Sequence record: NC_105512.1
Origin: Escherichia phage JLBYU43
Length of the DNA stretch: 64,000 nt
Reading direction: 5' to 3' (one strand)
Shown here: positions 1-64,000 of the stretch, in pieces
Position numbering within the stretch: the first letter of the stretch is position 1
How the letters are laid out: every line of letters starts with the position of its first letter
Made by a program: the position numbers and the translations under genes
Notes under the pieces: generated by a model
Told to the model about the DNA's origin: nothing
The model's database searches: none
Seen by the model: only the letters and a program-made list of their open reading frames with translations

Positions 1-124
1 GTGCAGTGGGTTGGGGGAGAATACTTAGTCTGCTAACCGCCACCCCCGTTACTATTACCTTGCTAACTGTTTCATCCTGTAACCATTATTTAATTACAGG
101 ATGAAACTATTTTATTTTTAATTG

Positions 125-859
125 TTAGGCAACTTTTAATTTCTCAATATATTGTTGCGGGCTGCAACTATATTCTGCGCGTTCTTCTTCGGTCATACCT
201 TCCCAGCATAATTTTAAACGGTCAGCTAGGAATTGATAATCATTATCATCGTCGAGAGATTCATCAATAAAGGTTTCACCTATCAATGCCACGCCGATTG
301 ATAGAATATCGTTAATGGCTTGCGCGTCCAGCGTTTTAAATCCGTATGATGCCGCCGCTGATAATACGCCTTTATGATCATCAATCATCGTAAAATCAGC
401 GTTCGGATATAACTGTTTAAACAGTTCAAAGTAATAGCTTTTGTACACTGCATCTTTACTATGATATATATCGCTAACCTTATCAGCTTTAAAATATTTA
501 TGCAGTGTATCACGGGAAAATACGCGAATATTGCTTTTATCACGACCGCGTAAACCTTGTTTGCGCAGGAAGTAATAATCTGATTTGCTCATTAGTCGAG
601 CGGTACAAATAATGTTTAAAGTATTTGCGTCATTCATGCACTGGCGCATGTATTCAACTAATGGTAATAATGTATCTTGCATTATTAAATGATGTTTGCA
701 GGCTTCATTTTTATATTTATTTAAATCTAAATTGCCCTCATTATCAAAGCAAGGCGCTACACGATGGAAAGAATTAATGATAGTGCCGTCTAAATCCCAA
801 ATCATGACGCGGGAAATATGCGGGAAGCTGCGGGAAATAGTCATAATAGCTTTATTCAT
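125..859 (-). CDS. dmp: 5'-deoxyribonucleotidase Dmp (HAD-like)
   Basis: 244 aa; N-terminal HAD motif I (WDLDGTI); size and position match my recollection of T5 Dmp; GGAG RBS. Confidence 0.8.
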   Translation of the reverse strand: MNKAIMTISRSFPHISRVMIWDLDGTIINSFHRVAPCFDNEGNLDLNKYKNEACKHHLIMQDTLLPLVEYMRQCMNDANTLNIICTARLMSKSDYYFLRKQGLRGRDKSNIRVFSRDTLHKYFKADKVSDIYHSKDAVYKSYYFELFKQLYPNADFTMIDDHKGVLSAAASYGFKTLDAQAINDILSIGVALIGETFIDESLDDDNDYQFLADRLKLCWEGMTEEERAEYSCSPQQYIEKLKVA

Positions 860-938
860 TTGTTACGTTCTCCATTTAAGGGATTAGATTAATTCAGCAT
901 TACCCGCTATTTATAAGCGGGTAATAATAAATTAACTA

Positions 939-1331
939 TTAAAGACCAAAAGCAAGAGCATCGGCGATAAAACTAATATCCTCGCCGGATACACTGGAAC
1001 GAATGCCAGCGCAGGTGTATACCTTTGCACTGGTCAATTGATCATCAAGGCAGGCGAGGCAAGGCGCGACTACTGCAAAAGCTAAACCGGATTTTACGGC
1101 GTCGATGATAATCGTTTCTTGTTTCATCGTGTCAACATAAACACCTTTTGCTTTAATATGGCTTGTTAGTTTGCCTTGCATATATGCAAACGTTGTTACC
1201 TGTAGCGCCTCGTTAAAGTCTAGCAGTTCATCAATAATATGACCCGATTCAACGTGATAACGCTCGCCATTAGAATAAACCAGAACAATGGAAGATTGAG
1301 CGCGATCGAATGGAATATTTTGCTTTTTCAT
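939..1331 (-). CDS. hypothetical pre-early protein
   Basis: 130-aa ORF with the conserved TAATCCCTTAA-GGAG leader upstream. Confidence 0.55.
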   Translation of the reverse strand: MKKQNIPFDRAQSSIVLVYSNGERYHVESGHIIDELLDFNEALQVTTFAYMQGKLTSHIKAKGVYVDTMKQETIIIDAVKSGLAFAVVAPCLACLDDQLTSAKVYTCAGIRSSVSGEDISFIADALAFGL

Positions 1332-1368
1332 AGTTATAAAACTCCAGATTATTTAATAAGGGATTAAT

Positions 1369-1659
1369 TTATTTAATTTCAATACTAGCTGAATGGTTAG
1401 TTAATTCAACTGGTACATTAAATGATTCTTGTGAAAGGGTGTAACAATCAATAGTGATAAGAGAATCACAACCGATAATTATTACCCCATTATAGGCCAT
1501 TACTATAAAATCCCCTTTCCTGATTGGGTAATCGGGATAATCGTAACAATCAGAGCAAGCGCGGTAAACATGGTTATTTAAATATGCGTCACTGATTGGA
1601 ATATCAGATAATAAAAGGGATTTAGGCGAAAAGTCATTAATAGGTAGTACAATATTCAT
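1369..1659 (-). CDS. hypothetical pre-early protein
   Basis: 96-aa ORF in the leftward pre-early gene array. Confidence 0.5.
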   Translation of the reverse strand: MNIVLPINDFSPKSLLLSDIPISDAYLNNHVYRACSDCYDYPDYPIRKGDFIVMAYNGVIIIGCDSLITIDCYTLSQESFNVPVELTNHSASIEIK

Positions 1660-1716
1660 TTGATTAACCTTTTATTAATGGCGGTATATTTCAACCGCTA
1701 GGATGTTAATTAGTTA

Positions 1717-3387
1717 TTATGCAAAGAATTTTCCATTCTTAAAGTCAATCAAAGTACGTTGCCCGTTTGCATATGTAATTAAATGCGTTTGCGTCCAGCT
1801 TGACGCGCCAACGTTGTAACCCATATCCAGACTACCAGCAACGCCCGCGGTATATACGCCACCGTAAATGCTTGCCGTATGCGTATGCCCCGTGTTTAAC
1901 TTGCCCAATTTCTTAAATTGCTTAGGATTACCACGGCTGCCGTTAATGCCGTTGTGACCATGTACGCCGCATTCAATGCCTGCAATCTTGAAAGATTGAT
2001 CAGTGGTCAGGAAAATGGCGTTAAATTCACAACCTGCAACATTACGCAAGGCATAATCTAGCACGTTAAACGTTTCGTCGTGTTCACCGATTGCCGCGTA
2101 AATAGCCGCATTCAGGCGGTGATATATTTCCGCGTTTGCGGGATCGTCCTTAATGTTAGCATTACGATCATCAAGCCAACGGGATAGCGCCAAATCGTGA
2201 TTCGATTCGACAATGATCGTTTGACTAAAATCACGTTCCATCGATTCCAGCACGCGCCCCGTATCGATAAGATCATCCAGAACTTTATCACGTCCGGCGG
2301 CATACTGTTTTGCTAGGAATACACCGGATGCGCGGTTATGATGATTGCGGGATGTAAAATCATGCACGTCATGCACAAACTGATATTTTGGTTTAAGAAT
2401 ATCCACAAGCCCATAAGTATCACCATGCCCCCAAGATGCGGCGGCGCACTCTTCATCTAATTTTTCGGCGTGAATATCACCATACTGCAAGCCTAAAACA
2501 TGCCCCGATGTCTCATAGCATCCGGCAGGAGTAGCGCACACATTCAGATCATAAAATACCCCGCTTTCGTCCATCGTTTCGAGCTGGCGTACAAAAAATT
2601 CGCCGTCGTCGTCAAATTCTACCAGCAAAGCGCCGTAATTATGCAGCGCCTCAGCTTTTTGACCTGCTTTCTGCTGAATATAGTTTTTAAGTGTAGCCGT
2701 TCCGGTGGAGTACATACGGCGCACTACTTCACCTTTTAACGCTGGCACACTTTCAGCGGTAATTTTTGCGTGACCAATTGCCAGCCCTTCAATATTTAAA
2801 GCGGTGGCAGTTTCTGCGAATCCTGAAAGCGGGTAGTCTGCCGTTGGTAATACGTTAATTTCAGCCATGAAAGCAAAACGGCGATTGTTTAAAAATACAT
2901 TTTTCTCGCAGATATATTTATCAAATGCGGAGTCATATTTGATTTTTTCGCCGCCTTCCCCGTTCTGGAAGCCGTTTTTATTATAAATATACTTAGAAAC
3001 AAGCAAATCGGCACCGATATATTCAGCGAATTTTTCCAGACTTGCTAAAAAGTTTTTATGCGGGAAAGTATTATTCTGAATCGACGTAATAATAAAACGT
3101 TTACCCTGTTTTACTTCCCATTGCTCAACCGTACTAGAAACAATCCCAGCCGCTTCGGGGCGCTCGTCGTTTTTAATGGCTTTTGCTACTTTTGCCGCTT
3201 TCGGTTTAGCTGGTTTGTTTGCTTCCAGCCAATCACAAATGGCGGTAGAATGTTTCGTTGTATCGTAGACTGCTTTTGATATATCGTCGCAGACCTCCAG
3301 TTTAGTAGCGCGCAGACGTTTACCATAAAAATTAAAGTCAGCGGCCATTTTCAGGATAACGGTTTGTTTTTCTGCGGAAATAATCAT
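1717..3387 (-). CDS. A1: A1 protein, metallophosphoesterase-like
   Basis: 556 aa, the size I recall for T5 A1; calcineurin-like motifs GDIH and SNHD; conserved leader and GGAG RBS. Confidence 0.8.
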   Translation of the reverse strand: MIISAEKQTVILKMAADFNFYGKRLRATKLEVCDDISKAVYDTTKHSTAICDWLEANKPAKPKAAKVAKAIKNDERPEAAGIVSSTVEQWEVKQGKRFIITSIQNNTFPHKNFLASLEKFAEYIGADLLVSKYIYNKNGFQNGEGGEKIKYDSAFDKYICEKNVFLNNRRFAFMAEINVLPTADYPLSGFAETATALNIEGLAIGHAKITAESVPALKGEVVRRMYSTGTATLKNYIQQKAGQKAEALHNYGALLVEFDDDGEFFVRQLETMDESGVFYDLNVCATPAGCYETSGHVLGLQYGDIHAEKLDEECAAASWGHGDTYGLVDILKPKYQFVHDVHDFTSRNHHNRASGVFLAKQYAAGRDKVLDDLIDTGRVLESMERDFSQTIIVESNHDLALSRWLDDRNANIKDDPANAEIYHRLNAAIYAAIGEHDETFNVLDYALRNVAGCEFNAIFLTTDQSFKIAGIECGVHGHNGINGSRGNPKQFKKLGKLNTGHTHTASIYGGVYTAGVAGSLDMGYNVGASSWTQTHLITYANGQRTLIDFKNGKFFA

Positions 3388-3478
3388 AGTAATAAAACTC
3401 CATTAAAGGGATTAGATTAATAATGGCAATATTGCCAAATATAACGCCTCAAATAATAGGCGTTATAATTTGCAATAT

Positions 3479-3676
3479 TTAACTAATAGGCATCAGGCTA
3501 GAACTAACACCACAAACAACGGCGGCAATAAAACAAAGTAAGCCTAACCGCTTTGCTAACTTAGATTTGCGTTTAAAATAATACGAATCTAGATCATTTT
3601 GAAAATAAGTGAACAATAATGAGGCCGCCATAATAAACAAGCCTAGAATCAAAGATTCAGTAGGGAAGAAAATCAT
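3479..3676 (-). CDS. small membrane protein
   Basis: 65 aa, two hydrophobic helices, conserved pre-early leader. Confidence 0.45.
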   Translation of the reverse strand: MIFFPTESLILGLFIMAASLLFTYFQNDLDSYYFKRKSKLAKRLGLLCFIAAVVCGVSSSLMPIS

Positions 3677-3732
3677 TTTTAAAACTCCTGATTTAAGGGA
3701 AATTAGTGGGGAGTATTCCCCACTAATTAAAT

Positions 3733-4140
3733 TTATTCACCTGCGGCCTGTTTTACTTCATCGGCAACGCCTAACAATTGCGCCACGGCTTCCAGCGTTT
3801 CAAGTTTTGCACTTTCCAGCGATGCCAGATCATCGGCGTCTTTGATAATGCCGGAATCGATAGCATGTTTAGCGATAACGCGCACATAGTGAGCTTTACG
3901 CACAGAGCTACCGCCGCCAACTTTACGCGGCTTATCGCTTTTTTGATAGGCTTTTGCACTGGTCAATTTTGACCGAACGGATACGGGAGAAGCCGCGCCT
4001 ACTGCTTTTGCAATCTCTTTTAAACCGTCGCTATTTGCGAAATCTAAACCGTTTTCATTGATTAACTGCTGGTACATAGAAACAGCTTTCTGAGTGTTTT
4101 CTTCGTTCCATGCGAATTTTGCGGTTTTTGCGTTAGTCAT
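3733..4140 (-). CDS. A2: A2-like DNA-binding protein
   Basis: 135 aa directly upstream of A1 with an HTH-like segment; the A2 assignment rests on size and position. Confidence 0.6.
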   Translation of the reverse strand: MTNAKTAKFAWNEENTQKAVSMYQQLINENGLDFANSDGLKEIAKAVGAASPVSVRSKLTSAKAYQKSDKPRKVGGGSSVRKAHYVRVIAKHAIDSGIIKDADDLASLESAKLETLEAVAQLLGVADEVKQAAGE

Positions 4141-4240
4141 GGTAAAAACTCCTATTAGTTTAATTTAAGGGATTAAATGATTAACTAATGTTAATCGTTA
4201 TATGCCCCGAACTACTGGGGCATATAAAGTTAACACTAAA

Positions 4241-4492
4241 TTATAAAACAGCTTCCCACTTTTCGTTACGTTGAACAACCTTTACAACGTCGCCAGATTT
4301 AACGCGAACGTTATAAATTGGCTTGCCGTTGTTACTGCGTTCCGTTTCAGCGTATACCGCTTCGATTGTATCGAACGGCATAAGCGCCGCACCTTTAATA
4401 CGTTCGGCTTTTCCGGTTAATTCATCCATTTTAGTAACGAAAGGAATGAAGACGGATTGACCAACTTTCGGCGCGGTAATAACGTTTTGCAT
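4241..4492 (-). CDS. hypothetical pre-early protein
   Basis: 83-aa ORF with GGAG RBS; a 10-bp stem / GAAA loop hairpin lies upstream at ~4527-4552. Confidence 0.5.
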   Translation of the reverse strand: MQNVITAPKVGQSVFIPFVTKMDELTGKAERIKGAALMPFDTIEAVYAETERSNNGKPIYNVRVKSGDVVKVVQRNEKWEAVL

Positions 4493-4719
4493 AGTATAAA
4501 CTCCTAGTTATTTGGGGATTGTTCCGCATTACCTGCTAGAAAGTAGCAGGTAATAAGTAACAATCCGCTCGCCAATATAATAAAGTTAAAGAACTCCACG
4601 TAGGCCGCTATATCCCAGTTAGGGGGCGGGATGCATTATGGTAAGCACCGACCGTCAAATTGTATCAAGTTATCGCTCTTGTCGAACTGGGTATATCTTA
4701 AAGCCTATCGGCTAGGGTG

Positions 4720-4923
4720 TCAAACTGTTTTTTGCAGTTTTTTATGATTTTCTTTCAGGTCAATCATAATGTTTCGCCAGATCATTTCTAAACCTTGCTG
4801 GCGACCTTTCTTGTACTGCTTGAATCGGTATTTTACCGATCTTTGCGCTACGGTCAACAAATTTTTTGTTTTGCTATCTAGTGCCTTGCTAGGCTTGCCA
4901 GTGATCAATAAAGTTTGTTTCAT
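4720..4923 (-). CDS. small basic protein inside an inverted-repeat-flanked segment
   Basis: 67-aa Lys/Arg-rich ORF bracketed by perfect 25-bp inverted repeats (4688-4712 / 4956-4980). Confidence 0.3.
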   Translation of the reverse strand: MKQTLLITGKPSKALDSKTKNLLTVAQRSVKYRFKQYKKGRQQGLEMIWRNIMIDLKENHKKLQKTV

Positions 4924-5492
4924 ATCGTCGATTCCTTATAGTAGATAAGTTTACCGCCGATAGGCTTTAAGATATACCCAATTTTTAAAGAGCGCGGCGG
5001 TAAACTTCCCGCCGTGTAGTTCGTCATTGCCGCCCTACGAGATAAATAATAGGGGATTCCCGAAAATGGCGCAACCTTATTTTTGTAAAGAAACGTAAAG
5101 ACACGATTCACCGCACCACGTCCGGCGACGGCCTAAAATTAAAAGAAACGGGCGCGCAAATACCACAAAACATAGCAGATAAGCAAGTAATTTTTTCATT
5201 TATATTTGCTTTGCCCTAATTGACAAAATCCAAAAAGCTCATGGCAGCGATAAACGGCTTATCCCTTTATGATTGGATGGCTAAAAACTTTATTGCGTTC
5301 TGGAGCGTTTTCTCACTGCTGCCCTTATTATAATAAAGCCTTGTGTACGCTTACAGGACGCTAGAAATAGAAAACGCGCGGCTATCATAAAATTAGACGC
5401 TAGGCAAGGAAAATAAAAAAGTAAAATAATCTTTGCCCCTAGAAAGAAAATACCTTTATCATTCTTCTACCGATTAACGAGGAGGCCAACAA

Positions 5493-5819
5493 ATGCGGCT
5501 ATATAAACCAGATAACGCAACCGTCTTAAAAGGTGCACTGCGTAACCTGCTGGATGGTAGCAGAACAACCAGCATCCGGCATTTTGTTTTCAATTTTGAA
5601 ACTATTCATCAAAACTTTTTTGATGAATATGACGCTCATAATATGAATAGTTTTCTACCGTTATATAAACAAGGGGCAACGCTTGTTTTGTATAATCAGG
5701 ATTATCAATTGCTCACTAGTCGGGGGCCGGATACTGATTTCATAATCGTAAAAGGCAACACAGTAAAAGCCTATGATACTGGGGCGGGCTTAGAAGTTTT
5801 TTTCAATAGAAAACTATGA
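5493..5819 (+). CDS. hypothetical protein
   Basis: 108-aa ORF, strong GAGGAGG RBS. Confidence 0.55.
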   Translation: MRLYKPDNATVLKGALRNLLDGSRTTSIRHFVFNFETIHQNFFDEYDAHNMNSFLPLYKQGATLVLYNQDYQLLTSRGPDTDFIIVKGNTVKAYDTGAGLEVFFNRKL

Positions 5820-6129
5820 AGCCAATGATAATGATCTTTATGACGTAGAAAATTTTCTTGATTCATTTTGGCGTTATTTATCAGTTGGCTGGAATCGGTC
5901 GGATTATGACGGGTATTGTTTTGCGGCTATAATGGCCTTCGATGATAACGGTAATTTTTTGCTACCGTCGGAACTATGCCCGTATGTTTATAATGATCTG
6001 ATACAGGAGGCCGGTTTTACTTTCTGGAAAGATGAGGATCAGATTATTAACAGTATAGAAAAACATGCTGTAAATTCTAACACTCAAAGCGTTATCACTC
6101 AAACTACTGAAAATAAAGGAAAAAACACT

Positions 6130-6486
6130 ATGACCAAGATCGCTAACATCGTTGCCGCCAATAAGTCTGCCGTTGTAAACGCTGCAAAACTGGAAGCGGG
6201 TAAAATTGCACTAACTCAAATCACGAAAGTAGCGGCTAAAAAAGCACCGTTCATGATCAAAGGTTATATCGATACGCCGATTGGTCGCGTAGTAATCGCT
6301 AACCTGCTGAGTGTAGTGGTTGACCAGTACGCCCCTAACAACCAAAAAGCGAAAGCGGTAGCAGGCGCGGCTATGGAAGCGGCAATGCTGGAAATGGTAC
6401 AGAGTTTCAATATTGCTGAAATGATCGATGAAATGGTAAAAGGTATTGACATTTCAACCTTTACCCAAAATGCTGAAAGCGAGTAA
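6130..6486 (+). CDS. hypothetical protein
   Basis: in-frame ATG with an AAGGA RBS inside track ORF 5932-6486; start uncertain. Confidence 0.4.
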   Translation: MTKIANIVAANKSAVVNAAKLEAGKIALTQITKVAAKKAPFMIKGYIDTPIGRVVIANLLSVVVDQYAPNNQKAKAVAGAAMEAAMLEMVQSFNIAEMIDEMVKGIDISTFTQNAESE

Positions 6487-6605
6487 TAATTAGTCTAATG
6501 TAAAGTTTTGTAAAGGTCGCCTATTATGGCGGCCTTTTTTGTTATAATGCCTTTACACCGAAACGGTGGATTGAAAATTTTCCCTGATTTCTAGGAGGCG
6601 TTAAA

Positions 6606-6833
6606 ATGGTACATTCATCATCTTCTGCAATTTTTAATGGTATGGAATGGGTATCCGTTCCCGCTATTATCAGCGTTATGGTTTCTGAATTTGGGATTGG
6701 TAAAACTTATGTTACCATTCAGGAGCTTTACGACAATGACAAGATTGATCAGCAAACAGCCGGATTTTTGCTGGATGAATTGAAAGCTAACTACTGCACC
6801 AAAAAGCAAGCGGTAAAAATTGTTTTAATGTAA
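6606..6833 (+). CDS. hypothetical protein
   Basis: 75 aa, AGGAGG RBS. Confidence 0.5.
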   Translation: MVHSSSSAIFNGMEWVSVPAIISVMVSEFGIGKTYVTIQELYDNDKIDQQTAGFLLDELKANYCTKKQAVKIVLM

Positions 6834-6879
6834 TTATTAAAGGGGATAATATATCCCCTAATTTCTAGGAGCTAATGAA

Positions 6880-7062
6880 ATGGTTATTTTTCGATCTATT
6901 CTGGCTAGTATCTTGGGCGCTATTTTATCGCTGTTTGTAATAGCTTTCGGTATTCAGGATTCCTATTGCGGTTTGGTAAACACAAAACCTATGGTTATTA
7001 TTGGAGCAGGTATCGCTGTATTTTCTTATCTGCTGGGCTGCATGACTAGTAAAGGAGAATAA
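6880..7062 (+). CDS. small membrane protein
   Basis: 60 aa, hydrophobic, AGGAG RBS. Confidence 0.5.
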   Translation: MVIFRSILASILGAILSLFVIAFGIQDSYCGLVNTKPMVIIGAGIAVFSYLLGCMTSKGE

Positions 7063-7064
7063 AA

Positions 7065-7277
7065 ATGATCCGCAACGTTTCTCTTGCACGTTCGAAAGGC
7101 TTTAAGCTGGTGGATGCTAACACGTTCGAGCGGGAAGATTGTAAAATCGAATATGTAGCACGTAATAAAAATGCCTTTCGTGTTACCGAGAAAAAATTTG
7201 ATAAGCGCGGCAACGTGATCCTTGAAACGGTTAGGCACTTTGCCACCTTTTACGCTGCATTTCGTGGGGTACTATGA
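7065..7277 (+). CDS. hypothetical protein
   Basis: 70 aa, AAGGAGA RBS. Confidence 0.45.
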   Translation: MIRNVSLARSKGFKLVDANTFEREDCKIEYVARNKNAFRVTEKKFDKRGNVILETVRHFATFYAAFRGVL

Positions 7278-7400
7278 AAAGCGTTATTGTTGTTCTCCTT
7301 GCAATGGCTGGCGGTTTTATCGCCACCTTATTTAAGAATGATCCCACTTCGTTGGGGATCTTTATGTTATTATCTGGCTATCTGATCGGGAGGTTATAAA

Positions 7401-7745
7401 ATGGTTATTTATGAGGGCAATCGTTTTGTTGCTAACTGCCGCCCGGCATTGTTAGCAAACTATTTGAACCAGCTTTCGCCAGCTTATAAGGGCGTTATTA
7501 ATATTTATGAGGGCAAGGCGCATTATAAAATTAATGCGGTCGTTGCCCGTGAACTAGCGTTTCAATTTTTAACCTTTGCAGCTTGCGACGTTCAGGTTAT
7601 GGGTGAGGCATTAATCGCAGAAAATGAAGATGATTTTATTAATATTTTTCGCAAGATATGCACCGAGCGCCTGATAATGAAAGGCGCATATATTCAATCC
7701 ACGGCTGATAGTATTGAAACAGCGTTTCGAAAAATAGGTAAATAA
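7401..7745 (+). CDS. hypothetical protein
   Basis: 114 aa, GGGAGG RBS. Confidence 0.5.
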   Translation: MVIYEGNRFVANCRPALLANYLNQLSPAYKGVINIYEGKAHYKINAVVARELAFQFLTFAACDVQVMGEALIAENEDDFINIFRKICTERLIMKGAYIQSTADSIETAFRKIGK

Positions 7746-8018
7746 TATGGCTGTTTATATTGCTTTGCTAGGATATGCGCTATCCCTTATTGCTGGTATG
7801 GTTACTTATAACATGATCGGCAATATTGTGTTACCCCTTGTTGTCTGCACTATCTTAGGTCAGTTTTGCGGAATGTTCGTTATGTATAAATTAATGCAAG
7901 GAAAATAATACTAATGAAACTATATATTTTCGTTGGTAATGCTGAGGCAGCTAATGATTCCGCTGGTGGCGGTAACGTTCGCCACTATTGGCAAAAATAT
8001 ATTTACTAGGGCGTTATT

Positions 8019-8222
8019 ATGAGCAATAAAATTGTTGTAACCAAAACTACTACGATGGTAGACGTTTTCTACGTGCCCGATACGCCGGAAAACCGACAAG
8101 CGGTTGAGCGTGGGGAGTATGATAAAGTGATTTATGATCACGATGGTTATTATCAGTATTTAGTGGATTCATATGGGGAGGAGGAAAAAATCACGCATCG
8201 ACTACCAGAGGAGGATTTATGA
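8019..8222 (+). CDS. hypothetical acidic protein
   Basis: 67-aa ORF. Confidence 0.45.
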   Translation: MSNKIVVTKTTTMVDVFYVPDTPENRQAVERGEYDKVIYDHDGYYQYLVDSYGEEEKITHRLPEEDL

Positions 8223-8375
8223 AACGATGGTTTAATCACTGGTATAAACGGTTTTTAGTACGCCGTCGCAAGTCTAGATATCAAGATGAGTGGCGGGAGT
8301 GGGCAAAGCGTAACGATTGCCCACTACTATAATAATCACGGGGCGCAACTCTCAGGGAGTGCCCCCGTTTCTCAA

Positions 8376-8396
8376 ATGAGAATCATTCTCATTTGA
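8376..8396. repeat. palindrome AAATGAGAAT-C-ATTCTCATTT
   Basis: perfect 10-bp inverted arms with a 1-nt centre; first member of a repeat family recurring to ~8910. Confidence 0.7.
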
Positions 8397-8616
8397 CCGC
8401 GCCCGCGATGGTTAGCCTGCTAATGGTTAGGGTGTTACGTGTCGCCTTGTGTGATCGTTAGCGAGCTAACTAATTTTCAAGCCTCCTCCAATTTTGCCCT
8501 TGTTTTAGTATCCCCACCAAAATTAAACGCGTTAGAATGCGATCTAGGACGTTTTAGCGGTATATTAGAATTATTCACTGCGTAGGAATACTGTATATTT
8601 ATACAGTAGGATAAGC

Positions 8617-8625
8617 TGTGGATAA
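8617..8625 (-). promoter_or_regulatory. DnaA box (TTATCCACA on minus strand)
   Basis: exact 9-mer TGTGGATAA read on plus strand. Confidence 0.6.
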
Positions 8626-8689
8626 GTCTGTTAATAACGCCTCAAAATGGCTAGGGTTTTATCAAGTCAAATCGTGCTGTTAATAAACC

Positions 8690-8698
8690 TGTGGATAA
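8690..8698 (-). promoter_or_regulatory. DnaA box (TTATCCACA on minus strand)
   Basis: second exact TGTGGATAA, 73 bp from the first, same orientation. Confidence 0.6.
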
Positions 8699-8719
8699 CT
8701 TAAATAACAGTGTTTCTCA

Positions 8720-8910
8720 CTTCCATTCTTAAATGCGAATCATTATCATTATCATTTGTATTTCACTTCCTAAATGAGAATCATTCCACTTTTTAACTGA
8801 GAATCACTCCACTTTTTAAATGATTCTCATTTCACTTTCTAAATGCGAATTACTATCATTCTCATTCCGCTTTTTAAATGAGAATGATTCTTATTTTTAT
8901 TCTCATTTAG
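8720..8910. repeat. array of AAATG(A/C)GAAT(C/G)ATT partial palindromes
   Basis: about 6 degenerate copies at ~20-35 bp spacing, several self-complementary. Confidence 0.6.
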
Positions 8911-8932
8911 CGCAGGGCAAATTGCCCTGCGC
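8910..8932. repeat. perfect 23-bp palindrome GCGCAGGGCAA-A-TTGCCCTGCGC
   Basis: exact 11-bp inverted arms around one central base. Confidence 0.75.
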
Positions 8933-8936
8933 TTTT

Positions 8937-9672
8937 GTGCAAATCCGACATTGCTCCACGGGTGTTACGTGCGGGCGTGTATGTGCGAATCCGACAATTT
9001 TTGGTAGTGTGCAAATCCGACCCCAAAATTTTTTATAGTGTGCAAATCCGACAATGAATTTTCCCAAAAACTCCAGCAATCTCGAACTGCGTTCGAATCC
9101 TGTGGAATATGTGCAAATCCGACATGGTTTTTCTAGGATTAAGATGTGCGAATCCGACAAGATTTTTGTGACTTCGATGAGAAGGTGTGTGATTGTGTGA
9201 GTTTGGGGAGAAGTTGAGAGAGCGAGAGAAAATTAGGGGAACTGCGAGAGGGGCAGCAGTGGTGGCGTGCAACGCCTGATTTGCTGCGTTTTTGGGGAAG
9301 AGTTGAGAAGATTTGGGTTAATTTGAGATTAGGGGAGATAAAGTAAAATTTTATTAGCAAAATGGGGCAAAATAGCTTGACAAGTGAAAATTTCTGTGGC
9401 TCTAAAAAACTCAGGCAATCATGGGCCTTCGGCCCGAAATAATGCTGCCATTTTCAATATCCATAGAAACTCTGGAGACCCCTATCAATGTGCAAATCCG
9501 ACCATAAATTTCTAGAAACACAATGTGCAAATCCGATAGTAATTTCTGGAAATGTGTTTTGGAAAAATGCCTTCTAGAAATAACCGCCCTCCCTATAACC
9601 GCCCTGTATAGGAAAACCGGCCTAGGATATGTGACGTTGAGAGAAACTGCCCTAGAACATGTGCAAATCCGA
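8937..9672 (+). repeat. iteron-like direct repeats GTGC(A/G)AATCCGA, 9 copies
   Basis: copies at 8937, 8983, 9009, 9040, 9111, 9146, 9490, 9525 and 9661, all in the same orientation, mostly as TGTGCAAATCCGACA. Confidence 0.8.
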
Positions 9673-10126
9673 TTTAAAGTTTAGTATAAACGCTAGAGTT
9701 AGTGTTTAACTATTTAACTATTCCTAGAAACTTAGGAGTCTACTAGAAAGTGTTGAGCCATCCTAGCAGATGAGCGGCAACTGAGTGTATCATCTTGAAC
9801 GTTAATTTACCTATTTGACAATATCAGTTTTTATGTAAGTATAAGATCCCCAGGGTTCTCATATAGAGCTTTGCCCCCGCCAGAAGGTCTCGTGATGTTT
9901 CTAGTAATCTTTATTAAATTACCTGTTGACTTGTCCTGTCGCTCCGTAACCTACGCTACAAGTCAGTAATTTAAGATTCCTGAACCACCACACCTTCTGT
10001 GTGGCAACTCTAAATGGTTAATTCTATTAACTCATAGAGTTATGATAACATACATTTAGCTATCTGTCAACGAGAGTTTGTATTATTGTCTCGGTACAGG
10101 TATTGTGCACCGAGACTTGCAAGATC

Positions 10127-11008
10127 TTACAGTAACTCTTGGTATGCTTTTTGATACGCCTCAGTGTCAGTAGGTGTATCTTTTGCAATAGCTATTAATT
10201 CATCTGTGATCTGAATATTCGTGTTATAACGTGTGTGGAACTCGTTAGGAATTTCTAGGTATCTATTGATGAATGCTGCAGCAAGCGGTGAAGCTATACC
10301 CATTTCTAGAACCCATCCAACTTGTTTCTCAAACTTCAGATAAGGAGATTCTGTTTGAGTAGTAGAAGTTTTGGTTTCCTTGACTTCTTTAGTTGGTAGA
10401 ATTGGATTTTCATAACGTGCTTCTTCTGGAATAGCAGATCTACGTTCTTTATAAATATAAGTTTCTAGATCCGATGCTTTAGACCCTGAGTATACTGCAA
10501 AGACACTTGCTTTACCTTGTGATGCTCTAATTGGAAGATAACAATTTGGATAGCTTCTTAAGGCATCATGGAACGGGCTTCCAGAATATTGATAACGATC
10601 TCCATATAAATCATCAATATTCATTCGTTCATCTTCAAAGATGTGGAATGCACTAAATGAAGGTAGCGTAAAATATTCTGTCTCTAGCGCACGAATTAAG
10701 AAACGATGTGCATATGCACTAATCTTAATAACTGTGTAAGGTTTTTCTCCTTCTTTAAGAGCGTTACCCTTAGATGTAACTTGATAACGTTTCCCAAAGA
10801 ACTCTACTAAACGTTTCTCATTTAACGAGAGCGTAGAGTATAAACGTCCATTTAGTCCTAGCAAAGTATCAAACATAAATGCTAGCTTATCTTTTTCTTC
10901 TTTGGTTAATTCAGGGAATGGTAGGATCTTAGCATTTGGAATGTTATTTGTTTCCTTTGCCTTTCCTTTACCAGCATTTTGTCTTAGTTTATCTTTAAAG
11001 TTATACAT
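10127..11008 (-). CDS. hypothetical early protein
   Basis: 293-aa ORF. Confidence 0.55.
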   Translation of the reverse strand: MYNFKDKLRQNAGKGKAKETNNIPNAKILPFPELTKEEKDKLAFMFDTLLGLNGRLYSTLSLNEKRLVEFFGKRYQVTSKGNALKEGEKPYTVIKISAYAHRFLIRALETEYFTLPSFSAFHIFEDERMNIDDLYGDRYQYSGSPFHDALRSYPNCYLPIRASQGKASVFAVYSGSKASDLETYIYKERRSAIPEEARYENPILPTKEVKETKTSTTQTESPYLKFEKQVGWVLEMGIASPLAAAFINRYLEIPNEFHTRYNTNIQITDELIAIAKDTPTDTEAYQKAYQELL

Positions 11009-11085
11009 TATTTATCTCTCGTTTTTAAGGTCATTGTGACCTTCTTTTTATTTTAGAGCCTCCGTAGAGGCTCGTGCTTTTATTA

Positions 11086-11436
11086 CTAGATATCACAGGC
11101 TTGATCACCTGTAAATTTTTTAACTGGTCTTTCTTTTAATGTTATGACTCTATCTATAGCGGGATCTAATTTAATCCATATTAGATTTAGTTGAGCAACA
11201 ATATGAGACATGTTTCTAGCTGTGAAAGGTATATCTTTTGGCAATCTAAATACTAGCTCTTTGAGATCATTCATTAAATGACCATCAGCAAAGAATAAAT
11301 ACGCTAGCCTTTCCACACGTTCATATTCATCCTCCTTAATTTCAAAGATCCCAATAGTTTCTTCGTTATTAAAAGACTTTTCATTGAGAAAAGCCACCTT
11401 GCAGTGGCCTATAGTAAATTCAGTAACTAGTTCCAT
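11086..11436 (-). CDS. hypothetical protein
   Basis: 116-aa ORF. Confidence 0.5.
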   Translation of the reverse strand: MELVTEFTIGHCKVAFLNEKSFNNEETIGIFEIKEDEYERVERLAYLFFADGHLMNDLKELVFRLPKDIPFTARNMSHIVAQLNLIWIKLDPAIDRVITLKERPVKKFTGDQACDI

Positions 11437-12047
11437 TAATTAAAACCCTTACTATTAGTCAGATCAACAAGAGCTTCCATAACTGCATCAGCAAAGCTCT
11501 CATTCCTGCTAGATGGTGTGCTCAGATGAATAGTATATGAGTTCCTAGAAACTCCAGCATCCGCTGGTGCTACGCTTCGCATATCAGATTCAAGAGCTTC
11601 TTGAGTATGTTTCAGTTGTACGGAAGGACTGCAATCTTCCCCAAACTTATATGACTGCGTACTACTTACCACACCCCCACAAGGAACATTGTGCATATCC
11701 GACATTAATCTTTTATCAGAATTAGTTAGTGCAGTAATATGCCAAGGGTCATTACGAGGAATAGTTGTAGTACTCGGGCGGTTCACTTCAGTCTTCACGA
11801 GTTTGTATCCTGCATCGATCAGTGCATTAATCAGATTATCCGCCGGGATGCGAGCTGTGCCAAAGATATTACGAGCATTCATGAGCTTAGCCTGAAACTC
11901 TTTGCAAGCCTGAAGATCAGTGTGCAAAAACGACAGTTGCATAGATTTAAACTGTACTGTAGCAGTCAGATCTTTAAAGCTATAATCCCATGTGTCGAGT
12001 TCGTGGTCTGGTACTACTTGAATAGATTGTTGTGTATTAAAAGTCAT
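11436..12047 (-). CDS. hypothetical protein
   Basis: 203-aa ORF, start overlaps the downstream gene. Confidence 0.55.
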   Translation of the reverse strand: MTFNTQQSIQVVPDHELDTWDYSFKDLTATVQFKSMQLSFLHTDLQACKEFQAKLMNARNIFGTARIPADNLINALIDAGYKLVKTEVNRPSTTTIPRNDPWHITALTNSDKRLMSDMHNVPCGGVVSSTQSYKFGEDCSPSVQLKHTQEALESDMRSVAPADAGVSRNSYTIHLSTPSSRNESFADAVMEALVDLTNSKGFN

Positions 12048-12232
12048 TATTTATTCTCCAGTTTGTCTAACAGTTTATGAGCTGCGATATTATATTGTTT
12101 AAGTTCACGATTAAGGATTTGGTTCTCACACTTTAGCTCTAGATTCTTGTTGTTAAGAATATTGCAGATTAGTAGAAGTGCTAGTATTAGTAACAGAGAA
12201 CCTACGAGCATTAAAAGAAAAAGAGTTTCCAT
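12047..12232 (-). CDS. small membrane protein
   Basis: 61 aa with an N-terminal hydrophobic helix. Confidence 0.4.
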   Translation of the reverse strand: METLFLLMLVGSLLLILALLLICNILNNKNLELKCENQILNRELKQYNIAAHKLLDKLENK

Positions 12233-12672
12233 TATTTTATCTCCATTCTTAACTTTGAAAACTTATTATACCAAACTATATGATTATCGTCAATTACAAA
12301 CTTATGATAACATGCTGGTACGGTATAAGTTCCATAATCCGTGACACGCTGCACAACCTTGTGTGCACACAGTCGACAACCATGCCCTTCTAAATGAGAT
12401 CTAGCAGTTTGCCAGTAATACCCTTCATGATCTGGACAGTAGATCTCGACTTGCTGTTGCATTGTTTTGTAATTTACACGCTCATACCCAAAGAAAGCTC
12501 CATGAACTGCAACAGCTTTCTTGATAAATATAAGGTTTAGTGCTTCTTGTTGAAAGTCGGGATGTAGCTGTTTAATCTTAGTTCTATTAATAGATCCATC
12601 CGATTTGATAAACCTATTTATTGGGAAGTTGTTAGCTTCCTCGATTAGTAATTCATTTATTTTATCACGCAT
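12232..12672 (-). CDS. Cys/His-rich hypothetical protein
   Basis: 146 aa with a CPDH...HGCRLCAH cluster. Confidence 0.5.
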   Translation of the reverse strand: MRDKINELLIEEANNFPINRFIKSDGSINRTKIKQLHPDFQQEALNLIFIKKAVAVHGAFFGYERVNYKTMQQQVEIYCPDHEGYYWQTARSHLEGHGCRLCAHKVVQRVTDYGTYTVPACYHKFVIDDNHIVWYNKFSKLRMEIK

Positions 12673-12673
12673 G

Positions 12674-12892
12674 TTACTTATTAAATAACTTATTTAGTTT
12701 ACAGTATAAGTCTTTTGCTTGTTCTTCGGATAGCCAAATAATATTGGGGGATGTTCCTCCACCTTTTTGAGCTAATCGTACTGTTTTATTTTTGCTTATT
12801 TCACAGGTTACAGCAGATTGATCTTCCGTAGGGCTATATCTAGCCTTTAGGTAGTTATCTAATGTTTTCATACTAAGTTCCTTGAAACACAA
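12674..12892 (-). CDS. hypothetical protein
   Basis: 72-aa ORF. Confidence 0.45.
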   Translation of the reverse strand: MCFKELSMKTLDNYLKARYSPTEDQSAVTCEISKNKTVRLAQKGGGTSPNIIWLSEEQAKDLYCKLNKLFNK

Positions 12893-12918
12893 AAGGCCAG
12901 AACAATTAAGTCCTGGCC
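12885..12918 (-). terminator. rho-independent terminator
   Basis: GGCCAG/CTGGCC stem followed by a U-tract on the minus strand. Confidence 0.5.
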
Positions 12919-12925
12919 TCTAGAA

Positions 12926-13297
12926 TTAATGAAGTTGTTTACCACTTCTTAAAATAGTGGCCGTTTCCATAAGATTTAGTGTTGTATCACGCTTTTTGAT
13001 TTGTTTGTCGAGTTCATCGGTACGTTTGCCAATGTAAGCGTTAATAGCCATATTCATAGCTGAGGCGAGATCTTCTTTGGTTATCTCTTCATCATCTAAA
13101 GCTAATTTAGCCAAAGAATCGAAAGTACTAGAAAGTCCTATAAGATCTGAGGTTTCACTAGCCAAAATAGGATTTATATTATCTATTGTTACTTCTAGCA
13201 TAGAGTTAACAATATCTTCTCCGTCTACCAGACCAGATTCAATATTACTCTCCCATTCCCTCATCTGCTCCAGCAATGGATTTTTCTTTTCTGTCAT
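12926..13297 (-). CDS. hypothetical acidic protein
   Basis: start moved to the internal ATG at 13297 with an AGGAAA RBS. Confidence 0.45.
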   Translation of the reverse strand: MTEKKNPLLEQMREWESNIESGLVDGEDIVNSMLEVTIDNINPILASETSDLIGLSSTFDSLAKLALDDEEITKEDLASAMNMAINAYIGKRTDELDKQIKKRDTTLNLMETATILRSGKQLH

Positions 13298-13706
13298 GGT
13301 AAAGGTTTCCTGTGTCAGTGGGTAAGAAGGACGATTGAGCTTTAGGTGGATGTTGTTTAGCAATCCAGTTAAGAATCAGCACACGACTAGGAACAATATC
13401 GGTGTTGTACCAGAAATCATGAACCCATTGACGAGCATCCTCAAACTTACCAAATTTATACGCTTTCTTAAATAATTCAAACCCAAAACAATCTGGTGTG
13501 AAGTCTACTTCACGATACTGAATTACTTTAGAACCAGTTAGATCTTGGATCGCTGCATTAATTTCTGTATGCGAGAATTTTGTTTCGTGAAACTTATTAA
13601 AGAATCGGTAGTTGAAGCGTCCGTTCGTTTCGACAAACAACTGGATGAAGAGATCGTTAAATTGGTTATCAAACCAGTAATTCTGTAGTTGTTGTAGTGC
13701 TGTCAT
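13245..13706 (-). CDS. hypothetical protein
   Basis: 153-aa ORF. Confidence 0.5.
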   Translation of the reverse strand: MTALQQLQNYWFDNQFNDLFIQLFVETNGRFNYRFFNKFHETKFSHTEINAAIQDLTGSKVIQYREVDFTPDCFGFELFKKAYKFGKFEDARQWVHDFWYNTDIVPSRVLILNWIAKQHPPKAQSSFLPTDTGNLYHDRKEKSIAGADEGMGE

Positions 13707-13903
13707 TTACGAACTCCGTTAATTGCCACAATGATGCCTTCGTACATAAAAGGAAGAACTTGTGAAATGTGGAAATCTTGGACTGTCCAACCAGCTTCTT
13801 GATACATAATGTTAATGATTGCACAACTTAACATAAAAGCTGGTAGAATTATAAAGTAATCCCACGTTGCTTTCTGCAAGTTAGGGTTATAAAAATTAAT
13901 CAT
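13703..13903 (-). CDS. small membrane protein
   Basis: 66 aa, hydrophobic. Confidence 0.45.
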   Translation of the reverse strand: MINFYNPNLQKATWDYFIILPAFMLSCAIINIMYQEAGWTVQDFHISQVLPFMYEGIIVAINGVRK

Positions 13904-14003
13904 CTGTTTTTAAGTCTCCGTATTACTTTGGCCTGCTCAACGATTATGAAAACGGCAATCACTAAACCGAAGATTAGGATTGCCGTAACAGTTGTTAAAT
14001 CAA

Positions 14004-14336
14004 TCAAGGCAGACGCCAAATATAATGGGCTGTCCAAAGTGTTTCTGGTTCATCGTCATGATGCATCACTATGGACTCTGGAGAATAACTATTAGCCAGT
14101 TCTTTACGAACCATCTCACGTTCTTCACCAGTTTCAATATTTTTAACAATCACTTTCATATTAAGAGGAGTTAGCTCAGAAAGTGGTCGCCATAAGTCTT
14201 CCAGATCTGTTTTAGTTTTATTCTGGATGGATTGCAAGACTTCTAGTGTCTGAGGATCTACATTAATAGACCCACGTTCAGTAACAAAACCTAGAAACTC
14301 GTCCAGCAGGGTTAATTCACTAAAATTAAGCTTCAT
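14004..14336 (-). CDS. hypothetical protein
   Basis: 110-aa ORF. Confidence 0.5.
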   Translation of the reverse strand: MKLNFSELTLLDEFLGFVTERGSINVDPQTLEVLQSIQNKTKTDLEDLWRPLSELTPLNMKVIVKNIETGEEREMVRKELANSYSPESIVMHHDDEPETLWTAHYIWRLP

Positions 14337-14571
14337 CTTTCAGAATATCCTCGATCATGTCTGAAGATTGCTGTAGTTCATCTACAATGCGTTTAACGTC
14401 AGTTTTCGTCACTTTACCGGCCAACATCGTGAACAGCATTGCAACGATGATGATAGGAACTGGCAGAACAAACAGTGCTACTTTACCAACGTTCTTCGGG
14501 GTCCAGGTATGATACTTAGTAACCAGAACACCAACAATAACCAGATAAAAAGCTAAGATAATTAACATCAT
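14326..14571 (-). CDS. membrane protein
   Basis: 81 aa with two predicted TM helices. Confidence 0.45.
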   Translation of the reverse strand: MMLIILAFYLVIVGVLVTKYHTWTPKNVGKVALFVLPVPIIIVAMLFTMLAGKVTKTDVKRIVDELQQSSDMIEDILKDEA

Positions 14572-14849
14572 TTCTTAATCTCCGTGATTACCTGAGCGCG
14601 CAGGACTTTAATAGGAAGTTTAGTGTTACCAACAAGAGTTTCAATATTCATTAGCTTTTCTTTAAGGAGATCTGAACGTCTTTGGGCTAATTCGATATCT
14701 TCTTCCTGTTCGACAAGGCGTTTAACTAGCCCATCATTGGTGAGGCGCATCCTCTCCATATTTTTATTAGCATTAAGAATGCCAATGATTCCACCAATTG
14801 CTGCTAAAGTCGTGAGAACCAGCAATCCAATTAAAATTTCTGTAATCAT
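14568..14849 (-). CDS. membrane-anchored coiled-coil protein
   Basis: 93 aa with an N-terminal TM helix. Confidence 0.45.
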   Translation of the reverse strand: MITEILIGLLVLTTLAAIGGIIGILNANKNMERMRLTNDGLVKRLVEQEEDIELAQRRSDLLKEKLMNIETLVGNTKLPIKVLRAQVITEIKK

Positions 14850-15262
14850 TAATCCGTTACTCCATTACTACATTTAATGTAGGGGCTTATAGTTTCATAA
14901 AACTTAATTTTTACTAAGGAGGAATCATTCATTTTACAGAATCTTTTACCCTCTTCAATTTGAAGCTTGACTTCAATTGAGTCTTCTATTTTGTAGGCAT
15001 CTAATACTTCAACCCCAGAATATTTCGATAACGCTTCATCTAATTCTATTTGTTTAAGTGCAACGTTTGCTTCTGCGAGCACTCTATTACGTTCCGCTAT
15101 TGCTTGTACTTCAGGGCTAGCATAAACGTATACTTCTTTAGTTACTGGTTTTGGTAAATCTGCATCTCTTTGACTAAGCATATAGCCCGTCGTGCCCATC
15201 GAAATACAGAGTGAAACTAGGGCACCAAGCCCTAGTGAATAGAAGAATTGGCTGTAAGTCAT
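14849..15262 (-). CDS. hypothetical protein with N-terminal TM segment
   Basis: 137-aa ORF. Confidence 0.5.
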   Translation of the reverse strand: MTYSQFFYSLGLGALVSLCISMGTTGYMLSQRDADLPKPVTKEVYVYASPEVQAIAERNRVLAEANVALKQIELDEALSKYSGVEVLDAYKIEDSIEVKLQIEEGKRFCKMNDSSLVKIKFYETISPYIKCSNGVTD

Positions 15263-15531
15263 TATTTCTTACCTTTCAGTTGCTTAACTTCACGCTCAAA
15301 AGATGCTGCACGACGTTCGGCAGTTGCCTGATGCTCTTTCGCAAAACGTGCTTCCTGTTTTGCTAGGTTGAATGCCATAGCATTCTTGTTCAGAGAATCA
15401 TACATCTTTTTCATTGCCGGAATAGACATCTTCATGAGCTGACCTTCAAACCCTTGCATGTCCAGCAGGATAGCCAATACGTTTGCCATTTCAGTTTTAG
15501 TCATGTTTTCCATTTGAACTTCCTCTCTCAT
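15262..15531 (-). CDS. hypothetical protein
   Basis: 89 aa, directly behind an early promoter-leader cassette. Confidence 0.5.
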   Translation of the reverse strand: MREEVQMENMTKTEMANVLAILLDMQGFEGQLMKMSIPAMKKMYDSLNKNAMAFNLAKQEARFAKEHQATAERRAASFEREVKQLKGKK

Positions 15532-15545
15532 TAATTTATAAATAT

Positions 15546-15574
15546 ATTATATAAGATTTCTGGACATTTAGCAA
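15546..15574 (-). promoter_or_regulatory. sigma70 early promoter (TTGCTA-17-TATAAT)
   Basis: consensus -10, near-consensus -35, exact 17-bp spacer, AT-rich upstream, conserved leader into RBS. Confidence 0.7.
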
Positions 15575-15587
15575 GTAAATTATTTAT

Positions 15588-16019
15588 TTACCAATCGTTA
15601 ACGAAACCTGAGAACTCCGAAGCAAATACTAACTCAAATTTCTCAGCAATTTCAGGATAATCCTTACAGATCAGTTCGATGCACTTCTCAGGTTCCATAC
15701 CGTCTTCTTCAGGATCACCGTAATACTTATCCCAAAGATCATCAGGAATGATATGCTCCGCCAAATCCTGAAAAGAGATTAACTGATAACGTTCTGCCTC
15801 CTCAGCGATAAGAATTTCGCACAGATCTTTATCTATATCGCTACGATAATCCGCAATTAATAGGGCATTGCAAGCATGACATTCCCAGACCATCAAACGT
15901 TCAGAGATAGGATTAGACTTATCTTGAACGTAAGACTGGAACAAGGTTCGGAAAGTTGCCTTAACTTGTTCAAACTTATCTGCTGCTGCGAAAACTAGAG
16001 CTTTATCAACTTTGTTCAT
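15588..16019 (-). CDS. hypothetical protein
   Basis: 143-aa ORF. Confidence 0.5.
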   Translation of the reverse strand: MNKVDKALVFAAADKFEQVKATFRTLFQSYVQDKSNPISERLMVWECHACNALLIADYRSDIDKDLCEILIAEEAERYQLISFQDLAEHIIPDDLWDKYYGDPEEDGMEPEKCIELICKDYPEIAEKFELVFASEFSGFVNDW

Positions 16020-16186
16020 TTTGATTCCTTCTCATCAATTTATAAAGTAATTATACAGAAACTTAAGCATTTTAGCAAATAAAACTTTTAATTAAAATGC
16101 CTAATCCTGTACCAATAGCAATACAAATGATTATAAGTATTGCTATCGCTTGTATGATTCGTTTAATAATAGCCTCAGCTATATAC

Positions 16187-16777
16187 TTAGACATTTATAT
16201 CGCCACGTAATACAGCAGCTACATCTTCCCCTATTTGTAATACTTCGCCAGTAGTACAATTAACTACTCTATCGTAACTAGTAAACTTACCAGACACAAT
16301 ATCCTCTAATGGAATTGGAGTTTTACTCATTTCAAACGAGACATTGATATAACGTGGGTCACGTAAAGAAGTAGTATGTACATGTCCGTGAATATTTAGT
16401 TTGCCACGAAGTTCATTGGGGTGCAAAGGGCAGTGAGATAGCCAAAACTTTTTGCCACCTCCAGTCTGTTTACCCAGAGCCTGAATATCATCATAAACTT
16501 CTGCTAAGTCCCTAATGCTCAGTCCTTGACGTTCCGCATCATGATTACCCATAATAAGTTGATTAGGAACATTGTGGATAACCGACTTTAATTTGGCCAG
16601 GCCTTCACGACCTACTGCAATATCTCCTAGCAAAATAAGTTTTGTTCGTTTACCAATATGCTTCGAAAGAGTATCTAGAATATACTCATCGTGCTCTTTC
16701 ATGTTCTTAAACCATGGACGAAAACGTAGTGCTCCGGGGTGGTCTAGGTGCAAGTCTGACCAGAATTTAACTTTCAT
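16187..16777 (-). CDS. metallophosphoesterase (calcineurin-like)
   Basis: motifs SDLHLD, GD, GNHD and GHVH. Confidence 0.7.
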   Translation of the reverse strand: MKVKFWSDLHLDHPGALRFRPWFKNMKEHDEYILDTLSKHIGKRTKLILLGDIAVGREGLAKLKSVIHNVPNQLIMGNHDAERQGLSIRDLAEVYDDIQALGKQTGGGKKFWLSHCPLHPNELRGKLNIHGHVHTTSLRDPRYINVSFEMSKTPIPLEDIVSGKFTSYDRVVNCTTGEVLQIGEDVAAVLRGDINV

Positions 16778-17066
16778 TACTCTTTTCCTTATTCTGTATT
16801 AAACTATCAACCCAAGAGGTTAACACTTTGGTTTTAAACTCTTCGTGGGTCTCTCCTTCCTTAAGGTCTACCTCATTAAGGTAGGTAGTAAGCCTTGTTT
16901 CTATCTCTATTTCAGCAGGAGAATTAAAACAAAAATTGACTGCTATTCCAGAATATATTACTCCGGTATCTCCTTTGACGAAAGCATTAACTAATGCCCT
17001 CCAACGAAGGGCATCAATACGCATTGCTCGTAATTCTTCTCGTACTTCTTTCATTCTATCATTCAT
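16767..17066 (-). CDS. hypothetical protein
   Basis: 99-aa ORF. Confidence 0.45.
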   Translation of the reverse strand: MNDRMKEVREELRAMRIDALRWRALVNAFVKGDTGVIYSGIAVNFCFNSPAEIEIETRLTTYLNEVDLKEGETHEEFKTKVLTSWVDSLIQNKEKSNES

Positions 17067-17929
17067 TAAAGAATCCTCTGTACACCGCAGCTATCTTCCC
17101 GGAGTGTAGTAAATGTGGTGATTTTGCCAGTTTCATCGTTAACTTGCGCAACCGTCAACTGCCCGTTGAAAACACCGCCAGTATCAAGATAAACACGGTT
17201 CTGGTATAAAATCGGGTAGGGTACTCCAGTATGCCCATGAAATACAAAGTCTACTCCATTAACTGGGGGTACTTCTACCATGTATTTTTCCTTAAATCCT
17301 GCATAACGCTGGAAATATGGGTGTTCCTCACCATTTTTGGACAAGTAGAAGCCTATTTCTTGGATTACATCTCGATCCCATAAATATGGTTCAACATGAT
17401 ATCCCGGATGGTCATGTGGGTCTTCCTTAGCTGCTTCTACTTGCGCAATAAGATTATCCCATACTGGGGTTTCTACTTCATTACCGCATTCTTTGTATGT
17501 AAAAGGTACACCACCATGAACAACACCAAACTTCTTACCACGATGTCTAACAGTTAGGAATACTGGCATTTTTTCAGCCATATCTTCGGCAATATTTTTA
17601 ATTGTGTCTGCATCTAGTTCATTCATGGCCCACATACCACCATTATACATCCAATTAGCCCAATCTCCTACAATCATAAATTGGTCATGATTACCACGTA
17701 CACTGATAAAACGTGGATTATACAGGAATTTGGCTAAAACTTGTAGGTTTTGTGTGCCTCGGTCTATTAAGTCGCCGACACATACTACGCAATCTTTTTT
17801 GCTATTATACCCAGCTAATTTCAACGCATCTTCTAGCAAATCATTGCATCCATGAATATCACCAACGAAAAATAAATTAGCGTCATCCGGCACTACTAGA
17901 GTTTTATGTACATTAAATTCTTTTTTCAT
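17066..17929 (-). CDS. Ser/Thr protein phosphatase (lambda-PPase-like)
   Basis: GDIHG, GDLIDRG and GNHD motifs; start set to the ATG at 17929 because the track start codon is TTG. Confidence 0.75.
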   Translation of the reverse strand: MKKEFNVHKTLVVPDDANLFFVGDIHGCNDLLEDALKLAGYNSKKDCVVCVGDLIDRGTQNLQVLAKFLYNPRFISVRGNHDQFMIVGDWANWMYNGGMWAMNELDADTIKNIAEDMAEKMPVFLTVRHRGKKFGVVHGGVPFTYKECGNEVETPVWDNLIAQVEAAKEDPHDHPGYHVEPYLWDRDVIQEIGFYLSKNGEEHPYFQRYAGFKEKYMVEVPPVNGVDFVFHGHTGVPYPILYQNRVYLDTGGVFNGQLTVAQVNDETGKITTFTTLREDSCGVQRIL

Positions 17930-17931
17930 AA

Positions 17932-18177
17932 TTATTCCCAAATAACAGTTAAAATAGTTGTGCCATAGTCATTAGATAGTTGGAGAGTATAACCCTCTTT
18001 ATAGAGGGCTTTTATAGCTTCATAACTAATTTCATCACGATTAAACTGCACAAAAGAACCCCCAATCCCTACAGAAGAAACTATTCTCTTTTTAACATAC
18101 TTATATGGTTTCTTTCTGCTATTAAGAAGTGCAGCTCTATTTATCCTGGCTAAACGTTTTGCTTGTTCCGCTAACAT
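17932..18177 (-). CDS. hypothetical protein
   Basis: 81-aa ORF. Confidence 0.45.
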   Translation of the reverse strand: MLAEQAKRLARINRAALLNSRKKPYKYVKKRIVSSVGIGGSFVQFNRDEISYEAIKALYKEGYTLQLSNDYGTTILTVIWE

Positions 18178-18274
18178 TTAATCCTCCAATCAATTTATAT
18201 AACTATTATACCAAAATTTTTAGCAAAAAGCAAGTAAAATAAAAGCCTGATCAGCTAAGATCAGGCTTTGTTTA

Positions 18275-18565
18275 TTAGTCCTCTGGATTATCATCTAGGA
18301 AATTTTTAATAGCTTCGTGCATAGTTTCTTTACGAAGCTGACGTCCAATCAGAATATGATTAGCTTCTACTCGACCATTAGGTAAACGATCCGCCAGAAC
18401 TACTACAGGAACTTGGCGCACACCAAATTTCTGCATTAATTCTGTATTATCAGTCTCTTTATGGATTTCTAAATTATAGTCATTGACTACTTTATCAAAT
18501 ACTGGCTCGAAAAGTTTGCAAGGGTTGCAAGTGGAACCTTTTAATAGATATACTAATTTACTCAT
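18275..18565 (-). CDS. thioredoxin/glutaredoxin-like protein
   Basis: 96 aa with a CNPC redox motif near the N-terminus. Confidence 0.55.
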   Translation of the reverse strand: MSKLVYLLKGSTCNPCKLFEPVFDKVVNDYNLEIHKETDNTELMQKFGVRQVPVVVLADRLPNGRVEANHILIGRQLRKETMHEAIKNFLDDNPED

Positions 18566-18989
18566 AGTTATTAATGGCCTCTAAGAAGTTTCTCATGGTT
18601 TTTACGGTTGCGGTGCTTAGATCAAGATTTACACCCAAACACTCGGTTAATGCTTCCTGATAAGGAGCCTTTAATCTGCCTTCCGGGACTTCTACCTTCT
18701 TATACTCTTTATTTTTGACCTTTTTAATCATAGTCTCTAGTACAAGAAGCGGTAATTTAGCACCTTCAATATCAGTACCCAAAAGTTCAGTTAAAATTTT
18801 ATTAAGATCAAGACGAGTTAACTTTTTGCCCTTAGACATAGATGCACCTACCTTTGTATCAATAGATTTTTCCGCTTTCTTTTCGAGCTTTTTGTACTCA
18901 GGAGAGTCATGATCACGGAGTGCAATGTTTAGCTCGTAATGTGGTATACGAAAATGTTCCGCCATTTGAGTATAGAAACGATCAGACAT
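18558..18989 (-). CDS. hypothetical protein
   Basis: 143-aa ORF. Confidence 0.5.
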   Translation of the reverse strand: MSDRFYTQMAEHFRIPHYELNIALRDHDSPEYKKLEKKAEKSIDTKVGASMSKGKKLTRLDLNKILTELLGTDIEGAKLPLLVLETMIKKVKNKEYKKVEVPEGRLKAPYQEALTECLGVNLDLSTATVKTMRNFLEAINNYE

Positions 18990-19064
18990 AATATATACCT
19001 CTCTTAACTAATTTATGTATATATTATATAATAACGAGGGCTAAAAGTCAACTACTTTTTTATC

Positions 19065-19481
19065 TTAATCTACTGCATGTATAAATCTTTTCCTAACTAG
19101 ATACATAGTTATTGGGTAAATTGAGTACATAAGTATCGGGGAGAAAAGGGTGAAATACGCTGTAACTCCCCCAGCTAACATCAAAGGTATTAATGCTAGA
19201 ATAAGGGCCATAAGAATCATGCCGAATGAAACAGCCAAAGCTATGGATATAGGATTCTCTAGTTCCATCCATAACCAACAATATTTCGTATCTCTATGGC
19301 AATTGCATTTACAAACGCCGAATGAACCCATAATTATATACTCTAGTCCGTGAATAACCTTTATTAATAAGCTATTTCGGGTAGTTAATGCAAGGATAGT
19401 AAAGACTATCATTAAAACGAATACTACTAGACTTATTTTCCAGATACCTAGCAGCATCATAGTGAATAGTTCTGCAAACAT
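19065..19481 (-). CDS. multi-pass membrane protein
   Basis: 138 aa with 3-4 hydrophobic helices. Confidence 0.45.
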   Translation of the reverse strand: MFAELFTMMLLGIWKISLVVFVLMIVFTILALTTRNSLLIKVIHGLEYIIMGSFGVCKCNCHRDTKYCWLWMELENPISIALAVSFGMILMALILALIPLMLAGGVTAYFTLFSPILMYSIYPITMYLVRKRFIHAVD

Positions 19482-19558
19482 GGCTTTCTCCTATCTTTAA
19501 AAATTATTAAAGCCCCCTTTGCCTAAAAAGGCGGGAATATTCCCGCCTAAGTTATTAA

Positions 19559-19972
19559 TTAAACTAGTTCGACATGACCGCCATCATAGGTACCACGTTT
19601 TATTTCATCGTGATAATCTCCCGAAGCATCCCAATCAGCACCAAAACGAAGTTTAATGCCTAGTTCTTTACCTGCTTGTTCAAAAGCCTTTTTAACTGCC
19701 CAAAATGCTTCTAAGTCATTCCAATCAATTTTGCCATTAATGTATGGAGCAAAATCAAGGGCATCTCCAGTAATATGCTTACTTTTACTAGGGTCTTTTA
19801 AAAATGAAGTACCATTAGCAATATTCTGGGCACTTTGTGCTACTGTACGAATACCCTGTACGATCGTGAAATCATACGGGGATAATTCTAAAGCTCTACG
19901 AGCTACTTTTTGTAGCTCTGGCTTAACAGTAGCTAATTGTTTTTCGCTATTTTTACCAAATTTAAAACTCAT
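19559..19972 (-). CDS. lys: endolysin, L-alanyl-D-glutamate peptidase (M15-like)
   Basis: 137 aa; H...D...H zinc-ligand pattern (SKHITGDALDF, DGGHVE); sits just downstream of a holin-like gene. Confidence 0.75.
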   Translation of the reverse strand: MSFKFGKNSEKQLATVKPELQKVARRALELSPYDFTIVQGIRTVAQSAQNIANGTSFLKDPSKSKHITGDALDFAPYINGKIDWNDLEAFWAVKKAFEQAGKELGIKLRFGADWDASGDYHDEIKRGTYDGGHVELV

Positions 19973-20625
19973 ATTGATCTACCTAAAGATCTCTGTTGTG
20001 GGGAACAGAGCTTTGTTAAATACTCGTTAAATTTCTCAGAATCGGCTGCATCTACAGGATTATCTTTCCAAGCAATACCAATATATCCAGCATAGATATT
20101 GTTTAGATTGAAATATGGACAAGTGTATATGTAATTAAAAGTAACGTTCTTAAACGCAGGTATATTTAACCCCATGTATTTATTTACTTTTACACTTAAA
20201 TCCGATGCGTAGTTAAAGCCGTCTAAGTGACGTCTATATAGCTCAGACGTCTTATTTACCGCTTTATCGGCCAAGTCAGCCCTATCTAATTGCGCATTGC
20301 TTTCCCATGCAATAATGTTAGAATAATCATTAATGGCATCGGGTTTATACTTGACTACAAAAACAGCATCCGCACCCGTTTGGGAAAAAAGCACCATGCT
20401 CTTTTCTCTAGCTACGTTAGGAAAATTACTTATCCTTTGAGTTTGAACATCCTGTAGAACCGCAGACGTGGAGAAAGTCTTTAAGAATGACATCACCTCA
20501 CTAGTATTACTAACAAATAAGAAAATAATGACAGCAACTAAGATAGTTAGCAGACGTTTAAGAAGCGATGCTGGATCTTTCGCTTCTTGGAGCAGTACCG
20601 TTAATAATTGTAAGAACTTTTCCAA
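19969..20625 (-). CDS. putative holin
   Basis: 218 aa with a TM segment, start/stop overlap with the endolysin gene. Confidence 0.55.
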   Translation of the reverse strand: MEKFLQLLTVLLQEAKDPASLLKRLLTILVAVIIFLFVSNTSEVMSFLKTFSTSAVLQDVQTQRISNFPNVAREKSMVLFSQTGADAVFVVKYKPDAINDYSNIIAWESNAQLDRADLADKAVNKTSELYRRHLDGFNYASDLSVKVNKYMGLNIPAFKNVTFNYIYTCPYFNLNNIYAGYIGIAWKDNPVDAADSEKFNEYLTKLCSPQQRSLGRSI

Positions 20626-20781
20626 TTGTAACCTCCTCTAACCAATACCATTATACTAATTTTGGAGGAAAATTACAATGTGTTTTTAAAGATCACTTCT
20701 GGAGCATAAAATTTTGTCGTTGTCAAGAAGAATTTTAGATAAAAGAAAAGCCAGGGTCGTTAAACCCTGGCTTAAAACTAC

Positions 20782-21381
20782 TTACTCTTCTTTATGCTCC
20801 TCTGATTGAGGTAACTGGGCTTTGTTATATTGCTCAGATCGATATTTTGCCAAGATTTCAATACGCTTATGGATTTCTTTGCTATCTAGATAGATATTTT
20901 TGTTGTCTTTTACCATCTCGTCTATTTCGTCTATTGAGAAGAACGGATAGTAGACATCTAGCATCATATCTTCTACGAACTTGTTGTAAGATTCATAGGC
21001 TTTCTTGATTTCCTGACCTTTCTCACAGAACCCACCAGAGAACGTGTGGCCCATTAGCGTAGCATGTGGATGTACTACCCATCCATGACAGGATAGAAAA
21101 ATTGTGCAGTAAGCAGAAGCACTAGGACCAACCAGATGTCCTATAACTGTTCCACGGCAATTAGCAATTAAGTTAGATAACTGTGCAGCAGTATCAACAT
21201 AACCACCTGGACCATTAATCATCAGATTAATTTCGTCGTCCTCATTTGCTTGCATAAGTACCATTGATAAATCACGGTATTCATCTGGCGGGCCTAATTC
21301 CTCATCAAAGAAAAAGGTATACTCGTTAGATTGGCGAATGGAGTGAAACAGGTTAGTCTTTTCTTCTTTTTTATTAGTCAT
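20782..21381 (-). CDS. ClpP-like serine peptidase family protein
   Basis: INGPGG and GPSASA motifs resemble the ClpP/S14 fold. Confidence 0.45.
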   Translation of the reverse strand: MTNKKEEKTNLFHSIRQSNEYTFFFDEELGPPDEYRDLSMVLMQANEDDEINLMINGPGGYVDTAAQLSNLIANCRGTVIGHLVGPSASAYCTIFLSCHGWVVHPHATLMGHTFSGGFCEKGQEIKKAYESYNKFVEDMMLDVYYPFFSIDEIDEMVKDNKNIYLDSKEIHKRIEILAKYRSEQYNKAQLPQSEEHKEE

Positions 21382-21393
21382 AGCGATCCTTGA

Positions 21394-22143
21394 TTATCCA
21401 ACTAGTGGTTCTAGCTCTAAGTCACAGAAGTTATAAACTTCTAGTTTAAGGTTATTGATACCATCGAATTTATTAACTAATTCGTGAGTAATATATTTTG
21501 CAGGAATACCACTTTCAGATGGATGATCTGATTTAATAGTGAACTTCTGCTCAGCGGGTACTACATTTACTATCAAAGAATCCATATCTAGAGTATTGGT
21601 TTCCATAATTAGCTCTCCCTCATTGGGAAAACGCACATCGGTAACGATTGCGACGTCTGGGTCGTCTTTATCGATGGATTGCTCCAGAATTATGAGCCAA
21701 ATGCGTTCATGCACCAGCTGCCTTCCCAACTCAGTACCTACGAGCTGTAGCATTTTTCTTGGGGAGATAAATACGCTATACAGCGCATCATCAGCTTGCC
21801 CAATTAACTGCTGAGGATCAAGGTATTTTCCTTCAAAAATAGGCCAAACGTACGAGAAGTCCTCAAACTTATCGATACCATACTTAAACCATACGTCTCT
21901 AGCTCGCTCCAGCTGAGATTGTGTGACCGTAAACCATTGGTCAATCTCCTTTCCCCTGCGCTCTCCTAGAAACTCTGGAGTTACACCGAGGATTACGGAT
22001 GCAAGTTCATAAACGGGCTTAGCAAAACTATAACGACGAGAAAAACACGTTGGATACGTGTCATTACACCAATCGATAATTAATTTTGCAACGGTATCTT
22101 TTCCCGAACCAGCTTCACCATGTAAACCGACTAATACTGACAT
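21394..22143 (-). CDS. dnk: deoxynucleoside monophosphate kinase
   Basis: P-loop GLHGEAGSGKDT at the N-terminus; ~250 aa as for T5 Dnk. Confidence 0.75.
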   Translation of the reverse strand: MSVLVGLHGEAGSGKDTVAKLIIDWCNDTYPTCFSRRYSFAKPVYELASVILGVTPEFLGERRGKEIDQWFTVTQSQLERARDVWFKYGIDKFEDFSYVWPIFEGKYLDPQQLIGQADDALYSVFISPRKMLQLVGTELGRQLVHERIWLIILEQSIDKDDPDVAIVTDVRFPNEGELIMETNTLDMDSLIVNVVPAEQKFTIKSDHPSESGIPAKYITHELVNKFDGINNLKLEVYNFCDLELEPLVG

Positions 22144-22496
22144 TAATCTTTCCTATTGTTAATTGGTGGATAATATACTAAACAACGTTTTTCTTGCAAA
22201 TCTTGACGATAGAAGCAAACCATACTTGTCAGTCGTGAAATATAAGAGTAAACTGCTTCCTCGCATTTTGCTTTTGCATTCCAATCTTTGTAAGGTACAA
22301 CAACTACTACGCCATCTTCACCATTTGTAGCTAATTTCTTTTCGAATTTGAAATCAAAACTACACGGCTGAAGTCCTTTAGGCCAATCTACATGGGCTTG
22401 CTTTAACTCATGGGATGGCTCCGGTTTTATTTCTTCTGCACAGCCTGTGATTGTGATTGCGGCTGCAAGCAGTACTCCAAGTTTCCAGTTAAACAC
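22143..22496 (-). CDS. putative lipoprotein
   Basis: signal peptide with lipobox ITGC. Confidence 0.5.
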   Translation of the reverse strand: MFNWKLGVLLAAAITITGCAEEIKPEPSHELKQAHVDWPKGLQPCSFDFKFEKKLATNGEDGVVVVVPYKDWNAKAKCEEAVYSYISRLTSMVCFYRQDLQEKRCLVYYPPINNRKD

Positions 22497-22870
22497 GCTA
22501 ATCTTTCCTCGAACTCTTTATTCTGCTTTTTAGCAATTAATGTTACCAATCCAGGCTTTGCAGCGATAATATCTTGACGACTAAGAGCTTTATCTAACTG
22601 CTTAATCTTTTTGTCTAGATCTGCTTGCGAAATATTATTCATTGTAAAATACTGGTTCATTCGAGTCTCACGAAGTTCACTCTCAGTTTTCACTTTATTA
22701 AGAGAAGTCTCTAGAGTGGAGATCTTTTTAGTCGCAACTGCAAGATCTCCCGCTAAAGTTTCGACCTTATTTACTAAATGATAAGCACCGAATCCGATAC
22801 CTATCGCAAGACCAGCTCCCAGGATATACCACTTACCTTGCCATAGAGAACTAATAAAGTTTTTTATCAT
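22427..22870 (-). CDS. membrane-anchored coiled-coil protein
   Basis: 147 aa with an N-terminal TM helix. Confidence 0.45.
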   Translation of the reverse strand: MIKNFISSLWQGKWYILGAGLAIGIGFGAYHLVNKVETLAGDLAVATKKISTLETSLNKVKTESELRETRMNQYFTMNNISQADLDKKIKQLDKALSRQDIIAAKPGLVTLIAKKQNKEFEERLACLTGNLEYCLQPQSQSQAVQKK

Positions 22871-23547
22871 CTTTTCATATTCCTGAATGACGTAACCGTA
22901 TCAAATCCATGTGCTGCTAGGCGGTCTTTATCAGAAATGGTAATAATATCTGGTTCTCCTGTTCCAAGCACGCCCCAGATATATTGTTCAATTCTCTGGT
23001 GTAATCGATATAGGTTGCTTTCAATTTCCTGCCACGGAGTACCTGATAGGTGTAGACGCGGATTAGTTATAACCTTGAAGTATTTATTGTTATCTTTATC
23101 ATTTGGAACTAATGAATCTAGAACTGCTAACGGTACTCTTAGCTCAGATAAGGCTTCTTTAGCTTTCGGGGTAACTTCATCTTGCCATGATAAGATAGAC
23201 TCTTTTGGCTTCCCTCTATTTATATCTAGTAGAGAAAATCCCGTTGACCATCCATTCTCTTTCAAAACTTCTAATGCTTTGTCTAGGTTGAAAGTTTTTA
23301 CTTGAGTATCCAATACATCAATATGGTACATCCAGTAAATCTCTCCTGCTAGGAAAAACGGTAGAATTTTAAAGTAGCCTTTCTTTTCACCAACACGAGC
23401 AATCATACGTTCTTGCATAATCATGTAGTTGCCATCATCTGGAGCCTTTATTATTAGCTCTTCAGTTTTACGCTCCCAAGCACGATCGGGGTCAAACAAG
23501 CTGTTCTGCAAATCGTATACATCTGCCCATTTACTAATAATTCTCAT
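22867..23547 (-). CDS. hypothetical protein
   Basis: 226-aa ORF. Confidence 0.5.
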   Translation of the reverse strand: MRIISKWADVYDLQNSLFDPDRAWERKTEELIIKAPDDGNYMIMQERMIARVGEKKGYFKILPFFLAGEIYWMYHIDVLDTQVKTFNLDKALEVLKENGWSTGFSLLDINRGKPKESILSWQDEVTPKAKEALSELRVPLAVLDSLVPNDKDNNKYFKVITNPRLHLSGTPWQEIESNLYRLHQRIEQYIWGVLGTGEPDIITISDKDRLAAHGFDTVTSFRNMKR

Positions 23548-23699
23548 ATTTAATCCTCTTGCCTCAATCTATAAACATATTATACAATACTTGTGGCATC
23601 TGAGCAACTGAAATTTTATTACAAAAAATAGCCCAGTCGCAAAATTGCAGGCTGGGCTTTGTCATTATTATTCTTGCTAGGAGGTGATTATCATCACTC

Positions 23700-24083
23700 T
23701 TATTTACTTAATTCTCTAGCACGACGTAGCGATCCAGCGGTTCTCCATAGTTTAATGTCGTCAATAACGTCTTTGTAAGGAGCAATAGTAAGACCTAGCG
23801 GTCCTGCTACCAACAGTCCAAAGAAACCAATTACACGCATGTAGAGCAAGCATTCTTTGGGAGTCATTGACTGGACAGCCTGCCTTTCCTCATCACTGTC
23901 GAACTCATATTCTTGATCGTCTAAACGTAGGTACTTAATAAACCATTCAGCAGAATATTCATCCAGATGACGAATAACTGCAATAGCATAGCCTAAACCA
24001 ATAATAAACCATGCTGCTACAATGAATAAAATAAAGCTCATGATATCTCCAGTTAAAGTTGAGGTCAGCGACCAACTCACCAC
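23700..24083 (-). CDS. membrane protein
   Basis: 127 aa, two TM helices. Confidence 0.45.
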   Translation of the reverse strand: MVSWSLTSTLTGDIMSFILFIVAAWFIIGLGYAIAVIRHLDEYSAEWFIKYLRLDDQEYEFDSDEERQAVQSMTPKECLLYMRVIGFFGLLVAGPLGLTIAPYKDVIDDIKLWRTAGSLRRARELSK

Positions 24084-24157
24084 TTACCGCACTAAGGGGC
24101 ACGACTCCCTTATCCGTAACAGTTGCAGGTGACGCAACTCGGTCCTACGCGAGTTCT

Positions 24158-24433
24158 TTACTTGTTATGCATTTCAGCTTTGAATTGCTTAACCTTTAAG
24201 GTCTTGCGATAAAAGCCCCAAATAGCTACTGGCCCCATTAAGGTATCCATTGCTATCCAAACACACATCAAGATTTTAAATACTTTGGTATCATCCCAGG
24301 GAATAACGTTACTTTGACGGAACTTCCAGACCATAACTTCTTTGTTCTTGGAAATAAAGACATCATCAATAACACTATAGATACCTACAACAGCACCAAT
24401 GATAAACCATAGAGCAAAAGGTGAAACAATCAT
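24158..24433 (-). CDS. membrane protein
   Basis: 91 aa, two TM helices. Confidence 0.45.
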   Translation of the reverse strand: MIVSPFALWFIIGAVVGIYSVIDDVFISKNKEVMVWKFRQSNVIPWDDTKVFKILMCVWIAMDTLMGPVAIWGFYRKTLKVKQFKAEMHNK

Positions 24434-24726
24434 TTAAGATCCTTTTCGTCAATTAAAATATTAGTAAAGAATGGTTCGCAGCCTGGAAACATAGATGCTC
24501 CGAACTTCTCCATTACACTCCATAATGGCATTGTGATCATACCATTTTTAACTTTAGGATCTTTATACTCAGCTATTCGTTTATCCGCGAATGTTATTGC
24601 ACTAGAAGTTTCTTCGTACTGTTCTGTATAGTTAGTCCAGAATTTAACATGATCCTTTCTAAGATATTCTAGTACAGCATCAGTTGCTGGAATCTGTACT
24701 AGACTGTTGATGTTTAGTCTTTTCAC
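24430..24726 (-). CDS. hypothetical protein
   Basis: 98-aa ORF. Confidence 0.45.
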   Translation of the reverse strand: MKRLNINSLVQIPATDAVLEYLRKDHVKFWTNYTEQYEETSSAITFADKRIAEYKDPKVKNGMITMPLWSVMEKFGASMFPGCEPFFTNILIDEKDLK

Positions 24727-25099
24727 GTTCTTCTCTCCGACGTTTGCGTTCTTTCATCATATGAGCTGCTACAACTTCATGGTAGTAGTCATTAATGTTA
24801 CCTTCTGGCAAGAAATGCTTAATAGTCACTAGCTGACAAATAACTCGATGAAGATGGTTATTTGGTAGACACAATTTTATACCTGCAACAAATCCAGAGA
24901 AGCCTGGAACACTGAACATGGGTTGGGCTTCTACTCTACCTTCAGAGTTGATATTAAGCTCAATTGAGATACCCATTTTCATGCTATAAAGCTGACAACC
25001 TTCACCATTACCAAATTTTGACCAAACAGTGAAATCCTCATCGATTTGATCTTGGATTTCTTCAACTGCAAGTTTAATTCTAGGGTCTAAATTACTCAT
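24680..25099 (-). CDS. hypothetical protein
   Basis: start set to the internal ATG with a GAAGGTGAAG RBS; start uncertain. Confidence 0.4.
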   Translation of the reverse strand: MSNLDPRIKLAVEEIQDQIDEDFTVWSKFGNGEGCQLYSMKMGISIELNINSEGRVEAQPMFSVPGFSGFVAGIKLCLPNNHLHRVICQLVTIKHFLPEGNINDYYHEVVAAHMMKERKRRREEREKTKHQQSSTDSSN

Positions 25100-25397
25100 C
25101 TTCACCTTCAAAGCCACAGTCATAACGGCAAGTAAAAGAATCAGAACTATTAGTACGTTGAGTAGTGATTTCACCACGTTTGCTAACAGTAACAGCCGGA
25201 GTAGAGAAGTTTTTATTAGTATAGATTTCTACTTTGCCGTTACGTTCTTTAACATCACGCACTTTACCATATTCGGTGGTAATGCCGTTCTGTTGAACTT
25301 TAACATTACCATTTTTCATAGAAACTTTGGTAGTTGCCTGAGAACCGAAACTAACTGCTGAGATTACTAGAGCAATAATAAACTTATTCATCTTCAT
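25092..25397 (-). CDS. secreted small protein
   Basis: signal peptide MKMNKFIIALVISAVSFGSQA; AAGAGGA RBS. Confidence 0.45.
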   Translation of the reverse strand: MKMNKFIIALVISAVSFGSQATTKVSMKNGNVKVQQNGITTEYGKVRDVKERNGKVEIYTNKNFSTPAVTVSKRGEITTQRTNSSDSFTCRYDCGFEGEDE

Positions 25398-25683
25398 CGT
25401 CCTCTTTACAGTCACGGCATACATCATAATCATTGAAAGAATGTTCGTGAGCTTCACACCACCAAGAACAAGAATCGCACAAGAAAATTTCTGTTTTCTC
25501 TATTGACTGTCCAAGCAGTTCGTCTGCTTCATCTTCTGTGATTTTCAAACTACAAACATCAGCAACACGTTTAACAATCATTTTACCTGCTTCATGATAA
25601 GACATACAAGTCCCAACAACATCATGCTCAAGTACGTGAACAGCACAGTCTAGGCGAGTTTTCATTTCAAAGCTCCTTATCAA
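25384..25683 (-). CDS. Cys-rich acidic protein
   Basis: 99 aa with CDSCSWWC and CRDC motifs. Confidence 0.45.
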   Translation of the reverse strand: MIRSFEMKTRLDCAVHVLEHDVVGTCMSYHEAGKMIVKRVADVCSLKITEDEADELLGQSIEKTEIFLCDSCSWWCEAHEHSFNDYDVCRDCKEDDEDE

Positions 25684-25736
25684 TTTATGTAAATATTATA
25701 TCAATAAAGAGGACTTTCGTCAAGTAAATTTTTAAG

Positions 25737-26255
25737 TTATCTACTCTTTTCTTTTATAATATTAGATATAGTAGGTTGGCTAACACCAAACATAGCAGCT
25801 AAAGCCGATTGTCCAAATTCTTTGCTTCTAGGTTGATAATGTGTGCGTATCCAATATACATCTGCATCTGATAACTTACACCTTCCGTGCTGCTCTCCTT
25901 TAGCTCTCTTTTCAGGGCTATTTAATCCAGTATTGTACGCATGTTCCATATTTTCTTCTGCCGTCACCCACTCTAGGTTACTTTCCTCGTTGTTATACTT
26001 ATTGCCATCTAGGTGGTTAACAAAAGGTTTGTTATCTGGGTTAGACACATAATGCTCTGCAACTAGCCTATGTATCCTATACTTTCTACACTTACCTGTC
26101 TCATAGTAAAGATTTACTATTAAGTAACCTTGTCTATTCACTTGAGGTTTAAGAATTTTACCAGATAAGTAACTCAGAACATTTCCTTTATTACTTATCT
26201 GATATTTACCCTCAAAACCTGTTATATCTTTCCAGGTTTCCACTAGTATCCTCAA
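25737..26255 (-). CDS. HNH homing endonuclease
   Basis: NUMOD4-like N-terminus, HNH core (HRLVAEHY...NHLDGNK), C-terminal HTH. Confidence 0.7.
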   Translation of the reverse strand: MRILVETWKDITGFEGKYQISNKGNVLSYLSGKILKPQVNRQGYLIVNLYYETGKCRKYRIHRLVAEHYVSNPDNKPFVNHLDGNKYNNEESNLEWVTAEENMEHAYNTGLNSPEKRAKGEQHGRCKLSDADVYWIRTHYQPRSKEFGQSALAAMFGVSQPTISNIIKEKSR

Positions 26256-26599
26256 TCATATACCCACCATAACCCACGCTTACGCATGTCATGGTCGCGA
26301 TTATAATCATAATTTTCTGGATCTTTCATCACGCGGTGGAGTTCTTGACGATTCCCTTGACGAACCATCTTATTAGAATGCCACTTAACATTCTTACTAA
26401 TGGAATTCCAGTTATAACCATCCTTTTTCTCATTACGAATGGTTGCTTCCTTCATTTCTTTTTTGATGTCGTCCCAGGATTTGGCATAAATAACACGAAT
26501 CCAGTAGCCATTTTCTTTGAGGAAAGAATATTCTTGAGAGAATTGTTCTTTAGACTTCCACCACTGATCACCAGATTGTTTACGATAAGTACGGCTCAT
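26252..26599 (-). CDS. hypothetical protein
   Basis: 115-aa ORF. Confidence 0.45.
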   Translation of the reverse strand: MSRTYRKQSGDQWWKSKEQFSQEYSFLKENGYWIRVIYAKSWDDIKKEMKEATIRNEKKDGYNWNSISKNVKWHSNKMVRQGNRQELHRVMKDPENYDYNRDHDMRKRGLWWVYD

Positions 26600-26720
26600 A
26601 TTACCTCCATTAAGTCTTTTAAATTAACCTAATGTGGATGAATTTTATTATACATATATTATGTACCTTTATACAGAAAAACCCCAGACTACTTATTCAA
26701 TAGCTGGGGTTTGTTATTAA

Positions 26721-27035
26721 TTACAGATCGGGGCGTTCATCTTCGAAACAGCCTGAGCTGATTCCTTCTCCGAATCCTACAAAGCCGTCAAATTCATCGT
26801 TTGAGATGCCCATAATCATTGCTTCCATTTTCCTGATCTCCGAGATTTTCATACCTGCTTTACTATTCTTATAGTATTTGCGAGGATTCCCACACATCCA
26901 ACAAGAACAGATGCAAGGAGTGGTAGTAATAATGCCTAACCGCTTAGGACTTTCTTCATGTGGGAAGACTGTCCAATACTTTTTGCGATTGTTTTTCACA
27001 CGTTGCCGGTGATGGCGTCTTAATGCTCGATCCAC
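26721..27035 (-). CDS. hypothetical Cys-containing protein
   Basis: 104-aa ORF. Confidence 0.45.
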   Translation of the reverse strand: MDRALRRHHRQRVKNNRKKYWTVFPHEESPKRLGIITTTPCICSCWMCGNPRKYYKNSKAGMKISEIRKMEAMIMGISNDEFDGFVGFGEGISSGCFEDERPDL

Positions 27036-27116
27036 ACATTTCTCCTAAAACTTGGGAGATAAATGGAGTTTGCTCGACTACCTTGCGTAGTTGGGAGAAA
27101 TCGTATCCAAATCCCA

Positions 27117-27485
27117 TTATATCGCCTGAGTAAATGTACGACTAATAACGTCGTTCTGTTGTTCACGCGTCAATGCGTTAAATCGAACAGCATAGCCAGA
27201 GACACGGATGGTCAACTGAGGATATTTTTCAGGATGTTTCTGTGCATCCAAAAGCTGATCACGGCTTAACACATTGACATTTAGGTGCTGACCACACTCG
27301 ACTTGAGGAACCACTTCTACATCTACAATGCGGAAGGCCTCAGGGTCAAAATGAGGTGTGATACCCTCTAGATCTTCAACTAGAACCTTTTGTTTAAGTT
27401 CACCATCTTTAGAATATAGCTGAATGATCTGGTTATCATGAACAAGGTTAATTACGCCAGACTTAAGACTTTGATATGCTTTCAT
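27117..27485 (-). CDS. autonomous glycyl radical cofactor (GrcA/YfiD-like)
   Basis: 122 aa; C-terminus [27 protein letters not shown] closely matches my recollection of E. coli GrcA (glycyl-radical RVSGYAV). Confidence 0.7.
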
Positions 27486-27668
27486 TAGATCTCCCTGATG
27501 TTAGAATTTGGCTCAGCTTTTTGTTAACCCAGAAGCAAGATAAAAACTGGGAGGCAGGCTGTTTATTAAGTGAATACCCGATAATCGCTCGTAGTCCGGC
27601 TTGTGGATTGATAGTCCCATTCAGTTTAATAAACACAGAGATCTGGCACAAAGGCCTGATCTTATCTT

Positions 27669-27744
27669 TGGTAGTTAGTAGTGGAGTTGAACCACTGTAG
27701 TCGCTCCGTATGAAGGAGGTGCATAACCACTCTGCCAACTAACT
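27669..27744 (-). tRNA. tRNA with anticodon CAU (Met or Ile2)
   Basis: 7-bp acceptor stem, T-arm AGTGG-TTCAACT-CCACT, encoded CCA, loop TTCATAC. Confidence 0.55.
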
Positions 27745-27750
27745 ATAATT

Positions 27751-27825
27751 TGGTACCCAATCTAGGTTACGATCCTAGGTCTGAGAGTTATCGGCTCTCT
27801 GTTCTACCATTGAACTAATCGGGCT
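27751..27825 (-). tRNA. tRNA-Ile (GAU)
   Basis: perfect D-arm and anticodon stem, encoded CCA; unusual T-loop ATCGTAA. Confidence 0.5.
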
Positions 27826-28390
27826 TTTTAATACTTTTGGGATCTTTTCCTGTTAAGGCTTTATATCTTTTTCTTAAGCCATTATCAGAATAACCAAGTT
27901 CTTTAGCTGCTCTGACCCAGGAATAGTTAGATACCCAATATTCAATTTGTTCAGCAGATACACTATTATCTTTTACTTTTGACTCGCTATAATGTTTAAG
28001 ACAATAAGTAGACTTACCCGCTATTCTTATTCCACAGACTTTGCAAAAACTTTGTTTGGGCGGAGATATTCCCCTATCAAAACAAGTTTTCTCATAATGA
28101 TCCAGTTTAGACCTCACTATCAGGTTATCTAAATCATTATTAGATATATCTGTATCATCGTGATCTACTTCTAAATCAGAGGTTAATGAGGGTAGATCTT
28201 TATATACTCTCGCTAATGCTCTGCTTAGTAGTATATTTTTAGTTCCATTTTCGACGCCGAAATATTTATACCCAGTAGTATTAGTACGTATACTAAGTAA
28301 TTTATTACTTATTTTGGAATATACTCTACCCTCTCTAGAAATTAAATAATCTGGATACTCTGGTATTTCCTTAAATTCTGTTAAGTCCAT
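27815..28390 (-). CDS. HNH homing endonuclease
   Basis: NUMOD4-like N-terminus and HNH motif (EVDHDD...N). Confidence 0.7.
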   Translation of the reverse strand: MDLTEFKEIPEYPDYLISREGRVYSKISNKLLSIRTNTTGYKYFGVENGTKNILLSRALARVYKDLPSLTSDLEVDHDDTDISNNDLDNLIVRSKLDHYEKTCFDRGISPPKQSFCKVCGIRIAGKSTYCLKHYSESKVKDNSVSAEQIEYWVSNYSWVRAAKELGYSDNGLRKRYKALTGKDPKSIKKPD

Positions 28391-28683
28391 TACATCATCT
28401 CGTCTAGGTAAGAAGTATACTGGTATTTAGCTTCACCAGTTTTAGCTACTTCGACTTCTGTTCTAGGTACTTTTCGTACCAGACCATGAATCATCTTATA
28501 GTTAAGAGACTTAGATGGTTCGTGATCTTTTGGAAAGACTTGTTTAACCGTTACTACTTTGAAGCCTTCACGAGGTGTTAATACAACAACTTGATCACCT
28601 TCTTTAATTTTCCAGGACTCAGGAAATTCATAAGTGTAGCGTTGACCACCAGTTTGGAACACGACAGAAAGATAACGTTTCAT
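28390..28683 (-). CDS. hypothetical protein
   Basis: 97-aa ORF behind an early promoter. Confidence 0.5.
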   Translation of the reverse strand: MKRYLSVVFQTGGQRYTYEFPESWKIKEGDQVVVLTPREGFKVVTVKQVFPKDHEPSKSLNYKMIHGLVRKVPRTEVEVAKTGEAKYQYTSYLDEMM

Positions 28684-28757
28684 TTGGTTTCCCTCTCATT
28701 AATTTATATAAATATTATAACAAGAAATAAGAGAGAAGGCAAATGAATTTTTAAATT

Positions 28758-28832
28758 TGGTGCTCCCACCAGGAGTCGAACCTAGTTCAGATGCTTACAA
28801 GGCAACTGCATCGCCAGCAATGCTTTAGGAGC
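28758..28832 (-). tRNA. tRNA-Thr (UGU)
   Basis: acceptor and T-arm fold, CCA encoded, loop CTTGTAA. Confidence 0.6.
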
Positions 28833-28999
28833 AATAAACCCGTCATTTCAACGGGATTTCTTTTTCAAATACAGGAGACTTATCAGACATTACTGTCATC
28901 GCCAACTGCTGAAGAAACTCGAAGGATAGTGCTAGGCGTTCGTCACCAAGCTCAATCTCTACACGTTTCTTTTGTTTGTCAACCTTTAGTTTCAGGTTA

Positions 29000-29221
29000 T
29001 CAGCCATCTTCGGATTCTAGTTGCTCGGCTACTGCTAGCCAGTCTGGTAAAAGAAACTTAGTACGAAACTCTTCATAAGGTTCTTCTGGATAAAAGCTAA
29101 AATTTGCTTTCTCATCATTTAATAAAACCGAACCGTCTTCCTGTTCATAAGCTCGGTATGTTTCACCAATAATTAAAACTCGTCTATTAGGATTTTTATT
29201 ACGAAACTCAAAAACGTCCAT
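29000..29221 (-). CDS. hypothetical protein
   Basis: 73-aa ORF. Confidence 0.45.
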   Translation of the reverse strand: MDVFEFRNKNPNRRVLIIGETYRAYEQEDGSVLLNDEKANFSFYPEEPYEEFRTKFLLPDWLAVAEQLESEDG

Positions 29222-29236
29222 AACGTTTCCTTAAAT

Positions 29237-29311
29237 TGGTGCGGGATACGAGAGTCGAACTCGTGTCTACTGGTTGGAAGCCAGTTATTCTAGCCACTGA
29301 ACTAATCACGC
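29237..29311 (-). tRNA. tRNA-Gly (UCC)
   Basis: T-arm ACGAG-TTCGACT-CTCGT, CCA encoded, loop CTTCCAA. Confidence 0.6.
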
Positions 29312-29318
29312 ATTCGTT

Positions 29319-29394
29319 TGGCTGGAGAAGGAGGAATCGAACCTACCATTAACGGAGTCAAAGGCCGCTGTGCTAACCGTTACACTACTCTCCA
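29319..29394 (-). tRNA. tRNA-Gln (UUG)
   Basis: U1-A72 acceptor with discriminator G as in Gln tRNAs; loop CTTTGAC. Confidence 0.55.
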
Positions 29395-29400
29395 ATTGTT

Positions 29401-29476
29401 TGGCTGGAGTGCCTGGGATCGAACCAGGAACCTTCGGAGTCAGAGGCCGACGATCTGCCAATTGATCTACACTCCA
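29401..29476 (-). tRNA. tRNA-Gln (CUG)
   Basis: perfect acceptor TGGAGTG/CACTCCA, discriminator G, loop CTCTGAC. Confidence 0.55.
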
Positions 29477-29484
29477 ATAATTCT

Positions 29485-29685
29485 TCACTCTACAGGAACC
29501 GTGGCTATTGGTTCTGGTTCTTCTAGACGTTTGCCTTCATGATCTACACGAATAACACCACAACCTTCACAGATTACAACAGCACCGTAGCCTTCTTTAA
29601 CTTCGGCTTCTGTAATCAGACCAGAAAGATCACCAGTATCTCTACCCCACATATCAATGGAGCATTGTTTGCAGAAATCAGCCAT
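29485..29685 (-). CDS. small zinc-ribbon protein
   Basis: 66 aa with CxxC...CxxC. Confidence 0.45.
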   Translation of the reverse strand: MADFCKQCSIDMWGRDTGDLSGLITEAEVKEGYGAVVICEGCGVIRVDHEGKRLEEPEPIATVPVE

Positions 29686-29710
29686 ATTTTATTTCCTATT
29701 TAAGTTAACT

Positions 29711-29787
29711 TGGGGTGGCTAGTGGAATTCGAATCCACATAGGCCTGATTCACAATCAGGATCATTAACCAATTATGATATAGCCAC
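29711..29787 (-). tRNA. tRNA-His (GUG)
   Basis: extra 5' G (G-1), discriminator C, loop TTGTGAA, CCA encoded. Confidence 0.7.
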
Positions 29788-30255
29788 AATTGAAAACTCG
29801 CAGTGTTAGCGAAACCATCCTCAAATAGCATTTTCTAGAATACTAATCAAGTTATCTCCTATTGCACGCAGCTCAAGACGAGTACGAATTTTCAATTGTG
29901 GCGGCTCTCCGAAACTCATCACACTAACAACTAGTTGATTACACCTGGATTCTCGCCCAGGAAATTCTCTAGAAAGGCGCACCGTTACACTTTGAGCCAT
30001 TGAATGGGATGGTCTCTCATCCCTACTAACTACTTGATCCTTACGATCCGTCGGTTAGCACGAGCAGCGACCCTTCATATATTGTATAGTGCTCAGAAGG
30101 TCATTAGAAGCACTTATCAAGAAGCAGAAGGACTTGAACCTTCACGAGATAGACCATTTATCTCAGCCTCGTTTTCGGGTATCTTATGAGGAGTGGATGT
30201 TCCCCTTACGCCCTTTAGGAAGCCCCGTCTACCGATTCCGGCATACTTCAAGATT

Positions 30256-30350
30256 TGGAGGTAGGTAAGGGGATCGAACCCTTACACCGTATCACTACGA
30301 TCAACCGATTTCAAGTCGGAGTCCAGCGCCAGCCATTGGATTGACCTACC
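30256..30350 (-). tRNA. tRNA-Ser (UGA), long variable arm
   Basis: perfect acceptor GGTAGGT/ACCTACC, CCA encoded, loop CTTGAAA, 95 nt. Confidence 0.55.
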
Positions 30351-30362
30351 GTATAAATTGTT

Positions 30363-30456
30363 TGGCGGAAAAGATGGGAGTTGAACCCATAAGGCGGTAT
30401 TGCTACCACTCAACCGATTTCCAATCGGGTTTAGTCACCAGTCTATTTGCTTTTCC
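30363..30456 (-). tRNA. tRNA-Ser (GGA), long variable arm
   Basis: perfect acceptor GGAAAAG/CTTTTCC, CCA encoded, loop TTGGAAA. Confidence 0.5.
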
Positions 30457-31027
30457 GTTGTTCTGTTAATACTTTTGGGCTTAATCCGGTTAGTTTAGTA
30501 TATCGTCTACGTAAAGTGGACTCTGATACTTCTAGATCTTTAGCTGCCTTAACCCACCCCATTAATAATACCTTTTCAGTTATGTCTTCTAAGGACAATT
30601 CTGGTTTTATTAACTTTCCTGTAGGTTTTGGCTTACAATTTGTACATGTTACTGATCTCTGAAGCATTAGATTTCCACATAAGGGGCAAGGTACTCTACT
30701 ATCAGACCATCCATTATCTTTATTAGTTTTCTTCTGATGTTCTATTTTTGATAAAACTTGAAGATTATCTTTAGATAGATTCAGCCTATCTCTATCCTTG
30801 TGATCTACTTCTAATTCAGGGTCAAATAGATTATATAAGTCCCCAAATACATGAGAAATAATTCGGTGTATAAGTACCGAAGTTTGCTTACCATTTATCT
30901 GTAATTTTACAGCAGGGTATCCATCAACTATATATCTTGATAAAATTTTATTAGTAAATGTAGATAACACATCCCCTGTTTCATTTACTAAATACCCTGG
31001 TGCATCTTTTATTGGTACAAACTGCAT
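30443..31027 (-). CDS. HNH homing endonuclease
   Basis: NUMOD4-like N-terminus, HNH motif EVDHKDRDRLN, Cys-rich zinc ribbon. Confidence 0.7.
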   Translation of the reverse strand: MQFVPIKDAPGYLVNETGDVLSTFTNKILSRYIVDGYPAVKLQINGKQTSVLIHRIISHVFGDLYNLFDPELEVDHKDRDRLNLSKDNLQVLSKIEHQKKTNKDNGWSDSRVPCPLCGNLMLQRSVTCTNCKPKPTGKLIKPELSLEDITEKVLLMGWVKAAKDLEVSESTLRRRYTKLTGLSPKVLTEQRKSK

Positions 31028-31043
31028 ACATTACCCTATAAGT

Positions 31044-31128
31044 TGGTGGGGCTAGGGAGACTCGAACTCCCACGCATTTAAGCTACGGAATCTAAGGCCG
31101 TATTGTCTACCAGTTCCAGCATAGCCCC
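31044..31128 (-). tRNA. tRNA-Leu (UAG), long variable arm
   Basis: perfect acceptor GGGGCTA/TAGCCCC, CCA encoded, loop CTTAGAT. Confidence 0.55.
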
Positions 31129-31133
31129 AAATT

Positions 31134-31207
31134 TGGTGGAGAAAGAGGGAGTTGAACCCTCGTCTTCTGCGTGCAAAGCAGATGTTCTACCATTAAACTA
31201 TATCCCC
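31134..31207 (-). tRNA. tRNA-Ala (UGC)
   Basis: G3-U70 wobble (Ala identity element), loop TTTGCAC, CCA encoded. Confidence 0.6.
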
Positions 31208-31467
31208 AAATTCTTTAGTTTACTAAGGCTATTAGCTCGGTGTGCGTATTACCCTCAGACATTAGCCAGTAGAGGATAACCGCTCTTCACAAACCCGATA
31301 CACTATTCAGTTGCCGCTGAATCTAGTGGACTAATCTAGAACTTCTCCCGAGTCGTAGGGATTGTGCTTTTTGGCAGCCAGTCCTAGGTCGAGCTAATAC
31401 CTTAGTGAACTTTGATGAGGATTTCTCCTCATCAATTTATATAAATATTATAACAAGAAATTAAACA

Positions 31468-31827
31468 TTAAGCAAGTACATTTTTGCAGATTTCTTGTAT
31501 TTCCTTAACGTCACTAACGAAAAGGTAATCAGAGCTTCCAGAGTGCATACTCTGCATAACCACACCACCATCCGGTGCATCTTCTTTCAAAGTAATACCT
31601 AACCAGAACTTGGCAAAACTAGGTGTTACCTCACCTTGACTTGCCTTGAACACATCGCCTTCTGTGATCTCTTGACCAGTGGAGAGTCCCATGTATGGTA
31701 CGTTCAGATCAATATCTTTGTAGAACTCAGCTAGATCTTGCTCGAAATCCCAACCTTTAGAGATAGCGAACTCCATTGTTACATGACCGAAATAGCCTTG
31801 AACCTTGCTTGATAATTGCATTTGCAA
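31468..31827 (-). CDS. hypothetical protein
   Basis: 119-aa ORF. Confidence 0.5.
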   Translation of the reverse strand: MQMQLSSKVQGYFGHVTMEFAISKGWDFEQDLAEFYKDIDLNVPYMGLSTGQEITEGDVFKASQGEVTPSFAKFWLGITLKEDAPDGGVVMQSMHSGSSDYLFVSDVKEIQEICKNVLA

Positions 31828-31846
31828 TTCCTTATTTTGAGTTAAT

Positions 31847-31920
31847 TGGTACTCGGTGATAGAATCGAACTATCGCAACCGCCGTGTAAAGACGGGGTTC
31901 TCCCATTAAACTAACCGAGC
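31847..31920 (-). tRNA. tRNA-Val (UAC)
   Basis: T-arm GATAG-TTCGATT-CTATC, loop TTTACAC, CCA encoded. Confidence 0.55.
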
Positions 31921-31924
31921 AATT

Positions 31925-32002
31925 TGGTGGATTGCCTGGGATTCGAACCCAGAACTGACGGATTAAAGGTCCGCTACTCTTATCCAGTTGAGCTAGCAAT
32001 CC
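31925..32002 (-). tRNA. tRNA-Lys (UUU)
   Basis: perfect acceptor GGATTGC/GCAATCC, loop CCTTTAA (C at position 33), CCA encoded. Confidence 0.5.
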
Positions 32003-32466
32003 AATTTTTCTACTAATAATTTAAAAGCATCTAGTACAGGTACTTCAAACCATTCTCCAGATACTATATAATCTTTAAGAAGATTATGTAATTCTTTCTC
32101 TGTACGTCTTTTATCCGACGAAAATCTGAAATGGTATAGCTTGTAGTCTCTATTAGGTGAATAAGTTTGATAACTTGCTAACCTCTCATTCACATCTATA
32201 GTCATACCTATTTTATACATGCCTGGCCATGCTGGATTACCAATTACATATACAAAACCTTCCGTTATAGGTATTTTATGCTCCCTTTTATACTTTAAGA
32301 GATTTAAGGCTGCCATTCGATAACAGAATCTAAACTCTGAAGTTTTTAACTTACCTTCTTTACCTGAAATTTCGTTATATTTGCTCATATAAGCTCTTAT
32401 GAGCTTATCATCTATAATGAAGTTATCAGGAAGGTTTAAGGCAGATAAAACTTTATTAATTAGCAT
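31993..32466 (-). CDS. T5orf172-domain protein (GIY-YIG-like)
   Basis: motif VYVIGNPAWPGMYKIGMT...ERL...YQTYSP. Confidence 0.55.
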   Translation of the reverse strand: MLINKVLSALNLPDNFIIDDKLIRAYMSKYNEISGKEGKLKTSEFRFCYRMAALNLLKYKREHKIPITEGFVYVIGNPAWPGMYKIGMTIDVNERLASYQTYSPNRDYKLYHFRFSSDKRRTEKELHNLLKDYIVSGEWFEVPVLDAFKLLVEKLDC

Positions 32467-32641
32467 AGACTTCCTTAATAGAATAAACTTTTAAGTAAGG
32501 GTGATTAATACCAAATTCCGCCATCACTTCGTTTTCATCTTTACCGTAATGGGCTAGTGGATACTTCTTACGATCTTTGCTAGAACGCAGATCACTTACT
32601 TTTAAACGAAATAATTTCATTTCGAAATCCTTCTATTAAAT

Positions 32642-32719
32642 TGGAAGCGGGTGTAGGAATCGAACCTACCTCTTTCTAGCTTATGAGACTAGCGATCTCT
32701 ACCAGAGATCTAACCCGCA
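32642..32719 (-). tRNA. tRNA-Met (CAU)
   Basis: loop CTCATAA, T-arm GTAGG-TTCGATT-CCTAC, CCA encoded; 1-72 pair mismatched. Confidence 0.5.
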
Positions 32720-32725
32720 ATTGTT

Positions 32726-32803
32726 TGGTCTCCGTGGGAGGATTTGAACCCCCGACCCTACCGCCCCAAACGGAACGCTCTGGCCAAACTGAGCTACACG
32801 GAG
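32726..32803 (-). tRNA. tRNA-Pro (UGG)
   Basis: perfect acceptor CTCCGTG/CACGGAG, loop TTTGGGG, CCA encoded. Confidence 0.6.
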
Positions 32804-33119
32804 AATATTCTTTGTTAACTCACTTTATAAGATATATTATACAGAGAATTAAGTGAAATAGCAAATGAATTTTTAATAAATTTACTTATTGCGTAGGCCA
32901 CCTGGAGGGTTCAAGCCCCACGGCTGACAAAGAAGTTTGCGAGACTTCTCTTAAATGCCAGAATAGACCCGCCGATCTATCGGAACCTACATAATAAGTA
33001 AACTTTCGTTTACCTACACCTACCTGGTCGGGAGGATTTTCAGCGACTAGAACCGGCCGGAAACTCATCGCCTTGTTTACCCTGTAGTCCCACTATAAGT
33101 GACGCGACCTACAAAGATT

Positions 33120-33193
33120 TGGTGCGGTCGGAGGGAATCGAACCCTCAACTTCTGGTTGGCAACCAAAAATTATACCTTTTAACTACGAACGC
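33120..33193 (-). tRNA. tRNA-Gly (GCC)
   Basis: T-arm GAGGG-TTCGATT-CCCTC, loop TTGCCAA, CCA encoded. Confidence 0.5.
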
Positions 33194-33406
33194 ATAATGA
33201 GTCAATCTAGGTAGGACTTGAACCTACTATCACTTGTGCGGATTTACGAGAACCATTCTTTCACTCGAATCGAACGAGCTTCTACCCTCGGCAAGCTGGT
33301 GTCCCCTCTCCACCACGCTAGAATGATAATTAATGCCTGCTCCTTTGAATCAAGAAGTCCACCCCGGACTTTGGGTCTTTGCAGTACATCACGCTGCTCT
33401 GATGTT

Positions 33407-33483
33407 TGGTACACCCACTAGGACTTGAACCTAGAACCCTCCGCTTAAGAGGCGGTAGCTCTAACCAATTGAGCTATGGATGT
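33407..33483 (-). tRNA. tRNA-Lys (CUU)
   Basis: acceptor ACATCCA/TGGGTGT, loop CTCTTAA, CCA encoded. Confidence 0.5.
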
Positions 33484-33489
33484 ATAATT

Positions 33490-33542
33490 TGGCGGTACTA
33501 AGGGTAATCGAAACCCTACCTCTCCCGTGACAGGGGAGTACC
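33490..33542 (-). tRNA. compact tRNA-like element without D-arm (anticodon loop GUC, Asp-like)
   Basis: 53 nt: acceptor-like stem, hairpin CTCCC-CTGTCAC-GGGAG, T-arm AGGGT-TTCGATT-ACCCT, CCA encoded; no room for a D-arm. Confidence 0.3.
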
Positions 33543-33574
33543 ATTACCAAGCCAGCCCCGATCGCATAATTTAT

Positions 33575-33760
33575 TTACTCAGCTTTGAGTTTTTCGATAG
33601 CTTCCTCAACCTCTTTTAGAGCTTCACGACGCTCTACTTGACCTTGAAGTTCTTCAAGAAGTTCAGCTTTCAGAGCCTTAATAATATTACCACGAACCTT
33701 AATATTATTAATCATATTATCACGATCAGCTTCTAGTCGAGCAATTGCACGAGTTGTCAT
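33575..33760 (-). CDS. small coiled-coil protein
   Basis: 61-aa charged ORF. Confidence 0.35.
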   Translation of the reverse strand: MTTRAIARLEADRDNMINNIKVRGNIIKALKAELLEELQGQVERREALKEVEEAIEKLKAE

Positions 33761-33787
33761 ATCTATTTCCTCAGTTGTTAGTGAAAT

Positions 33788-33873
33788 TGGCGGGCCGTGT
33801 AGGAGTTGAACCTACTTTATCCTTGCGGATACGGATTAACAGTCCGGCGCTTAAACCGTTCAGCCAACGACCC
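33788..33873 (-). tRNA. tRNA with anticodon GUU (Asn-type loop) and long variable arm
   Basis: 86 nt; acceptor GGGTCGT/ACGGCCC, loop CTGTTAA, variable hairpin ATCC-GCAA-GGAT, CCA encoded. Confidence 0.5.
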
Positions 33874-34025
33874 TAAATTTATATTGCTGACTAGGATTTT
33901 CACCTAGACGGAGTTAGCACCGTAGCGTGTAGCGGCATACCTCTCCAAACCGTGCCTCATCTTTCAATTACTGAGGCAGTGTTCCTACGCGTGCCTGAAC
34001 TGTTTTAACAATTCTTTCAGCAAAT

Positions 34026-34101
34026 TGGACGACCGCATGAGATTCGAACTCACATAAAAAGGATTTGCAATCCTTCGCCTAAGCCATTCAGCCAACAGTC
34101 G
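34026..34101 (-). tRNA. tRNA-Cys (GCA)
   Basis: loop TTGCAAA on a perfect AAGGA/TCCTT stem, discriminator U, CCA encoded. Confidence 0.6.
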
Positions 34102-34282
34102 ATTTATCTTGTTTTTCGAGATCTTCAAATTCTAGATTTATAGAATGTCCTATGGACCTAGCATAATAGCTATCTCCAGCATCAGTATCTCTTTCAATTT
34201 GGTACAACCTGTACGCAACGATCGTACCTCTTCTCCTTTTCAGGGAGATACTAATCCTTCTCAGTTAAAGTTGCATATTATC

Positions 34283-34353
34283 TGGCAGGGGTAAAGGTAT
34301 TCGAAACCTTTTCATGGGTTTTGGAGGCCCACTAGCAACCTATGCGTACCCCA
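34283..34353 (-). tRNA. tRNA-Trp (CCA)
   Basis: 3' end CCCCTGCCA as in E. coli tRNA-Trp, loop CTCCAAA. Confidence 0.55.
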
Positions 34354-34362
34354 ATTATTAAT

Positions 34363-34437
34363 TGGCACACCCACGGAGAATTGAACTCCGATTCTCAGAT
34401 TGAAATCCTGATGTCCTAACCATTAGACGATAGGTGC
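34363..34437 (-). tRNA. tRNA-Glu (UUC)
   Basis: Glu-type D-arm GTCTAATGGTTAGGAC, loop ATTTCAA, CCA encoded. Confidence 0.55.
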
Positions 34438-34445
34438 ATTAATTT

Positions 34446-34526
34446 TGGTGGGGGATGGAGGACTCGAACCTCCGCGTGGTATACCCGGTCTACAGCCAGG
34501 CGCCGTCGCCACTGAGCCAATCCCCC
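34446..34526 (-). tRNA. tRNA, probable anticodon GUA (Tyr)
   Basis: perfect acceptor GGGGGAT/ATCCCCC and T-arm, CCA encoded; anticodon arm fold ambiguous. Confidence 0.45.
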
Positions 34527-34632
34527 ATATTTGAATGAAAAGTAAGTCGGTTAAACTCAAAGTGGAATATTTCAGGAAATCCTGACTTTACCCCTAAAAG
34601 CAACTCGCTTAATTACTTCTCATTCAGATATG

Positions 34633-34661
34633 TTTCCAAAGTAGATAACTATTATATCAAG
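34633..34661 (-). promoter_or_regulatory. sigma70 promoter upstream of the tRNA cluster (TTGCTC-17-TATAAT)
   Basis: consensus -10 and 17-bp spacer on the minus strand; a 13-bp-stem hairpin lies immediately upstream at 34662-34701; ~110-nt leader before tRNA-Tyr. Confidence 0.5.
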
Positions 34662-34715
34662 TTTTATGGCACTGAGCAAGTCAGATTTTAAAGAACTTGC
34701 TCAGTGCTATATCAG

Positions 34716-35009
34716 TTAATCAAATGAAGGAGTGACTTTCAAAGTGAATGGAAGTTCGAATACCTCTTCACCTTCATCAGTAACAGTGACTACTCGACCC
34801 TCTAGATTATTCATGCTGATTTCAACATCAGCCGTAGCATCAGGAGCCATACCAGCCTCAATACATTGAGCTTTGATCTCTGGAAGAAGTTCTACATTGT
34901 AGAAATAAAGCCACTCGATCTCACCTTCCCAACCACCCCAGGATTTACATACTGAGCTTTCAATACCAGTTGCTGTAACACGTTTTGACATTCTGATTCC
35001 TCTCATCAA
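34716..35009 (-). CDS. hypothetical protein
   Basis: 97-aa ORF. Confidence 0.5.
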   Translation of the reverse strand: MMRGIRMSKRVTATGIESSVCKSWGGWEGEIEWLYFYNVELLPEIKAQCIEAGMAPDATADVEISMNNLEGRVVTVTDEGEEVFELPFTLKVTPSFD

Positions 35010-35080
35010 TTTATATAACTATTATATCAGAAATTTAAGGCAAAAGGCAAGTACATTTTTAAAAATTCTGTTTGGAGGAG

Positions 35081-35287
35081 TTAAAGACCGGATTCATCAG
35101 CCAGATCTAGACCAATAAGGGTGATTGCCATGATTGCAGCAGCCTGTTCTTTTTCACTCACATCTTTAGCAGACGCGATAATCTTTTCAAATTGTGATTT
35201 AAAATCTGCTACTTCAGCTTCTAAACCAGCTTCAGCAATAATGCCTTTCACCATAATACGCTGCGTCATAATTTCAGGATTTGCCAT
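35081..35287 (-). CDS. hypothetical protein
   Basis: 68-aa ORF. Confidence 0.4.
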   Translation of the reverse strand: MANPEIMTQRIMVKGIIAEAGLEAEVADFKSQFEKIIASAKDVSEKEQAAAIMAITLIGLDLADESGL

Positions 35288-35462
35288 TTGTTTTCTCCAG
35301 TTTCATTTTTAGTATTTTGCAAACAAAGTCAATATCTTCATCCGTGCCTAGATCTCTATCTTCAAGGGTTGCCTTGAAATTTTTTGTTAGTTCCATAAGA
35401 ATAACTTCCCTGGAACGACGTGTTGGCGGAGGTGGATGTCTATACATCTTAATTCCTTAATT

Positions 35463-35537
35463 TGGTGGGTCGGAGGAGAATCTAACTCCTACTCGTTAGC
35501 TTATGAGGCCACCGCTTTAACTTTAAGCTACCGACCC
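35463..35537 (-). tRNA. tRNA with anticodon CAU (Met/fMet/Ile2)
   Basis: perfect acceptor GGGTCGG/CCGACCC, loop CTCATAA, CCA encoded; anticodon stem weak. Confidence 0.5.
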
Positions 35538-35543
35538 TATGTT

Positions 35544-35632
35544 TGGAGGAAGAAGTGGGAATCGAACCCACAAGGCTATATTTCAAACTGACAGATTAGC
35601 AATCTGCTGCAATACCGTTATGCTATTCTTCC
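35544..35632 (-). tRNA. tRNA-Ser (GCU), long variable arm
   Basis: perfect acceptor GGAAGAA/TTCTTCC, loop TTGCTAA, CCA encoded. Confidence 0.55.
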
Positions 35633-35653
35633 GAATTTATAAGATATATTATA

Positions 35654-36172
35654 TTAGAAATTTAGCTTCATAGCAAGAAAATTTTTCAAGTTTTCGGTAG
35701 ACATCTCATCCACATCTACAGGAGAAACAAATCCATTTAATTGTTTAGCAAATTTTTCACCTGCAGGATCATTATCCCCAACAGCTACCAATTTAAAAGG
35801 TAGTAATTTCAATTGCTTTAACAACGCTTTTCCAGGGGAAGAACCCAACATTGCTAGGGCTGGATAACCAGCATTATGTAATGCAACTGCCTTAAATACA
35901 GATTCAGCAATCAATACTACTTTTTCATCTCCATTGAGAGTTTCTAGTCCCCATACACACTGGGTAGTAGAATAAGTAAAATATTTAGCTTCAAAGGGAC
36001 ACTTACCATGACCTTTTGGAGCAGAAGGATTATAAGTTTGATAGCCCCTCAACATCCCAGAGAAATCATATAACGGGACTGTTAGCCATCCTTCCGGACT
36101 TAACCAGCAATGATATTTTTCTGTATCAAATCCCCTAGATAGAAGGTGCTGTGTTAGCTCATCAACACTCAT
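35654..36172 (-). CDS. Toprim-domain protein (primase-like)
   Basis: conserved Glu (LIAES) and DxD (VAVGDNDPAG) typical of DnaG-type Toprim. Confidence 0.45.
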   Translation of the reverse strand: MSVDELTQHLLSRGFDTEKYHCWLSPEGWLTVPLYDFSGMLRGYQTYNPSAPKGHGKCPFEAKYFTYSTTQCVWGLETLNGDEKVVLIAESVFKAVALHNAGYPALAMLGSSPGKALLKQLKLLPFKLVAVGDNDPAGEKFAKQLNGFVSPVDVDEMSTENLKNFLAMKLNF

Positions 36173-36210
36173 ATTTGATCTCCTAGTTAGTTTTATAAAT
36201 ACATTATATA

Positions 36211-36242
36211 GAAAAGCCCGCGCTCTCGGAGGAAACGCGGGC
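36211..36242 (-). terminator. rho-independent terminator
   Basis: AGCCCGCG/CGCGGGCT stem followed by a U-tract on the minus strand. Confidence 0.5.
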
Positions 36243-36267
36243 TTGTTTCGAAGATTACGTGTAACTA

Positions 36268-37284
36268 TTACTTATTACGCATATCCATAATCATCTGGCC
36301 ATCATAACCAGTACCTACAACAGTCTGAGGAACGCCACCCTGATATTTTTCAGCGCGTTTCATATCAACTTCCAGCTGCTTCCAACGAATCATTTCAGGA
36401 GTAATGGTACGTTGCAGAGCGGCGTTAGCTTCAGCTTCTTTCTTAGCTGCGTACAGTTTAGCATCTGCGTCACGTTCGTTAGCTACTGCCATATTTTCAC
36501 GAGCAGAACGATCAGCTTCAGCTTGCTTAACTTTCTGCTGTGCTTCTTGTTCAACACGAGCTAGTTCAGCTTTTGCAGCGTTAACTTGTTCTTCACGAAC
36601 TTTTGTGTTTTGTACCTGTTCCATGATTACCGGTGGCAGAGTAATATCCTGAAGGAATACTTGCTTAACGGTGTAACCATAAGGACGCGCGTACTCTTCT
36701 ACTTCTTGCTGAATAGCGGTTTGCAGTTGAGCCTGAATCTTAGCGTCGAACAGATCTTGTGCTTTTGGTACAGACTTACCAAACTCACGAATCGTAGACA
36801 GCATCTTCTCTTCAACGTACTTGTTCAGAGCTTGATCCTGAGTACCTGCGTTAATACGGTTAATCGGTGCCTTAGAACCATCAAACTGCAACATAACAGT
36901 CAAGTCAACAGTGGATTTAAACTTATCCTGGCTAGGAACCTGAAGTTTATCTAATTTTACAGCAATATCTTTTGTACTAAAAGTATCGAAAGATGCAAAC
37001 GGGTTTACAAGATGGAAACCAGGCAATACTGGATTAGGATCTACTTTACCCAGAAATGTTTGGGTTTTAACCGTACCATCAGAAACAATAGTATATGAAT
37101 TAAAAGCTAGAATCAAGCCTGCTAAACCAACTACAGCACCAATACCCCAACGTTTAATAGTATATGAATTAAAAGCTAGAATCAAGCCTGCTAAACCAAC
37201 TACAGCACCAATACCCCAACGTTTAATAGTACGAATTACTTTCTGCTCAGAAGTCAGTTCTTTCATATTTTTAGTATTAAACAT
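36268..37284 (-). CDS. SPFH/band-7 (prohibitin, HflC-like) membrane protein
   Basis: N-terminal TM anchor, SPFH core, C-terminal coiled coil; contains an exact 69-bp tandem duplication. Confidence 0.7.
   Translation of the reverse strand: MFNTKNMKELTSEQKVIRTIKRWGIGAVVGLAGLILAFNSYTIKRWGIGAVVGLAGLILAFNSYTIVSDGTVKTQTFLGKVDPNPVLPGFHLVNPFASFDTFSTKDIAVKLDKLQVPSQDKFKSTVDLTVMLQFDGSKAPINRINAGTQDQALNKYVEEKMLSTIREFGKSVPKAQDLFDAKIQAQLQTAIQQEVEEYARPYGYTVKQVFLQDITLPPVIMEQVQNTKVREEQVNAAKAELARVEQEAQQKVKQAEADRSARENMAVANERDADAKLYAAKKEAEANAALQRTITPEMIRWKQLEVDMKRAEKYQGGVPQTVVGTGYDGQMIMDMRNK
37087..37231. repeat. 69-bp perfect tandem duplication (2.1 copies)
   Basis: 37088-37156 is identical to 37157-37225; in frame, duplicating the TM segment of the SPFH protein. 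Confidence 0.85.
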
Positions 37285-37318
37285 ATGTTTCCTTTGTTTT
37301 AGTTACAGTTAATAAAAT

Positions 37319-37393
37319 TGGCCGAGGTGACAGGATTCGAACCTGCATAAAGGAATTTAGAAGACTCCTGCCTATCCCTTAGACTACACCCCG
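37319..37393 (-). tRNA. tRNA-Arg (UCU)
   Basis: T-arm GCAGG-TTCGAAT-CCTGT, loop CTTCTAA, CCA encoded. Confidence 0.55.
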
Positions 37394-37995
37394 TTTAGGT
37401 ATTTTTAAGAACTCTCGTAAAAGTCCTTAAAGATACCCAACGGTAGGTAGGGTCAGCCCCCTCAGATTAAGCTCTGCAGCCCTTCCGTCAGACAATATCT
37501 TCCAGTTTAAGTCAAGGTGACTTTGTGGTTATGTTCTCCGTATGTGAAGAACTCGGTTAGGCTTAGGTCATGACTCCCAGCCTACTGCTGCCGCTCAACA
37601 GGAATTATCGCGAATTACCTGTACTATTGGGCACCATTAGTGACATCTCTCATGTCAGCATTTCCCACTTTGTGGATAGCTTGAAAAACTACTCCGATAT
37701 GGAGAAAGAACTTCACTATCCTAGAAATACCTTCTAAAGTTCTTCTTTAGCCTGGACATAGTTAAATCGTAATAAAACTATTCAGCAGACTAGTTGGTTA
37801 GCCTGGAACCAACTACCGCGTGGTTTAGGCAGTGCGTAACTAACCTAGGAAGCTTTTACGTTAAAAGCATCAGTTATCCAGTTCTTACCGACCGTAGGAT
37901 TCGAACCTACATCTTCCACCAGTTACGGCTTGATAATACCAATTATACTAGGACGGCAGTGTTACTACATAAGTGATTTCCACACACCACTATTA

Positions 37996-38478
37996 CTAAC
38001 CAAAGTTAGTAAATTCTTTATGTAAGGATTCTCTTAATATCTTAGAGGCCTCGAAAGCCTCTTCCGCAGTTTTAAACCCTCTTTTACTGTAATTTTTTCC
38101 TTCATGTCTTACTTGGTATCTCCAGGAAGAGCCTTCCCAACTTACTCCTTTGTACCCAGAAGTATTATTGCATTGTTGGTTTCTATTCGCATTGTTTTGC
38201 GATCTAGAGGCGTCCCTTAGATTATTTTTCCTATTATTTCTAGGATTAGTATCCTTATGATCTACTTCTTCAGGCCTATATCCATAGTACATAATAAACA
38301 ATAAGACATGCAGTTGATAGGTGTCGCCCTGAAATCCCACATCTGGGTGTGATTTCTTATTATTGGCACAACACTCTTTCAAACCTTTCTTTGTTTTCCT
38401 ATATAGTACCCCATTATCAGGATCAGCTACAAAATATTTTTCAAGTATTTCTTTAGTAGGGTATTCTTTCCTTTTCAT
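37996..38478 (-). CDS. HNH endonuclease with AP2-like domain
   Basis: HNH motif (EVDHKDTNPRNN) plus C-terminal YKGVSWEGSSWRYQV. Confidence 0.65.
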   Translation of the reverse strand: MKRKEYPTKEILEKYFVADPDNGVLYRKTKKGLKECCANNKKSHPDVGFQGDTYQLHVLLFIMYYGYRPEEVDHKDTNPRNNRKNNLRDASRSQNNANRNQQCNNTSGYKGVSWEGSSWRYQVRHEGKNYSKRGFKTAEEAFEASKILRESLHKEFTNFG

Positions 38479-38521
38479 GAAACTATTATATCAACTTTTT
38501 CGATGTTAAGCAAATCAATTT

Positions 38522-38965
38522 TTAATTAAATTCGCCAGCAACCTGAGCAGCAATGCCACCGTCGTAACGACCAGGAAACTCTTCCTTAATCGCTTTCATC
38601 AGCATACCTTTTGTAATCCCAGGATTCAACTTAACTAATTCTGCAAAGTATTTGCGAATCTCAGAATCAGATAACTGAGGCGGCAGATACTGCTGTAACC
38701 ATTTGTTCAGTATATATTCATACTGAGCAGACTGCAAGCTATAATTATCAAGGTCTTGACCGTGAAGTTTAGCTTTCGTCTGATTAATGCTTTTCAGTTG
38801 AGCTTTTAGATAAGATACAAACTGTTCAGAAGTAATGAAGTCTTTATCAACACGCTGAAGATCTCCGATTATGGTCTGGTAGCTTTTAGCTACTTCTTTA
38901 TCAGAACCATTAAACTTGGATTCCTGCAAAGCCCTACGCAAAACATCTAGAATATTCTCTTCCAT
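38522..38965 (-). CDS. GatB/YqeY-domain protein
   Basis: 147 aa; C-terminal pattern (GITKGMLMKAIKEEFPGRYDG) resembles the YqeY family. Confidence 0.5.
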   Translation of the reverse strand: MEENILDVLRRALQESKFNGSDKEVAKSYQTIIGDLQRVDKDFITSEQFVSYLKAQLKSINQTKAKLHGQDLDNYSLQSAQYEYILNKWLQQYLPPQLSDSEIRKYFAELVKLNPGITKGMLMKAIKEEFPGRYDGGIAAQVAGEFN

Positions 38966-39156
38966 TATTTAATTCCCAGTGCTTGGTTAAAAGATTGTTC
39001 TGTCATAACTGCTGAGACTTTGGCGAAATCAAACTTCTTAGGATTTGTAGTAATTTCAGCAACGTTAGTAGTTTTAACTGTTTTCGTAGTACGAATACCG
39101 TGAGTGTTAACACCAATAATTACTAAGGTTTTCATTGTTCGCTTTCCTCTCATCAA
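38965..39156 (-). CDS. hypothetical protein
   Basis: 63-aa ORF. Confidence 0.4.
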   Translation of the reverse strand: MMRGKRTMKTLVIIGVNTHGIRTTKTVKTTNVAEITTNPKKFDFAKVSAVMTEQSFNQALGIK

Positions 39157-39204
39157 TTTATACAGTTATTATACAGAATTTTAAGGCTTAAAGCAATTGA
39201 ATTT

Positions 39205-39651
39205 TTAAATTTTCTTAGTCACAGGCTTATAGAACGTGTGGCCTTGAATTTTAGTTGTTTTCTTGAACGTTTTCGTCCAGTACGGCTTTTCTTTACCACT
39301 ATGGAAGTATAACGCTCCATATGTTGGATCATGTGGTAAATCAACGTAGTATATCACTCTAGCTACATTCTTAGCAGTTTGCCAAGCCGCATCGGTTTTA
39401 TCAACTTTTGGTCTCTTAGATACCCAAGAGAACTGGTTAGACTGATATACTACTTTACAGTAAGAATCCGGGAATGTGCCAGAGTTAACACGGTTTTTAG
39501 TGACCTGTGCAACTGCAACCATTCCCTTCGTGCCCTCACCTCGGCTCTCAAAATAGACATTTTTTGCAATGCAATCAATCTGTTTAGCGTCGTAGGTAGC
39601 ATGACTCTGAAAGCTAAAGGTTAGGGCAGCCATTAGTAAGACTGCCTTCAT
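39205..39651 (-). CDS. secreted cell-wall hydrolase (SleB-like)
   Basis: signal peptide plus Hydrolase_2-like core (NVYFESRGEG...GALYFH). Confidence 0.6.
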   Translation of the reverse strand: MKAVLLMAALTFSFQSHATYDAKQIDCIAKNVYFESRGEGTKGMVAVAQVTKNRVNSGTFPDSYCKVVYQSNQFSWVSKRPKVDKTDAAWQTAKNVARVIYYVDLPHDPTYGALYFHSGKEKPYWTKTFKKTTKIQGHTFYKPVTKKI

Positions 39652-39663
39652 TCTTTTTACTCC

Positions 39664-40485
39664 TTAAAATAGATCATATTCTAATCTATTGGGATTTTCT
39701 CGGTATCCATAAGACGTAAGGGTTCCTCTCATGTACTCTGCGTCAACAGGATTAGATGTTACTAGAACCACTTTTAGTGGTCTTTGACCTAAAAATAGTA
39801 TATGATCTAATAAATCTTTTCCTTGTACCTCTGGATCCCCTAAATCTGAGTCCATAAATAAATAGGATCCTGTGAAACTAAACATATCTGATAGTTCCAG
39901 CGCACCTATAACTGTACGACAAATAATGGACATTTCAGGTAGATCTCTAACATCGTCTATTAGAATATTGGTCTGCTTCCCAATTTCTGCATTACATAAA
40001 CCATTTACTAGTTTTTCTCTTTCCCCTTTAGCTTGTTCGAAAGTGGTGAAGCCAGGAGATACGAAAAACTTTCCACCTAATGTAATGCTATACGCAAAAC
40101 CCTCGGAGAGGAGTTCTACACCTACGGTTTTATCAGTATTAATCCTATTTAACTTAAAATTTGTCTCTCTTAGATTAAGAATTCTGTTATCCCACGGTAT
40201 GGTATTTATATGGTCGATCATATCAGGTGGCTCTTCACCATAATGGAGCAACCACGCTATTCGGTGCCCATAAATAATTGTGGGTTTATTACCTAAGAGC
40301 AAGCTAACTCTGATGTACCCATTAGAGTTCTTACTACATATTTCTCTCCCAGCATATAGGGTGTGCCAAGTTTTATTCTTGTATTTATTAGGCTTATAAA
40401 ATAATTTACCTGTATAAGGATTATATTCTATAATTTCTCGAATATAATCTATATATGATAGTATTTGTTTTTGTAATTTACCCAT
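39664..40485 (-). CDS. HNH homing endonuclease
   Basis: HNH motif (HRIAWLLHYG...IDHIN...N). Confidence 0.65.
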   Translation of the reverse strand: MGKLQKQILSYIDYIREIIEYNPYTGKLFYKPNKYKNKTWHTLYAGREICSKNSNGYIRVSLLLGNKPTIIYGHRIAWLLHYGEEPPDMIDHINTIPWDNRILNLRETNFKLNRINTDKTVGVELLSEGFAYSITLGGKFFVSPGFTTFEQAKGEREKLVNGLCNAEIGKQTNILIDDVRDLPEMSIICRTVIGALELSDMFSFTGSYLFMDSDLGDPEVQGKDLLDHILFLGQRPLKVVLVTSNPVDAEYMRGTLTSYGYRENPNRLEYDLF

Positions 40486-40936
40486 AATAGCCTCGTCTCA
40501 TCAATTTAAAAATATATTATATAGAAAACTAAACTAATTAGCAAATACATTTTTAAATTGAGAGACTAGTAAACCGATAAACAGCCTAGAGGCGCCACAG
40601 GCCATATCTTATGAGCCATGTACCTTTGATCTAGGGTTTGAATCATCAACGAATACTTTGCATCTTTTAGCTTTAGAAGGTTAGAAGTTTGAGTGCTTTT
40701 AACTTTTCAGCTTTCATACTTGAGCGTTGATCTTTGAAGTTGTGTTGGTACTACCAACGACGTCTTGTTTTATTTTGACAGATGCAACATCTGCCGAAAA
40801 ATAAATTAAGATAATCTCCAATAGATTATACTGTATCTAGTATGGTCAGCGGTCTTATTTAACCTCGTATTTCAACCGCTGCTGCGAGGTAAGATGCTTG
40901 GGCTTTCGTCTACCGATTTACTAGTCTTTTAAATTA

Positions 40937-41575
40937 TTACTCTACTTCGATAAAAGTAGAGGCGTTGGACTCAGACAGAACAAAGTCAACGTTGGTTGCA
41001 AAGTCCTGGTATTCTTCGTCGTGTTGCTTGATCAGCTTTTCCAGCTCCAGCGGATCGATCAGGAACGGAGTGTTCTTGAGTTCCAGCAGGTTAAGCTGCA
41101 TCTTAACTTCATCCTCGGAAGTCTTCTTGTCGCGGGTAGCCATGGTATCCTGCAAACGCTCATACTTAGCATCAAACTGAGCTTTCTGAGTGTTAAACTT
41201 AACAGTAGCAGCATGGAACTGCTTACGCATGTTAGCCAGCAACTGAGCTTTGAGTTCCATAGAACGCTTAGCTTCGATTGCTTCCGCAACAGTCATAGAG
41301 CGCGAACCGATCTCTACAACAGTTTCAGCATTGCTCTTGATCAGCGCAGCTTTCAGACGATCACGCTGGGACATCATATCCAGCAGAGACTGGAAATCAG
41401 TCTTAATACGGGTAGACAGATCGTCTACTTCGATTGCAGCGCCAACTACAACCTGGTTCTTGTCCTTACCTTCACCAACAGCGATCAAAAGCTGTTGTTC
41501 AGTAGCTTTACGGATTTTAGCTTCCAGAGACTTGATAGTTGCCAGAGCACGAGTTTTAGAGATACGAGTAGTCAT
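40937..41575 (-). CDS. hypothetical protein
   Basis: 212-aa ORF in a locally GC-richer segment. Confidence 0.5.
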   Translation of the reverse strand: MTTRISKTRALATIKSLEAKIRKATEQQLLIAVGEGKDKNQVVVGAAIEVDDLSTRIKTDFQSLLDMMSQRDRLKAALIKSNAETVVEIGSRSMTVAEAIEAKRSMELKAQLLANMRKQFHAATVKFNTQKAQFDAKYERLQDTMATRDKKTSEDEVKMQLNLLELKNTPFLIDPLELEKLIKQHDEEYQDFATNVDFVLSESNASTFIEVE

Positions 41576-41628
41576 TATTTGCTTCCTTATATGAAGTTTG
41601 AGATTTGAATTTGTTTAAATTTGGTCTA

Positions 41629-41811
41629 TTACAGACCAATTGCCAGCAGAGTGCGCAGAACAGTATCGTTACTGTTATCAATTTTAGGATTAGCACGATT
41701 TAGCAGATCAAAGATTTTCTGGATACCTGATTGACGTTCAGCCATACGACGGATACCCAGATTACGAGTAGCTTTCTTACCATTTTTACGAACATTTTTA
41801 GATACTGGCAT
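41629..41811 (-). CDS. hypothetical basic protein
   Basis: 60-aa ORF. Confidence 0.4.
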   Translation of the reverse strand: MPVSKNVRKNGKKATRNLGIRRMAERQSGIQKIFDLLNRANPKIDNSNDTVLRTLLAIGL

Positions 41812-41881
41812 ATTTGTTTTCCTTTTATTGTTTTCTCAAATTTATGAATATATTATACAGAATTTTGGAGCCGGAAGCAAA

Positions 41882-42583
41882 TCAAATTTTCATTTTTTCG
41901 ATCATAGCTGCAACACAATAGCTCTCAACTAGGGCATCGAATGCTGGGTCGTGCTTAACCGGATAGATCCCATAACGAATGGTGTCCATCTTCTCCATTT
42001 TAGCTATTGCCCAGCTAATACCTTCGGTTTCTAGAGCTTTATAACTATAGCCAGTTTGCATCCAGAGATTACGAAGAGATCTAACATTACCCAAGTTCCA
42101 GAATTTCCACGGAACTATTTCTTCATTGGTTCCAGCATGGAAAGTGTTTGCAGAGTAGATAGTCATATCAAACTCTGGGCCATTGCCATAATACAAAGCA
42201 TTTTCGCCTAGAGCCAACTCCATAATATTTTGAGCCATAGAGAAGGCAGCATGGTTAGAGCCAAGTTTATTAGTGCAATGATGTTTACCATTTTGGAAGG
42301 CAACCAGTTTTGGATTAGGCTCATTCATAGCTTCCATAATGTGGATAGCAGACGGGCTATGTTTAGCCTGATCCATCCAGAATGCTAGAGTAGATGCTGT
42401 AACTTTGGCACCAGAATTAAGTTGATCTTGTACATCTAAAGTAACAAATACTAGATCAGGGTCTTTATCAATTCCATGCATAGCCACAAAAGCGAATGAA
42501 GGCATTGCGATATGGGTAGTACCACAATCTCCTGGAGTTCCTAGAGATTCAATATCTAGCATACCAAATGGTTTTACTTTCAT
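41882..42583 (-). CDS. putative 3'-5' exonuclease (DEDD-like)
   Basis: Exo I-like LDIESLG and Exo III-like HDPAFDAL motifs. Confidence 0.45.
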   Translation of the reverse strand: MKVKPFGMLDIESLGTPGDCGTTHIAMPSFAFVAMHGIDKDPDLVFVTLDVQDQLNSGAKVTASTLAFWMDQAKHSPSAIHIMEAMNEPNPKLVAFQNGKHHCTNKLGSNHAAFSMAQNIMELALGENALYYGNGPEFDMTIYSANTFHAGTNEEIVPWKFWNLGNVRSLRNLWMQTGYSYKALETEGISWAIAKMEKMDTIRYGIYPVKHDPAFDALVESYCVAAMIEKMKI

Positions 42584-42611
42584 AACTTATCCTTTATTGT
42601 GTAGAAAACTA

Positions 42612-42833
42612 TTAAAGAGCTGTCTCTTTAATAGACTCCCACTTCTTGGGGTCTTTAAAACCAGGAAGCATATCCTCACTGACATCCCAGTTCTCTTCCA
42701 TATAGAGATCATCTAAGTCTAGCTCATCCACTGCTAAATCCATTATCTCATGACTAGAAAGTCGTGTATAATCTCTAGCGGACTTATGAGTGCTAGCACG
42801 GTTAAAATCATTCTTTGCTACAAAATTACGCAT
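42612..42833 (-). CDS. hypothetical protein
   Basis: 73-aa ORF. Confidence 0.4.
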   Translation of the reverse strand: MRNFVAKNDFNRASTHKSARDYTRLSSHEIMDLAVDELDLDDLYMEENWDVSEDMLPGFKDPKKWESIKETAL

Positions 42834-42874
42834 AGTTTCTCCGATTAAGAGGGGCTTTCGCCCCTATTTATCTA

Positions 42875-43390
42875 TTACTTCGCTTTACGCTTGCGAGCTG
42901 GTTTAGCAGATTTACGAGCAGAATCACCCGTGAACTTAATGCCTACACCGTAACACAGAGCACGAACGTTATCTTTACTATACTCTACGCCAAAGATATT
43001 TGGCTTAACAGAACCAAACTGCCCGCGAGTATCACGCAATACATCTGCCGTTGGTTTACGCTTCTGGTTAACTGCCTTCTCATAGTCTTTCATAGACATA
43101 CCATTACGAGAGAACAATTCAGCCCCAGCGTTGAAGCTCAGGGAAACTGGGACAGATTTGTGGCCGTAATTTTCTACATACATAACCATTTTGTAGGATT
43201 TACGGGTGGCATTTTTAGCTTTAGGCTTCTGACGAATCGGAGCCGGATTATTCAGTGCTTGCGCAGCCTGAGCATCGGTGGGATGCTTACGCAGGTGGCG
43301 TTCCAGACGAGCCTTGCGATTAGCCTCAGTCTTCGGGAAAGTTTTAACTGCCGGAGCTGCTTGAGTTTTTGCGTTTTTCTGCTTAGCCAT
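42875..43390 (-). CDS. hypothetical basic protein
   Basis: 171-aa ORF, Lys/Arg-rich. Confidence 0.5.
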   Translation of the reverse strand: MAKQKNAKTQAAPAVKTFPKTEANRKARLERHLRKHPTDAQAAQALNNPAPIRQKPKAKNATRKSYKMVMYVENYGHKSVPVSLSFNAGAELFSRNGMSMKDYEKAVNQKRKPTADVLRDTRGQFGSVKPNIFGVEYSKDNVRALCYGVGIKFTGDSARKSAKPARKRKAK

Positions 43391-43473
43391 TATTTGTTTT
43401 CCTTTTTGTTTATCAATTTATGAAGTATATTATACGAGAATTTGAAGCGTTTAGCAAATGAATTTTTTAAAAA

Positions 43474-43752
43474 TTATCTACCAACCATCTTAGCTTGTTC
43501 GGCATCTGAGACATATTGATACGCCCCTTTATTATACGCCGGAGCAGTACACATTTTCTTACGCTCAATCTCTTCCTGAGCTTTTCTTTCACGTTCAGCT
43601 AATTCTTCATCCAGATAAACTAAACGTTGCTCTGGAGGAGGTGGAAGACGTGTTTCTGGCTCACCAATATTAGCCTTTCTTATTTGACGAGGTGATTGTG
43701 CACGTTTTCTCAATGGTTTAAATCCTAATGAATTTGAGTTATAAATTCGCAT
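43474..43752 (-). CDS. hypothetical protein
   Basis: 92-aa ORF. Confidence 0.45.
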   Translation of the reverse strand: MRIYNSNSLGFKPLRKRAQSPRQIRKANIGEPETRLPPPPEQRLVYLDEELAERERKAQEEIERKKMCTAPAYNKGAYQYVSDAEQAKMVGR

Positions 43753-43828
43753 AAAGCCCTCCTCACTTTCAATACGAATATTATACTAAATTAGAGGGCT
43801 TTAAGCAAGAAAATTTTTAATTTATTTA

Positions 43829-44305
43829 TCACATCTCAGCCATTTCAGCTTCAGTAATAACTGTGTTGCACAATGCATCTACAGCTTCATTACCACTAAT
43901 ACCAGAATGCCCTTTAACCTTAATAAAGGTAGGATTAGTATTATGAAAGTTGATATACTGCTGTGTTAATTTAAATGCTTCCTGCCAAAGTTCTAGATTA
44001 AGAGGAACTTCACCATCTGCTTTCTTCCAGCCTTTCCTTTGCCAAGAAAACATCCAACTTTCCATACCATTTTTGCAATAAGCAGAATCAGTATAGATAG
44101 CAATTGGTCTATTATCTTTTTTAACAGACCAACGTAGAGCTTCTACAATAGCTGTGAGTTCCATCTCATTATTTGTAGTTTTAGGATTATAACCAGATTT
44201 AGAACCTAAACGATCGTCGTTATCATCATAGACAATAAAACCCCAAGCACCTGGACCTGGGTTAGACTTACAAGCACCATCTGTGTAAATGTGGAAAACG
44301 CTCAC
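43829..44305 (-). CDS. rnh: ribonuclease H
   Basis: RNase HI signature (YTDGAC...ELTA...TDS). Confidence 0.8.
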   Translation of the reverse strand: MSVFHIYTDGACKSNPGPGAWGFIVYDDNDDRLGSKSGYNPKTTNNEMELTAIVEALRWSVKKDNRPIAIYTDSAYCKNGMESWMFSWQRKGWKKADGEVPLNLELWQEAFKLTQQYINFHNTNPTFIKVKGHSGISGNEAVDALCNTVITEAEMAEM

Positions 44306-44850
44306 TTATTAAGTTCCTCTATTGGTGGGTAATAGTTGGTATAGAAATCTTCTATAACTGCTTCGCTACCATGAAGTGTTTTTCTTAGTTCATTAGCCTT
44401 TATGACCGCACTTTCTAGGTCTAAGTAGTCAAAAACACACCCGTAAATATTTTTACCATTATTATCAATCACCTGTACTTGCCATTTCTGTAGTTGTTTG
44501 TTCCAGTGTACGCCTAGATATCCAGATTTACTCGATGCGGTACAATTTCTGTTATTAGACTGGCTTGTAGCTTCTCTTAGATTTATCCACCTATTATCTG
44601 ACCTAATTCTATTTTTGTGGTCTATTAAATCAGGTATTGATCCTGTCATGTATAGAAAGGCTAACCTATGAGCTAAATAATCTATTTTATCTATCTTAAT
44701 AGTTATATAGCCATCTTTTCTTAGGTATCCAGCGGGCGAACCTGCTTTTCCTCCCCTACCACGACTTATCTTATTAGTAAATATACCGGTATCTGGGTCA
44801 TAGATTAGTATTTCTTTTAATCTTTCTTGGCTAGGTAACTTTTTACTCAT
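44302..44850 (-). CDS. HNH homing endonuclease with AP2-like domain
   Basis: HNH motif (DHKNRIRSDN) plus YLGVHWNKQLQKWQVQV. Confidence 0.7.
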   Translation of the reverse strand: MSKKLPSQERLKEILIYDPDTGIFTNKISRGRGGKAGSPAGYLRKDGYITIKIDKIDYLAHRLAFLYMTGSIPDLIDHKNRIRSDNRWINLREATSQSNNRNCTASSKSGYLGVHWNKQLQKWQVQVIDNNGKNIYGCVFDYLDLESAVIKANELRKTLHGSEAVIEDFYTNYYPPIEELNK

Positions 44851-45226
44851 CTAACCATCCTATGTCTATACTAAGTAATGCTTTTATTCCTGTAATACCT
44901 GTACCATAAGTATTATATCGAATAGCACTTCTGCTCTTTACTTCAAGTATATTTTCATACTCTGTATTTTCTAGAATTTCTGTAGATATACCTAAATATC
45001 CTAATTGATCTTCCTCGTCCCAACCCATATCTTCTAGAAGATTTAGACGTAACTCTACCTTCTCATCTCCATTGCCTACAGAGTGGTAGTCTTCTAAAGT
45101 CCTGAATTTAGAAGTGATAGAGTCTAGTATTAATAATACCTGTTCCTTAGTAATAGTTTCTTTATCACTCTGCAAGTAATTGGAGTAATTCAGAAGGGCT
45201 TGTTCTAATTCAATTTCTTTACTCAT
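44843..45226 (-). CDS. hypothetical acidic protein
   Basis: 127-aa ORF. Confidence 0.45.
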   Translation of the reverse strand: MSKEIELEQALLNYSNYLQSDKETITKEQVLLILDSITSKFRTLEDYHSVGNGDEKVELRLNLLEDMGWDEEDQLGYLGISTEILENTEYENILEVKSRSAIRYNTYGTGITGIKALLSIDIGWLDE

Positions 45227-45325
45227 TTTATTATCCTTTTGTACTTATTGAGTATATTATATTTGAAATTGTACTTAATAAGCAAATACAATTTCAAATA
45301 TAATAGTCCCGAAGGACTATTTAAG

Positions 45326-46165
45326 TTAAGAAGACATTTTAGCTTTAAGAGCTGGATGCGGATCATATCCTTCCAGCTTGAAAGACCAAGCCGCAGTATT
45401 ATTCTCTAATAAATCATAGAGATCTACAAATTCTGGCATTACTAGAGTTGGCAAGGGACGTGGTTTACGTTTCAATTGCTCCTCTACTTGCTCTATATGA
45501 TCACTGTAAATATGTGTATCTCCACCACTAAAGATGAGATAACGGGGTTTTAATCCAGTCAGTTTTGCCAGGATATGTGTTAATAAAGCATAACTAGCAA
45601 TATTGAAAGGTAGGCCTAGAAAACAGTCTACAGAACGTTGTGTCCATTTAAGATCTAAGTATCCATCATTACTTACGTAACATTGGAAACCATAGTGACA
45701 TGGTGGTAATGCCATCTTATCCAGTTCAGCTACATTCCATGCAGATACTAGGTGTCTACGACCATGTGGATTATTCTTGAGACCCTCAATGAGTTCTAGA
45801 ATCTGATCTCGTCCACCAAAGTTACGCCATTGTTTGCCATATACTGGCCCTAGATTACCCTTGTCATATCCCATACTTATGGCTTGGTCTTCATAATTTG
45901 GAGTCCAGATGGTCCACTGTCCTTCGTCACGCCCAAATGTGAATACTCGTAGATCATGGAGATTTGTAGATCCAGATAAAAACCATAAGAGTTCTCCAAC
46001 TACCGATTTCCAAGCTAGACGTTTAGTAGTTACAGCTGGGAATCCCTCACGTAAATCGAACTTAGCATAGGAATCAAAAATTGAAACTGTGCCTGTTCCT
46101 GTACGATCGTTACGTGGTTCACCTAGTAGAATTACATCTGTTAGAATTTTTAAATATTGTTGCAT
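45326..46165 (-). CDS. thyA: thymidylate synthase
   Basis: 279 aa with canonical ThyA motifs. Confidence 0.9.
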   Translation of the reverse strand: MQQYLKILTDVILLGEPRNDRTGTGTVSIFDSYAKFDLREGFPAVTTKRLAWKSVVGELLWFLSGSTNLHDLRVFTFGRDEGQWTIWTPNYEDQAISMGYDKGNLGPVYGKQWRNFGGRDQILELIEGLKNNPHGRRHLVSAWNVAELDKMALPPCHYGFQCYVSNDGYLDLKWTQRSVDCFLGLPFNIASYALLTHILAKLTGLKPRYLIFSGGDTHIYSDHIEQVEEQLKRKPRPLPTLVMPEFVDLYDLLENNTAAWSFKLEGYDPHPALKAKMSS

Positions 46166-46698
46166 TAATAAGTAACCAATTCCTGTACAAATCGCAGGCT
46201 GTTATCACTGTTTGCGCCAGTTGCGTAAACTAAACGAGTAGATTCATAGTTGTAATCTAGAATCATATTATCCAGATGTACATCTGCATCTAGTTTTTGA
46301 TTACTAAAGATTGTTGATACAAAAGCACTTTCAATATGTCCATGAATATACATTTCGTATAGTAATGTTGCGCCACCTAAAACCACTGTCTGTTGATCTT
46401 TTAAGAATGTAGGTAATGTATCCCCAATCTTAGAAATTGGAGTGTAAATACCATGTTTAATATCATCAGGCAGAGGACGATCCGCACGAATAAAGAGGTC
46501 AGATTCTCCAATCATACGTTGCCGAACAACTTCTGGAAGTGCTAAATAAGTACCCACACCAATGATGATGTTATCTGGGTTCAACACGTCCAGTTGAGAG
46601 TAGAAAGCATCTAGTTCTTCTTTGAAGGAACCCCAGGGGAGTTTACCTCGGAGGCCGAACTCCCCATTCGGCCCAACTGCATATAATGCCGTTATCAT
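46165..46698 (-). CDS. frd: dihydrofolate reductase
   Basis: DHFR N-terminus (ITALYAVGPNGEFG...LPW); start at ATG 46698 in an ATGA overlap with the nrdB stop. Confidence 0.8.
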   Translation of the reverse strand: MITALYAVGPNGEFGLRGKLPWGSFKEELDAFYSQLDVLNPDNIIIGVGTYLALPEVVRQRMIGESDLFIRADRPLPDDIKHGIYTPISKIGDTLPTFLKDQQTVVLGGATLLYEMYIHGHIESAFVSTIFSNQKLDADVHLDNMILDYNYESTRLVYATGANSDNSLRFVQELVTY

Positions 46699-47840
46699 AA
46701 GAAATCTCCAAATTCGTTGCCAAGATCTTTCAGAGTATCCATAGATGTTTCTGTGACTTGACCTACACGATATGCTGCGCCAATCTGAATCTCTTGCGGA
46801 GCAGGTTGTAAAGATGTAGTATCCAACCAGTTCATGATCCACGGAATAGGGTTTTTGGTGATTACTGGTAAATGACTAGGCCATTCTACACCAATGTGCA
46901 TAAACGCATTACGCCCCACAAAATATAGGTACTCTTCTAGAAGTTCTGCATTCAAGCCAATCAGACTACGACCTTTGAAAATGAAATGACCCCATTCAAT
47001 TTCAGTTTTCAGAGTTTTCAGGAGCTGTGCTGGTGCTTTAGCCACTGCTTCATCCACCAGATCTTTGTCAAACTGCTGGAACATAATCTGGATGATTGCT
47101 TTGGACATCTGAGTATGCAGAGCTTCATCTTTAGCGATTAATTGCAGATTTTTAGCAATACCCTGCAGAATATCATTCTCTGCTAATGCAAAGGTACATG
47201 CAAAGGATGCGTAAAACTGCATTGCTTCCAGACCGTAGATCGCAAAGTAAGCGTCTAATAGCTTAGCCTGAGTTTCACGTTTAACTTCAGGGAACTCAGT
47301 TTCTGGATATGTATTGTCGCCACGATGATCGCGTACTGCGATGAAATACTGACCTAACTGGTACAGTTCATCGAATAGTTCAACAGAATCAGCGATGCGT
47401 GCGAATGCTTCTTGGTTTTTGGTTACAGAATCAATAAATTCTGCTGGATCAGTTAGCACATTACGAATAATATTGCTATAAGCACGACTATGCAGATCTT
47501 CGAAGTAGCTCCACTGTTTGAGCATACCTTCTAGTTCTGGACGACTTACAAGCGGCATAATAGCTGCTTCAGGAGCACGACTGATAAAAGAATCTGTTTG
47601 AGTCTGCCATGCTAAGTTCAGGAGTGTAATTTCCTGAATTTCACGTGGGAGATTAGGCCATTGTTTCTTATCTGCTTCCAGACTGATTTCAGTTTCAGTC
47701 CAAAATTGAGAGCGTTGCAAAAGTGCCAGACGTTCTAGTTCTGGGTGTGCTACACGTACATAATCTGCGATACCGAGAGAATCGCCCAGGAAAAGGTCAG
47801 CGTTAGTATGGTCCCAATTCAGGTTTAGTAAAGTAGTCAT
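46695..47840 (-). CDS. nrdB: ribonucleotide reductase class Ia beta subunit
   Basis: 381 aa with the di-iron/tyrosyl-radical architecture. Confidence 0.85.
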   Translation of the reverse strand: MTTLLNLNWDHTNADLFLGDSLGIADYVRVAHPELERLALLQRSQFWTETEISLEADKKQWPNLPREIQEITLLNLAWQTQTDSFISRAPEAAIMPLVSRPELEGMLKQWSYFEDLHSRAYSNIIRNVLTDPAEFIDSVTKNQEAFARIADSVELFDELYQLGQYFIAVRDHRGDNTYPETEFPEVKRETQAKLLDAYFAIYGLEAMQFYASFACTFALAENDILQGIAKNLQLIAKDEALHTQMSKAIIQIMFQQFDKDLVDEAVAKAPAQLLKTLKTEIEWGHFIFKGRSLIGLNAELLEEYLYFVGRNAFMHIGVEWPSHLPVITKNPIPWIMNWLDTTSLQPAPQEIQIGAAYRVGQVTETSMDTLKDLGNEFGDFL

Positions 47841-47910
47841 TGATTTTCCTCTTTCTCACTATTTCAGGAATATTATAGCAAATCTGGTAGCGATTAGCAA
47901 GTAAAATTTC

Positions 47911-47948
47911 AAAGAAAAAGGAGACCCGAAGATCTCCTTGTTTTTATT
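47911..47948. terminator. bidirectional hairpin terminator between nrdA and nrdB
   Basis: AGGAGA/TCTCCT stem with A-tract on one side and T-tract on the other. Confidence 0.45.
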
Positions 47949-50277
47949 AAATAGTACAACCACCGGATGCACAACCGGCTGCTTCTTCTCCAGCACCTCC
48001 ACCATTTGCGGTATTGAAGTTTGCATAGTAGAAAGTTTTCCACCCATACTTAACAGCAGTCATGAAATCACGAACTACTACTGGGCCAGGAATGATTTCA
48101 TTCTCAAACTTGGTGTAGTCATAGTACATATTCGTACTGATAGACTGACTGAAGAATTTCTGCATAGTTGCTACCCATTTGATCCACTCGATACGATCTA
48201 CATCATAAGCCAGTTTATAGCTCATTAACGTTTCCCAATCAGTTGCACCTGGAGCAATTGCAATTACTTTATTAACTGCACTACCCTTGATAGATACAAT
48301 CTTACGAGGTGGTTCGATAGAGTTAGTAACACCTAACAGAACAGAAGAACTTTCTCCCGGCATCTGAGCAGTCAGAACAGAGTTACGCATACCATATTTC
48401 AGAATATCTGCACGCAGAGACTCCCAATCCATTTCTAGACCTACAGATACCAGTTCATCAACAGTTTTCTTGTACGTGTCGATTACCAGAATTCCTTTAG
48501 ACGGTTTAGTACGATCAAACCACTCACATGCACCCTGTTCTTTAGCTAGGCGTACAGAGGCTTTATGCAGGAAGTAAGACAGTTTTTCAGCCTCACGGTG
48601 GATCCAGTTACGGGCTTCAATACCTTCATAAGCCAGACCTTCTGCTGCCATTGCACCTGCTGCGTTCATTAGGCCAATACCAACATTACGACGTTTCTTA
48701 GCCGTATATTCCATAGTTGGGAACGGATAATCCTGAATTTCAATAATTGTATCAACGAATTTCAGGAGGATGTAGCAAGTTTTTTCCCACTCAGCCAGAG
48801 ATTCCATGCGTCCAAGTACAACACCACCTAAGTTACACAGAGATACTTCACCAATATCCTCCGGCTTCATTTGATCAAGCTGCTCTTTTGTCTTATACAG
48901 TTCTGTGATATGATGGAACGGGCGTGTAGGCTGAGTAATTTCAACACAAAGGTTTGTCATACGGATCGGATCAAGGAAGTTACCATGACGATTAGATTCC
49001 CCGATGTGATGAGCATACATACGTCCTGTTTCCATTCGGATACGTAGCCAAGTATCTAGGATTTCTTTTGCGGAAACTTTAGGAGCTGCTGGAACTGTTT
49101 TTCCTTCATGATCGATCTTTGTAAGAGATGCCACACGTTTCTCCGCTGCCACGTAGATTTCTTCAAATTTAGCCTCGTCATCACTATAAAACGCTTCATG
49201 AACTTCTGGAGCATAGAAGTATGACATTAGCGTAATATCTTCGTTTTTAAGATAACGTTTTAACAAAAGATTGTTAAAGCTCAGAGAATAATCCATCTTA
49301 TCGATTTTATTCTCATCTGTAGCACGTTGTTGCTTAACCTGCATCAATTGAATGATTTCAGGGTCGAAGTATGGATAAGACACTGTGGCAGAACCACCAC
49401 GAGTTTGCTGAGTATTGGCCTTTACTGAGCGGTCAATGTGTCGATAATATGGCAGTTTTCCGGAATGCGGGAATGCCCCATTTCGCACCGGATCAGCAAT
49501 TGATCGGCTTTCAAGATGATACCCGATTCCCGCTCTGGCTGCGACCATTTTGAAGACGATGTGCTCGGCGGTGTCGATTGAATCCAACGTGTCAGTGGAA
49601 TCCACGAGGCAGCAACTAGCAAATCCACGGTCACTAGAGCGCAGACCAACCAGTGGCGGCGTAGGAACGTTGATTTTGTGGAGTGACATTGCGTTGTAGA
49701 GGTCGATTGCATCTAGAATTGTCCAGTTAGGTTGAGATAGCATCGCCATTGCCATACCCATGTAGGCAAACTGCGGAGTTTCGTAAATTTCACCAGTGGC
49801 TATGTTGCGACGGGAATACTTATCAAAGAACTGCTTCAGTCCACCACTAGTAAAAAGACGATCACGATCATGGTCGATAACCTGATTCAGAGCTTCAAAT
49901 TGCTCATCGGTAATCCATGCACTCATGTCTTCCCATGCACCTACGCTAACCATATGGTCATGGAAGAAGCGTAGAGAAGGTGGTTCGAAAGAGTCATAGA
50001 GGCGCTTACGCATTTGCGCAAGACGTAATTCCTTTGCTGGCACATCGTATGCTGGGTTATCTTTAATAAGACTTTCAGCAGCTTTAATTAATGCATCCAT
50101 CAGAGTGTCGGAATCTACAACCCCTTTAGGCAGAGTTTTTTGAGCAGCCATAGTAATGGCTGACCAACTTACATCAACTGTTTTGCAACCATACTCTGCC
50201 CAACCATTGATTTTTTCAGGAGCAAAGTCTTCTACAGTACCGTCACGTTTAATTACTTTTTCAATGCGATGGCTCAT
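47947..50277 (-). CDS. nrdA: ribonucleotide reductase class Ia alpha subunit
   Basis: ATP-cone N-terminus; start set to ATG 50277 (AGGAAAG RBS), trimming a 35-aa upstream extension in the track. Confidence 0.85.
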   Translation of the reverse strand: MSHRIEKVIKRDGTVEDFAPEKINGWAEYGCKTVDVSWSAITMAAQKTLPKGVVDSDTLMDALIKAAESLIKDNPAYDVPAKELRLAQMRKRLYDSFEPPSLRFFHDHMVSVGAWEDMSAWITDEQFEALNQVIDHDRDRLFTSGGLKQFFDKYSRRNIATGEIYETPQFAYMGMAMAMLSQPNWTILDAIDLYNAMSLHKINVPTPPLVGLRSSDRGFASCCLVDSTDTLDSIDTAEHIVFKMVAARAGIGYHLESRSIADPVRNGAFPHSGKLPYYRHIDRSVKANTQQTRGGSATVSYPYFDPEIIQLMQVKQQRATDENKIDKMDYSLSFNNLLLKRYLKNEDITLMSYFYAPEVHEAFYSDDEAKFEEIYVAAEKRVASLTKIDHEGKTVPAAPKVSAKEILDTWLRIRMETGRMYAHHIGESNRHGNFLDPIRMTNLCVEITQPTRPFHHITELYKTKEQLDQMKPEDIGEVSLCNLGGVVLGRMESLAEWEKTCYILLKFVDTIIEIQDYPFPTMEYTAKKRRNVGIGLMNAAGAMAAEGLAYEGIEARNWIHREAEKLSYFLHKASVRLAKEQGACEWFDRTKPSKGILVIDTYKKTVDELVSVGLEMDWESLRADILKYGMRNSVLTAQMPGESSSVLLGVTNSIEPPRKIVSIKGSAVNKVIAIAPGATDWETLMSYKLAYDVDRIEWIKWVATMQKFFSQSISTNMYYDYTKFENEIIPGPVVVRDFMTAVKYGWKTFYYANFNTANGGGAGEEAAGCASGGCTI

Positions 50278-50419
50278 TTGGCTTTCCTTTTTATAGTTAT
50301 CAGGATTTAAGGAATATTCTACTTTATTATCGGTCATTAGGCAAATAAAATTTTCTGATAGAAAAGGCCCGAGTATTTTCATACCCAGGCCCTGTGTATT
50401 ACCAGTCTAGCTTTTTAGC

Positions 50420-50641
50420 TTATTCAATTACTTTAGCTCTAGCTACTTCTTTTAATAGAATATCTATGGAGGTGCTCAGCTCGTTATAATTGAATGGTTT
50501 ATTTGGATTTGAGGTTACAATTTTCCACGCTAGGGTTGTCTTAGGACTTTCTTCCCCTTCCTTACGTGTAATAATATTAGCAGCACTCAGTGAAGTACGA
50601 TGTATTTTAGTTTTACGGCTCAGATGAACGACGTTTCCCAT
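50420..50641 (-). CDS. hypothetical protein
   Basis: start set to the internal ATG with a GGGGAAGGTG RBS just after the phoH stop. Confidence 0.4.
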   Translation of the reverse strand: MGNVVHLSRKTKIHRTSLSAANIITRKEGEESPKTTLAWKIVTSNPNKPFNYNELSTSIDILLKEVARAKVIE

Positions 50642-50642
50642 A

Positions 50643-51404
50643 TTACACCTTCCCCATGTCTTTAAAAATACCATAGAATGCTTTAGACTCAACAGAACGA
50701 ACGTTATCAATCAATTCGATCATTGAGAATGGGGCATTTTCATATTTCTCATAGACTTCCATAAGGAGTGCTAGACCTGAGTCACCTTTAATGTCTTTCT
50801 GAGCTATATCTCCGCAGATAATTAAACGGCAGTCTTGTCCTACACGAGTTAGGAGACAAATCATTGCCTCAACGGAAATATTCTGAGCTTCATCGACAAT
50901 TACATAGGAGTTGTTGAAAGTTCTGCCACGAGCATGTTCGATAGCCAAAAATTTAATTTTCTGACGTTCGACATATCCCTTATATGCATGATCTCCGATG
51001 GCCCATTTCATACCATCAGCTATTGGCTCCAACCAAGGCTCTAGCTTTTCCGCTAGATCACCAGGAAGCATACCAAGAGACTTACCTAGAGGTTCATTAG
51101 GACGTACGAGGATCACTTGCTCAATATCTGAGTGAATGTCTACGAGTTCCTGAGCTGCAAGAACGGACGGAATAAAGGTTTTACCAGTACCTGGCTCACC
51201 GATACCCACAGTCACTGTGTTGTTCTTGATCATATTGATATATGATTTTTGCTCGCGGTTTTTACCTACTAGGGATTTAGCAACTGGGTTAGCGTAATCA
51301 TTAGAAAAATCAGCCTGAATTACGTTATTCTCATATTTGTTGCCACGCTTTCTTGAACCATTGCGGTTCTCTCTTTTTTGACGTGCTTTTCCCATAAATA
51401 ACAC
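50643..51404 (-). CDS. phoH: PhoH-like ATPase
   Basis: Walker A GEPGTGKT, PhoH-like architecture. Confidence 0.8.
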   Translation of the reverse strand: MLFMGKARQKRENRNGSRKRGNKYENNVIQADFSNDYANPVAKSLVGKNREQKSYINMIKNNTVTVGIGEPGTGKTFIPSVLAAQELVDIHSDIEQVILVRPNEPLGKSLGMLPGDLAEKLEPWLEPIADGMKWAIGDHAYKGYVERQKIKFLAIEHARGRTFNNSYVIVDEAQNISVEAMICLLTRVGQDCRLIICGDIAQKDIKGDSGLALLMEVYEKYENAPFSMIELIDNVRSVESKAFYGIFKDMGKV

Positions 51405-51694
51405 TCCTATAGTGTACTTCGCTTCTAACAGAGGATCAACAAAAAGATCTTGTTTATCAACTTACAAATATATTATACCAATATATGTGGGAGAAAGCAA
51501 CTACAATTTTAAATAAGCATATGATATTGCATTTAAATAAAAAATTTGCTTGCTTATAGAGGCAGAAATATGATACTAGATAATCATTTATTTATACGCA
51601 AAATATTACAGTATTAGATGACGAAAGAAAATTTTAATTGACATAGTGGATAATGTTTAGTATAATAGGTGTAAAAATTCTGTGGAGAAGGGGA

Positions 51695-52558
51695 ATGCCG
51701 AAAAAATTAACTCAAGAAGAAGTAGATAAATGCCTAGCCGAACGTGGTTTTACTATGGTGGATAAGCCTTACCAAAATTCTAGGTATAGGCATACGTATC
51801 AGTGTGAATATGGTCATCAATGGACATCTAAATTTGATGCTATTAGGAATGGAAAGACCAATTGTCCTACTTGTTCTATTAATAGCCGTAAACTAGATAT
51901 CGATAAAATTAATACTGTATTACAGGGTAGGGGTATTACATTGTTGGAGGGCTATAAAAATAGTGCCGATATAAATACTAAATTTAGGTGTGTTTGTGGT
52001 CATGAGTGGGCTACTACACTTAATAGTATAATTAATAGAGGTAGTGGCTGCCCCTCTTGTGCTATTAATAAACAAAAACTTAGTATTAATACTATAAACG
52101 ATCGTCTTACTGCTAGGAATATTAGAATAGTAGGTGAATATAGTAATGCGAATATTAAGACCACCTTTCTCTGTGGTGCAGGGCATCAGTGGGAAGCTAC
52201 TCCAGGATCCGTGTTAGGAGGAAATGGTTGTCCTTACTGTAAGTATAGGGATTTAGAAAATACTAAGGTATATATTATGCATAGCCCTTCACATGGTGTT
52301 AAAATAGGAAGGTCTAACAATCCAGAGCGCAGACTTTTACATATTAAATCTAGTAGTCACCTTACTGATCTGGAAGTAATTAAAGTATTTGAAATTGGAG
52401 AATATAGTGATGCTGTTCAAATCGAAAAATTAGCTCATAATTACTTTAAAGAACAGAATTGCCAATACAAAGATTTTGATGGTGCTACGGAATTCTTCAA
52501 TATTGAGCCAGAAGTAGCTATAAAATTTATCGAGGAAATAATCAATGACAGAAAATGA
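51695..52558 (+). CDS. T5orf172-domain protein with three zinc-ribbon repeats
   Basis: three ~47-aa repeats CxxGHxW...GxGCPxC followed by a T5orf172/GIY-YIG-like C-terminus; start at ATG 51695 with a GGAGAAGGGG RBS. Confidence 0.55.
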   Translation: MPKKLTQEEVDKCLAERGFTMVDKPYQNSRYRHTYQCEYGHQWTSKFDAIRNGKTNCPTCSINSRKLDIDKINTVLQGRGITLLEGYKNSADINTKFRCVCGHEWATTLNSIINRGSGCPSCAINKQKLSINTINDRLTARNIRIVGEYSNANIKTTFLCGAGHQWEATPGSVLGGNGCPYCKYRDLENTKVYIMHSPSHGVKIGRSNNPERRLLHIKSSSHLTDLEVIKVFEIGEYSDAVQIEKLAHNYFKEQNCQYKDFDGATEFFNIEPEVAIKFIEEIINDRK

Positions 52559-54371
52559 ACTAATTGAAAATTGCAAAGGTTTACTTACTCTAACTGCTGA
52601 CAAAGACTTGCAGCATAATAATGCTAATAAACCTAGCGAGATGTTTCATACACAGAGGGACTTACTAGCTGGAGAAATCAACAAGTATTTAGTAGCACAA
52701 GAATTACCTAAACATTTATTAGACGCCCATAATCTAGGTAAAATACACATCCATGATATGGATTATAGAGCACAGGGGTACACTAACTGTTGTTTAGTAG
52801 ACCTAGGTGGTATGTTGAAAAATGGTACTAAAATTGGTAATGCGAATATTGAAACTCCTAAATCTATAACTACTGCATGTGCGATTACTGCTCAGATTAT
52901 TGCTCAGGTATCAGGCGCTCAGTATGGGGGTACTTCTATTGATCGTATTGATGAAGTTCTAGCTCCGTATGTTAGGAAGTCCTACAATAAACATCTGGGG
53001 CGTGGCCTACGTTGGCTTAAGGATGAGAGAAAAGCTGCTGTATATGCTACTGAACTTACTGAAAAAGAATGTTATGATGCATTCCAAGCTCTAGAGTATG
53101 AAACTAATTCATTATTTAACTCTAATGGGCAGACTCCTTTTATTACGCTGGGCTTTGGATTAGGGCAGGAGTGGGAGGAAAGGATGATTCAGAAAGCCAT
53201 CCTCCAAAATCGTATTAAAGGTTTAGGTGCTGCTGAGTCAACTCCTATCTTCCCTAAACTAGTATTCTCAGTTAAAGAAGGGTTAAATAAAAATCCAGGT
53301 GATCCTAACTATGATATAAAACAACTAGCACTTGAGTGTTCTGCTACTCGTATGTACCCAGACTATTTAAGTTACGAGAAAGTTGTAGCTGTTACTGGTG
53401 ATTTTAAAGCCCCTATGGGTTGTCGTAGTTTTTTATCTGCCATCCCCTCTGGAGAAATTGCAGGACGTAATAATTTAGGTGTTGTGTCTATCAATCTACC
53501 TATGGTTGCTGCTGAGGCAGATGGAGTTTTTGAAGATTTCTGGGATATTCTAGACAAATATGTGGATGAGGCTTTTGAAGCACATGACTTCTTCTTAAAC
53601 AGACTGAAGAAAGTTAAGGCTAAACAAGCCCCTATTCTTTATATGCACGGTGGTTTTGGTGTACGTTTAGAAGGAGAAGAATATGTATGGCCTATTTTTG
53701 AGGGTAGATCTTCTGTATCTCTTGGGTATATTGGGGTCTATGAGATGTGCCAAATAATGTTTAGTTTACCACAGACTCATAGGGACTGTATTGAATTTAC
53801 AGAGGAAGTTCTCACTCACCTAAAAAATCGTTGCGAAGTTAAAGCTACTGAAACTAATCTTGGGTTTAGCTTGTATGCTACTCCTAGTGAGTCTCTGTGT
53901 AATCGCTTTAATAAACTACTGGAGCGTAGATTCCCAGAGTATTCTTGGTTAGCAGATAAAGGTTATCTTACTAATAGCCATCATTTGGACGTGAGGGAGA
54001 AGGTAGCTCCAGATACTAAATTTGAGTATGAGGCTCATTTTACTAAAATAGCTAATGGTGGTAATATATCATTTGTGGAACTACCTCAAATGAAAAAGTT
54101 CCACAAAGCTCTTGAGTATGTGGTGGATAAGGGGCTAGAATGTAGTCATTATATTGGTGTTAATATACCAATTGATGAGTGCTTCAATTGTGGGTATATG
54201 GGTGAATCTATTGCTTCTGAGCGTGGGTTTGTATGTCCAAGTTGTGGGTCTGAAGAAATAGAGGTTACACGTAGGGTTTGCGGGTACCTGGGATCCCCTG
54301 GCAGTAGGCCTTTCAATTCTGGGAAACAAAAAGAAGTTCTTGGTAGAGTAAAACACTTAAATTTCAAGTAA
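52545..54371 (+). CDS. nrdD: anaerobic ribonucleoside-triphosphate reductase (class III)
   Basis: 608 aa; C-terminal zinc ribbon CxxC...CPxCG and glycyl-radical motif RRVCGYLGS. Confidence 0.85.
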   Translation: MTENELIENCKGLLTLTADKDLQHNNANKPSEMFHTQRDLLAGEINKYLVAQELPKHLLDAHNLGKIHIHDMDYRAQGYTNCCLVDLGGMLKNGTKIGNANIETPKSITTACAITAQIIAQVSGAQYGGTSIDRIDEVLAPYVRKSYNKHLGRGLRWLKDERKAAVYATELTEKECYDAFQALEYETNSLFNSNGQTPFITLGFGLGQEWEERMIQKAILQNRIKGLGAAESTPIFPKLVFSVKEGLNKNPGDPNYDIKQLALECSATRMYPDYLSYEKVVAVTGDFKAPMGCRSFLSAIPSGEIAGRNNLGVVSINLPMVAAEADGVFEDFWDILDKYVDEAFEAHDFFLNRLKKVKAKQAPILYMHGGFGVRLEGEEYVWPIFEGRSSVSLGYIGVYEMCQIMFSLPQTHRDCIEFTEEVLTHLKNRCEVKATETNLGFSLYATPSESLCNRFNKLLERRFPEYSWLADKGYLTNSHHLDVREKVAPDTKFEYEAHFTKIANGGNISFVELPQMKKFHKALEYVVDKGLECSHYIGVNIPIDECFNCGYMGESIASERGFVCPSCGSEEIEVTRRVCGYLGSPGSRPFNSGKQKEVLGRVKHLNFK

Positions 54372-54378
54372 GCTAATC

Positions 54379-54411
54379 AGCCAGGTTGCTAGTCGACCTG
54401 GCTTTTATTTT
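54379..54411 (+). terminator. rho-independent terminator after nrdD
   Basis: AGCCAGGT/ACCTGGCT stem followed by TTTATTTTATTT. Confidence 0.65.
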
Positions 54412-54412
54412 A

Positions 54413-54441
54413 TTTGCTTTCAGCTAAAAATTTATGTATAA
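54413..54441 (+). promoter_or_regulatory. sigma70 early promoter (TTGCTT-17-TATAAT)
   Basis: consensus -10, near-consensus -35, 17-bp spacer, conserved leader into RBS. Confidence 0.65.
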
Positions 54442-54469
54442 TAGATTTATAAATTTAAGAGGAGGGTAT

Positions 54470-54829
54470 ATGAAATTAAAACCATTTATTGTTGTATCTA
54501 AACTAGGGCATTATCACGTAGGAGTAGATACAATTCAGGAAGCTATTTTTGCTGCTACAGGTGATTACTCATTACTAGAAGGTATTGGGTATCCTACACT
54601 ACTAGGCGACTTCGTAGAGCAAGAACTAGATATTACTGTCTATAATCCTATATATGAAGAACCTGAATACTTAAAAGAGACTCTAGAATTTGTATATTGG
54701 AACCACTTACAAGTATTTAATGTTACCTCTAATGGCACAGAGGATTTCTCTTCTGTTATTAAATGCCATATTAAACAAGTTTACTACGATTATTTCTACG
54801 AGGATATTGGAGCGGAGCTAAAAGTATGA
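54470..54829 (+). CDS. hypothetical protein
   Basis: start at ATG 54470 with a GAGGAGGG RBS directly behind the promoter. Confidence 0.5.
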   Translation: MKLKPFIVVSKLGHYHVGVDTIQEAIFAATGDYSLLEGIGYPTLLGDFVEQELDITVYNPIYEEPEYLKETLEFVYWNHLQVFNVTSNGTEDFSSVIKCHIKQVYYDYFYEDIGAELKV

Positions 54830-55029
54830 AAAACGTAAAACATCTTAAATATCGCTTAATTTACAACGGACGTATGGAAACAGAAGATCTAGCACAGCTA
54901 GCGATCAATTCAGATGAAGTTACAGTTCGTGCTTTGTCCATTGAGAAGCTGCGTGCTTCTTACGAAAATCGTATTATGGAATTAGAGGAGAAACTTTATG
55001 GCATTCTCGAGTCAGAAGCTACCAAGTGA
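54826..55029 (+). CDS. hypothetical protein
   Basis: 67 aa, ATGA overlap with the upstream gene. Confidence 0.45.
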   Translation: MKNVKHLKYRLIYNGRMETEDLAQLAINSDEVTVRALSIEKLRASYENRIMELEEKLYGILESEATK

Positions 55030-55243
55030 AAATGTTAGTCTTATTGACCTGAGTAAACTCAATGTAGAGTTTCAGGGGGTTTTAATGAAGCACTGGGAAA
55101 CTGGCTATAAGGATGGTGTTGAATCCTGTGCTACTATGCTAGAATTTATTGCTAATACCTTAGTGGAGAAAGGCAATAAAGAATTAGCTGAGCTGTTAGA
55201 CAGTATTGGGCAAAACTTCAGAGAGCAGGTGAAAAATGCGTAG
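54998..55243 (+). CDS. hypothetical protein
   Basis: 81-aa ORF. Confidence 0.45.
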   Translation: MAFSSQKLPSENVSLIDLSKLNVEFQGVLMKHWETGYKDGVESCATMLEFIANTLVEKGNKELAELLDSIGQNFREQVKNA

Positions 55244-56012
55244 ACTAATCATTGTTAGTGGTGCTGGTTTAAGTGTTGATAGTGGTATCCGTGCATTCCG
55301 TACAGATACTGCTAGTGGTAAAGCAATGTGGGACGAGTACGATCTAGAAGAGGTGTGTGATATTCATGCTTTTCGTGGCCAGTTCTACTGGAAAACCCAC
55401 GAGTTCTACAACAAGCGTCGTCAGGAGTTGCGGACTGTTGAACCTAACATTGCGCACCTTCGTATTGGGGAATGGTTCCAGCGGTATCCAGAAGCGGTAC
55501 TAAACATTACTACTAACGTAGATGACTTGCTGGAAAGAGCTGGTGTGCCGAAAAGTGAGGTTCTCCACGTTCATGGCTATTTACCGGAAGTTCGTATTAA
55601 GGAATTGCCAGACCGAAAAGAGTACATCCTAGATGTGGGCTATACTGCTATTGATCCTGATGAATTTTATTGGGCAAAGCCTAACGTTGTATTCTTTGGT
55701 GAAGCAGCCCCCGAATATGCTCTGATGCATGCCACTTTTGATAGTCTTACAGCTAACGATATGGTTATCGTGGTTGGGTGTAGTAACCAAGTTATCAACT
55801 TCAACTGGGAACTTTTTCCTGCACTAGCTCGTGGTACTAAGATGATGGTTGTTAACCCAACTATTAACTACTTGGAACAATCCCTGTACGAAGAGCGTGG
55901 TGTTACTGTATGGCGTGCTGGGGCTGCCGAAGTTTTCGGTAACAAACACTTTATTGGCCAGGTAGAAGCTTTTATGGAAGGAACTATTTATGCCCCAGAA
56001 AAGCATGTGTGA
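55236..56012 (+). CDS. SIR2-family (sirtuin-like) NAD-binding protein
   Basis: sirtuin motifs GAGLSVDSGIRAFR, VVFFGE and VVGCS; no CxxC zinc-ribbon insert visible. Confidence 0.65.
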   Translation: MRRLIIVSGAGLSVDSGIRAFRTDTASGKAMWDEYDLEEVCDIHAFRGQFYWKTHEFYNKRRQELRTVEPNIAHLRIGEWFQRYPEAVLNITTNVDDLLERAGVPKSEVLHVHGYLPEVRIKELPDRKEYILDVGYTAIDPDEFYWAKPNVVFFGEAAPEYALMHATFDSLTANDMVIVVGCSNQVINFNWELFPALARGTKMMVVNPTINYLEQSLYEERGVTVWRAGAAEVFGNKHFIGQVEAFMEGTIYAPEKHV

Positions 56013-56182
56013 TCTTTTAGTATGGCCGGACGGTAGTTGGTGCTACCGTTTCGAATTTGCTACCGATGACTTCTCATGGAAAAGTGATGATTTCTGCGTT
56101 ATCTAAGAGGATACAGCAGAATGGAAAGAGTTCCTTATTAAGGAGGGAGAGTATGGTGAAGAAGATTTTTAAGGGTATCTGG

Positions 56183-56338
56183 AAGGGTCTATTATGGTTT
56201 GTCAACCTAATCGGTATGATTACCATTTATTCTCTGTTCCTATCTGTTATGTGGGGTAAAGGTGAACTGAAGGTTCCAGTTCCTTTTACTGATGAAGTTA
56301 AAGTCTGGACGTGGGATGCTACTGGTGGAAATAAGTAA
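56183..56338 (+). CDS. small membrane protein
   Basis: AAGGAGGGAG RBS, one TM helix; start moved inside the track ORF. Confidence 0.4.
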   Translation, partial: KGLLWFVNLIGMITIYSLFLSVMWGKGELKVPVPFTDEVKVWTWDATGGNK

Positions 56339-56528
56339 TACTCCTGTGATTTTCCTGGATATTGATGGGGTGCTCAATTCGAGCATCTCTCACCATCATG
56401 CTCGAGATAATGAAAAGCTGTTCTTTGGCAGTGATTGGGTTTATAAGCCATTACTCCAGGCTTTTCAGAACTTCCTCAAACCTTCTCCAATAATGATTGT
56501 TGGGGTATCTTCATGGTTTTCTGTATGA
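56316..56528 (+). CDS. HAD-like fragment (motif I DIDGVLN), N-terminal part
   Basis: ends at an in-frame TGA; continues in the same frame as 56535-56831. Confidence 0.35.
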   Translation: MLLVEISNTPVIFLDIDGVLNSSISHHHARDNEKLFFGSDWVYKPLLQAFQNFLKPSPIMIVGVSSWFSV

Positions 56529-56534
56529 AATGAA

Positions 56535-56831
56535 ATGGAGAACGTTCAGATTATGACCGGACTCGGTTTGATCGATCGTTTTCTTGGTACAACAGATTTT
56601 ACTGGAGGTGGTTTATCTAGGGGTAATTCTGTTTTACGTTTTGTCGAAAAATATAAGCTCAAACATTGGTGTGTGCTGGATGATGCCGGTGCTATGATGT
56701 ATCAGTATCCAACGGTTATAGTCAATGGTAGAACTGGGATAAATCTTCAAGATTTAAGAGCTGTTAGCTATATGTTAGAATTTAGTCCAGATCTTGAAAT
56801 GTGTAAAGCCCTACAGCAATTTAAGGTGTAA
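56535..56831 (+). CDS. hypothetical protein (possible C-terminal part of split HAD-like protein)
   Basis: 98 aa in the same frame as the upstream fragment; contains VLDDAG. Confidence 0.4.
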   Translation: MENVQIMTGLGLIDRFLGTTDFTGGGLSRGNSVLRFVEKYKLKHWCVLDDAGAMMYQYPTVIVNGRTGINLQDLRAVSYMLEFSPDLEMCKALQQFKV

Positions 56832-56833
56832 AT

Positions 56834-57262
56834 ATGTTTAATAATGTATTCTCTAAAGAAGCTAACCCAATTTTGGTTAACTTTTGGCGTACTCTCCCAG
56901 CTAGCCTGTATAATGAGGCTATTAACTCTTTGAAAATATGGTGTGAGAATAACGAAATCTCCTTTGCTTTTAAAGATGATATTGATGAGGCCCCTTGTAT
57001 TGGTTTAATTGTTCAGGTAGAGGAGGGTCTTGAAGAGATTGTCGGCTGGAAAGAGTTAGATGAAATGGGCTTAGTTTTTGCATTAAATTATAAGCTGTTT
57101 ATGCCTGCTAAGCATCGCCTCGTTGTTAACTATAAAACTAGTGAGTCTCCTGGTTTTCAGGTTAATGAACGTGAGGGCTGGTCATATTCGCCCGAGGAAG
57201 TAAATGAAGGGATTCAGAAACTTCGTCGTTTCGGGTATATGATCCCAGGTTTAACTGCTTAA
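56834..57262 (+). CDS. hypothetical protein
   Basis: 142-aa ORF. Confidence 0.5.
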   Translation: MFNNVFSKEANPILVNFWRTLPASLYNEAINSLKIWCENNEISFAFKDDIDEAPCIGLIVQVEEGLEEIVGWKELDEMGLVFALNYKLFMPAKHRLVVNYKTSESPGFQVNEREGWSYSPEEVNEGIQKLRRFGYMIPGLTA

Positions 57263-57271
57263 GGAGGCAGA

Positions 57272-57667
57272 ATGGAACAAGTATTTTGGCGTCAGATAGA
57301 TCCTAGTTTGGTAGAGCGTGCTGAGGGGCTCCTTGCACATTGGTTGGGGGTTGACAAGGTTAGTGTAACATTTCCGTTTACTTCTGTAACAGACCCTAGT
57401 GTAGGTGTATTTGTGGACGAAGATGAAGATGATGGTTGGGAAGCTGACTGGAATGAATTGTCCAGCATGGGCTTGATTGTTGCCATCAACTTCTCTATAT
57501 TCCATCCACGTGGCTTAGCCATTACACGTGACCCCGAAACTGGTGAATCCCCTTATCTTTTGCAAGTAGAAGATGATATTTGGGAGTACACCGAAGATAT
57601 TCTCGAAGAAGCTAAAGGTCAATTAAATCGCATTGGGATCTATGTTCCAGGCCTAAATGATGATTGA
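57272..57667 (+). CDS. hypothetical acidic protein
   Basis: 131 aa, AGGAGG RBS. Confidence 0.5.
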   Translation: MEQVFWRQIDPSLVERAEGLLAHWLGVDKVSVTFPFTSVTDPSVGVFVDEDEDDGWEADWNELSSMGLIVAINFSIFHPRGLAITRDPETGESPYLLQVEDDIWEYTEDILEEAKGQLNRIGIYVPGLNDD

Positions 57668-57690
57668 TTTTCATTAGCCCAATCCTGATT

Positions 57691-57718
57691 ACCGAGTCAT
57701 TTTGGCTCGGTTTTCTCT
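57691..57718 (+). terminator. rho-independent terminator
   Basis: ACCGAG/CTCGGT stem followed by a T-tract. Confidence 0.55.
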
Positions 57719-57753
57719 GTGCTCAAAGACACTGATAGCACCTTCGTAAAAAA

Positions 57754-57782
57754 TTTTGTTGCACGATGCTCAAAATCTTGGT
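57754..57782 (+). promoter_or_regulatory. candidate sigma70 promoter (TTGCAC-17-TATAAT)
   Basis: consensus -10, 17-bp spacer, upstream A-tract; ~590 nt before the next start codon. Confidence 0.45.
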
Positions 57783-58380
57783 ATAATATTTATATTGAAT
57801 TGAGAGACATTAGTAAAAATTGATTTTGCTAATTTTTCTTAGTGAAGCTGACAATGGATTTACGGCGAGAGTGGTCGATGACCCGTAAATAGCTGCATAA
57901 GGTACGTTGCTAGAGCTTTATGAAAAAGTTTTTCTTGTTTACAATCCGCGATACGGAACAGTTAGGCTGCCCCATTAAGGGTTGTTTTAACTATTACTAG
58001 TGTTTATATTGCATTAGTTAATCTTCAATTAAGTGATCTGTGTACCCTGAATTCGGAAAGGTAAATCCAAACCGTGCATATTTAGCTCGTTATATAGGCA
58101 GAGCTTTATATGGGGGTGCGAACGAAAAGAGCAGCGAATGGCGGCACGTACAGTAGTCACCTACCAATAGGATAGCGAGGACAAATAGAATCGGCTTAGC
58201 GGCCAATGACCTAGGTTCTATTCTGTATATGAGCGAAGAGAGCACAGCACTGAGATATGATAACTTATTCATATTGTTTGATGATAATTGATGTTTACGT
58301 AAATAGTAGTAATAGTTGTTCTATTCTTTCTGAATAGTCCTAAAGAAAAGATTTCGATTAATCAACACAGGAGTATTGTT

Positions 58381-61170
58381 GTGTTTTCTATCCTCCAAGG
58401 TCACGCCGGGTTTTCTCGTGATTTAGCAACAGGTATTTGGCGAGAAATCAAAGCGGAAGATTATACCTTTGCCAAACGATTCTCGAAAGAGCATCCAGAA
58501 GGTAAACCAGCTTCTATGCCCTTCAAATTTGATGTAATAGAAGAGCACGACCCACAAAGCCTTGCTGAAATGTTACCACTTATGAGACGTTTAACGTCTG
58601 ACCCTCATATCGTTGTGGTACGAGGTCGATGTCTTGCACCTAAAAATAATGTGCGACGTAAGAAAGGTAACTTTAATGTATCCAACCCTAGCAATATTAT
58701 TGCTATGGACGTGGATGGTATCCTGGATACCGGTGGGTACGACAAGTTTAATCTTGTAGGTATGGCCCGTCACATTATTAAGATGTTGAATAGTATTAGT
58801 GAGGACATGTTTCCTCTTGATGCAGGGTTTATTGCTCATGCATCGTCTTCGGCTGGCCTAAAACCAGGTATCCGAATGCACTTAATGCTAGAATCTAACG
58901 TCAAGGTAACTCAAGGTCAGTTAAAGTTCTTATTTACGTCTATCAATGATAGTAGTAAGCAAAAATTCGGTTTTGATATTGCCGACTTAGCTTATTATTC
59001 ATCTGTCCAGCTTCACTATTTTGCCGACCCTTTATTTAGCGATGGTATTGTTGATCCGTTTAAAGCGGAGAGTAAGCCACGTCTGGTGTATGTTAAAGGT
59101 TCGAAAGTAAATTTGCCTAATAATCTGGTTGACTATGAAACAACTAGAGGGGAGTTTAAGGAAGAGTTTTATTCTTTACTTGATCAAATTAAAGGCAAAA
59201 AGATTGCTTCTGATAAAGTAGAAGAAACCATCAGCGAATTGGAAGAAGCTGAGGATGGGGTGTACTTGCGTATTATCCCCAAACTATACCATAGAGCATT
59301 AGAGGATGGTGTTGATTTCGCATGGCTAGAACGTGAGATTAAACCCGCTTTATCTGAATATATTGCAACTAAAGATAACAGTCGTAATATTCAAGATTAC
59401 TTTAATAACGGTCGTAAGCAGGCTCTCAAAGCGTTTGTTAATAATTCTAAACGCGAGATTCCATTAAATCTGAAAGGTGTTCCTCTTAAGAAATTAGAAG
59501 TGGATTCTCCACCAGAAGTTCCATACCTGAAGATTAACATTGTGCCCCCAAAAGGGCATATAACATTTGTTAAGGCAAGTCTTGGTACTGGCAAAACTAC
59601 GGCAGTAACTAAATGGCTGGACGCAGGTGTTCTTCCTGGCAACTTTTTAGCAGTTACAAATACTAGAGCGCTGGTATCTTCAAACGCTAAGAAATTTAGC
59701 GCAGGACAATATGATAAGTCTGTAGATATGCTCAACTTTAAACGTGGAGCTATTGATCGTATGTCCACAACTATTCACTCTTTGCATAAGTTCAAGAGTT
59801 TTATTGGTCAAATTGATGCAATCTTTATCGATGAATGTGATGCTGTAATGAATGACCTATTATTCGCCCCGGTTGTTAAACAGCGTCGTGAATGTATTCA
59901 AGTTCTACGTGACATCCTCATGACAGCTAAAACTGTAATTCTATCAGATGGTGATATTAGTGCCGAAACTATTGAAGCATATGGTTCTCTAATTGATTTT
60001 GATAAACCAGTAGCATTTTATAATCATCACCGTAAAATGCTGTCAAAAGCTCATGCTTATGAGTTCCCTGACGAATCCAGTATTTGGGTTGCACTTCAAA
60101 CATCTCTAGAGATGGGTGAGAAGTCAATCCTAGTATCTGACTGTGGACCTGATGAATTAAATGAAAAGGGAATGGCATTACGTCGTAATACCGGTGCGTT
60201 AGTTAAAGAAATTCACTCAAACTCTACGTCTGATGTAGATATCCGACGTATTCTGGATTATACAACTAATGAGCTAATTGATCAACAGATTGATTGTTTG
60301 TTATGTAGTCCATCTGTAACGAGTGGTGTTGACTTTAACTATTTTGATAACGTATTCGTAATCACTAGAACCTCAAACCAAGCGCCAAACATGCGTTTCC
60401 AAGCAATCAGGCGCGACCGTGGTGCTCAGAACATTTATTATTTTATTGATAAATCTACGAGTGGATTTTCTGCAGGTTCCGAGCAATATAATATTGACGA
60501 GGGTTGGATTGAGTTAGCCCAACAACTGTACGCACGTCGTCGTGAGCTGGAATCTAGAAACTATACCAGTACTTTGCGTTATTATCTTCTCGATCAAGGT
60601 GCAACTATTGATATCTTCAGTGAAAGCTGGGGGACTATCGAAGGTGCAGGCAAAGAGTATACAGAAGAGCGAATCAAAGCCATTTTGTATTCAACTCCTG
60701 ATTATTGTGCTCCACGCCATGCAGATGCGTATGAAGCTAAACTACTTCTTGTTCGCTATTATCATCTTGAGTCTATTAAAGATGTAACAGTTGAGCATGT
60801 TGAGCAATATATCAAGGATAAACCTAATGATCGAGCTGCATTCTTCCATAAAATGCACGAGATGTTCTGGGAAGATATTAAGAAGTGTTCAAATGTCACT
60901 ATCAAACCATTCATAGAAGCTCTGAAAGGTAAGAAGAAAGATTTCTTCCTTAAAACAGGTCAGAGTGCTAACCCAAAATACGCCAGAATGTATCTTGGTA
61001 TGATGGGTATTGGTAAGGATATGAACACGGAGAATATTGTAGACTGGTACAGAACCTATTGTAAAATCGAATGTATGCCAATCCCGTATAAGTTTATGAC
61101 TGATGAGGAGAAACATATGCATGATGAAGCAATGGCAGAGCTAGGCGCTAGAAATGACAGTGAAGAATAA
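58381..61170 (+). CDS. large Walker-ATPase/helicase-like protein (putative replication initiator or origin-binding protein)
   Basis: 929 aa; GTG start after an AGGAG RBS; Walker A SLGTGKTT and Walker B-like IFIDECD. Confidence 0.6.
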   Translation: MFSILQGHAGFSRDLATGIWREIKAEDYTFAKRFSKEHPEGKPASMPFKFDVIEEHDPQSLAEMLPLMRRLTSDPHIVVVRGRCLAPKNNVRRKKGNFNVSNPSNIIAMDVDGILDTGGYDKFNLVGMARHIIKMLNSISEDMFPLDAGFIAHASSSAGLKPGIRMHLMLESNVKVTQGQLKFLFTSINDSSKQKFGFDIADLAYYSSVQLHYFADPLFSDGIVDPFKAESKPRLVYVKGSKVNLPNNLVDYETTRGEFKEEFYSLLDQIKGKKIASDKVEETISELEEAEDGVYLRIIPKLYHRALEDGVDFAWLEREIKPALSEYIATKDNSRNIQDYFNNGRKQALKAFVNNSKREIPLNLKGVPLKKLEVDSPPEVPYLKINIVPPKGHITFVKASLGTGKTTAVTKWLDAGVLPGNFLAVTNTRALVSSNAKKFSAGQYDKSVDMLNFKRGAIDRMSTTIHSLHKFKSFIGQIDAIFIDECDAVMNDLLFAPVVKQRRECIQVLRDILMTAKTVILSDGDISAETIEAYGSLIDFDKPVAFYNHHRKMLSKAHAYEFPDESSIWVALQTSLEMGEKSILVSDCGPDELNEKGMALRRNTGALVKEIHSNSTSDVDIRRILDYTTNELIDQQIDCLLCSPSVTSGVDFNYFDNVFVITRTSNQAPNMRFQAIRRDRGAQNIYYFIDKSTSGFSAGSEQYNIDEGWIELAQQLYARRRELESRNYTSTLRYYLLDQGATIDIFSESWGTIEGAGKEYTEERIKAILYSTPDYCAPRHADAYEAKLLLVRYYHLESIKDVTVEHVEQYIKDKPNDRAAFFHKMHEMFWEDIKKCSNVTIKPFIEALKGKKKDFFLKTGQSANPKYARMYLGMMGIGKDMNTENIVDWYRTYCKIECMPIPYKFMTDEEKHMHDEAMAELGARNDSEE

Positions 61171-61387
61171 AAAATGGGAAACAAGGAAGTTTCCAGTAAA
61201 AGAGCGTAAAGTTCCTGTTTACGACACTTCGGAAAAGCTATGTAGGGTGGTACCACACAGATTAGCTGGCATCCCTAACATATCCGAGTGGTTACTTAAA
61301 CAACGGAAAACTAACGTGTCTCTTCGCATCGGCTTTGAGTTAGATAAAGTCTATGCTGAACTTGCTTCTTTGCTCAAGGAACAATAA
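61154..61387 (+). CDS. hypothetical protein
   Basis: 77-aa ORF overlapping the end of the ATPase gene. Confidence 0.4.
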   Translation: MTVKNKKWETRKFPVKERKVPVYDTSEKLCRVVPHRLAGIPNISEWLLKQRKTNVSLRIGFELDKVYAELASLLKEQ

Positions 61388-61959
61388 TGTTTATAAGAAT
61401 TCCCGAATTTCCTGACTATGCAGTGAATGAAAATGGAGATGTATACTCTTTTCTCTCCAACAAATTTCTTGCTCCAGGTCAAAATACTGCGGGGTACTTA
61501 CAAGTTAACTTAATGAAAGATGGCTCCCCTATAAATGTGAGAGTGCATAGGCTAGTGGCTTATTGTTTTGGTCTACTTCCTGAGTTAGAATCAGAGTTGG
61601 TAGTAGACCATATAAATGATAATAAGTTAGATCCTAGATTAGTTAACCTACAGGTATTAACCCACAAAGCTAATGCAATAAAATTCCATAATAAAAACTG
61701 GAGAGAACATCCAGATTTCTTAGCAGAGATTAAGAAATTAGAAAGTATGGGTATAACTAAAGCAGCTGCATCTTATAGGTGTAGGGCTATGTTTAAATAT
61801 AATGTGGTTATTCCTTCCGGTGATACTCTAACCTTAGAGTTAATAGAATCTACATATCAGAAAACCAATTCTTGGAGAAAAACCGCGAGAGTACTTGGAT
61901 TTAAAAGCGCTCCTGCCATTCTTTATAGATATAACAAGCTGAAAGCAGCTTCTTTATAA
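61387..61959 (+). CDS. HNH homing endonuclease
   Basis: NUMOD4-like N-terminus and HNH motif VVDHINDNKLDPRLVN. Confidence 0.7.
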   Translation: MFIRIPEFPDYAVNENGDVYSFLSNKFLAPGQNTAGYLQVNLMKDGSPINVRVHRLVAYCFGLLPELESELVVDHINDNKLDPRLVNLQVLTHKANAIKFHNKNWREHPDFLAEIKKLESMGITKAAASYRCRAMFKYNVVIPSGDTLTLELIESTYQKTNSWRKTARVLGFKSAPAILYRYNKLKAASL

Positions 61960-61965
61960 ATTTAT

Positions 61966-61994
61966 TTGCTTTCAGGAAAAAATTTCTGTATAAT
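61966..61994 (+). promoter_or_regulatory. P_N25-like sigma70 promoter (TTGCTT-17-TATAAT)
   Basis: TTTATTTGCTTTCAGGAAAAAATTTCTGTATAATAGATTCATAAATTTGAGAGAGGAG closely matches my recollection of T5 P_N25. Confidence 0.75.
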
Positions 61995-62025
61995 AGATTC
62001 ATAAATTTGAGAGAGGAGTTTAAAT

Positions 62026-62730
62026 ATGGCTGGTTCTCGTAGAAAGAAACACATTCATGAAATCCCGGATGAAGTCTTTAAAAAGGTTATAGAGCATCTG
62101 GAGAACGGCGGTACTAAGAAAGCAGCATGTGAAATGCTCGGCGTATCATCCAATCCAACTATGGAAAGGATGATTGAGGAATGGCAAGACCGCCAAATTC
62201 AAGTTGCCGAGATGAAGAAAAAGAAACGTGGCACACTCATTGAAGGCATTGAGTTAGCTAACGTTATTGAGCAGTATTTATCTGGTGATTCTTTTGAAGA
62301 AATTGCCGATCGTAATTATCGTTCTGTAGCAATGGTTAAATCTGTTTTGGAACGCTATGGTGCTCTGCTTCGTTTGAACGATATTGTAGATCCATTGAAT
62401 CCTCCAATTATTCCTGATGATGCTGTAGCAGAAGAATTTGAGGTTGGAGAACTAGTTTGGGTTCCTGGATACCAGTGTATTGGTGAAATCAAAAAAGCAA
62501 TGGATAATCCTGTTGGTTGTTACCGTGTATGGCTTCTATCAGAAGGCAAACAACAGAACGTCCATTATATGAATTACGAGCTGGCTTCTGTTAAACATCT
62601 GGAAAAGCTAGGGGTTGATGTAAAATCTCTAGGGTATAAATGGACTCGTGAAGAAATTATTACGTTGATTAATGAAGCTGTTAAGGCTGCCCTGAAACTT
62701 GATAAAGAAAAAGGAAAACGCCGTGAGTAA
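62026..62730 (+). CDS. HTH DNA-binding protein
   Basis: 234 aa with an N-terminal helix-turn-helix (GGTKKAACEMLGVS); first gene behind the P_N25-like promoter. Confidence 0.55.
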   Translation: MAGSRRKKHIHEIPDEVFKKVIEHLENGGTKKAACEMLGVSSNPTMERMIEEWQDRQIQVAEMKKKKRGTLIEGIELANVIEQYLSGDSFEEIADRNYRSVAMVKSVLERYGALLRLNDIVDPLNPPIIPDDAVAEEFEVGELVWVPGYQCIGEIKKAMDNPVGCYRVWLLSEGKQQNVHYMNYELASVKHLEKLGVDVKSLGYKWTREEIITLINEAVKAALKLDKEKGKRRE

Positions 62731-62959
62731 GCTAACTGATTTGCTTAAAGATGGGGATGTAAAATATCTTCAACGGGATAGCTGGGAGAATAATAAAGAG
62801 TATACTGTACTGTTAAAATTTGACGTAGACAGCAATACTGTACGTCAATACGTGTGGATGCCTCCAGATACTACGCTGCTGCCTAGTGATGAAGAGGTTG
62901 AATTAACCCTAGACGAAGCTCTAGCGGATGATTGGGAGATTGTTGAGCTAGATGTGTAG
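62726..62959 (+). CDS. hypothetical acidic protein
   Basis: GTG start after an AAGGAAAA RBS; start uncertain. Confidence 0.4.
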   Translation, partial: SKLTDLLKDGDVKYLQRDSWENNKEYTVLLKFDVDSNTVRQYVWMPPDTTLLPSDEEVELTLDEALADDWEIVELDV

Positions 62960-62977
62960 CAATTACCGAAAAATTTC

Positions 62978-63008
62978 AGTTGCTTAATCCTATAATTCTT
63001 GATATAAT
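62978..63008 (+). promoter_or_regulatory. sigma70 early promoter (TTGCTT-17-TATAAT)
   Basis: consensus elements upstream of the AAGGAAA RBS of gene 63066. Confidence 0.55.
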
Positions 63009-63065
63009 ATTCTCATAGTTTGAAAGAACTATTCTGTTTAATTCTTAATTAAGGAAATATAAAAT

Positions 63066-63476
63066 ATGACTACTCCAACTCAGTGGACTGATGAACTGTT
63101 CGAAAAAATGTCTTCCGAATACGTTGCTCGTATGGAGCAATTCCCAGAGGATGAACGTCCGGGTGTTAGCATGGAAATTGTTAGCGAAATTGCCCAGGAA
63201 AATGGTGTAACTCCGAACGGTTTTCGTATGAAGCTGACTAAAGCAGGTTTGTATATCAAGAAAGCTGCTGGCTCTGCTTCTAAATCTAGTGCATCTACTG
63301 GAGAAAAAGCTTCTGGTGGTTCTCGCACTTCTAAAGCTCAAGCCCATGCCGACCTTCGTTCAGCATTCTCTGATGCTGGCCTAGCACCAGATTTTCTGGA
63401 TGATGCAATTATTGACAAACTGACCGGTAAAGCGGCTGCTCATCTGGCAGAAGCAATCCGAGCTATCACTAAGTAA
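63066..63476 (+). CDS. hypothetical protein
   Basis: 136-aa ORF. Confidence 0.5.
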   Translation: MTTPTQWTDELFEKMSSEYVARMEQFPEDERPGVSMEIVSEIAQENGVTPNGFRMKLTKAGLYIKKAAGSASKSSASTGEKASGGSRTSKAQAHADLRSAFSDAGLAPDFLDDAIIDKLTGKAAAHLAEAIRAITK

Positions 63477-63512
63477 TTTTTAGATAAATCCACCAACAAA
63501 AGGAACACAGTT

Positions 63513-63809
63513 ATGACCAAAGCTGAAATTATCGCACAATGTGAAAAATTTGGTGAGTTTTATCTTCATTACGAGAAACTTCGTCAGAAAGGAACCACGT
63601 ACCTTCAGGGTACGATGGAATTTGATCCAGCCCAAGATAAATATCTGGCTGAGCGTATTAAACGTGAACGTATTCGTAAAGCGAAAGATGATGAGATCCT
63701 TGTCTTCTCTCGTACTAATGATAGCTTCCGTTTTATTCCTGTCGAGAAAGTCCGTCGTGTGACTAGCCTCCAATCAGAGTTAGATCGTGCTTCTCCAGTA
63801 GGCCGATAA
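63513..63809 (+). CDS. hypothetical protein
   Basis: 98 aa, AAGGAACACAG RBS. Confidence 0.5.
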   Translation: MTKAEIIAQCEKFGEFYLHYEKLRQKGTTYLQGTMEFDPAQDKYLAERIKRERIRKAKDDEILVFSRTNDSFRFIPVEKVRRVTSLQSELDRASPVGR

Positions 63810-63819
63810 GAAACCAATT

Positions 63820-63842
63820 AGCCCCTATATGGGGCTTTTTGT
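63820..63842 (+). terminator. rho-independent terminator
   Basis: AGCCCC-TATAT-GGGGCT hairpin followed by TTTTTG. Confidence 0.65.
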
Positions 63843-63859
63843 GTATTTGGGATATGTAA

Positions 63860-64000
63860 ATGAGCGAACAGGTAAATCAAAACTATGAAGGACACGTTGA
63901 TGACCAGTCCATCATACTTTGGGAGAAGGAGGGAGAACAAGTAAGATTAACAGTATCTGAATTTCGTGGGAATCTATACATGGGTATTCGTTACTGGCTT
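63860..64000 (+). CDS. hypothetical protein (partial, runs off window)
   Basis: ATG at 63860 with open frame to the window end. Confidence 0.35.
   Translation, partial: MSEQVNQNYEGHVDDQSIILWEKEGEQVRLTVSEFRGNLYMGIRYWL

What the first reader, a model, noticed from the sequence alone, without database searches (positions are those of the whole stretch)
29788..30255. ~470-nt non-coding spacer containing a CCA-less T-arm fragment
No ORF of plausible size and no complete tRNA is present. There is a perfect T-arm-like hairpin (GAAGG-TTCAAGT-CCTTC at ~30127-30143) with no complementary acceptor strand and no CCA, plus a GGGATG-GTCTCTC-ATCCC hairpin. The region may encode a stable structured RNA or a decayed tRNA. 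Small stable RNAs of unknown function have been reported in the T5 tRNA region in older literature (my recollection).
Basis: partly seen in the sequence, partly recalled or inferred. Interest (0 to 1): 0.5.

Follow-up and report, generated by a model that had tools for sequence, protein, structure and literature searches.

The report
Four tandem small-RNA genes in tRNA cluster
The "spacer" in this T5-like phage's tRNA cluster holds four back-to-back structured RNA genes: three match the long-known but still unexplained stable RNAs of phage T5, and the fourth is an unannotated double-pseudoknot RNA also present in the tRNA clusters of several unrelated large phages.

Summary
The window is a T5-like phage (Demerecviridae) with its tRNA genes on the minus strand. 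The stretch 29788-30255 lies between tRNA-His and a tRNA-Ser(UGA) that ARAGORN missed. It is non-coding but not empty.

The T5 reference record annotates the homologous stretch as three "stable RNAs with unknown functions". All three are present here:
- **RNA1** (about 30115-30252) is tRNA-like.
- **RNAI** is at 29899-29998.
- **RNAIII** is at 29789-29894.

RNA1 does have an acceptor stem. It is a complete tRNA-Leu-like cloverleaf whose anticodon loop is replaced by a 48-nt structured arm. Covariation supports this fold: 93% of cells are paired against 36-53% in shifted controls.

T5 lacks X, and X matches no Rfam family. It folds into two pseudoknots plus hairpins with very strong covariation. 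It occurs only in phage tRNA arrays: T5-like phages, a FelixO1-like phage, Justusliebigvirus and the jumbo phage CBB.

The 59-aa ORF annotated in relatives is not conserved. Function is unknown for all four RNAs, and the three T5 RNAs are dispensable in the laboratory.

Verdict: a real feature, mostly already known, plus one new RNA family.

The parts
30115..30252 (-). Homolog of T5 RNA1, annotated in T5 as a 'tRNA-like stable RNA'. The tRNA-like core runs 30249..30121. It is a class II, tRNA-Leu-like cloverleaf with no encoded CCA.
   Evidence: It is 81% identical to T5 rna1. On 26 distinct homologs, 93.4% of cells are paired against 36-53% in slid controls, and 13 pairs change on both sides against 1-3. 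ARAGORN in intron mode calls it a tRNA with a 41-nt intron.
30127..30143 (-). T-arm of RNA1 (GAAGG UUCAAGU CCUUC).
   Evidence: Read from the sequence. It is 100% paired in 26 homologs, with one AU-to-GC compensatory change.
30171..30218 (-). 48-nt structured insertion that replaces the anticodon loop of RNA1. It contains helix GGG(C)/(A)CCC and a hairpin GGGGA-ACAUCCAC-UCCUC whose 8-nt loop is nearly invariant.
   Evidence: These are alignment A1 columns 36-83. The flanking anticodon stem 31-35/84-88 is 100% paired with two covarying pairs. The hairpin 48-53/62-67 has three pairs that change on both sides.
30006..30114 (-). Unit X, a 109-nt double-pseudoknot RNA that T5 lacks. Elements:
- P1: 30114-30109 with 30093-30088.
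- PK-A: 30100-30096 with 30076-30072.
- S1: 30063-30061 with 30053-30051.
- S2: 30059-30054 with 30030-30025.
- P2b: 30048-30045 with 30039-30036, loop GUAAG.
- Invariant AAGUA: 30035-30031.
- P3: 30023-30018 with 30011-30006.
   Evidence: There is no homolog in T5 24-42 kb and no Rfam match. BLAST finds it in 74 phage records. On 17 sequences, 93.6% of cells are paired against 28-39% slid, 19 of 25 pairs change on both sides, and the covariation score is 0.81 against at most 0.09. PK-A is paired in 80/80 cells against 25-47/80 in shifted registers.
30006..30023 (-). P3 hairpin of unit X (GGGAUG AGAGAC CAUCCC).
   Evidence: Compensatory variants are GCCCUG/CAGGGC, GGGCUG/CAGCCC, GGGUUG/CAACCC and GUACUG/CAGUAC. 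97% of cells are paired.
29899..29998 (-). Homolog of T5 RNAI. It has a terminal stem GGCUC/GAGCC followed by an encoded GCCA 3' end. The central domain is of a different type from T5's.
   Evidence: The 5' 20 nt and 3' 22 nt match T5 rnaI. The terminal-stem pair covaries (UA to CG, GGCCC/GGGCC in Klebsiella phages), and the inner hairpin covaries at two pairs.
29789..29894 (-). Homolog of T5 RNAIII. It has a 12-bp terminal stem and abuts the 5' end of tRNA-His.
   Evidence: It is 97% identical to T5 rnaIII. The sense strand folds at -28.9 kcal/mol (z = -2.69) against -13.4 kcal/mol (z = +0.15) for the antisense strand. It is too conserved for covariation to be assessed.
29821..30000 (-). 59-aa ORF that overlaps RNAI and RNAIII and is annotated 'hypothetical protein' in some relatives. 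I judge it not to be a gene.
   Evidence: It is intact in only 5 of 30 distinct relatives. In the T5-type majority it stops after 22 codons.

Best explanation
The stretch is a row of four small non-coding RNA genes on the tRNA strand, in the order RNA1 (tRNA-like), X, RNAI, RNAIII.

**Shown here:**
- RNA1, RNAI and RNAIII are homologs of RNAs that the T5 record annotates as stable.
- RNA1, X and RNAI carry base-pair covariation.
- G-U pairs place the structures on the tRNA strand.

**Inferred for processing:**
- The four RNAs are transcribed together with the flanking tRNAs as one precursor.
- The tRNA-processing machinery cuts them out. RNase P would cut at the 5' ends of tRNA-His, of RNAI (acceptor-like stem plus GCCA) and of RNA1 (cloverleaf). 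tRNA 3'-end nucleases would complete the release.
- Each RNA survives because its two ends are locked in a terminal helix or hairpin.

**What each RNA is:**
- RNA1 derives from a tRNA-Leu gene. It keeps the acceptor, D, anticodon-stem, long variable and T arms. A rigid 48-nt arm ending in the loop ACAUCCAC sits where the anticodon should be. It has no CCA and a U at the discriminator position. It therefore cannot decode, and probably cannot be charged.
- X is a compact fold of two H-type pseudoknots plus hairpins. It moves between phage tRNA arrays as a self-contained module.

**Most likely role (inferred, not shown; about 0.3 on its own):** these are non-essential accessory RNAs that bind or titrate a host or phage factor that handles tRNA, for example as decoys for a tRNA-directed enzyme or defence nuclease. 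They do not act in translation.
For: **Identity:**
- The T5 record annotates the syntenic stretch as stable RNAs rnaIII, rnaI and rna1.
- Their window homologs score 97% (RNAIII), conserved ends only (RNAI) and 81% (RNA1).
- The region is present in about 500 T5-like phage records.

**RNA1 fold:**
- 93.4% of cells are paired against 36-53% in slid controls. 13 pairs change on both sides against 1-3. The covariation score is 0.245 against at most 0.071.
- Its D-arm is closest to tRNA-Leu.
- ARAGORN -i calls RNA1 homologs intron-containing tRNAs, and calls the T5 copy Leu(UAA).

**X fold:**
- 91.7-93.6% of cells are paired against 28-40% slid, and 19 of 25 pairs covary.
- The first pseudoknot is paired in 80/80 cells, using six different 5-mer pairs. 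A seventh pair was read from phage P778.
- In every case X lies in the sense orientation inside a tRNA array, 5-11 nt upstream of a tRNA or of RNAI.
- X is found in Demerecviridae (three genera), Justusliebigvirus FKP3, the FelixO1-like phage P778 and the jumbo phage CBB.
- No genuine match was found in 185,579 bacterial and archaeal genomes.

**Other support:**
- RNAI has a covarying terminal stem and an encoded GCCA end.
- Coding is excluded.
- The T5 RNAs are dispensable. The viable T5 mutant with deletion 29191-32442 lacks RNA1, RNAI and RNAIII (PMC11464382).
Against: - No expression data exist for this phage or for X. The word 'stable' rests on the T5 annotation alone.
- Minimum-free-energy z-scores are unremarkable for RNA1 (-0.85), X (-1.18) and RNAI (0.04), so the structures rest on covariation.
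- RNA1 homologs fall into about three sequence types plus one Klebsiella copy, so the number of independent compensatory events is small.
- RNAIII shows no covariation at all.
- Nothing tested here bears on the decoy or titration function.
- In T5, cloned fragments covering this part of the deletion did not rescue PARIS sensitivity.
- The processing enzymes are inferred from the anatomy only.
Confidence: 0.85

Rival explanations
1. X is not a free-standing trans-acting RNA. It is a cis element of the tRNA precursor: a structured 5' leader that guides or protects processing, stability or transcription of the tRNA or tRNA-like RNA immediately downstream.
For: In all contexts examined, X ends 5-11 nt before the 5' end of a tRNA or of RNAI. 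The upstream distance varies from 0 to 32 nt, and sometimes no tRNA lies upstream at all. X carries no partner gene when it is gained or lost.
Against: The downstream partner changes freely: RNAI, Trp, Ile, Gln, Gly, Asp, Thr. Spacers of 5-11 nt are simply the normal packing in these arrays. Most tRNAs in the same arrays, and most T5-like phages, do without X (74 of about 510 records). An elaborate double pseudoknot with invariant loop residues is more than a leader needs.
Confidence: 0.2
2. X is a small self-cleaving ribozyme that helps cut the tRNA precursor, for example at its own 5' edge next to the CCA of the upstream tRNA.
For: The fold is compact and pseudoknotted, with invariant unpaired residues (AAGUA, GUAA, G..GC.C). 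In several phages X starts directly after the CCA of the upstream tRNA. From my own recollection, HDV-like ribozymes next to phage tRNAs have been described.
Against: No match to any Rfam ribozyme family, even at E <= 10 with permissive filters. The helix order does not fit the HDV-like or pistol topologies (inspection only). The distance to the upstream tRNA is not constant, and several copies have no upstream tRNA.
Confidence: 0.07
3. The stretch is a decaying tRNA pseudogene plus neutral spacer, conserved only because these phages are close relatives.
For: There is no anticodon loop, no CCA, and no hit to tRNA models. MFE z-scores are weak. The region can be deleted.
Against: Compensatory double changes keep every helix intact, including helices inside the inserted arm of RNA1 and in X, across phages that differ by 20-30% and across unrelated phage families. 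T5 annotates stable transcripts here.
Confidence: 0.03
4. The stretch encodes one or more small proteins: the 59-aa ORF at 29821-30000(-), or the antisense ORFs 30004-30189(+) and 30089-30268(+).
For: The ORFs exist, and several GenBank records annotate them as hypothetical proteins.
Against: The 59-aa ORF is intact in 5 of 30 distinct relatives and is cut to 22 codons in the majority. The antisense frames carry stop codons in half or more of the relatives. Substitutions in the RNAIII part are mostly non-synonymous in that frame (read). No convincing ribosome-binding site is present.
Confidence: 0.03
5. The conservation reflects a DNA-level element, such as a homing-endonuclease target, a recombination site or a promoter, rather than an RNA.
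For: HNH homing endonuclease genes are scattered through this tRNA region. The units are gained and lost as clean blocks.
Against: Many conserved pairs are G-U on the tRNA strand and would be A-C mismatches on the other strand. Stems vary in sequence while keeping complementarity, which a DNA recognition site would not do. Promoter-like matches occur at the chance rate (7 found, 7.4 expected).
Confidence: 0.03

Closest known systems
Bacteriophage T5 stable RNAs RNA1, RNAI and RNAIII (misc_RNA rna1, rnaI, rnaIII in NC_005859/AY543070)
   Same: Same position (between tRNA-His and the tRNA-Ser pair), same strand and same order. Sequence homology is 81% for RNA1, conserved ends for RNAI and 97% for RNAIII. 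RNA1 is already described there as tRNA-like. All are annotated with unknown function.
   Different: In the window, a 109-nt unit X splits the RNA1-RNAI junction. T5 has no such unit. The central domain of the window's RNAI is a different cassette from T5's. The structure models with covariation come from this work, not from the annotation.
Bacteriophage T4 species 1 and species 2 RNAs (rnaC, rnaD)
   Same: They are small stable RNAs of 139 and 119 nt sitting at the end of a phage tRNA cluster. Their function is still unknown (PMC3014915). rnaC ends in a T-arm plus an acceptor-like strand, like RNA1.
   Different: No detectable sequence or model-level homology to RNA1, X, RNAI or RNAIII. The best weak hit of the RNA1 profile in that T4 region falls on tRNA-Leu.
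Canonical class II tRNA-Leu, and intron-containing tRNA genes
   Same: RNA1 has an acceptor stem, a 3-bp D stem with the Leu-type GGAAUYGGUAGAC loop, a 5-bp anticodon stem, a long variable arm and a GGUUCAAGUCC T-arm. If the insertion is replaced by 7 nt, ARAGORN calls it tRNA-Leu. In intron mode ARAGORN calls it a tRNA with a 40-41-nt intron.
   Different: The insertion is too short for a group I intron and has no bulge-helix-bulge shape. The residues that would form U33 and the anticodon are not conserved between phages. The acceptor stem is 6 bp with U-U mismatches. The discriminator is U and no CCA is encoded. T5 lists the full-length 144-nt species as the stable product.
Tandem pseudoknots placed next to tRNA-like domains (plant-virus upstream pseudoknot domains, tmRNA pseudoknots); from my own knowledge, not tested here
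   Same: X is a pair of H-type pseudoknots lying directly 5' of a tRNA or tRNA-like RNA.
   Different: No homology. Those elements are part of one molecule together with the tRNA-like domain, whereas X is probably separated from its neighbour by RNase P. The resemblance is one of arrangement only.

Membership tests
T5 RNA1 (tRNA-like stable RNA) | Sequence homology at the syntenic site between tRNA-His and the tRNA-Ser pair | tested here: met
   81% identity over 138 nt to T5 rna1. The same neighbours are present.
T5 RNA1 (tRNA-like stable RNA) | tRNA-like secondary structure | tested here: met
   Cloverleaf with covariation. ARAGORN in intron mode calls it.
T5 RNA1 / RNAI / RNAIII | Accumulates as a discrete stable transcript in infected cells | not testable with these tools
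   The only support is the wording of the T5 GenBank annotation.
T5 RNAI | Homology to rnaI, with a terminal stem followed by a GCCA 3' end | tested here: met
   The 5' 20 nt (100%) and 3' 22 nt (91%) match. The GGCUC/GAGCC stem covaries with GGCCC/GGGCC. The central 60 nt is a different cassette.
T5 RNAIII | Homology to rnaIII, directly abutting tRNA-His | tested here: met
   97% identity over 106 nt, ending about 1 nt before the tRNA-His gene.
Canonical tRNA | Four-arm cloverleaf with a T-loop and D-loop | tested here: met
   all arms are present and paired in 26 homologs of RNA1.
Canonical tRNA | 7-nt anticodon loop with a conserved U33 and an anticodon | tested here: not met
   A 48-nt insertion sits between the anticodon-stem strands. 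The residues flanking it differ between phage types (CUAAA / CGAAU / CCAAU).
Canonical tRNA | Recognised by general tRNA models | tested here: not met
   No RF00005 hit at E <= 10. Default ARAGORN makes no call.
Canonical tRNA | 7-bp acceptor stem and a CCA end; A73 for Leu identity in E. coli (the last point is from my own knowledge) | tested here: not met
   The acceptor is 6 bp plus U-U mismatches. The next base is U, followed by GAUA, and no CCA is encoded. Post-transcriptional CCA addition cannot be tested here.
T4 rnaC / rnaD | Sequence or profile homology | tested here: not met
   nhmmer with the four alignments gives nothing better than E = 0.27, and that hit is on T4 tRNA-Leu. Model R1 finds nothing in the T4 region.
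Any Rfam 15 family, including self-cleaving ribozymes and riboswitches | Covariance-model match | tested here: not met
   The only hits are msiK at 11.7 bits (gathering score 33, E = 5.8) and a lncRNA fragment. Nothing appeared in the wider scan.
Unit X (family defined here) | P1 hairpin whose loop pairs downstream, an S1/S2 pseudoknot enclosing a GUAAN hairpin with invariant AAGUA, and a terminal hairpin, all in the sense orientation inside a phage tRNA array | tested here: met
   The window copy scores 121.9 bits (E about 1e-30) against model R1, though it was one of the sequences used to build the model. Independent members are CBB at 84.8 bits and P778 at 94.5 bits.

The most novel reading that the evidence does not exclude
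Unit X is a previously undescribed, horizontally mobile class of double-pseudoknot RNA specific to the tRNA arrays of large virulent phages. It acts in trans as a catalytic RNA or as a high-affinity decoy for a host tRNA-directed enzyme or defence nuclease. RNA1 is a natural 'tRNA scaffold' that displays a 48-nt arm to the same kind of target. Under this reading, the 40-year-old 'stable RNAs of unknown function' of T5 would be an RNA-based anti-host toolkit.
Probability: 0.2. Interest if true: 0.8.

Novelty: new member of a known kind. Interest (0 to 1): 0.5.

Why it matters
Phages T4 and T5 have been known since the 1970s-80s to make small stable RNAs from their tRNA clusters, and none has an assigned function. 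This analysis provides testable models:
- RNA1 is a maintained tRNA-Leu body carrying a rigid arm in place of the anticodon.
- RNAI is a CCA-ended RNA with an acceptor-like stem.
- A fourth family, X, has one of the clearest covariation signals one can obtain from under 20 sequences.

X crosses phage families (T5-like, FelixO1-like, Justusliebigvirus, jumbo CBB), while a conserved-motif pattern scan found no copy in one representative genome for each of 185,579 bacterial and archaeal species. That points to a phage-specific function tied to tRNA arrays. Phage tRNAs are now known to counter tRNA-cleaving host defences, so these neighbouring non-tRNA RNAs are obvious candidates to examine in the same light.

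There is also a practical point. Annotation pipelines currently label these loci 'hypothetical protein' or leave them blank.

Tried and rejected
- **Whole-stretch folding on both strands:** z = -0.65 and -0.43, uninformative. Per-unit MFE z-scores are significant only for RNAIII.
- **Rfam:** scans of 11 kb and of the 491-nt stretch with permissive filters gave only tRNAs and noise. The weak msiK hit (11.7 bits, E = 5.8) is judged to be chance.
- **Coding:** the 59-aa ORF and the antisense ORFs are not conserved.
- **Promoter and terminator scan:** promoter-like sites occur at the chance rate. The two 'terminator-like' hits are the T-arm and a hairpin inside RNAIII.
- **Homology of X to any annotated T5 RNA** (RNA2H, RNAIV, RNA2, RNA3, RNAX): none.
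- **Homology of any unit to T4 rnaC/rnaD:** none.
- **Alternative pairing for the RNA1 anticodon region** (GCUU/GGGC local hairpin from the MFE fold): rejected in favour of the long-range stem 31-35/84-88, which has two compensatory pairs.
- **Ungapped register for PK-A in the window (GACCUU:AGGGUC):** disfavoured, because the L109 variant compensates only in the CCUUC:GAAGG register. Per-sequence shuffles of the loop are not significant on their own; the evidence is the fixed-position complementarity.
- **HDV-like and pistol ribozyme topologies for X:** the helix order does not fit (inspection only).
- **Pattern scans for more X members:** the relaxed pattern added nothing in IMG/VR. All 54 hits in bacterial and archaeal genomes were chance.
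- **Literature searches:** no recent work on the T5 stable RNAs or on tRNA-array RNAs was found in the held library. The Russian primary papers are not held.

Full report
**Setting.** The window carries 23 ARAGORN tRNA genes, all on the minus strand. By BLAST it is a T5-like phage: about 500 Demerecviridae records match the stretch. The finding, 29788-30255, lies between tRNA-His (29711-29787) and a tRNA-Ser(UGA) at 30256-30350. Default ARAGORN missed that tRNA, but Rfam scores it 37.6 bits and ARAGORN calls it at a lower threshold. All features below are on the minus strand.

**The observation.**
- The T-arm-like hairpin GAAGG-UUCAAGU-CCUUC is at 30143..30127, and the hairpin GGGAUG-AGAGAC-CAUCCC is at 30023..30006, as described.
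- No standard tRNA is called, and no CCA follows the T-arm.
- Two statements do not hold. ORFs of 59-61 aa do exist on both strands and are annotated in some relatives. There is also an acceptor strand (see RNA1 below).
- Folding energy of the whole stretch is no better than shuffled sequence.

**What is already known.** The T5 reference records annotate the syntenic interval as three tandem misc_RNAs on the tRNA strand:
- rnaIII (106 nt, abutting tRNA-His);
- rnaI (107 nt);
- rna1 (144 nt, "tRNA-like stable RNA with unknown functions").

T5 has eight such RNAs in its tRNA region. In the window, RNAIII maps to 29894..29789 (97% identity). RNAI maps to 29998..29899, with only the 5' 20 nt and 3' 22 nt conserved. 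RNA1 maps to 30252..30115 (81%). BLAST also shows that the stretch is modular, with blocks present or absent independently in different phages.

**RNA1.** I aligned 26 distinct homologs. They support a class II cloverleaf:
- acceptor GAAGUA/UGCUUC (GGAAUA/UGUUCC in T5-type phages);
- a 3-bp D stem with the tRNA-Leu-type loop;
- a 5-bp anticodon stem, alignment columns 31-35/84-88, with two compensatory pairs;
- a 7-bp variable arm;
- the T-arm.

Between the two anticodon-stem strands lie 48 nt. They form a short helix and a hairpin whose 8-nt loop ACAUCCAC is almost invariant.

Across the whole structure, 93.4% of cells are paired against 36-53% when partners are slid. Thirteen pairs change on both sides against 1-3 in the controls, and the covariation score is 0.245 against at most 0.071.

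The D-arm is closest to tRNA-Leu. With the insertion replaced by 7 nt, ARAGORN calls tRNA-Leu. In intron mode it calls every homolog tested an intron-containing tRNA, and calls the T5 copy Leu(UAA) with a 40-nt intron.

RNA1 is not a working tRNA by the usual criteria:
- no 7-nt anticodon loop;
- the would-be U33 and anticodon are not conserved;
- a 6-bp acceptor with U-U mismatches;
- U at the discriminator position;
- no encoded CCA;
- no hit to the Rfam tRNA model.

I conclude that it derives from a tRNA-Leu gene and is kept under selection as a tRNA-shaped RNA with a different business end.

**Unit X.** The window has 109-110 nt (30114..30006) between RNA1 and RNAI that T5 and most relatives lack. 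X has no homolog in T5 24-42 kb, in the rest of the window, or in Rfam.

BLAST finds X in 74 phage records:
- a subset of Epseptimavirus;
- Klebsiella Sugarlandvirus, sometimes at a different site;
- Aeromonas Shenzhenvirus;
- the Klebsiella myovirus FKP3 (Justusliebigvirus).

None of the listed records annotates an RNA there.

A pattern built from the invariant residues recovered seven further copies from metagenomes. A covariance model built from the alignment then found X in Yersinia phage P778 (FelixO1-like; 94.5 bits) and in the jumbo Pectobacterium phage CBB (84.8 bits). The same pattern gave only chance hits in IMG/VR beyond known members, and only chance hits in 185,579 bacterial and archaeal genomes.

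The structure of X is:
- P1 hairpin;
- a first pseudoknot, in which five loop bases of P1 pair with a 5-mer 2-3 nt before a conserved YGNNGC motif;
- an A/U-rich linker between P1 and that 5-mer;
- a second H-type pseudoknot (3-bp S1 and 6-bp S2) that encloses a 4-bp hairpin with a GUAAN loop and the invariant strand AAGUA;

On 17 sequences, 93.6% of cells are paired against 28-39% slid. Nineteen of 25 pairs change on both sides, and the covariation score is 0.81 against at most 0.09 (for the MAFFT alignment). The first pseudoknot is paired in 80 of 80 cells at fixed positions, against 25-47 of 80 in shifted registers. It uses six different 5-mer pairs, and a seventh pair is seen in P778. Frequent G-U pairs put the structure on the tRNA strand.

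X is always in the sense orientation within a tRNA array and ends 5-11 nt before a tRNA or RNAI. What lies upstream varies.

**RNAI and RNAIII.**
- RNAI has a terminal stem GGCUC/GAGCC followed by an encoded GCCA. The stem covaries (GGCCC/GGGCC plus ACCA in Klebsiella phages), and so does an inner hairpin. Its centre comes in two unrelated cassettes.
- RNAIII is 96-98% identical everywhere, so covariation cannot be assessed. It folds much better than shuffles on the sense strand only (z = -2.69 against +0.15).

**Coding is excluded.** The 59-aa ORF spanning RNAI and RNAIII is intact in 5 of 30 distinct relatives and stops after 22 codons in most. Antisense frames over RNA1 and X are interrupted in many relatives.

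**How it most likely works.**

Shown:
- four structured RNA genes in tandem on the tRNA strand;
- three of them homologous to RNAs recorded as stable in T5.

Inferred:
- co-transcription with the tRNAs;
- release by RNase P and tRNA 3'-end nucleases, because each unit either looks like a tRNA end or abuts one;
- stability from the terminal helices.

Function is unknown. A viable T5 deletion (29191-32442) removes RNA1, RNAI and RNAIII. Cloned fragments from that part of the deletion did not rescue PARIS sensitivity (PMC11464382). These are therefore accessory RNAs.

My best guess, at about 0.3, is that they bind or titrate factors that handle tRNA, for example as decoys for tRNA-directed host enzymes or defence nucleases. 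I also considered X as a cis leader element, X as a ribozyme, a neutral pseudogene, small proteins and a DNA-level site. These are scored separately as rival explanations.

**Comparison with known systems.** The closest relatives are the T5 RNAs themselves. T4 rnaC and rnaD are analogous (a tRNA-cluster location, unknown function, and a T-arm in rnaC) but not homologous. X matches nothing I could test.

**Verdict.** The feature is real. About three quarters of it is already known from T5. One unit is a new, well-supported RNA family within the known kind "stable RNAs of phage tRNA clusters".

Noticed in passing
window 30256-30350 (-): tRNA-Ser(UGA), with an encoded CCA, is missed by default ARAGORN. 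Rfam scores it 37.6 bits as tRNA-Sec-like, and ARAGORN -ps90 calls it. It is the homolog of T5 tRNAS1.
   Followed up: yes
window 31287-31399, 32890-32992, 33201-33325, 37394-37999 (all -): Homologs of the other T5 stable RNAs are present: RNA2H (only the first 113 of 172 nt), RNAIV, RNA2 (tRNA-like) and the 719-nt RNAX. I did not analyse their structures.
   Followed up: partly
window 37886-37957 (-) and 33493-33559 (-): Rfam's tRNA model hits 37886-37957 at 35.5 bits, above the gathering score of 29, yet ARAGORN does not call it. This hit lies inside the RNAX homolog. A weaker tRNA-like hit (25.6 bits) lies next to tRNA-Lys(CUU).
   Followed up: no
window 30443-31027 (-): A 194-aa HNH homing-endonuclease ORF, homolog of T5 hegC/F-TflI, overlaps the 5' end of the tRNA-Ser(GGA) gene (30363-30456) by 14 nt.
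   Followed up: no
L037 1720-1873 and L032 (Klebsiella Sugarlandvirus phages): In the place of RNAIII, between RNAI and tRNA-His, these phages carry an unrelated element of about 150 nt closed by a 14-bp terminal stem (UUUGAGCAUCAUCG / CGAUGGUACUCAAA). It may be another stable RNA.
   Followed up: no
L039 about 1410-1494 (Klebsiella phage FKP3): A T-arm plus acceptor strand plus CCA (GGGGTTCGACTCCTCGCTTTGCTGCCA) lies directly upstream of unit X. Neither ARAGORN nor the record calls it a tRNA.
   Followed up: no
alignment A4 (RNAI homologs; window 29899-29998): RNAI keeps a constant 5' 20 nt and 3' 22 nt, but its central ~60 nt comes in two unrelated versions: the window/Klebsiella type (100-101 nt) and the T5 type (106-107 nt). 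This looks like a frame with exchangeable inserts.
   Followed up: partly
window 30015-30068 (-): The S2/P2b part of X has a weak resemblance to the Rfam msiK motif through a shared ACGGAUCGU (11.7 bits, E = 5.8, far below the gathering score of 33). It is probably chance.
   Followed up: partly
L039 (FKP3) versus L038/L040 (KPN4, Uniso31): The 5' half of X is identical between a Klebsiella myovirus and Klebsiella T5-like siphoviruses, while the 3' half differs by compensatory changes. This suggests recent exchange of X between unrelated phages that share a host.
   Followed up: partly
L231 2419-2667 (phage CBB) and several T5-like records: Annotation pipelines place 'hypothetical protein' CDSs over or next to these RNA loci, for example KookSpook CDS0085/0086, STWB21 QTJ63351 and Sepoy_076. 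These are likely false gene calls.
   Followed up: partly

What the first reader, a model, noticed from the sequence alone, without database searches (positions are those of the whole stretch)
31208..31466. Early promoter followed by a perfect 8-bp/GAAA hairpin and ~230-nt leader before tRNA-Ala
The consensus promoter at ~31436-31478 is followed on the transcript by GATGAGGA-GAAA-TCCTCATC and then ~200 nt without an ORF before the first tRNA. This suggests a processed precursor or small RNA rather than an mRNA leader.
Basis: seen in the sequence. Interest (0 to 1): 0.4.

Follow-up and report, generated by a model that had tools for sequence, protein, structure and literature searches.

The report
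T5 RNA2H structured RNA gene
The flagged stretch is the start of an early transcription unit of a T5-like phage: a strong promoter, a small 5' hairpin, and the gene for a ~195-nt highly folded non-coding RNA that phage T5's own annotation already lists as "RNA2H, stable RNA of unknown function"; I show here that its fold is conserved across six phage genera.

Summary
On the minus strand there is a T5-type early promoter (-35 TTGCTT 31475-31470, 17 bp, -10 TATAAT 31452-31447). It is followed by a perfect 10-bp/GAAA hairpin (31435-31412) and about 200 nt with no ORF before tRNA-Ala (31207).

The window is a T5-like phage (Demerecviridae). In the T5 record the homologous stretch is already annotated as "promoter P13b" plus misc_RNA "rna2H/RNA2H". 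A related record calls RNA2H a "stable RNA with unknown functions".

What I add:
- The RNA (31411-31217) matches no Rfam family.
- It is found in six genera: Tequintavirus, Epseptimavirus, Sugarlandvirus, Myunavirus, Shenzhenvirus and Novosibvirus.
- Its fold has strong covariation support: 94.8% of cells paired against 42% or less in slid controls, and 50 of 64 pairs with compensatory changes.
- The fold is a 12-bp + bulged purine + 9-10-bp closing helix around a junction. Two hairpin loops of that junction pair back onto a 5' strand, giving two pseudoknots.

The RNA lies directly after a promoter in four of five lineages; none is evident within about 140 nt in Proteus phages. The downstream gene varies.

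Function is unknown. My best guess is an excised, trans-acting, protein-binding RNA.

The parts
31441..31495 (-). T5-type early sigma-70 promoter, ortholog of T5 'P13b'. A/T-rich upstream stretch, -35 TTGCTT 31475-31470, 17-nt spacer, -10 TATAAT 31452-31447, inferred start near 31440. It overlaps the stop codon (31470-31468) of the upstream 119-aa ORF.
   Evidence: Sequence. T5 annotation of the homologous stretch. About 20 paralogous promoter cassettes in the window. The start site is inferred from spacing only.
31412..31435 (-). 5' hairpin: 10 bp with a GAAA tetraloop. Its 5' arm is the SD-like GAUGAGGAG of the usual T5 early-promoter leader cassette; its 3' arm sequesters that sequence.
   Evidence: -14.7 kcal/mol, z = -5.8. 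(cassette comparison). (variants keep a GNRA loop, and GAGGA/UCCUC changes to GGGGA/UCCCC in L014). Absent in Klebsiella and Aeromonas phages; My1 has a different 13-bp hairpin.
31217..31411 (-). Structured non-coding RNA, 195 nt, ortholog of T5 RNA2H including the outer helix. The equivalent of the T5-annotated 172-nt RNA is 31399-31227.
   Evidence: Covariance model hits of 225.5 and 200.2 bits. Covariation. Homology to T5 rna2H.
31390..31411 (-). 5' strand of closing helix P1: P1a 31411-31400 (12 nt) and P1b 31399-31390 (10 nt).
   Evidence: 22 pairs, 17 with compensatory changes, 96.7% of cells paired.
31217..31239 (-). 3' strand of P1: P1b 31239-31230, bulged G 31229, P1a 31228-31217.
   Evidence: The bulged purine sits at the same place in all lineages.
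31373..31384 (-). 5' strand that accepts two hairpin loops: GGACUG 31384-31379 (P2) and UGCC 31376-31373 (PK2).
   Evidence: P2: (100% paired, 4 of 6 pairs compensatory, not part of model R3). PK2.
31346..31361 (-). P3, a hairpin of variable length. It is 4 bp here and is replaced by longer, different hairpins in relatives.
31322..31340 (-). Hairpin sB (UCUAG/CUAGA). Its 9-nt loop carries UAGUCC (31333-31328), the 3' strand of P2, forming pseudoknot 1.
   Evidence: all 5 stem pairs have compensatory changes.
31306..31321 (-). Hairpin P4 (UUCAG/CUGAA). Its loop CGGCAA contains GGCA (31315-31312), which pairs with UGCC, forming pseudoknot 2.
31300..31303 (-). 3' strand (GUGU) of P6. It pairs with GCAC at 31367-31364 and closes the junction holding P3, sB and P4.
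   Evidence: helix 4: 96.9% paired, 2 pairs compensatory..
31244..31283 (-). P5, a long hairpin whose sequence differs between T5-type and window-type RNAs while the pairing is kept.
   Evidence: 7 of 12 pairs compensatory. (12 of 15).
31208..31216 (-). 9-nt spacer AAAGAAUUU between the RNA and tRNA-Ala.
31134..31207 (-). tRNA-Ala(UGC), the first tRNA of the unit. tRNA-Leu(UAG) follows at 31128-31044.

Best explanation
The stretch opens an early transcription unit in the tRNA region of a T5-like phage.

Host RNA polymerase starts at a T5-type promoter, the ortholog of T5 P13b. The first about 30 nt of the transcript form a GNRA hairpin. This hairpin locks away the Shine-Dalgarno-like GAGGAG that this promoter cassette carries in front of protein genes elsewhere in the genome.

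The next 195 nt are a gene for a non-coding RNA, the ortholog of T5 RNA2H. It folds into a 22-bp closing helix: 12 bp, one bulged purine, then 10 bp. That helix encloses a junction (P6 with P3, sB and P4). The loops of sB and P4 pair back onto one 5' strand, giving two pseudoknots. A long variable hairpin, P5, completes the fold. All of this is shown by sequence and covariation.

The following steps are inferred:
- The RNA is made on the same transcript as tRNA-Ala and tRNA-Leu and is then cut free.
- RNase P cleavage at the 5' end of tRNA-Ala frees the 3' side.
- The long closing helix is cut by RNase III at the bulge. The RNA ends annotated in T5 coincide with a 2-bp-staggered cut exactly there.
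- The released stable RNA then acts in trans as a shape-specific binding partner, scaffold or decoy for a host or phage protein. The family conserves helix lengths and topology much more than sequence.
For: Identity:
- 87% identity to the T5 stretch annotated promoter P13b + rna2H + tRNA-Ala + tRNA-Leu.

Fold:
- 94.1% of cells paired against 44% or less when partners are slid, with 23 compensatory pairs against 2-7 (four lineages).
- 94.8% against 42% or less, 50 of 64 pairs compensatory against 10-22, covariation score 0.395 against 0.077 or less (50 sequences, six genera).
- Pseudoknot P2 is 100% paired although it was left out of model R3, which made the alignment.
- PK2 is complementary in every lineage with different sequences: UGCC/GGCA, ACCA/UGGU, UUGC/GCAA, GCCAA/UUGGC, CGCCAA/UUGGCG.

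Family and non-coding nature:
- Covariance model hits in Aeromonas, Proteus and Pectobacterium phages at 41-57 bits with model R2 and 77-104 bits with model R3.
- No ORF in the region.

Processing geometry:
- The 12 bp + 1 bulged purine + 9-10 bp layout is the same in all lineages.
- The nucleotides conserved family-wide cluster at the P1a/P1b junction.
- T5's annotated RNA runs from the first nucleotide of P1b to the bulge plus CC.

Promoter-proximal position: seen in T5-like, Klebsiella, Pectobacterium and Aeromonas phages.

From general knowledge: E. coli RNase III cuts helices of about two turns, leaving 2-nt 3' overhangs, and it was reported to take part in making phage T4 tRNAs (McClain 1979, listed in the references of PMC4810235).
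Against: - No transcript data of any kind were available. The start site, the co-transcription, the cuts and the stability are all inferred or taken from database annotation. I could not trace the experimental basis of that annotation.
- The T5 ends may have been drawn by analogy with tRNA (stem plus NCC) rather than mapped.
- The outer helix P1a covaries. It is therefore selected for, which fits a processing signal but fits equally well a mature RNA that keeps the whole helix.
- In Klebsiella and Aeromonas phages P1 begins about 3 nt after the predicted start, so no 5' processing is needed there.
- The near-constant position right after a promoter would also fit a cis-acting role.
- No partner protein is indicated by gene neighbourhood: the neighbours vary.
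Confidence: 0.55

Rival explanations
1. A cis-acting leader. The folded RNA, still attached to the nascent transcript, changes the elongating RNA polymerase, giving processive antitermination or resistance to Rho. The long, largely untranslated, hairpin-rich tRNA/HNH unit is then transcribed to its end. This would work like the put RNAs of phage HK022 or the EAR RNA of Bacillus.
For: - The RNA sits directly after a promoter in four lineages: at about +3 in Klebsiella and Aeromonas phages, and after a short hairpin in T5-like phages and My1.
- The gene that follows varies (tRNA-Ala, tRNA-Leu, tRNA-Tyr or a CDS), so the constant partner is the promoter rather than the downstream gene.
- Terminator-like hairpins occur downstream in the unit.
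Against: - Other promoters of the same tRNA region work without such an RNA; for example the one at 32864 runs straight into tRNA-Pro.
- There is only one copy per genome.
- In Proteus phages no promoter is evident within about 140 nt upstream.
- The record annotation calls it a stable RNA, which implies a released species.
- A 22-bp terminal helix of fixed geometry is not a feature of the known antiterminator RNAs (from my own knowledge).
- No Rfam family matched.
Confidence: 0.2
2. A passive processing and stability module. The hairpin and the long helix only protect the 5' end of the tRNA precursor and give RNase III/RNase P entry sites. The excised RNA would be a by-product with no function of its own.
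For: - The 5' hairpin and the 22-bp helix are the kind of elements that stabilise or punctuate phage transcripts (general knowledge).
- The RNA lies within T5's tRNA gene region. From my own knowledge, much of that region is deletable in laboratory strains.
Against: A spacer does not need an internal junction with two pseudoknots kept by compensatory changes across six genera. P2, sB, P4 and P6 lie inside the helix and are all under selection.
Confidence: 0.1
3. A riboswitch or a self-cleaving ribozyme in the leader of the tRNA unit.
For: It is a pseudoknotted, junction-based compact fold placed just after a promoter.
Against: - No match to any Rfam family, even at E up to 10 on the isolated region.
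- Very few unpaired nucleotides are invariant across the family, unlike ligand pockets or active sites.
- The closing helix is 22 bp, too stable to act as a switch.
- No terminator or RBS-sequestering alternative is present. Where a CDS follows, its RBS lies free just 3' of P1.
Confidence: 0.05
4. A degenerate tRNA or tRNA-like gene, as several other T5 'stable RNAs' (rna2, RNA1) appear to be.
For: - It lies among tRNA genes.
- The inner junction (P6 closing three hairpins) has a cloverleaf-like topology.
- The T5-annotated 3' end reads ...GCC.
- rna2 and RNA1 carry T-arm-like GGTTCGAATCC / GGTTCAACTCC motifs.
Against: - ARAGORN and the Rfam tRNA model find nothing in 31217-31411, although they find the 23-26 tRNAs around it.
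- There is no T-loop motif.
- The two loops pair with a 5' strand instead of with each other.
Confidence: 0.04
5. The hairpin is a plus-strand intrinsic terminator, and the rest is ordinary intergenic DNA or a small protein gene.
For: Read on the plus strand, the hairpin is followed by TTTATATAAA and is listed by the terminator scan.
Against: - The genes and tRNAs around it all lie on the minus strand.
- On the minus strand the hairpin sits inside a conserved promoter cassette.
- No ORF is present.
- Covariation shows an RNA read from the minus strand, and the model hits this strand only.
Confidence: 0.02

Closest known systems
Phage T5 rna2H (RNA2H) with promoter P13b, as annotated in AY692264 and in DT571/2 (NC_047749)
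   Same: It is the ortholog. There is 87% identity over promoter, hairpin and RNA, with the same neighbours: tRNA-Val upstream and tRNA-Ala, tRNA-Leu, an HNH gene and tRNA-Ser downstream.
   Different: The 3' hairpin P5 has a different sequence with the same pairing; this window type is shared with Klebsiella phages. The window also has a 119-aa ORF between tRNA-Val and the promoter. The annotation covers 172 nt, whereas covariation supports a helix 12 bp longer on each side.
Phage T4 small stable RNAs, species 1 and 2 (rnaC, rnaD), in the T4 tRNA cluster
   Same: Phage-encoded stable RNAs of unknown function that lie within a tRNA gene cluster carrying a homing endonuclease gene.
   Different: No homology was detected: model R3 finds nothing in the T4 tRNA region. 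The T4 RNAs lie at the end of the cluster, not after a promoter, and are shorter at 139 and 119 nt.
RNase III processing helices: rRNA precursor stems, phage T7 early-RNA sites, the phage T4 tRNA precursor leader
   Same: A helix of about two turns, formed here by the 5' and 3' flanks of the RNA, interrupted by a small bulge. The T5-annotated ends match a staggered cut with a 2-bp offset.
   Different: Cleavage was not tested. The similarity is one of geometry only. The helix may equally be part of the mature RNA.
Cis-acting antiterminator RNAs (HK022 put, Bacillus EAR)
   Same: A structured RNA placed immediately after a promoter at the head of a long unit.
   Different: There was no match to any Rfam family. 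The fold differs, with a long terminal helix and two loop-to-strand pseudoknots. The RNA is annotated as a released stable RNA.
Bacterial Y RNAs (YrlA)
   Same: A long stem made by the two ends, with a bulged nucleotide, carrying a compact structured module. Some are phage-encoded (from my own knowledge).
   Different: No Rfam match. There is no tRNA-like T-arm. The hosts include E. coli K-12, which as far as I know lacks the Ro protein partner.

Membership tests
T5 RNA2H family (stable RNA of T5-like phages) | Sequence homology to the T5 rna2H gene | tested here: met
   87.2% identity over 268 nt to AY692264 under the features 'rna2H' and 'promoter'. The first 113 nt of the 172-nt RNA2H are 95.6% identical.
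T5 RNA2H family (stable RNA of T5-like phages) | Same genomic position: after the early promoter, before tRNA-Ala and tRNA-Leu, in the tRNA region | tested here: met
T5 RNA2H family (stable RNA of T5-like phages) | Shared secondary structure kept by compensatory changes | tested here: met
   The window sequence scores 225.5 bits with model R2 and 200.2 bits with model R3; it was among the sequences the models were built from.
T5 RNA2H family (stable RNA of T5-like phages) | Accumulates as a discrete stable RNA in infected cells | not testable with these tools
   Only the wording of the database records is available. No paper describing the experiment was found.
T5-type early sigma-70 promoter | -35 TTGCTW, 17-bp spacer, -10 TATAAT, A/T-rich upstream block, conserved initially transcribed ATAAATTGA | tested here: met
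   Sequence. About 20 paralogous cassettes in the window, including the PN25-like one at 61966. T5 annotation P13b. The generic TTGACA-based scan misses it.
T5-type early sigma-70 promoter | Initiates transcription early in infection | not testable with these tools
   No transcript data were available.
Any Rfam 15 family (riboswitches, ribozymes, Y RNA, 6S, tmRNA, RNase P, antiterminator RNAs that are in Rfam) | Match to the family covariance model | tested here: not met
   No hit on the RNA at E up to 1 in 11 kb, in five relatives, or at E up to 10 on 251 nt alone. In that last search the only hits are 17.7-bit and 13.7-bit noise over the 5' hairpin region.
tRNA / tRNA-like gene | Cloverleaf with D-arm and T-arm detectable by ARAGORN or the Rfam tRNA model | tested here: not met
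   Nothing is called in 31217-31411.
RNase III substrate | Helix of about 20 bp or more | tested here: met
   P1 is 12 + 10 bp with one bulge and one C·A mismatch in this window. The same lengths occur in all lineages.
RNase III substrate | Cleaved by RNase III, leaving a 2-nt 3' overhang | not testable with these tools
   The only support is the coincidence with the T5-annotated ends.
Phage T4 species 1/2 RNAs (rnaC, rnaD) | Homology in sequence and structure | tested here: not met
   Model R3 on the T4 region 66000-78000 gives a best hit of 8.7 bits, E = 0.85, located elsewhere.
Riboswitch | An expression platform that alternates with the aptamer helix | tested here: not met
   No terminator follows P1 on this strand. 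The downstream RBS or tRNA is not paired with the RNA. P1 is 22 bp.

The most novel reading that the evidence does not exclude
RNA2H would be the founding member of an undescribed class of compact, doubly pseudoknotted phage RNAs. The class is conserved across at least six genera of Demerecviridae and is absent from Rfam. Its function would be specific and new, for example a decoy or inhibitor for a host defence or RNA-processing protein, or a factor-independent modifier of RNA polymerase. It would not be a mere processing by-product.
Probability: 0.45. Interest if true: 0.65.

Novelty: already known. Interest (0 to 1): 0.45.

Why it matters
T5 is a classical model phage, and its tRNA region has lately been shown to carry counter-defence functions: T5 tRNA-Lys against PARIS (PMC11464382) and T5 tRNA-Tyr against a retron (as cited in PMC10644984). 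The "stable RNAs" of that region have sat in the annotation without a function.

This work shows that one of them has an intricate fold under purifying selection, shared by T5-like phages of Escherichia, Salmonella, Klebsiella, Pectobacterium, Aeromonas and Proteus. It therefore becomes a defined target: a family model, a base-pair map, and clear disrupt-and-restore mutations to test.

For annotation, the family model would also stop the spurious "hypothetical protein" calls that several records place over this RNA, for example in Klebsiella phage Roth39 and Proteus phage Stubb.

Tried and rejected
- **Rfam.** Three runs found no family.
- **Small ORF.** None present.
- **Paralogues in the window.** Only the promoter part recurs. 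The covariance models find a single copy.
- **T4 rnaC/rnaD.** Unrelated by the model.
- **Host homologue.** Nothing in 5,426 complete E. coli genomes. A motif scan of 185,579 species' genomes gave 4 places, none confirmed by the model.
- **Vibrio phage pVp-1.** Bases 10-60 kb gave no hit. The RNA may be absent or too diverged in that subfamily.
- **First collection pattern.** It was too narrow and missed this window's own subtype. The second was too loose and returned mostly chance loci.
- **Model R1.** It was built with hairpin P5 one column out of register, so only 46.5% of cells paired. It was discarded for R2.
- **PK2 counts.** Column-wise counts for PK2 are weakened by one-column register shifts between lineages in the model alignment. 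PK2 therefore rests on per-lineage complementarity, with shuffle p values of 0.016-0.18 each. It is less secure than P1, P2, sB, P4 and P5.
- **The 105-nt insertion.** The insertion inside the 5' hairpin of some relatives does not fold better than shuffles (z = -0.47).
- **boxA.** A boxA-like reading of the P1 3' strand was considered by eye and dropped. It lies inside a helix and is not conserved between lineages.
- **Literature.** Seven searches found no paper on RNA2H or on T5 transcript mapping in the held library.

Full report
**What the window is.** The region around the finding carries 23 tRNA genes, all on the minus strand. They are interspersed with small ORFs and an HNH endonuclease gene. 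A 901-nt query around the finding matches 437 phage records, essentially all T5-like phages of Salmonella, Escherichia and relatives. The window is therefore the tRNA region of a member of the Demerecviridae.

**The observation.**
- *Promoter.* Read on the minus strand, the sequence has -35 TTGCTT (31475-31470), a 17-nt spacer and -10 TATAAT (31452-31447), preceded by AAAAATGT. The generic promoter scan does not list it, because TTGCTT matches TTGACA at only three positions.
- *Promoter family.* The first about 60 nt of the finding recur at many places in the window. A direct search shows about 20 cassettes of the same build: an A/T-rich block, TTGCTW, 17 nt, TATAAT, then ATAAATTGATGAGAGGA and an ATG. 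From my own knowledge this is the architecture of the strong T5 early promoters such as PN25, whose counterpart sits at 61966 in the window.
- *Hairpin.* It is UUGAUGAGGA-GAAA-UCCUCAUCAA (31435-31412), ten perfect pairs, -14.7 kcal/mol, z = -5.8.
- *Leader.* No ORF of 20 aa or more lies on this strand between the promoter and tRNA-Ala at 31207. The leader as a whole folds far better than shuffles (-82.1 kcal/mol, z = -6.1).

**It is already annotated in T5.** A more sensitive search with the leader alone finds 538 records. In the T5 st0 record (AY692264) the match lies under the features 'rna2H: RNA2H' and 'promoter'. The annotated region reads: tRNA-Lys, tRNA-Val, promoter P13b, misc_RNA rna2H (172 nt), tRNA-Ala, tRNA-Leu, HNH endonuclease, tRNA-Ser. 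I found no paper in the held library that describes RNA2H or maps T5 transcripts. I therefore cannot say whether the annotated ends were measured or were drawn by analogy with tRNAs.

**The 5' hairpin.**
- Its 5' arm is the Shine-Dalgarno-like GAUGAGGAG that the same promoter cassette places in front of protein genes elsewhere in the window. Here it is followed by its own complement instead of a start codon.
- Variants in relatives keep a GNRA loop. One has the double change GAGGA/UCCUC to GGGGA/UCCCC.
- Pectobacterium phage My1 has a different 13-bp hairpin at the same place, again holding AAGGAGA.
- Klebsiella and Aeromonas phages have no hairpin. There the RNA starts about three nucleotides after the predicted start site.
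- Some Salmonella and Yersinia phages carry a 105-nt insertion inside the hairpin, which does not fold notably well.
- The hairpin is thus an accessory. I infer that it keeps ribosomes off the leader and shields the 5' end.

**The RNA and its fold.**
- *First alignment.* I collected homologues from annotated phage records, from IMG/VR (26 true loci) and from metagenomes (13 true loci). This gave 41 distinct sequences in four lineages.
- *First count.* A structure read off the alignment gave 94.1% paired cells, against 44% or less when the 3' partners are slid by one to three columns. It gave 23 pairs with changes on both sides, against 2-7 in the slid controls.
- *Distant members.* A covariance model built from this alignment (R2) found the RNA in three more genera: Aeromonas phages (Shenzhenvirus, 50-54 bits), Proteus phages (Novosibvirus, 41-47 bits) and Pectobacterium phage My1 (Myunavirus, 57 bits).
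- *Second count.* A second model on all lineages (R3) raised the distant hits to 77-104 bits and gave a 50-sequence alignment. Because R3 was built from an alignment that already contained those hits, they match it by construction; the R2 scores are the independent detection. On it, 94.8% of cells pair (42% or less slid), 50 of 64 pairs show compensatory change (10-22 slid), and the covariation score is 0.395 (0.077 or less slid).

**Elements of the fold** (window coordinates are in the parts list):
- *P1, the closing helix.* It is 12 bp, one bulged purine on the 3' strand, then 9-10 bp. These lengths are the same in every lineage although the sequences differ.
- *The accepting strand.* A single strand, GGACUG-GC-UGCC, follows P1.
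- *P6.* This short helix closes a junction of three hairpins: P3, sB and P4.
- *P3.* Its length varies and it is swapped for unrelated hairpins in relatives.
- *sB and pseudoknot P2.* The 9-nt loop of sB pairs with GGACUG. This pairing is 100% kept, has four of six pairs compensatory, and was not part of model R3, so it is an independent check.
- *P4 and pseudoknot PK2.* The P4 loop pairs with UGCC. The two sides are complementary in every lineage with different letters: UGCC/GGCA, ACCA/UGGU, UUGC/GCAA, GCCAA/UUGGC, CGCCAA/UUGGCG. The per-lineage shuffle p values are only 0.016-0.18, so this element is the least secure.
- *P5.* This long hairpin has a different sequence in T5 and in this window, while the pairing is preserved.

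**What it is not.**
- No Rfam family matches, even when the 251 nt are searched alone at E up to 10.
- ARAGORN and the tRNA model see no tRNA in it.
- It is not related to the T4 species 1 and 2 RNAs.
- It has no counterpart in complete E. coli genomes. A motif scan of one genome per prokaryotic species, followed by a model check, also found none.
- It is present once per genome.
- A riboswitch is unlikely. The closing helix is 22 bp, no terminator follows it on this strand, and the next gene's RBS or tRNA is left free.
- Few unpaired nucleotides are invariant across the family. This argues against both a ligand pocket and a catalytic core, and for recognition by shape.

**Context across the family.** The RNA always lies in the tRNA region. 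In T5-like, Klebsiella, Pectobacterium and Aeromonas phages it lies directly after a T5-type promoter. In Proteus phages I see no promoter within about 140 nt. The gene that follows differs between phages:
- tRNA-Ala in this window, T5 and Klebsiella phages;
- tRNA-Leu(UAG) in My1, where the record misses it;
- tRNA-Tyr in Aeromonas phages;
- a protein gene in Proteus phages, bombadil and others.

The RNA is therefore a module of its own rather than the leader of tRNA-Ala.

**How it most likely works.**
- *Shown:* a promoter-like cassette, a hairpin, and a conserved, intricately folded RNA gene immediately upstream of tRNAs on the same strand.
- *Inferred, transcription:* early transcription from the promoter yields one precursor carrying the RNA and the tRNAs.
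- *Inferred, release:* RNase P cleavage at tRNA-Ala frees the 3' side. The 22-bp helix with its bulge is a likely RNase III site. The nucleotides conserved family-wide cluster at the P1a/P1b junction.
- *Inferred, cut site:* the ends given in the T5 record are the first nucleotide of P1b at the 5' end, and the bulge plus two nucleotides at the 3' end. That is what a cut staggered by two base pairs at the junction would leave. Involvement of RNase III in making phage T4 tRNAs has a published precedent (McClain 1979, cited in PMC4810235).
- *Inferred, function:* the released RNA would act in trans as a shape-specific partner of a protein. I give the identity (RNA2H ortholog, structured non-coding RNA) about 0.95. 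The release-and-trans-action scheme as a whole gets about 0.4-0.5, and the RNase III step alone about 0.4.
- *Main rival:* a cis-acting role on the transcribing polymerase, suggested by the promoter-proximal position (about 0.2).
- *Lesser rivals:* a mere processing spacer fits poorly with selection on the internal pseudoknots (about 0.1).

**Verdict.** The entity is already in the T5 annotation, so I rate it 'already known'. What remains open, and is made testable by the family model and the base-pair map produced here, is the function of a conserved, doubly pseudoknotted phage RNA that no RNA-family database describes.

Noticed in passing
window 33325-33201, 32992-32890, 30252-30115, 29894-29789, 29998-29979 (all minus strand): Orthologs of the other T5-annotated 'stable RNAs' are present. 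rna2 is 88% identical, RNAIV 94%, RNA1 82% and RNAIII 97%. Only the first 20 nt of RNAI are kept. In T5, rna2 and RNA1 carry T-arm-like motifs.
   Followed up: partly
window 30260-30350, 37886-37957, 33493-33559 (minus strand): tRNA-model hits that ARAGORN does not call: 37.6 bits (tRNA-Sec model, at the place of T5 tRNA-Ser1), 35.5 bits, and a weak 25.6 bits.
   Followed up: no
window, about 20 sites on the minus strand (e.g. 28742, 32864, 35050, 39196, 40544, 43457) and a few on the plus strand (e.g. 61966, 62980): A family of T5-type early promoter cassettes. They share an A/T-rich block, -35 TTGCTW, a 17-nt spacer, -10 TATAAT and an initially transcribed ATAAATTGA...GAGG...ATG. The cassette at 61966 looks like T5 PN25.
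   Followed up: partly
L006 418-525, L007, L008, L009, L016 (phages bombadil, phiR2-01, S126 and two IMG/VR genomes): The 5' hairpin carries an insertion of about 105 nt between UUGAUG and CAUCAA, replacing AGGAGAAAUCCU. It does not fold better than shuffles (z = -0.47), and its origin is unexplained.
   Followed up: partly
L008 (Salmonella phage S126), within the RNA just after hairpin P4: A 7-nt tandem duplication, TGAATAG, sits in the strand that carries the 3' side of P6.
   Followed up: no
L157 19278-19362 (Pectobacterium phage My1, minus strand): ARAGORN finds a tRNA-Leu(UAG) two nucleotides after the RNA. The record has no tRNA there and instead annotates the CDS My1_054 ending nearby. 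ARAGORN finds 27 tRNAs in this stretch against 20 annotated.
   Followed up: no
L154 150-300, L149 19150-19291 (Proteus phages): About 140 nt of non-coding sequence lie upstream of the RNA, with a hairpin AAGUGGG...CCCACUU/CCCACCUU and no evident promoter.
   Followed up: no
L003 449-637 (minus strand), L154 299-442 (minus strand), L004 636-992: Several public records place 'hypothetical protein' CDSs, some on the opposite strand, over this RNA gene. These are probably mis-annotations.
   Followed up: no
window 30443-31027 (minus strand): The HNH endonuclease ORF (PHROG 59) overlaps the first 14 nt of tRNA-Ser (30456-30363), as its T5 counterpart T5p062 does.
   Followed up: no
window 31412-31435, plus strand: Read on the plus strand, the hairpin is followed by TTTATATAAA and is listed as terminator-like. 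No plus-strand gene nearby would use it.
   Followed up: partly

What the first reader, a model, noticed from the sequence alone, without database searches (positions are those of the whole stretch)
33196..33406. Two overlapping T-arm-like motifs without acceptor stems or CCA
T-arm consensus hairpins at ~33211-33227 and ~33264-33280 lie in a 210-nt gap between bona fide tRNAs, but neither can be completed into a cloverleaf and neither has CCA. They look like tRNA gene remnants or part of a larger structured RNA.
Basis: seen in the sequence. Interest (0 to 1): 0.35.

Follow-up and report, generated by a model that had tools for sequence, protein, structure and literature searches.

The report
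Phage T5-type tRNA-like RNA2 gene
The two T-arm-like hairpins belong to one 122-nt phage gene for a tRNA-shaped RNA (the little-known 'RNA2' of T5-like phages) whose anticodon loop is replaced by a highly conserved 55-nt folded domain; it is real and conserved in several groups of large phages, but its function is unknown.

Summary
The window is a T5-like phage (Epseptimavirus) with its tRNA array on the minus strand. Both hairpins exist exactly where reported and are not chance. They are not tRNA remnants. They are two parts of one gene, window 33203-33324 (minus strand). It is 90% identical to 'rna2 / RNA2, tRNA-like RNA with unknown functions' in GenBank AJ604531.

Comparison of 13-31 homologs shows a full tRNA scaffold: acceptor stem, D arm, 5-bp anticodon stem and T arm (33211-33227). 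The anticodon loop is replaced by a 55-nt domain. That domain holds the second T-loop hairpin (33264-33278), two further covarying helices and a 14-nt invariant strand. About 96% of cells pair, and 24-26 pairs show changes on both sides.

Standard tRNA finders and Rfam miss it. Some relatives annotate a 56-aa CDS here; it is spurious. The family also occurs in Acinetobacter T4-like phages, a marine phage and metagenomic contigs. It was not found in E. coli genomes or plasmids.

Function is not established. My best inference is a tRNA mimic, processed like a tRNA, that binds a tRNA-recognising factor.

The remaining 82 nt (33325-33406) form a separate conserved spacer element of unknown role.

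The parts
33203..33325 (-). RNA2 gene: tRNA-shaped RNA, 122 nt from A33324 to G33203. C33325 at position -1 can pair with G33203.
   Evidence: 90.4% identity over 125 nt to rna2 of AJ604531. Covariance model R1 scores it 101 bits, E about 6e-20, and it is the only such hit in the window. -1:73 complementarity is seen in most lineages.
33318..33324 (-). Acceptor stem, 5' strand ATTCTAG (pairs with 33204-33210)
   Evidence: 7/7 pairs show changes on both sides among homologs; 92-94% of cells pair.
33204..33210 (-). Acceptor stem, 3' strand CTAGATT. G33203 is the discriminator or the 8th pair. No CCA is encoded here.
   Evidence: Relatives KEY/AAS21 and L085 encode CCA at this place.
33297..33315 (-). 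D arm: TGGTG-GAGAGGGGA-CACCA, a 5-bp stem with a G-rich loop
   Evidence: 5/5 pairs covary. A 1-nt length polymorphism in the loop is tolerated.
33292..33296 (-). 'Anticodon stem' Pv, 5' strand GCTTG (pairs with 33232-33236, CAAGT)
   Evidence: 5/5 pairs covary; 98% of cells pair. RNAalifold recovers it independently.
33237..33291 (-). 55-nt inserted domain that replaces the anticodon loop; the most conserved part of the RNA
   Evidence: Invariant columns are concentrated here. It is conserved between Demerecviridae, Acinetobacter Straboviridae and metagenomic phages.
33264..33278 (-).
   Evidence: 3 of 4 pairs covary (CG/GC/UA/AU); 100% of cells pair.
33284..33287 (-). Helix Pj, 5' strand GGGT (pairs with ATCC at 33240-33243)
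   Evidence: The Y:R pair is C-G in 8 and U-A in 6 of 18 haplotypes.
33281..33282 (-). Helix Pk, 5' strand G-A (pairs with T33249-C33248)
   Evidence: The N:N pair is Watson-Crick in 18/18 haplotypes and uses all four pair types.
33250..33263 (-). Nearly invariant single strand TGAAAGAATGGTTC between T' and Pk
   Evidence: Nearly invariant across all homologs. Its pairing is unresolved.
33211..33227 (-).
   Evidence: 4 of 5 pairs covary.
33194..33202 (-). 9-nt 3' trailer ACTCATTAT between RNA2 and the +1 position of tRNA-Gly
   Evidence: Read from the sequence. Trimming and CCA addition are inferred.
33326..33406 (-). 'Module B': a separate ~81-nt conserved spacer element between tRNA-Lys and RNA2; role unknown
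   Evidence: A discrete 80-82-nt unit, at least 96% identical in nearly all of the 132 phage records that hold it. In Klebsiella Sugarlandvirus it lies between a CCA-ending tRNA-like sequence and tRNA-Phe. Its fold is not exceptional, z = -0.40. One compensatory change is seen in the hairpin CTTCTT/AAGGAG in phage Eos. It matches no Rfam family and none of the annotated T5 RNAs.
33407..33483 (-). Flanking tRNA-Lys(CTT), upstream on the minus-strand transcript
33120..33193 (-). Flanking tRNA-Gly(GCC), downstream on the minus-strand transcript

Best explanation
Window 33203-33324 (minus strand) is one gene for the T5-group 'RNA2', a stable tRNA-shaped RNA that does not decode codons.

Shown:
- It has an acceptor stem of 7 bp (8 bp with the -1:73 pair), a 5-bp D arm with a G-rich loop, a 5-bp anticodon stem, a 4-nt variable loop and a canonical T arm.
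- The 7-nt anticodon loop is replaced by a 55-nt domain that lengthens the anticodon arm. Its order is: internal loop, helix Pj (GGGY/RUCC), an A opposite an RUAA bulge, helix Pk (GN/NC), then a second T-loop hairpin flanked by the invariant strand UGAAAGAAUGGUUC.
- No promoter-like or terminator-like site was found on its strand between the flanking tRNA genes.

Inferred:
- It is made on the polycistronic tRNA transcript.
- RNase P cuts at or next to its 5' end. RNase P cleavage at tRNA-Gly +1 leaves a 9-nt trailer.
- Exonucleases trim that trailer, and the host CCA-adding enzyme completes the 3' end. Some relatives encode the CCA.

Inferred, about 0.5-0.6 likely: the scaffold gives processing, stability and a tRNA-like shape, and the invariant extended arm is the working part. 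It binds a conserved tRNA-recognising factor of the host or the phage, so the RNA acts as a mimic or decoy.

The most specific version, about 0.25-0.3 likely: it is a decoy or inhibitor for a tRNA-targeting immune nuclease, in line with the known anti-defence roles of other T5 tRNA-region genes.

The confidence given below (0.8) refers to identity, boundaries and fold, not to function.
For: Identity: 90.4% over 125 nt to rna2 ('tRNA-like RNA with unknown functions') of AJ604531, in the same strand context.

Fold: on the hand-registered alignment A2 (13 lineages), 94.9-96.5% of cells pair, against 62-63% in shuffles and 25-46% when partners are slid. 24-26 pairs change on both sides, and 0/500 shuffles reach the observed values. 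On the covariance-model alignment A4 (31 sequences), 95.8% pair and 24/29 pairs change on both sides. RNAalifold recovers the acceptor stem, Pv and the T arm on its own. The Pk N:N pair is Watson-Crick in 18/18 haplotypes with all four pair types. The Pj Y:R pair is C-G in 8 and U-A in 6 of 18.

Specificity: model R1 scores family members at 74-105 bits and ordinary tRNAs at 32 bits or less.

Transcription context: no promoter-like or terminator-like site on the minus strand within 33194-33406. CCA is encoded in KEY/AAS21 and in L085.

Restricted to phages: about 420-430 phage records hold it. There is no match in E. coli genomes or plasmids. Only one real hit appeared among representative genomes of 185,579 bacterial and archaeal species, on a 167-kb contig that looks like a phage.

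Anti-defence context: T5 tRNA-Lys neutralises PARIS, and T5 tRNA-Tyr counters retron Eco7 (PMC11464382).
Against: - I saw no expression, end-mapping or binding data. The GenBank label 'tRNA-like RNA' may itself be a prediction.
- A2 was registered by hand with the structure in mind, and A4 is fitted to the model, so both lean towards the structure.
- Single-sequence folding is no better than shuffles (z = -0.02).
- The Acinetobacter-phage subgroup has a weak, AU-rich acceptor stem and a reduced D arm, so a full tRNA shape is not universal.
- No conserved partner gene was found next to the RNA.
- No target of the proposed mimicry is identified.
Confidence: 0.8

Rival explanations
1. Translation-linked RNA: RNA2 is aminoacylated and acts on the ribosome, for example as a tmRNA-like rescue RNA or an unusual decoder.
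For: It has an intact acceptor stem, a T arm and a D loop. CCA is encoded in some lineages. A short ATG-GTT-CTC-GTA-AAT-CCG-CAC-AAG-TGA frame lies inside the domain. A loop-like stretch C-N-C-R-U-A-A resembles the anticodon loops of tRNAs that read ANN codons.
Against: - The acceptor sequence and the discriminator vary freely, and there is no G3:U70 or other conserved identity set.
- The internal frame differs in length and amino acids between lineages (read from the sequences).
- The hairpin that would present the anticodon-like loop has no compensatory support, and its 3' strand pairs instead in Pj, while its position 33 (N) and the adjacent C pair in Pk.
- Neither ARAGORN nor Rfam gives a tmRNA hit beyond a 17-nt T-arm fragment at 5.8 bits.
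- The acceptor stem is degenerate in Acinetobacter phages.
Confidence: 0.07
2. Cis-acting processing element: a tRNA-like 'punctuation' structure that only guides RNase P or RNase E cutting of the polycistronic tRNA transcript and has no function in trans.
For: It usually lies inside tRNA clusters and often abuts a tRNA within 0-10 nt.
Against: Punctuation needs only an acceptor/T-arm minihelix. Here the scaffold sequence drifts, while the 55-nt inner domain is almost invariant across virus families and keeps two extra covarying helices. In L037 it lies in a 10-kb stretch with no predicted tRNA.
Confidence: 0.1
3. A ligand-binding or catalytic RNA domain carried on a natural tRNA scaffold (aptamer, sensor or ribozyme).
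For: The domain is compact, has several junctions and near-invariant unpaired nucleotides, and includes a T-loop module, which is typical of tertiary-structured aptamers.
Against: Nothing in Rfam reaches even E = 10 across the domain. There is no adjacent regulated gene or expression platform, and no candidate ligand or cleavage site.
Confidence: 0.1
4. Decayed tRNA gene remnants.
For: Two T-arm motifs, no standard tRNA call and no CCA in this window.
Against: Compensatory changes maintain six or seven helices. The boundaries of conservation are sharp in different flanking contexts. The sequence is conserved from T5-like to T4-like phages.
Confidence: 0.01
5. A protein-coding gene: the 56-aa ORF at 33244-33414 (minus strand), annotated as a hypothetical protein in phages IrmaTschudi and GreteKellenberger.
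For: The ORF is open in this window and is annotated in some records.
Against: It starts with GTG inside the 3' end of tRNA-Lys. In most T5-like relatives a 1-nt indel in the D loop shifts the frame, a stop lies 2-4 codons upstream of RNA2, and no conserved start exists. Substitutions follow RNA pairing, not codon structure.
Confidence: 0.01

Closest known systems
RNA2 (gene rna2) of T5-like 'Bacteriophage 5', GenBank AJ604531; unannotated orthologs in T5 and several hundred T5-like genomes
   Same: Same gene: 90.4% identity over 125 nt, the same ends, the same strand and the same place in the tRNA region. Model R1 scores both above 99 bits.
   Different: Nothing essential. In this window the gene is flanked by tRNA-Lys plus module B upstream and by tRNA-Gly downstream, instead of an ORF and RNA IV. 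Its D loop is 1 nt longer.
Bacteriophage T4 species 1 and species 2 RNAs (rnaC, rnaD)
   Same: They are small stable RNAs of unknown role encoded in a phage tRNA cluster (PMC3014915). By eye, rnaC ends with a tRNA-like T arm.
   Different: There is no sequence or model similarity: R1 finds only ordinary tRNAs in the T4 region. The RNA2-like copies in Acinetobacter T4-like phages are a different gene from rnaC and rnaD.
Canonical tRNA (Rfam RF00005)
   Same: The acceptor stem, D arm, anticodon stem, variable loop and T arm are in tRNA order and have tRNA sizes. Ordinary tRNAs even match R1 end to end at 20-32 bits.
   Different: There is no 7-nt anticodon loop and no anticodon; 55 nt stand in their place. 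The D stem has 5 bp and an 8th acceptor pair is likely. It is not detected by Rfam or ARAGORN.
tmRNA and bacterial Y-RNA-like YrlA (other tRNA mimics)
   Same: In both, a tRNA-like module is combined with a non-tRNA functional module.
   Different: tmRNA (from established knowledge): the module sits between the acceptor strands and carries a conserved tag ORF and alanine identity. None of these is present here.

YrlA (from my own recollection, not tested): its 5' and 3' ends form the Ro-binding stem and the acceptor end is closed, which is the opposite topology. The only weak Rfam YrlA hit lies on tRNA-Lys, not on RNA2.
Engineered 'tRNA scaffold' RNAs (a foreign RNA inserted in place of the anticodon loop for stable expression)
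   Same: The same design principle appears to occur naturally: a structured RNA is grafted onto the anticodon stem of a tRNA body. The comparison rests on my own knowledge of the method.
   Different: This one is natural, conserved and of unknown function. The comparison is an analogy only.

Membership tests
T5-group RNA2 (AJ604531 rna2) | Sequence homology over the whole annotated RNA | tested here: met
   125-nt alignment, 90.4% identity, window 33325-33201.
T5-group RNA2 (AJ604531 rna2) | Shared secondary structure, scored by a family covariance model | tested here: met
   R1 scores it 101 bits, E about 6e-20. Ordinary tRNAs score 32 bits or less.
T5-group RNA2 (AJ604531 rna2) | Located in the tRNA gene region on the tRNA strand | tested here: met
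   It lies between tRNA-Lys and tRNA-Gly on the minus strand.
T5-group RNA2 (AJ604531 rna2) | Accumulates as a discrete RNA in infected cells | not testable with these tools
   No expression data were available.
Canonical tRNA (RF00005) | 7-bp acceptor stem, D arm with GG, 5-bp anticodon stem, T arm with a TTCRANY loop | tested here: met
   All four helices are present and covary.
Canonical tRNA (RF00005) | 7-nt anticodon loop with U33, an anticodon and a purine at position 37 | tested here: not met
   55 nt lie between the anticodon-stem strands. The ends of the insert do not form such a loop (read from the sequences).
Canonical tRNA (RF00005) | Reaches the Rfam gathering score or is detected by ARAGORN | tested here: not met
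   No tRNA hit at E up to 10 within 33196-33406. ARAGORN finds nothing, with or without the intron option at the default threshold.
Canonical tRNA (RF00005) | 3' CCA, encoded or added | tested here: inconclusive
   It is not encoded here (G-ACT) but is encoded in KEY/AAS21 and L085. Addition after transcription cannot be tested.
Intron-containing tRNA gene | Removing the insert restores a canonical anticodon loop; the insert is a group I intron or has a bulge-helix-bulge splice site | tested here: not met
   No register gives U33 plus a purine at 37 across the lineages (by eye). 55 nt is far below the size of group I introns, and Rfam gives no intron hit. ARAGORN -i finds nothing at its default threshold. 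Only a forced low-score model appears, and it contradicts the covarying helices.
tmRNA | Conserved internal tag reading frame that ends in a stop codon | tested here: not met
   The internal frame varies in length and residues between lineages (sequences).
tmRNA | G3:U70 alanine identity and detection by the tmRNA models | tested here: not met
   The 3:70 pair is UA, UG, CG, AU or GC. The only hit is a 17-nt T-arm fragment at 5.8 bits, and ARAGORN reports no tmRNA.
tRNA pseudogene / remnant | Substitutions accumulate without regard to pairing; no sharp conserved boundaries | tested here: not met
   24-26 pairs have compensatory changes. The conserved unit keeps sharp ends in at least four different flanking contexts.
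T4 rnaC / rnaD | Homology in sequence or structure to T4 species 1 or 2 RNA | tested here: not met
   R1 finds no RNA2-like match in T4 69000-76000, and BLAST gives no T4 hit.
Protein-coding gene (56-aa ORF) | Reading frame and start codon conserved among homologs | tested here: not met
   The frame is broken by a D-loop indel, and upstream stops are present in most relatives.

The most novel reading that the evidence does not exclude
RNA2 may define a widespread, phage-restricted class of natural 'tRNA-scaffolded' effector RNAs. In this reading the invariant extended anticodon arm, capped by a second T-loop 'elbow', specifically binds and neutralises a tRNA-directed host immunity or toxin enzyme, or re-programmes a tRNA-processing or tRNA-modifying enzyme. 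That would make it an RNA anti-defence factor hidden in phage tRNA arrays. It would also give a first function for the stable tRNA-like phage RNAs whose roles are, as far as I know, still unknown.
Probability: 0.25. Interest if true: 0.8.

Novelty: new member of a known kind. Interest (0 to 1): 0.5.

Why it matters
Since early work on these phages, T5 and T4 have been known to make small stable RNAs from their tRNA clusters. A 2010 review still lists the roles of the two T4 RNAs as unknown.

This work makes four points about one of these RNAs, T5 RNA2:
- Current annotation pipelines and Rfam miss it, and it is sometimes mis-called as a protein gene.
- Its architecture is well defined and supported by covariation: a tRNA body whose anticodon loop is replaced by a nearly invariant 55-nt domain containing a second T loop.
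- It is shared by unrelated large phages (T5-like, Acinetobacter T4-like, a marine phage and uncultured phages).
- It was not found in E. coli genomes or plasmids.

This gives a model that can be searched with, exact boundaries, and specific helices to mutate, so the function can now be tested directly. In practical terms, the gene should be annotated as an ncRNA, and the overlapping hypothetical CDS should be removed from T5-like genome records.

Tried and rejected
1. Standard tRNA or tmRNA gene: ARAGORN and Rfam (gathering threshold and E up to 10) give nothing except a 17-nt T-arm fragment.

2. tRNA with an intron: ARAGORN -i finds nothing at its default threshold. Only a forced low-score tRNA-Pro(agg) model appears, and it conflicts with the covarying helices. 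No splice register restores an anticodon loop.

3. My first model of the insert, a local hairpin 'Pa' (TTGC/GTAG), was dropped because it conflicts with the strongly covarying long-range stem Pv.

4. An anticodon-like hairpin 'Pi' (ATGG/CCGC) was dropped because it has no compensatory support and its 3' strand covaries with J1 instead, forming Pj.

5. tmRNA-like internal ORF: it is not conserved.

6. The 56-aa CDS: its frame is not conserved.

7. Homology to T4 rnaC or rnaD: none.

8. A host origin: no match in E. coli genomes or plasmids. A pattern scan of representative genomes of 185,579 bacterial and archaeal species gave one real hit, on a phage-like contig.

9. A conserved neighbouring protein gene as a partner: the ORFs around ten diverse copies share nothing obvious. 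The Pfam searches I had in mind for these ORFs were not run.

10. Thermodynamic folding: it is uninformative for RNA2 (z = -0.02), for the whole gap (z = 0.86) and for module B (z = -0.40).

11. Literature searches for T5 stable or tRNA-like RNAs, and for the invariant sequence itself, found nothing on RNA2.

12. The 16-mer scan of viral contigs returned mostly chance hits.

Full report
**Context.** The window carries 23 ARAGORN tRNA genes, all on the minus strand, between about 27.6 and 37.4 kb; Rfam confirms most of them. BLAST places the region in T5-like phages (Demerecviridae, Epseptimavirus). It is 100% identical over 33150-33450 to Escherichia phage GreteKellenberger, and 521 phage records match the surrounding kilobase. 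The finding concerns the 213-nt gap between tRNA-Gly(GCC) at 33120-33193 and tRNA-Lys(CTT) at 33407-33483.

**Checking the observation.**
- Read on the minus strand, the gap contains GTAGG-TTCAAGT-CCTAC at 33211-33227 and (G)CTCG-TTCGATT-CGAG(T) at 33263-33279.
- A scan for hairpins with a stem of at least 4 bp, a closing G-C pair and a TTCRANY loop finds 24 in the window, all on the minus strand. Twenty lie in tRNAs and four lie outside them. Shuffled sequence gives 0.47 per window.
- The two motifs are therefore real and not chance. They do not overlap.
- No standard model covers the gap. Neither ARAGORN nor Rfam at the gathering score finds anything. At E up to 10 the only Rfam match is a 17-nt tmRNA T-arm fragment at 5.8 bits.

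**Two separately conserved modules.** BLAST of the gap shows that it is a composite.
- Window ~33201-33325 is conserved on its own in T5 itself (AY587007, unannotated), in Erwinia phage KEY and in Serratia phage Slocum.
- Window 33326-33410 is conserved on its own, at about 96%, in Klebsiella Sugarlandvirus phages.

**Identity of the first module.**
- A BLAST search seeded with the Slocum copy hit GenBank AJ604531 ('Bacteriophage 5 tRNA gene region'). That record annotates the matching stretch as misc_RNA rna2, 'RNA2, tRNA-like RNA with unknown functions', 125 nt.
- The annotated RNA aligns to window 33325-33201 at 90.4% identity.
- The same record's RNA IV, RNA 2H, RNA1, RNA I, RNA III and RNA X also map to the window. 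Its RNA3 does not, and none of them matches 33326-33406.

**Homologs.** Exact and degenerate pattern scans and BLAST searches gave the following.
- Many T5-like copies that share sharp boundaries (…C|ATTCTAG…CTAGAWT|G AC…) in at least four different flanking contexts.
- Divergent copies:
  - Erwinia KEY and Pantoea AAS21;
  - Serratia Slocum;
  - a 164-kb IMG/VR contig (L037);
  - Paraglaciecola Antarctic GD virus 1 (L078);
  - Acinetobacter T4-like phages Acj9, 133, ZZ1/W16 and AB1I1T;
  - metagenomic contigs L084, L085, L090/L100, L091 and L095;
  - one 167-kb 'bacterium' contig that looks like an Acinetobacter-type phage (L103).
- No match in E. coli genomes or in plasmids.

**Structure: the scaffold.**
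- By eye, each homolog has a 7-bp acceptor stem, a D arm and a T arm.
- Each also has a 5-6-bp helix (Pv) that joins the segment just after the D arm to the segment just before a 2-6-nt variable loop (4 nt in the window). That is exactly where an anticodon stem sits.
- Pv differs in almost every lineage yet stays complementary: GCTTG/CAAGT, GCCTC/GAGGT, TCACT/AGTGA, CCGCA/TGCGG, ACTCCG/CGGAGT and so on.
- I registered 13 lineages by hand, padding with N so that MAFFT kept the register, and counted the pairs.
- 94.9% of cells pair, against 62% in shuffles and 25-45% when the partners are slid. 24 of 30 pairs change on both sides, and 0/500 shuffles reach the observed values.
- Pairs that covary: acceptor 7/7, D stem 5/5, Pv 5/5, internal T-loop hairpin 3/4, T arm 4/5.

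**Structure: the covariance model.**
- A model built from this alignment (R1) finds exactly one copy in the window: 33203-33324, minus strand, 101 bits, E about 6e-20.
- It scores all family members at 74-105 bits and ordinary tRNAs at 32 bits or less. Those tRNAs align end to end with the insert deleted, which shows that the scaffold is tRNA-like.
- It finds nothing RNA2-like in the T4 tRNA region.
- On the model-made alignment of 31 sequences, 95.8% of cells pair and 24/29 pairs change on both sides.
- RNAalifold recovers the acceptor stem, Pv and the T arm on its own.

**Structure: the 55-nt insert.**
- My first idea, an anticodon-like hairpin (ATGG/CCGC), had no compensatory support.
- Two other nested helices do have support:
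  - Pj pairs GGGY with RUCC. Its Y:R pair is C-G in 8 and U-A in 6 of 18 haplotypes.
  - Pk pairs G-N with N-C. Its N:N pair is Watson-Crick in 18/18 haplotypes and uses all four pair types.
- With these two helices, 96.5% of cells pair and 26/32 pairs change on both sides.
- The insert therefore extends the anticodon arm in this order: Pv; the internal loop CCGA/GCA; Pj; an A opposite an RUAA bulge; Pk; then the T-loop hairpin T' (33264-33278) with the nearly invariant strand UGAAAGAAUGGUUC (33263-33250).
- Position -1 is complementary to position 73 in most lineages (C-G, U-A or U·G). The acceptor stem may therefore have 8 bp, which agrees with the 5' end given in GenBank.
- Single-sequence folding adds nothing (z = -0.02).

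**What it is not.**
- Not a remnant: the compensatory changes exclude decay.
- Not an intron-containing tRNA: no register restores a U33/purine-37 loop, and 55 nt is too short for a group I intron. ARAGORN with introns allowed finds nothing at its default threshold. Only a forced low-score model appears, and it contradicts the covarying helices.
- Not tmRNA-like: the short internal ATG frame varies in length and residues between lineages, and there is no alanine identity pair.
- Not coding: the 56-aa ORF at 33244-33414, annotated in IrmaTschudi and GreteKellenberger, starts inside tRNA-Lys. In most relatives it is frame-shifted by a 1-nt D-loop indel, with stops 2-4 codons upstream of RNA2.

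**How it probably works.**
- Shown: the fold, the boundaries, the restriction to phages, the usual position inside tRNA clusters, and the absence of a promoter-like or terminator-like site on its strand within the gap. Where tRNA neighbours are known, the copy often lies 0-10 nt from one.
- Inferred from established tRNA biology:
  - It is transcribed as part of the polycistronic tRNA precursor.
  - RNase P cuts at its 5' end and at tRNA-Gly +1, which leaves the trailer ACUCAUUAU.
  - The trailer is trimmed by exonucleases and CCA is added. KEY/AAS21 and L085 encode the CCA.
- Why the inner arm looks like the working part:
  - The scaffold sequence drifts freely while the inner domain is almost invariant from T5-like to T4-like phages.
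  - The Acinetobacter subgroup keeps the domain although its acceptor stem and D arm have degenerated.
  - I therefore take the scaffold to supply processing, stability and shape, and the extended arm to do the work.
- My best guess at function is tRNA mimicry: binding of a conserved tRNA-recognising factor. This is about 0.5-0.6 likely.
- A more specific version is a decoy or inhibitor of a tRNA-directed defence nuclease, about 0.25-0.3 likely. It fits published anti-defence roles of T5 tRNAs (PARIS, retron Eco7; PMC11464382).
- No partner was identified, and the gene neighbourhoods of ten diverse copies share nothing obvious.

**The second module (33325/6-33406).**
- It is a discrete 80-82-nt unit present in 132 phage records, at least 96% identical in nearly all of them, in Epseptimavirus and in Klebsiella Sugarlandvirus.
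- In Sugarlandvirus it again lies between a CCA-ending tRNA-like sequence and a tRNA.
- Its fold is not exceptional (z = -0.40).
- The divergent copy in phage Eos carries one compensatory change in the hairpin CUUCUU/AAGGAG, which covers a Shine-Dalgarno-like AAGGAG.
- It matches neither Rfam nor any annotated T5 RNA. Its role is open.

**Comparison and novelty.**
- The gene is an ortholog of an RNA already annotated in one GenBank record, so the window holds a new member of a known kind.
- I found no paper that describes its structure or function. It is absent from Rfam and unannotated or mis-annotated in the related genome records I inspected.
- As far as I could find, two results are new: the covariation-supported architecture and the spread beyond T5-like phages.
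- T4 rnaC and rnaD are functional analogues only; their roles are also unknown (PMC3014915).

**Limits.**
- There are no expression data.
- A2 was registered by hand and A4 is fitted to the model.
- R1's E-values are rough, as the tool states.
- The pattern-based collection scans can miss divergent members.

Noticed in passing
window 33493-33559 (minus strand): ARAGORN misses a tRNA-Asp(GTC) with an atypical D region, and it scores below the Rfam gathering score (25.6 against 29 bits). Relatives annotate it as tRNA-Asp.
   Followed up: partly
window 32890-32990 (minus strand) and 32836-32864: This stretch is homologous to 'RNA IV, stable RNA with unknown functions' of AJ604531 (93% identity). 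It is followed by a strong promoter-like site, TTGCTA-17-TATAAT, that corresponds to the 'P13a-like' promoter annotated in phage S114.
   Followed up: partly
window 30115-30252 (minus strand): This is homologous to 'RNA1, tRNA-like RNA' (145 nt, 88% identity), with a T arm at 30127-30143. By eye it is another tRNA body with a long internal insertion, so T5-like phages seem to carry several such scaffolded RNAs.
   Followed up: partly
window ~30266-30355 (minus strand): Both ARAGORN and Rfam miss a likely tRNA-Ser(UGA). Its acceptor stem is GGTAGGT/ACCTACC plus CCA, its T arm lies at 30267-30283, and its anticodon loop reads CT-TGA-AA.
   Followed up: no
window 29789-29894, 29899-29998, 31287-31399, 37394-37530 (minus strand): These are homologs of the AJ604531 'stable RNAs' RNA III (95%), RNA I (only the two ends conserved), RNA 2H (first 113 of 172 nt) and RNA X (73%).
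   Followed up: no
L004 (Klebsiella phage K32PH164C1) ~1086-1175, minus strand: An unannotated sequence of about 90 nt looks tRNA-like. Its acceptor stem is GGGACTT/AAGTTCC plus A-CCA, it has a D arm, and its other arms are odd. It lies between tRNA-Lys and module B.
   Followed up: no
L034 (Acinetobacter phage W16) 1296-1526: A 76-aa CDS annotated 'RF-1 domain peptide chain release factor' lies 19 nt downstream of the RNA2-like copy. The usual GGQ motif appears to be replaced.
   Followed up: no
L084 (metagenome contig Ga0308158_10000004, 1.46 Mb) 1-8283: There are 47 tRNA genes in 8.3 kb, and an RNA2-like copy (6023-6138) follows tRNA-Gly(GCC) directly. At this contig size it is probably a bacterial tRNA array, and it is the only apparently non-phage home of the family that I saw.
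   Followed up: partly
L103 7053-7127; L085 4834-4910; L032 231-303: tRNAs with a CTA anticodon (amber-suppressor type, labelled 'Pyl') occur in the same tRNA clusters as RNA2-like copies. In L103 the two are immediately adjacent.
   Followed up: no
window 33409-33483 and 33122-33193 (plus strand): The sub-threshold Rfam 'Plastid-ycf2 5'UTR' matches are simply the antisense strands of tRNA-Lys and tRNA-Gly. They are artefacts.
   Followed up: yes
L001 (IrmaTschudi) 1235-1816 compared with the window: Several relatives carry an HNH homing-endonuclease gene inserted next to tRNA-Asp, and this window lacks it. The tRNA region is a mosaic of such insertions and of swapped spacers.
   Followed up: no
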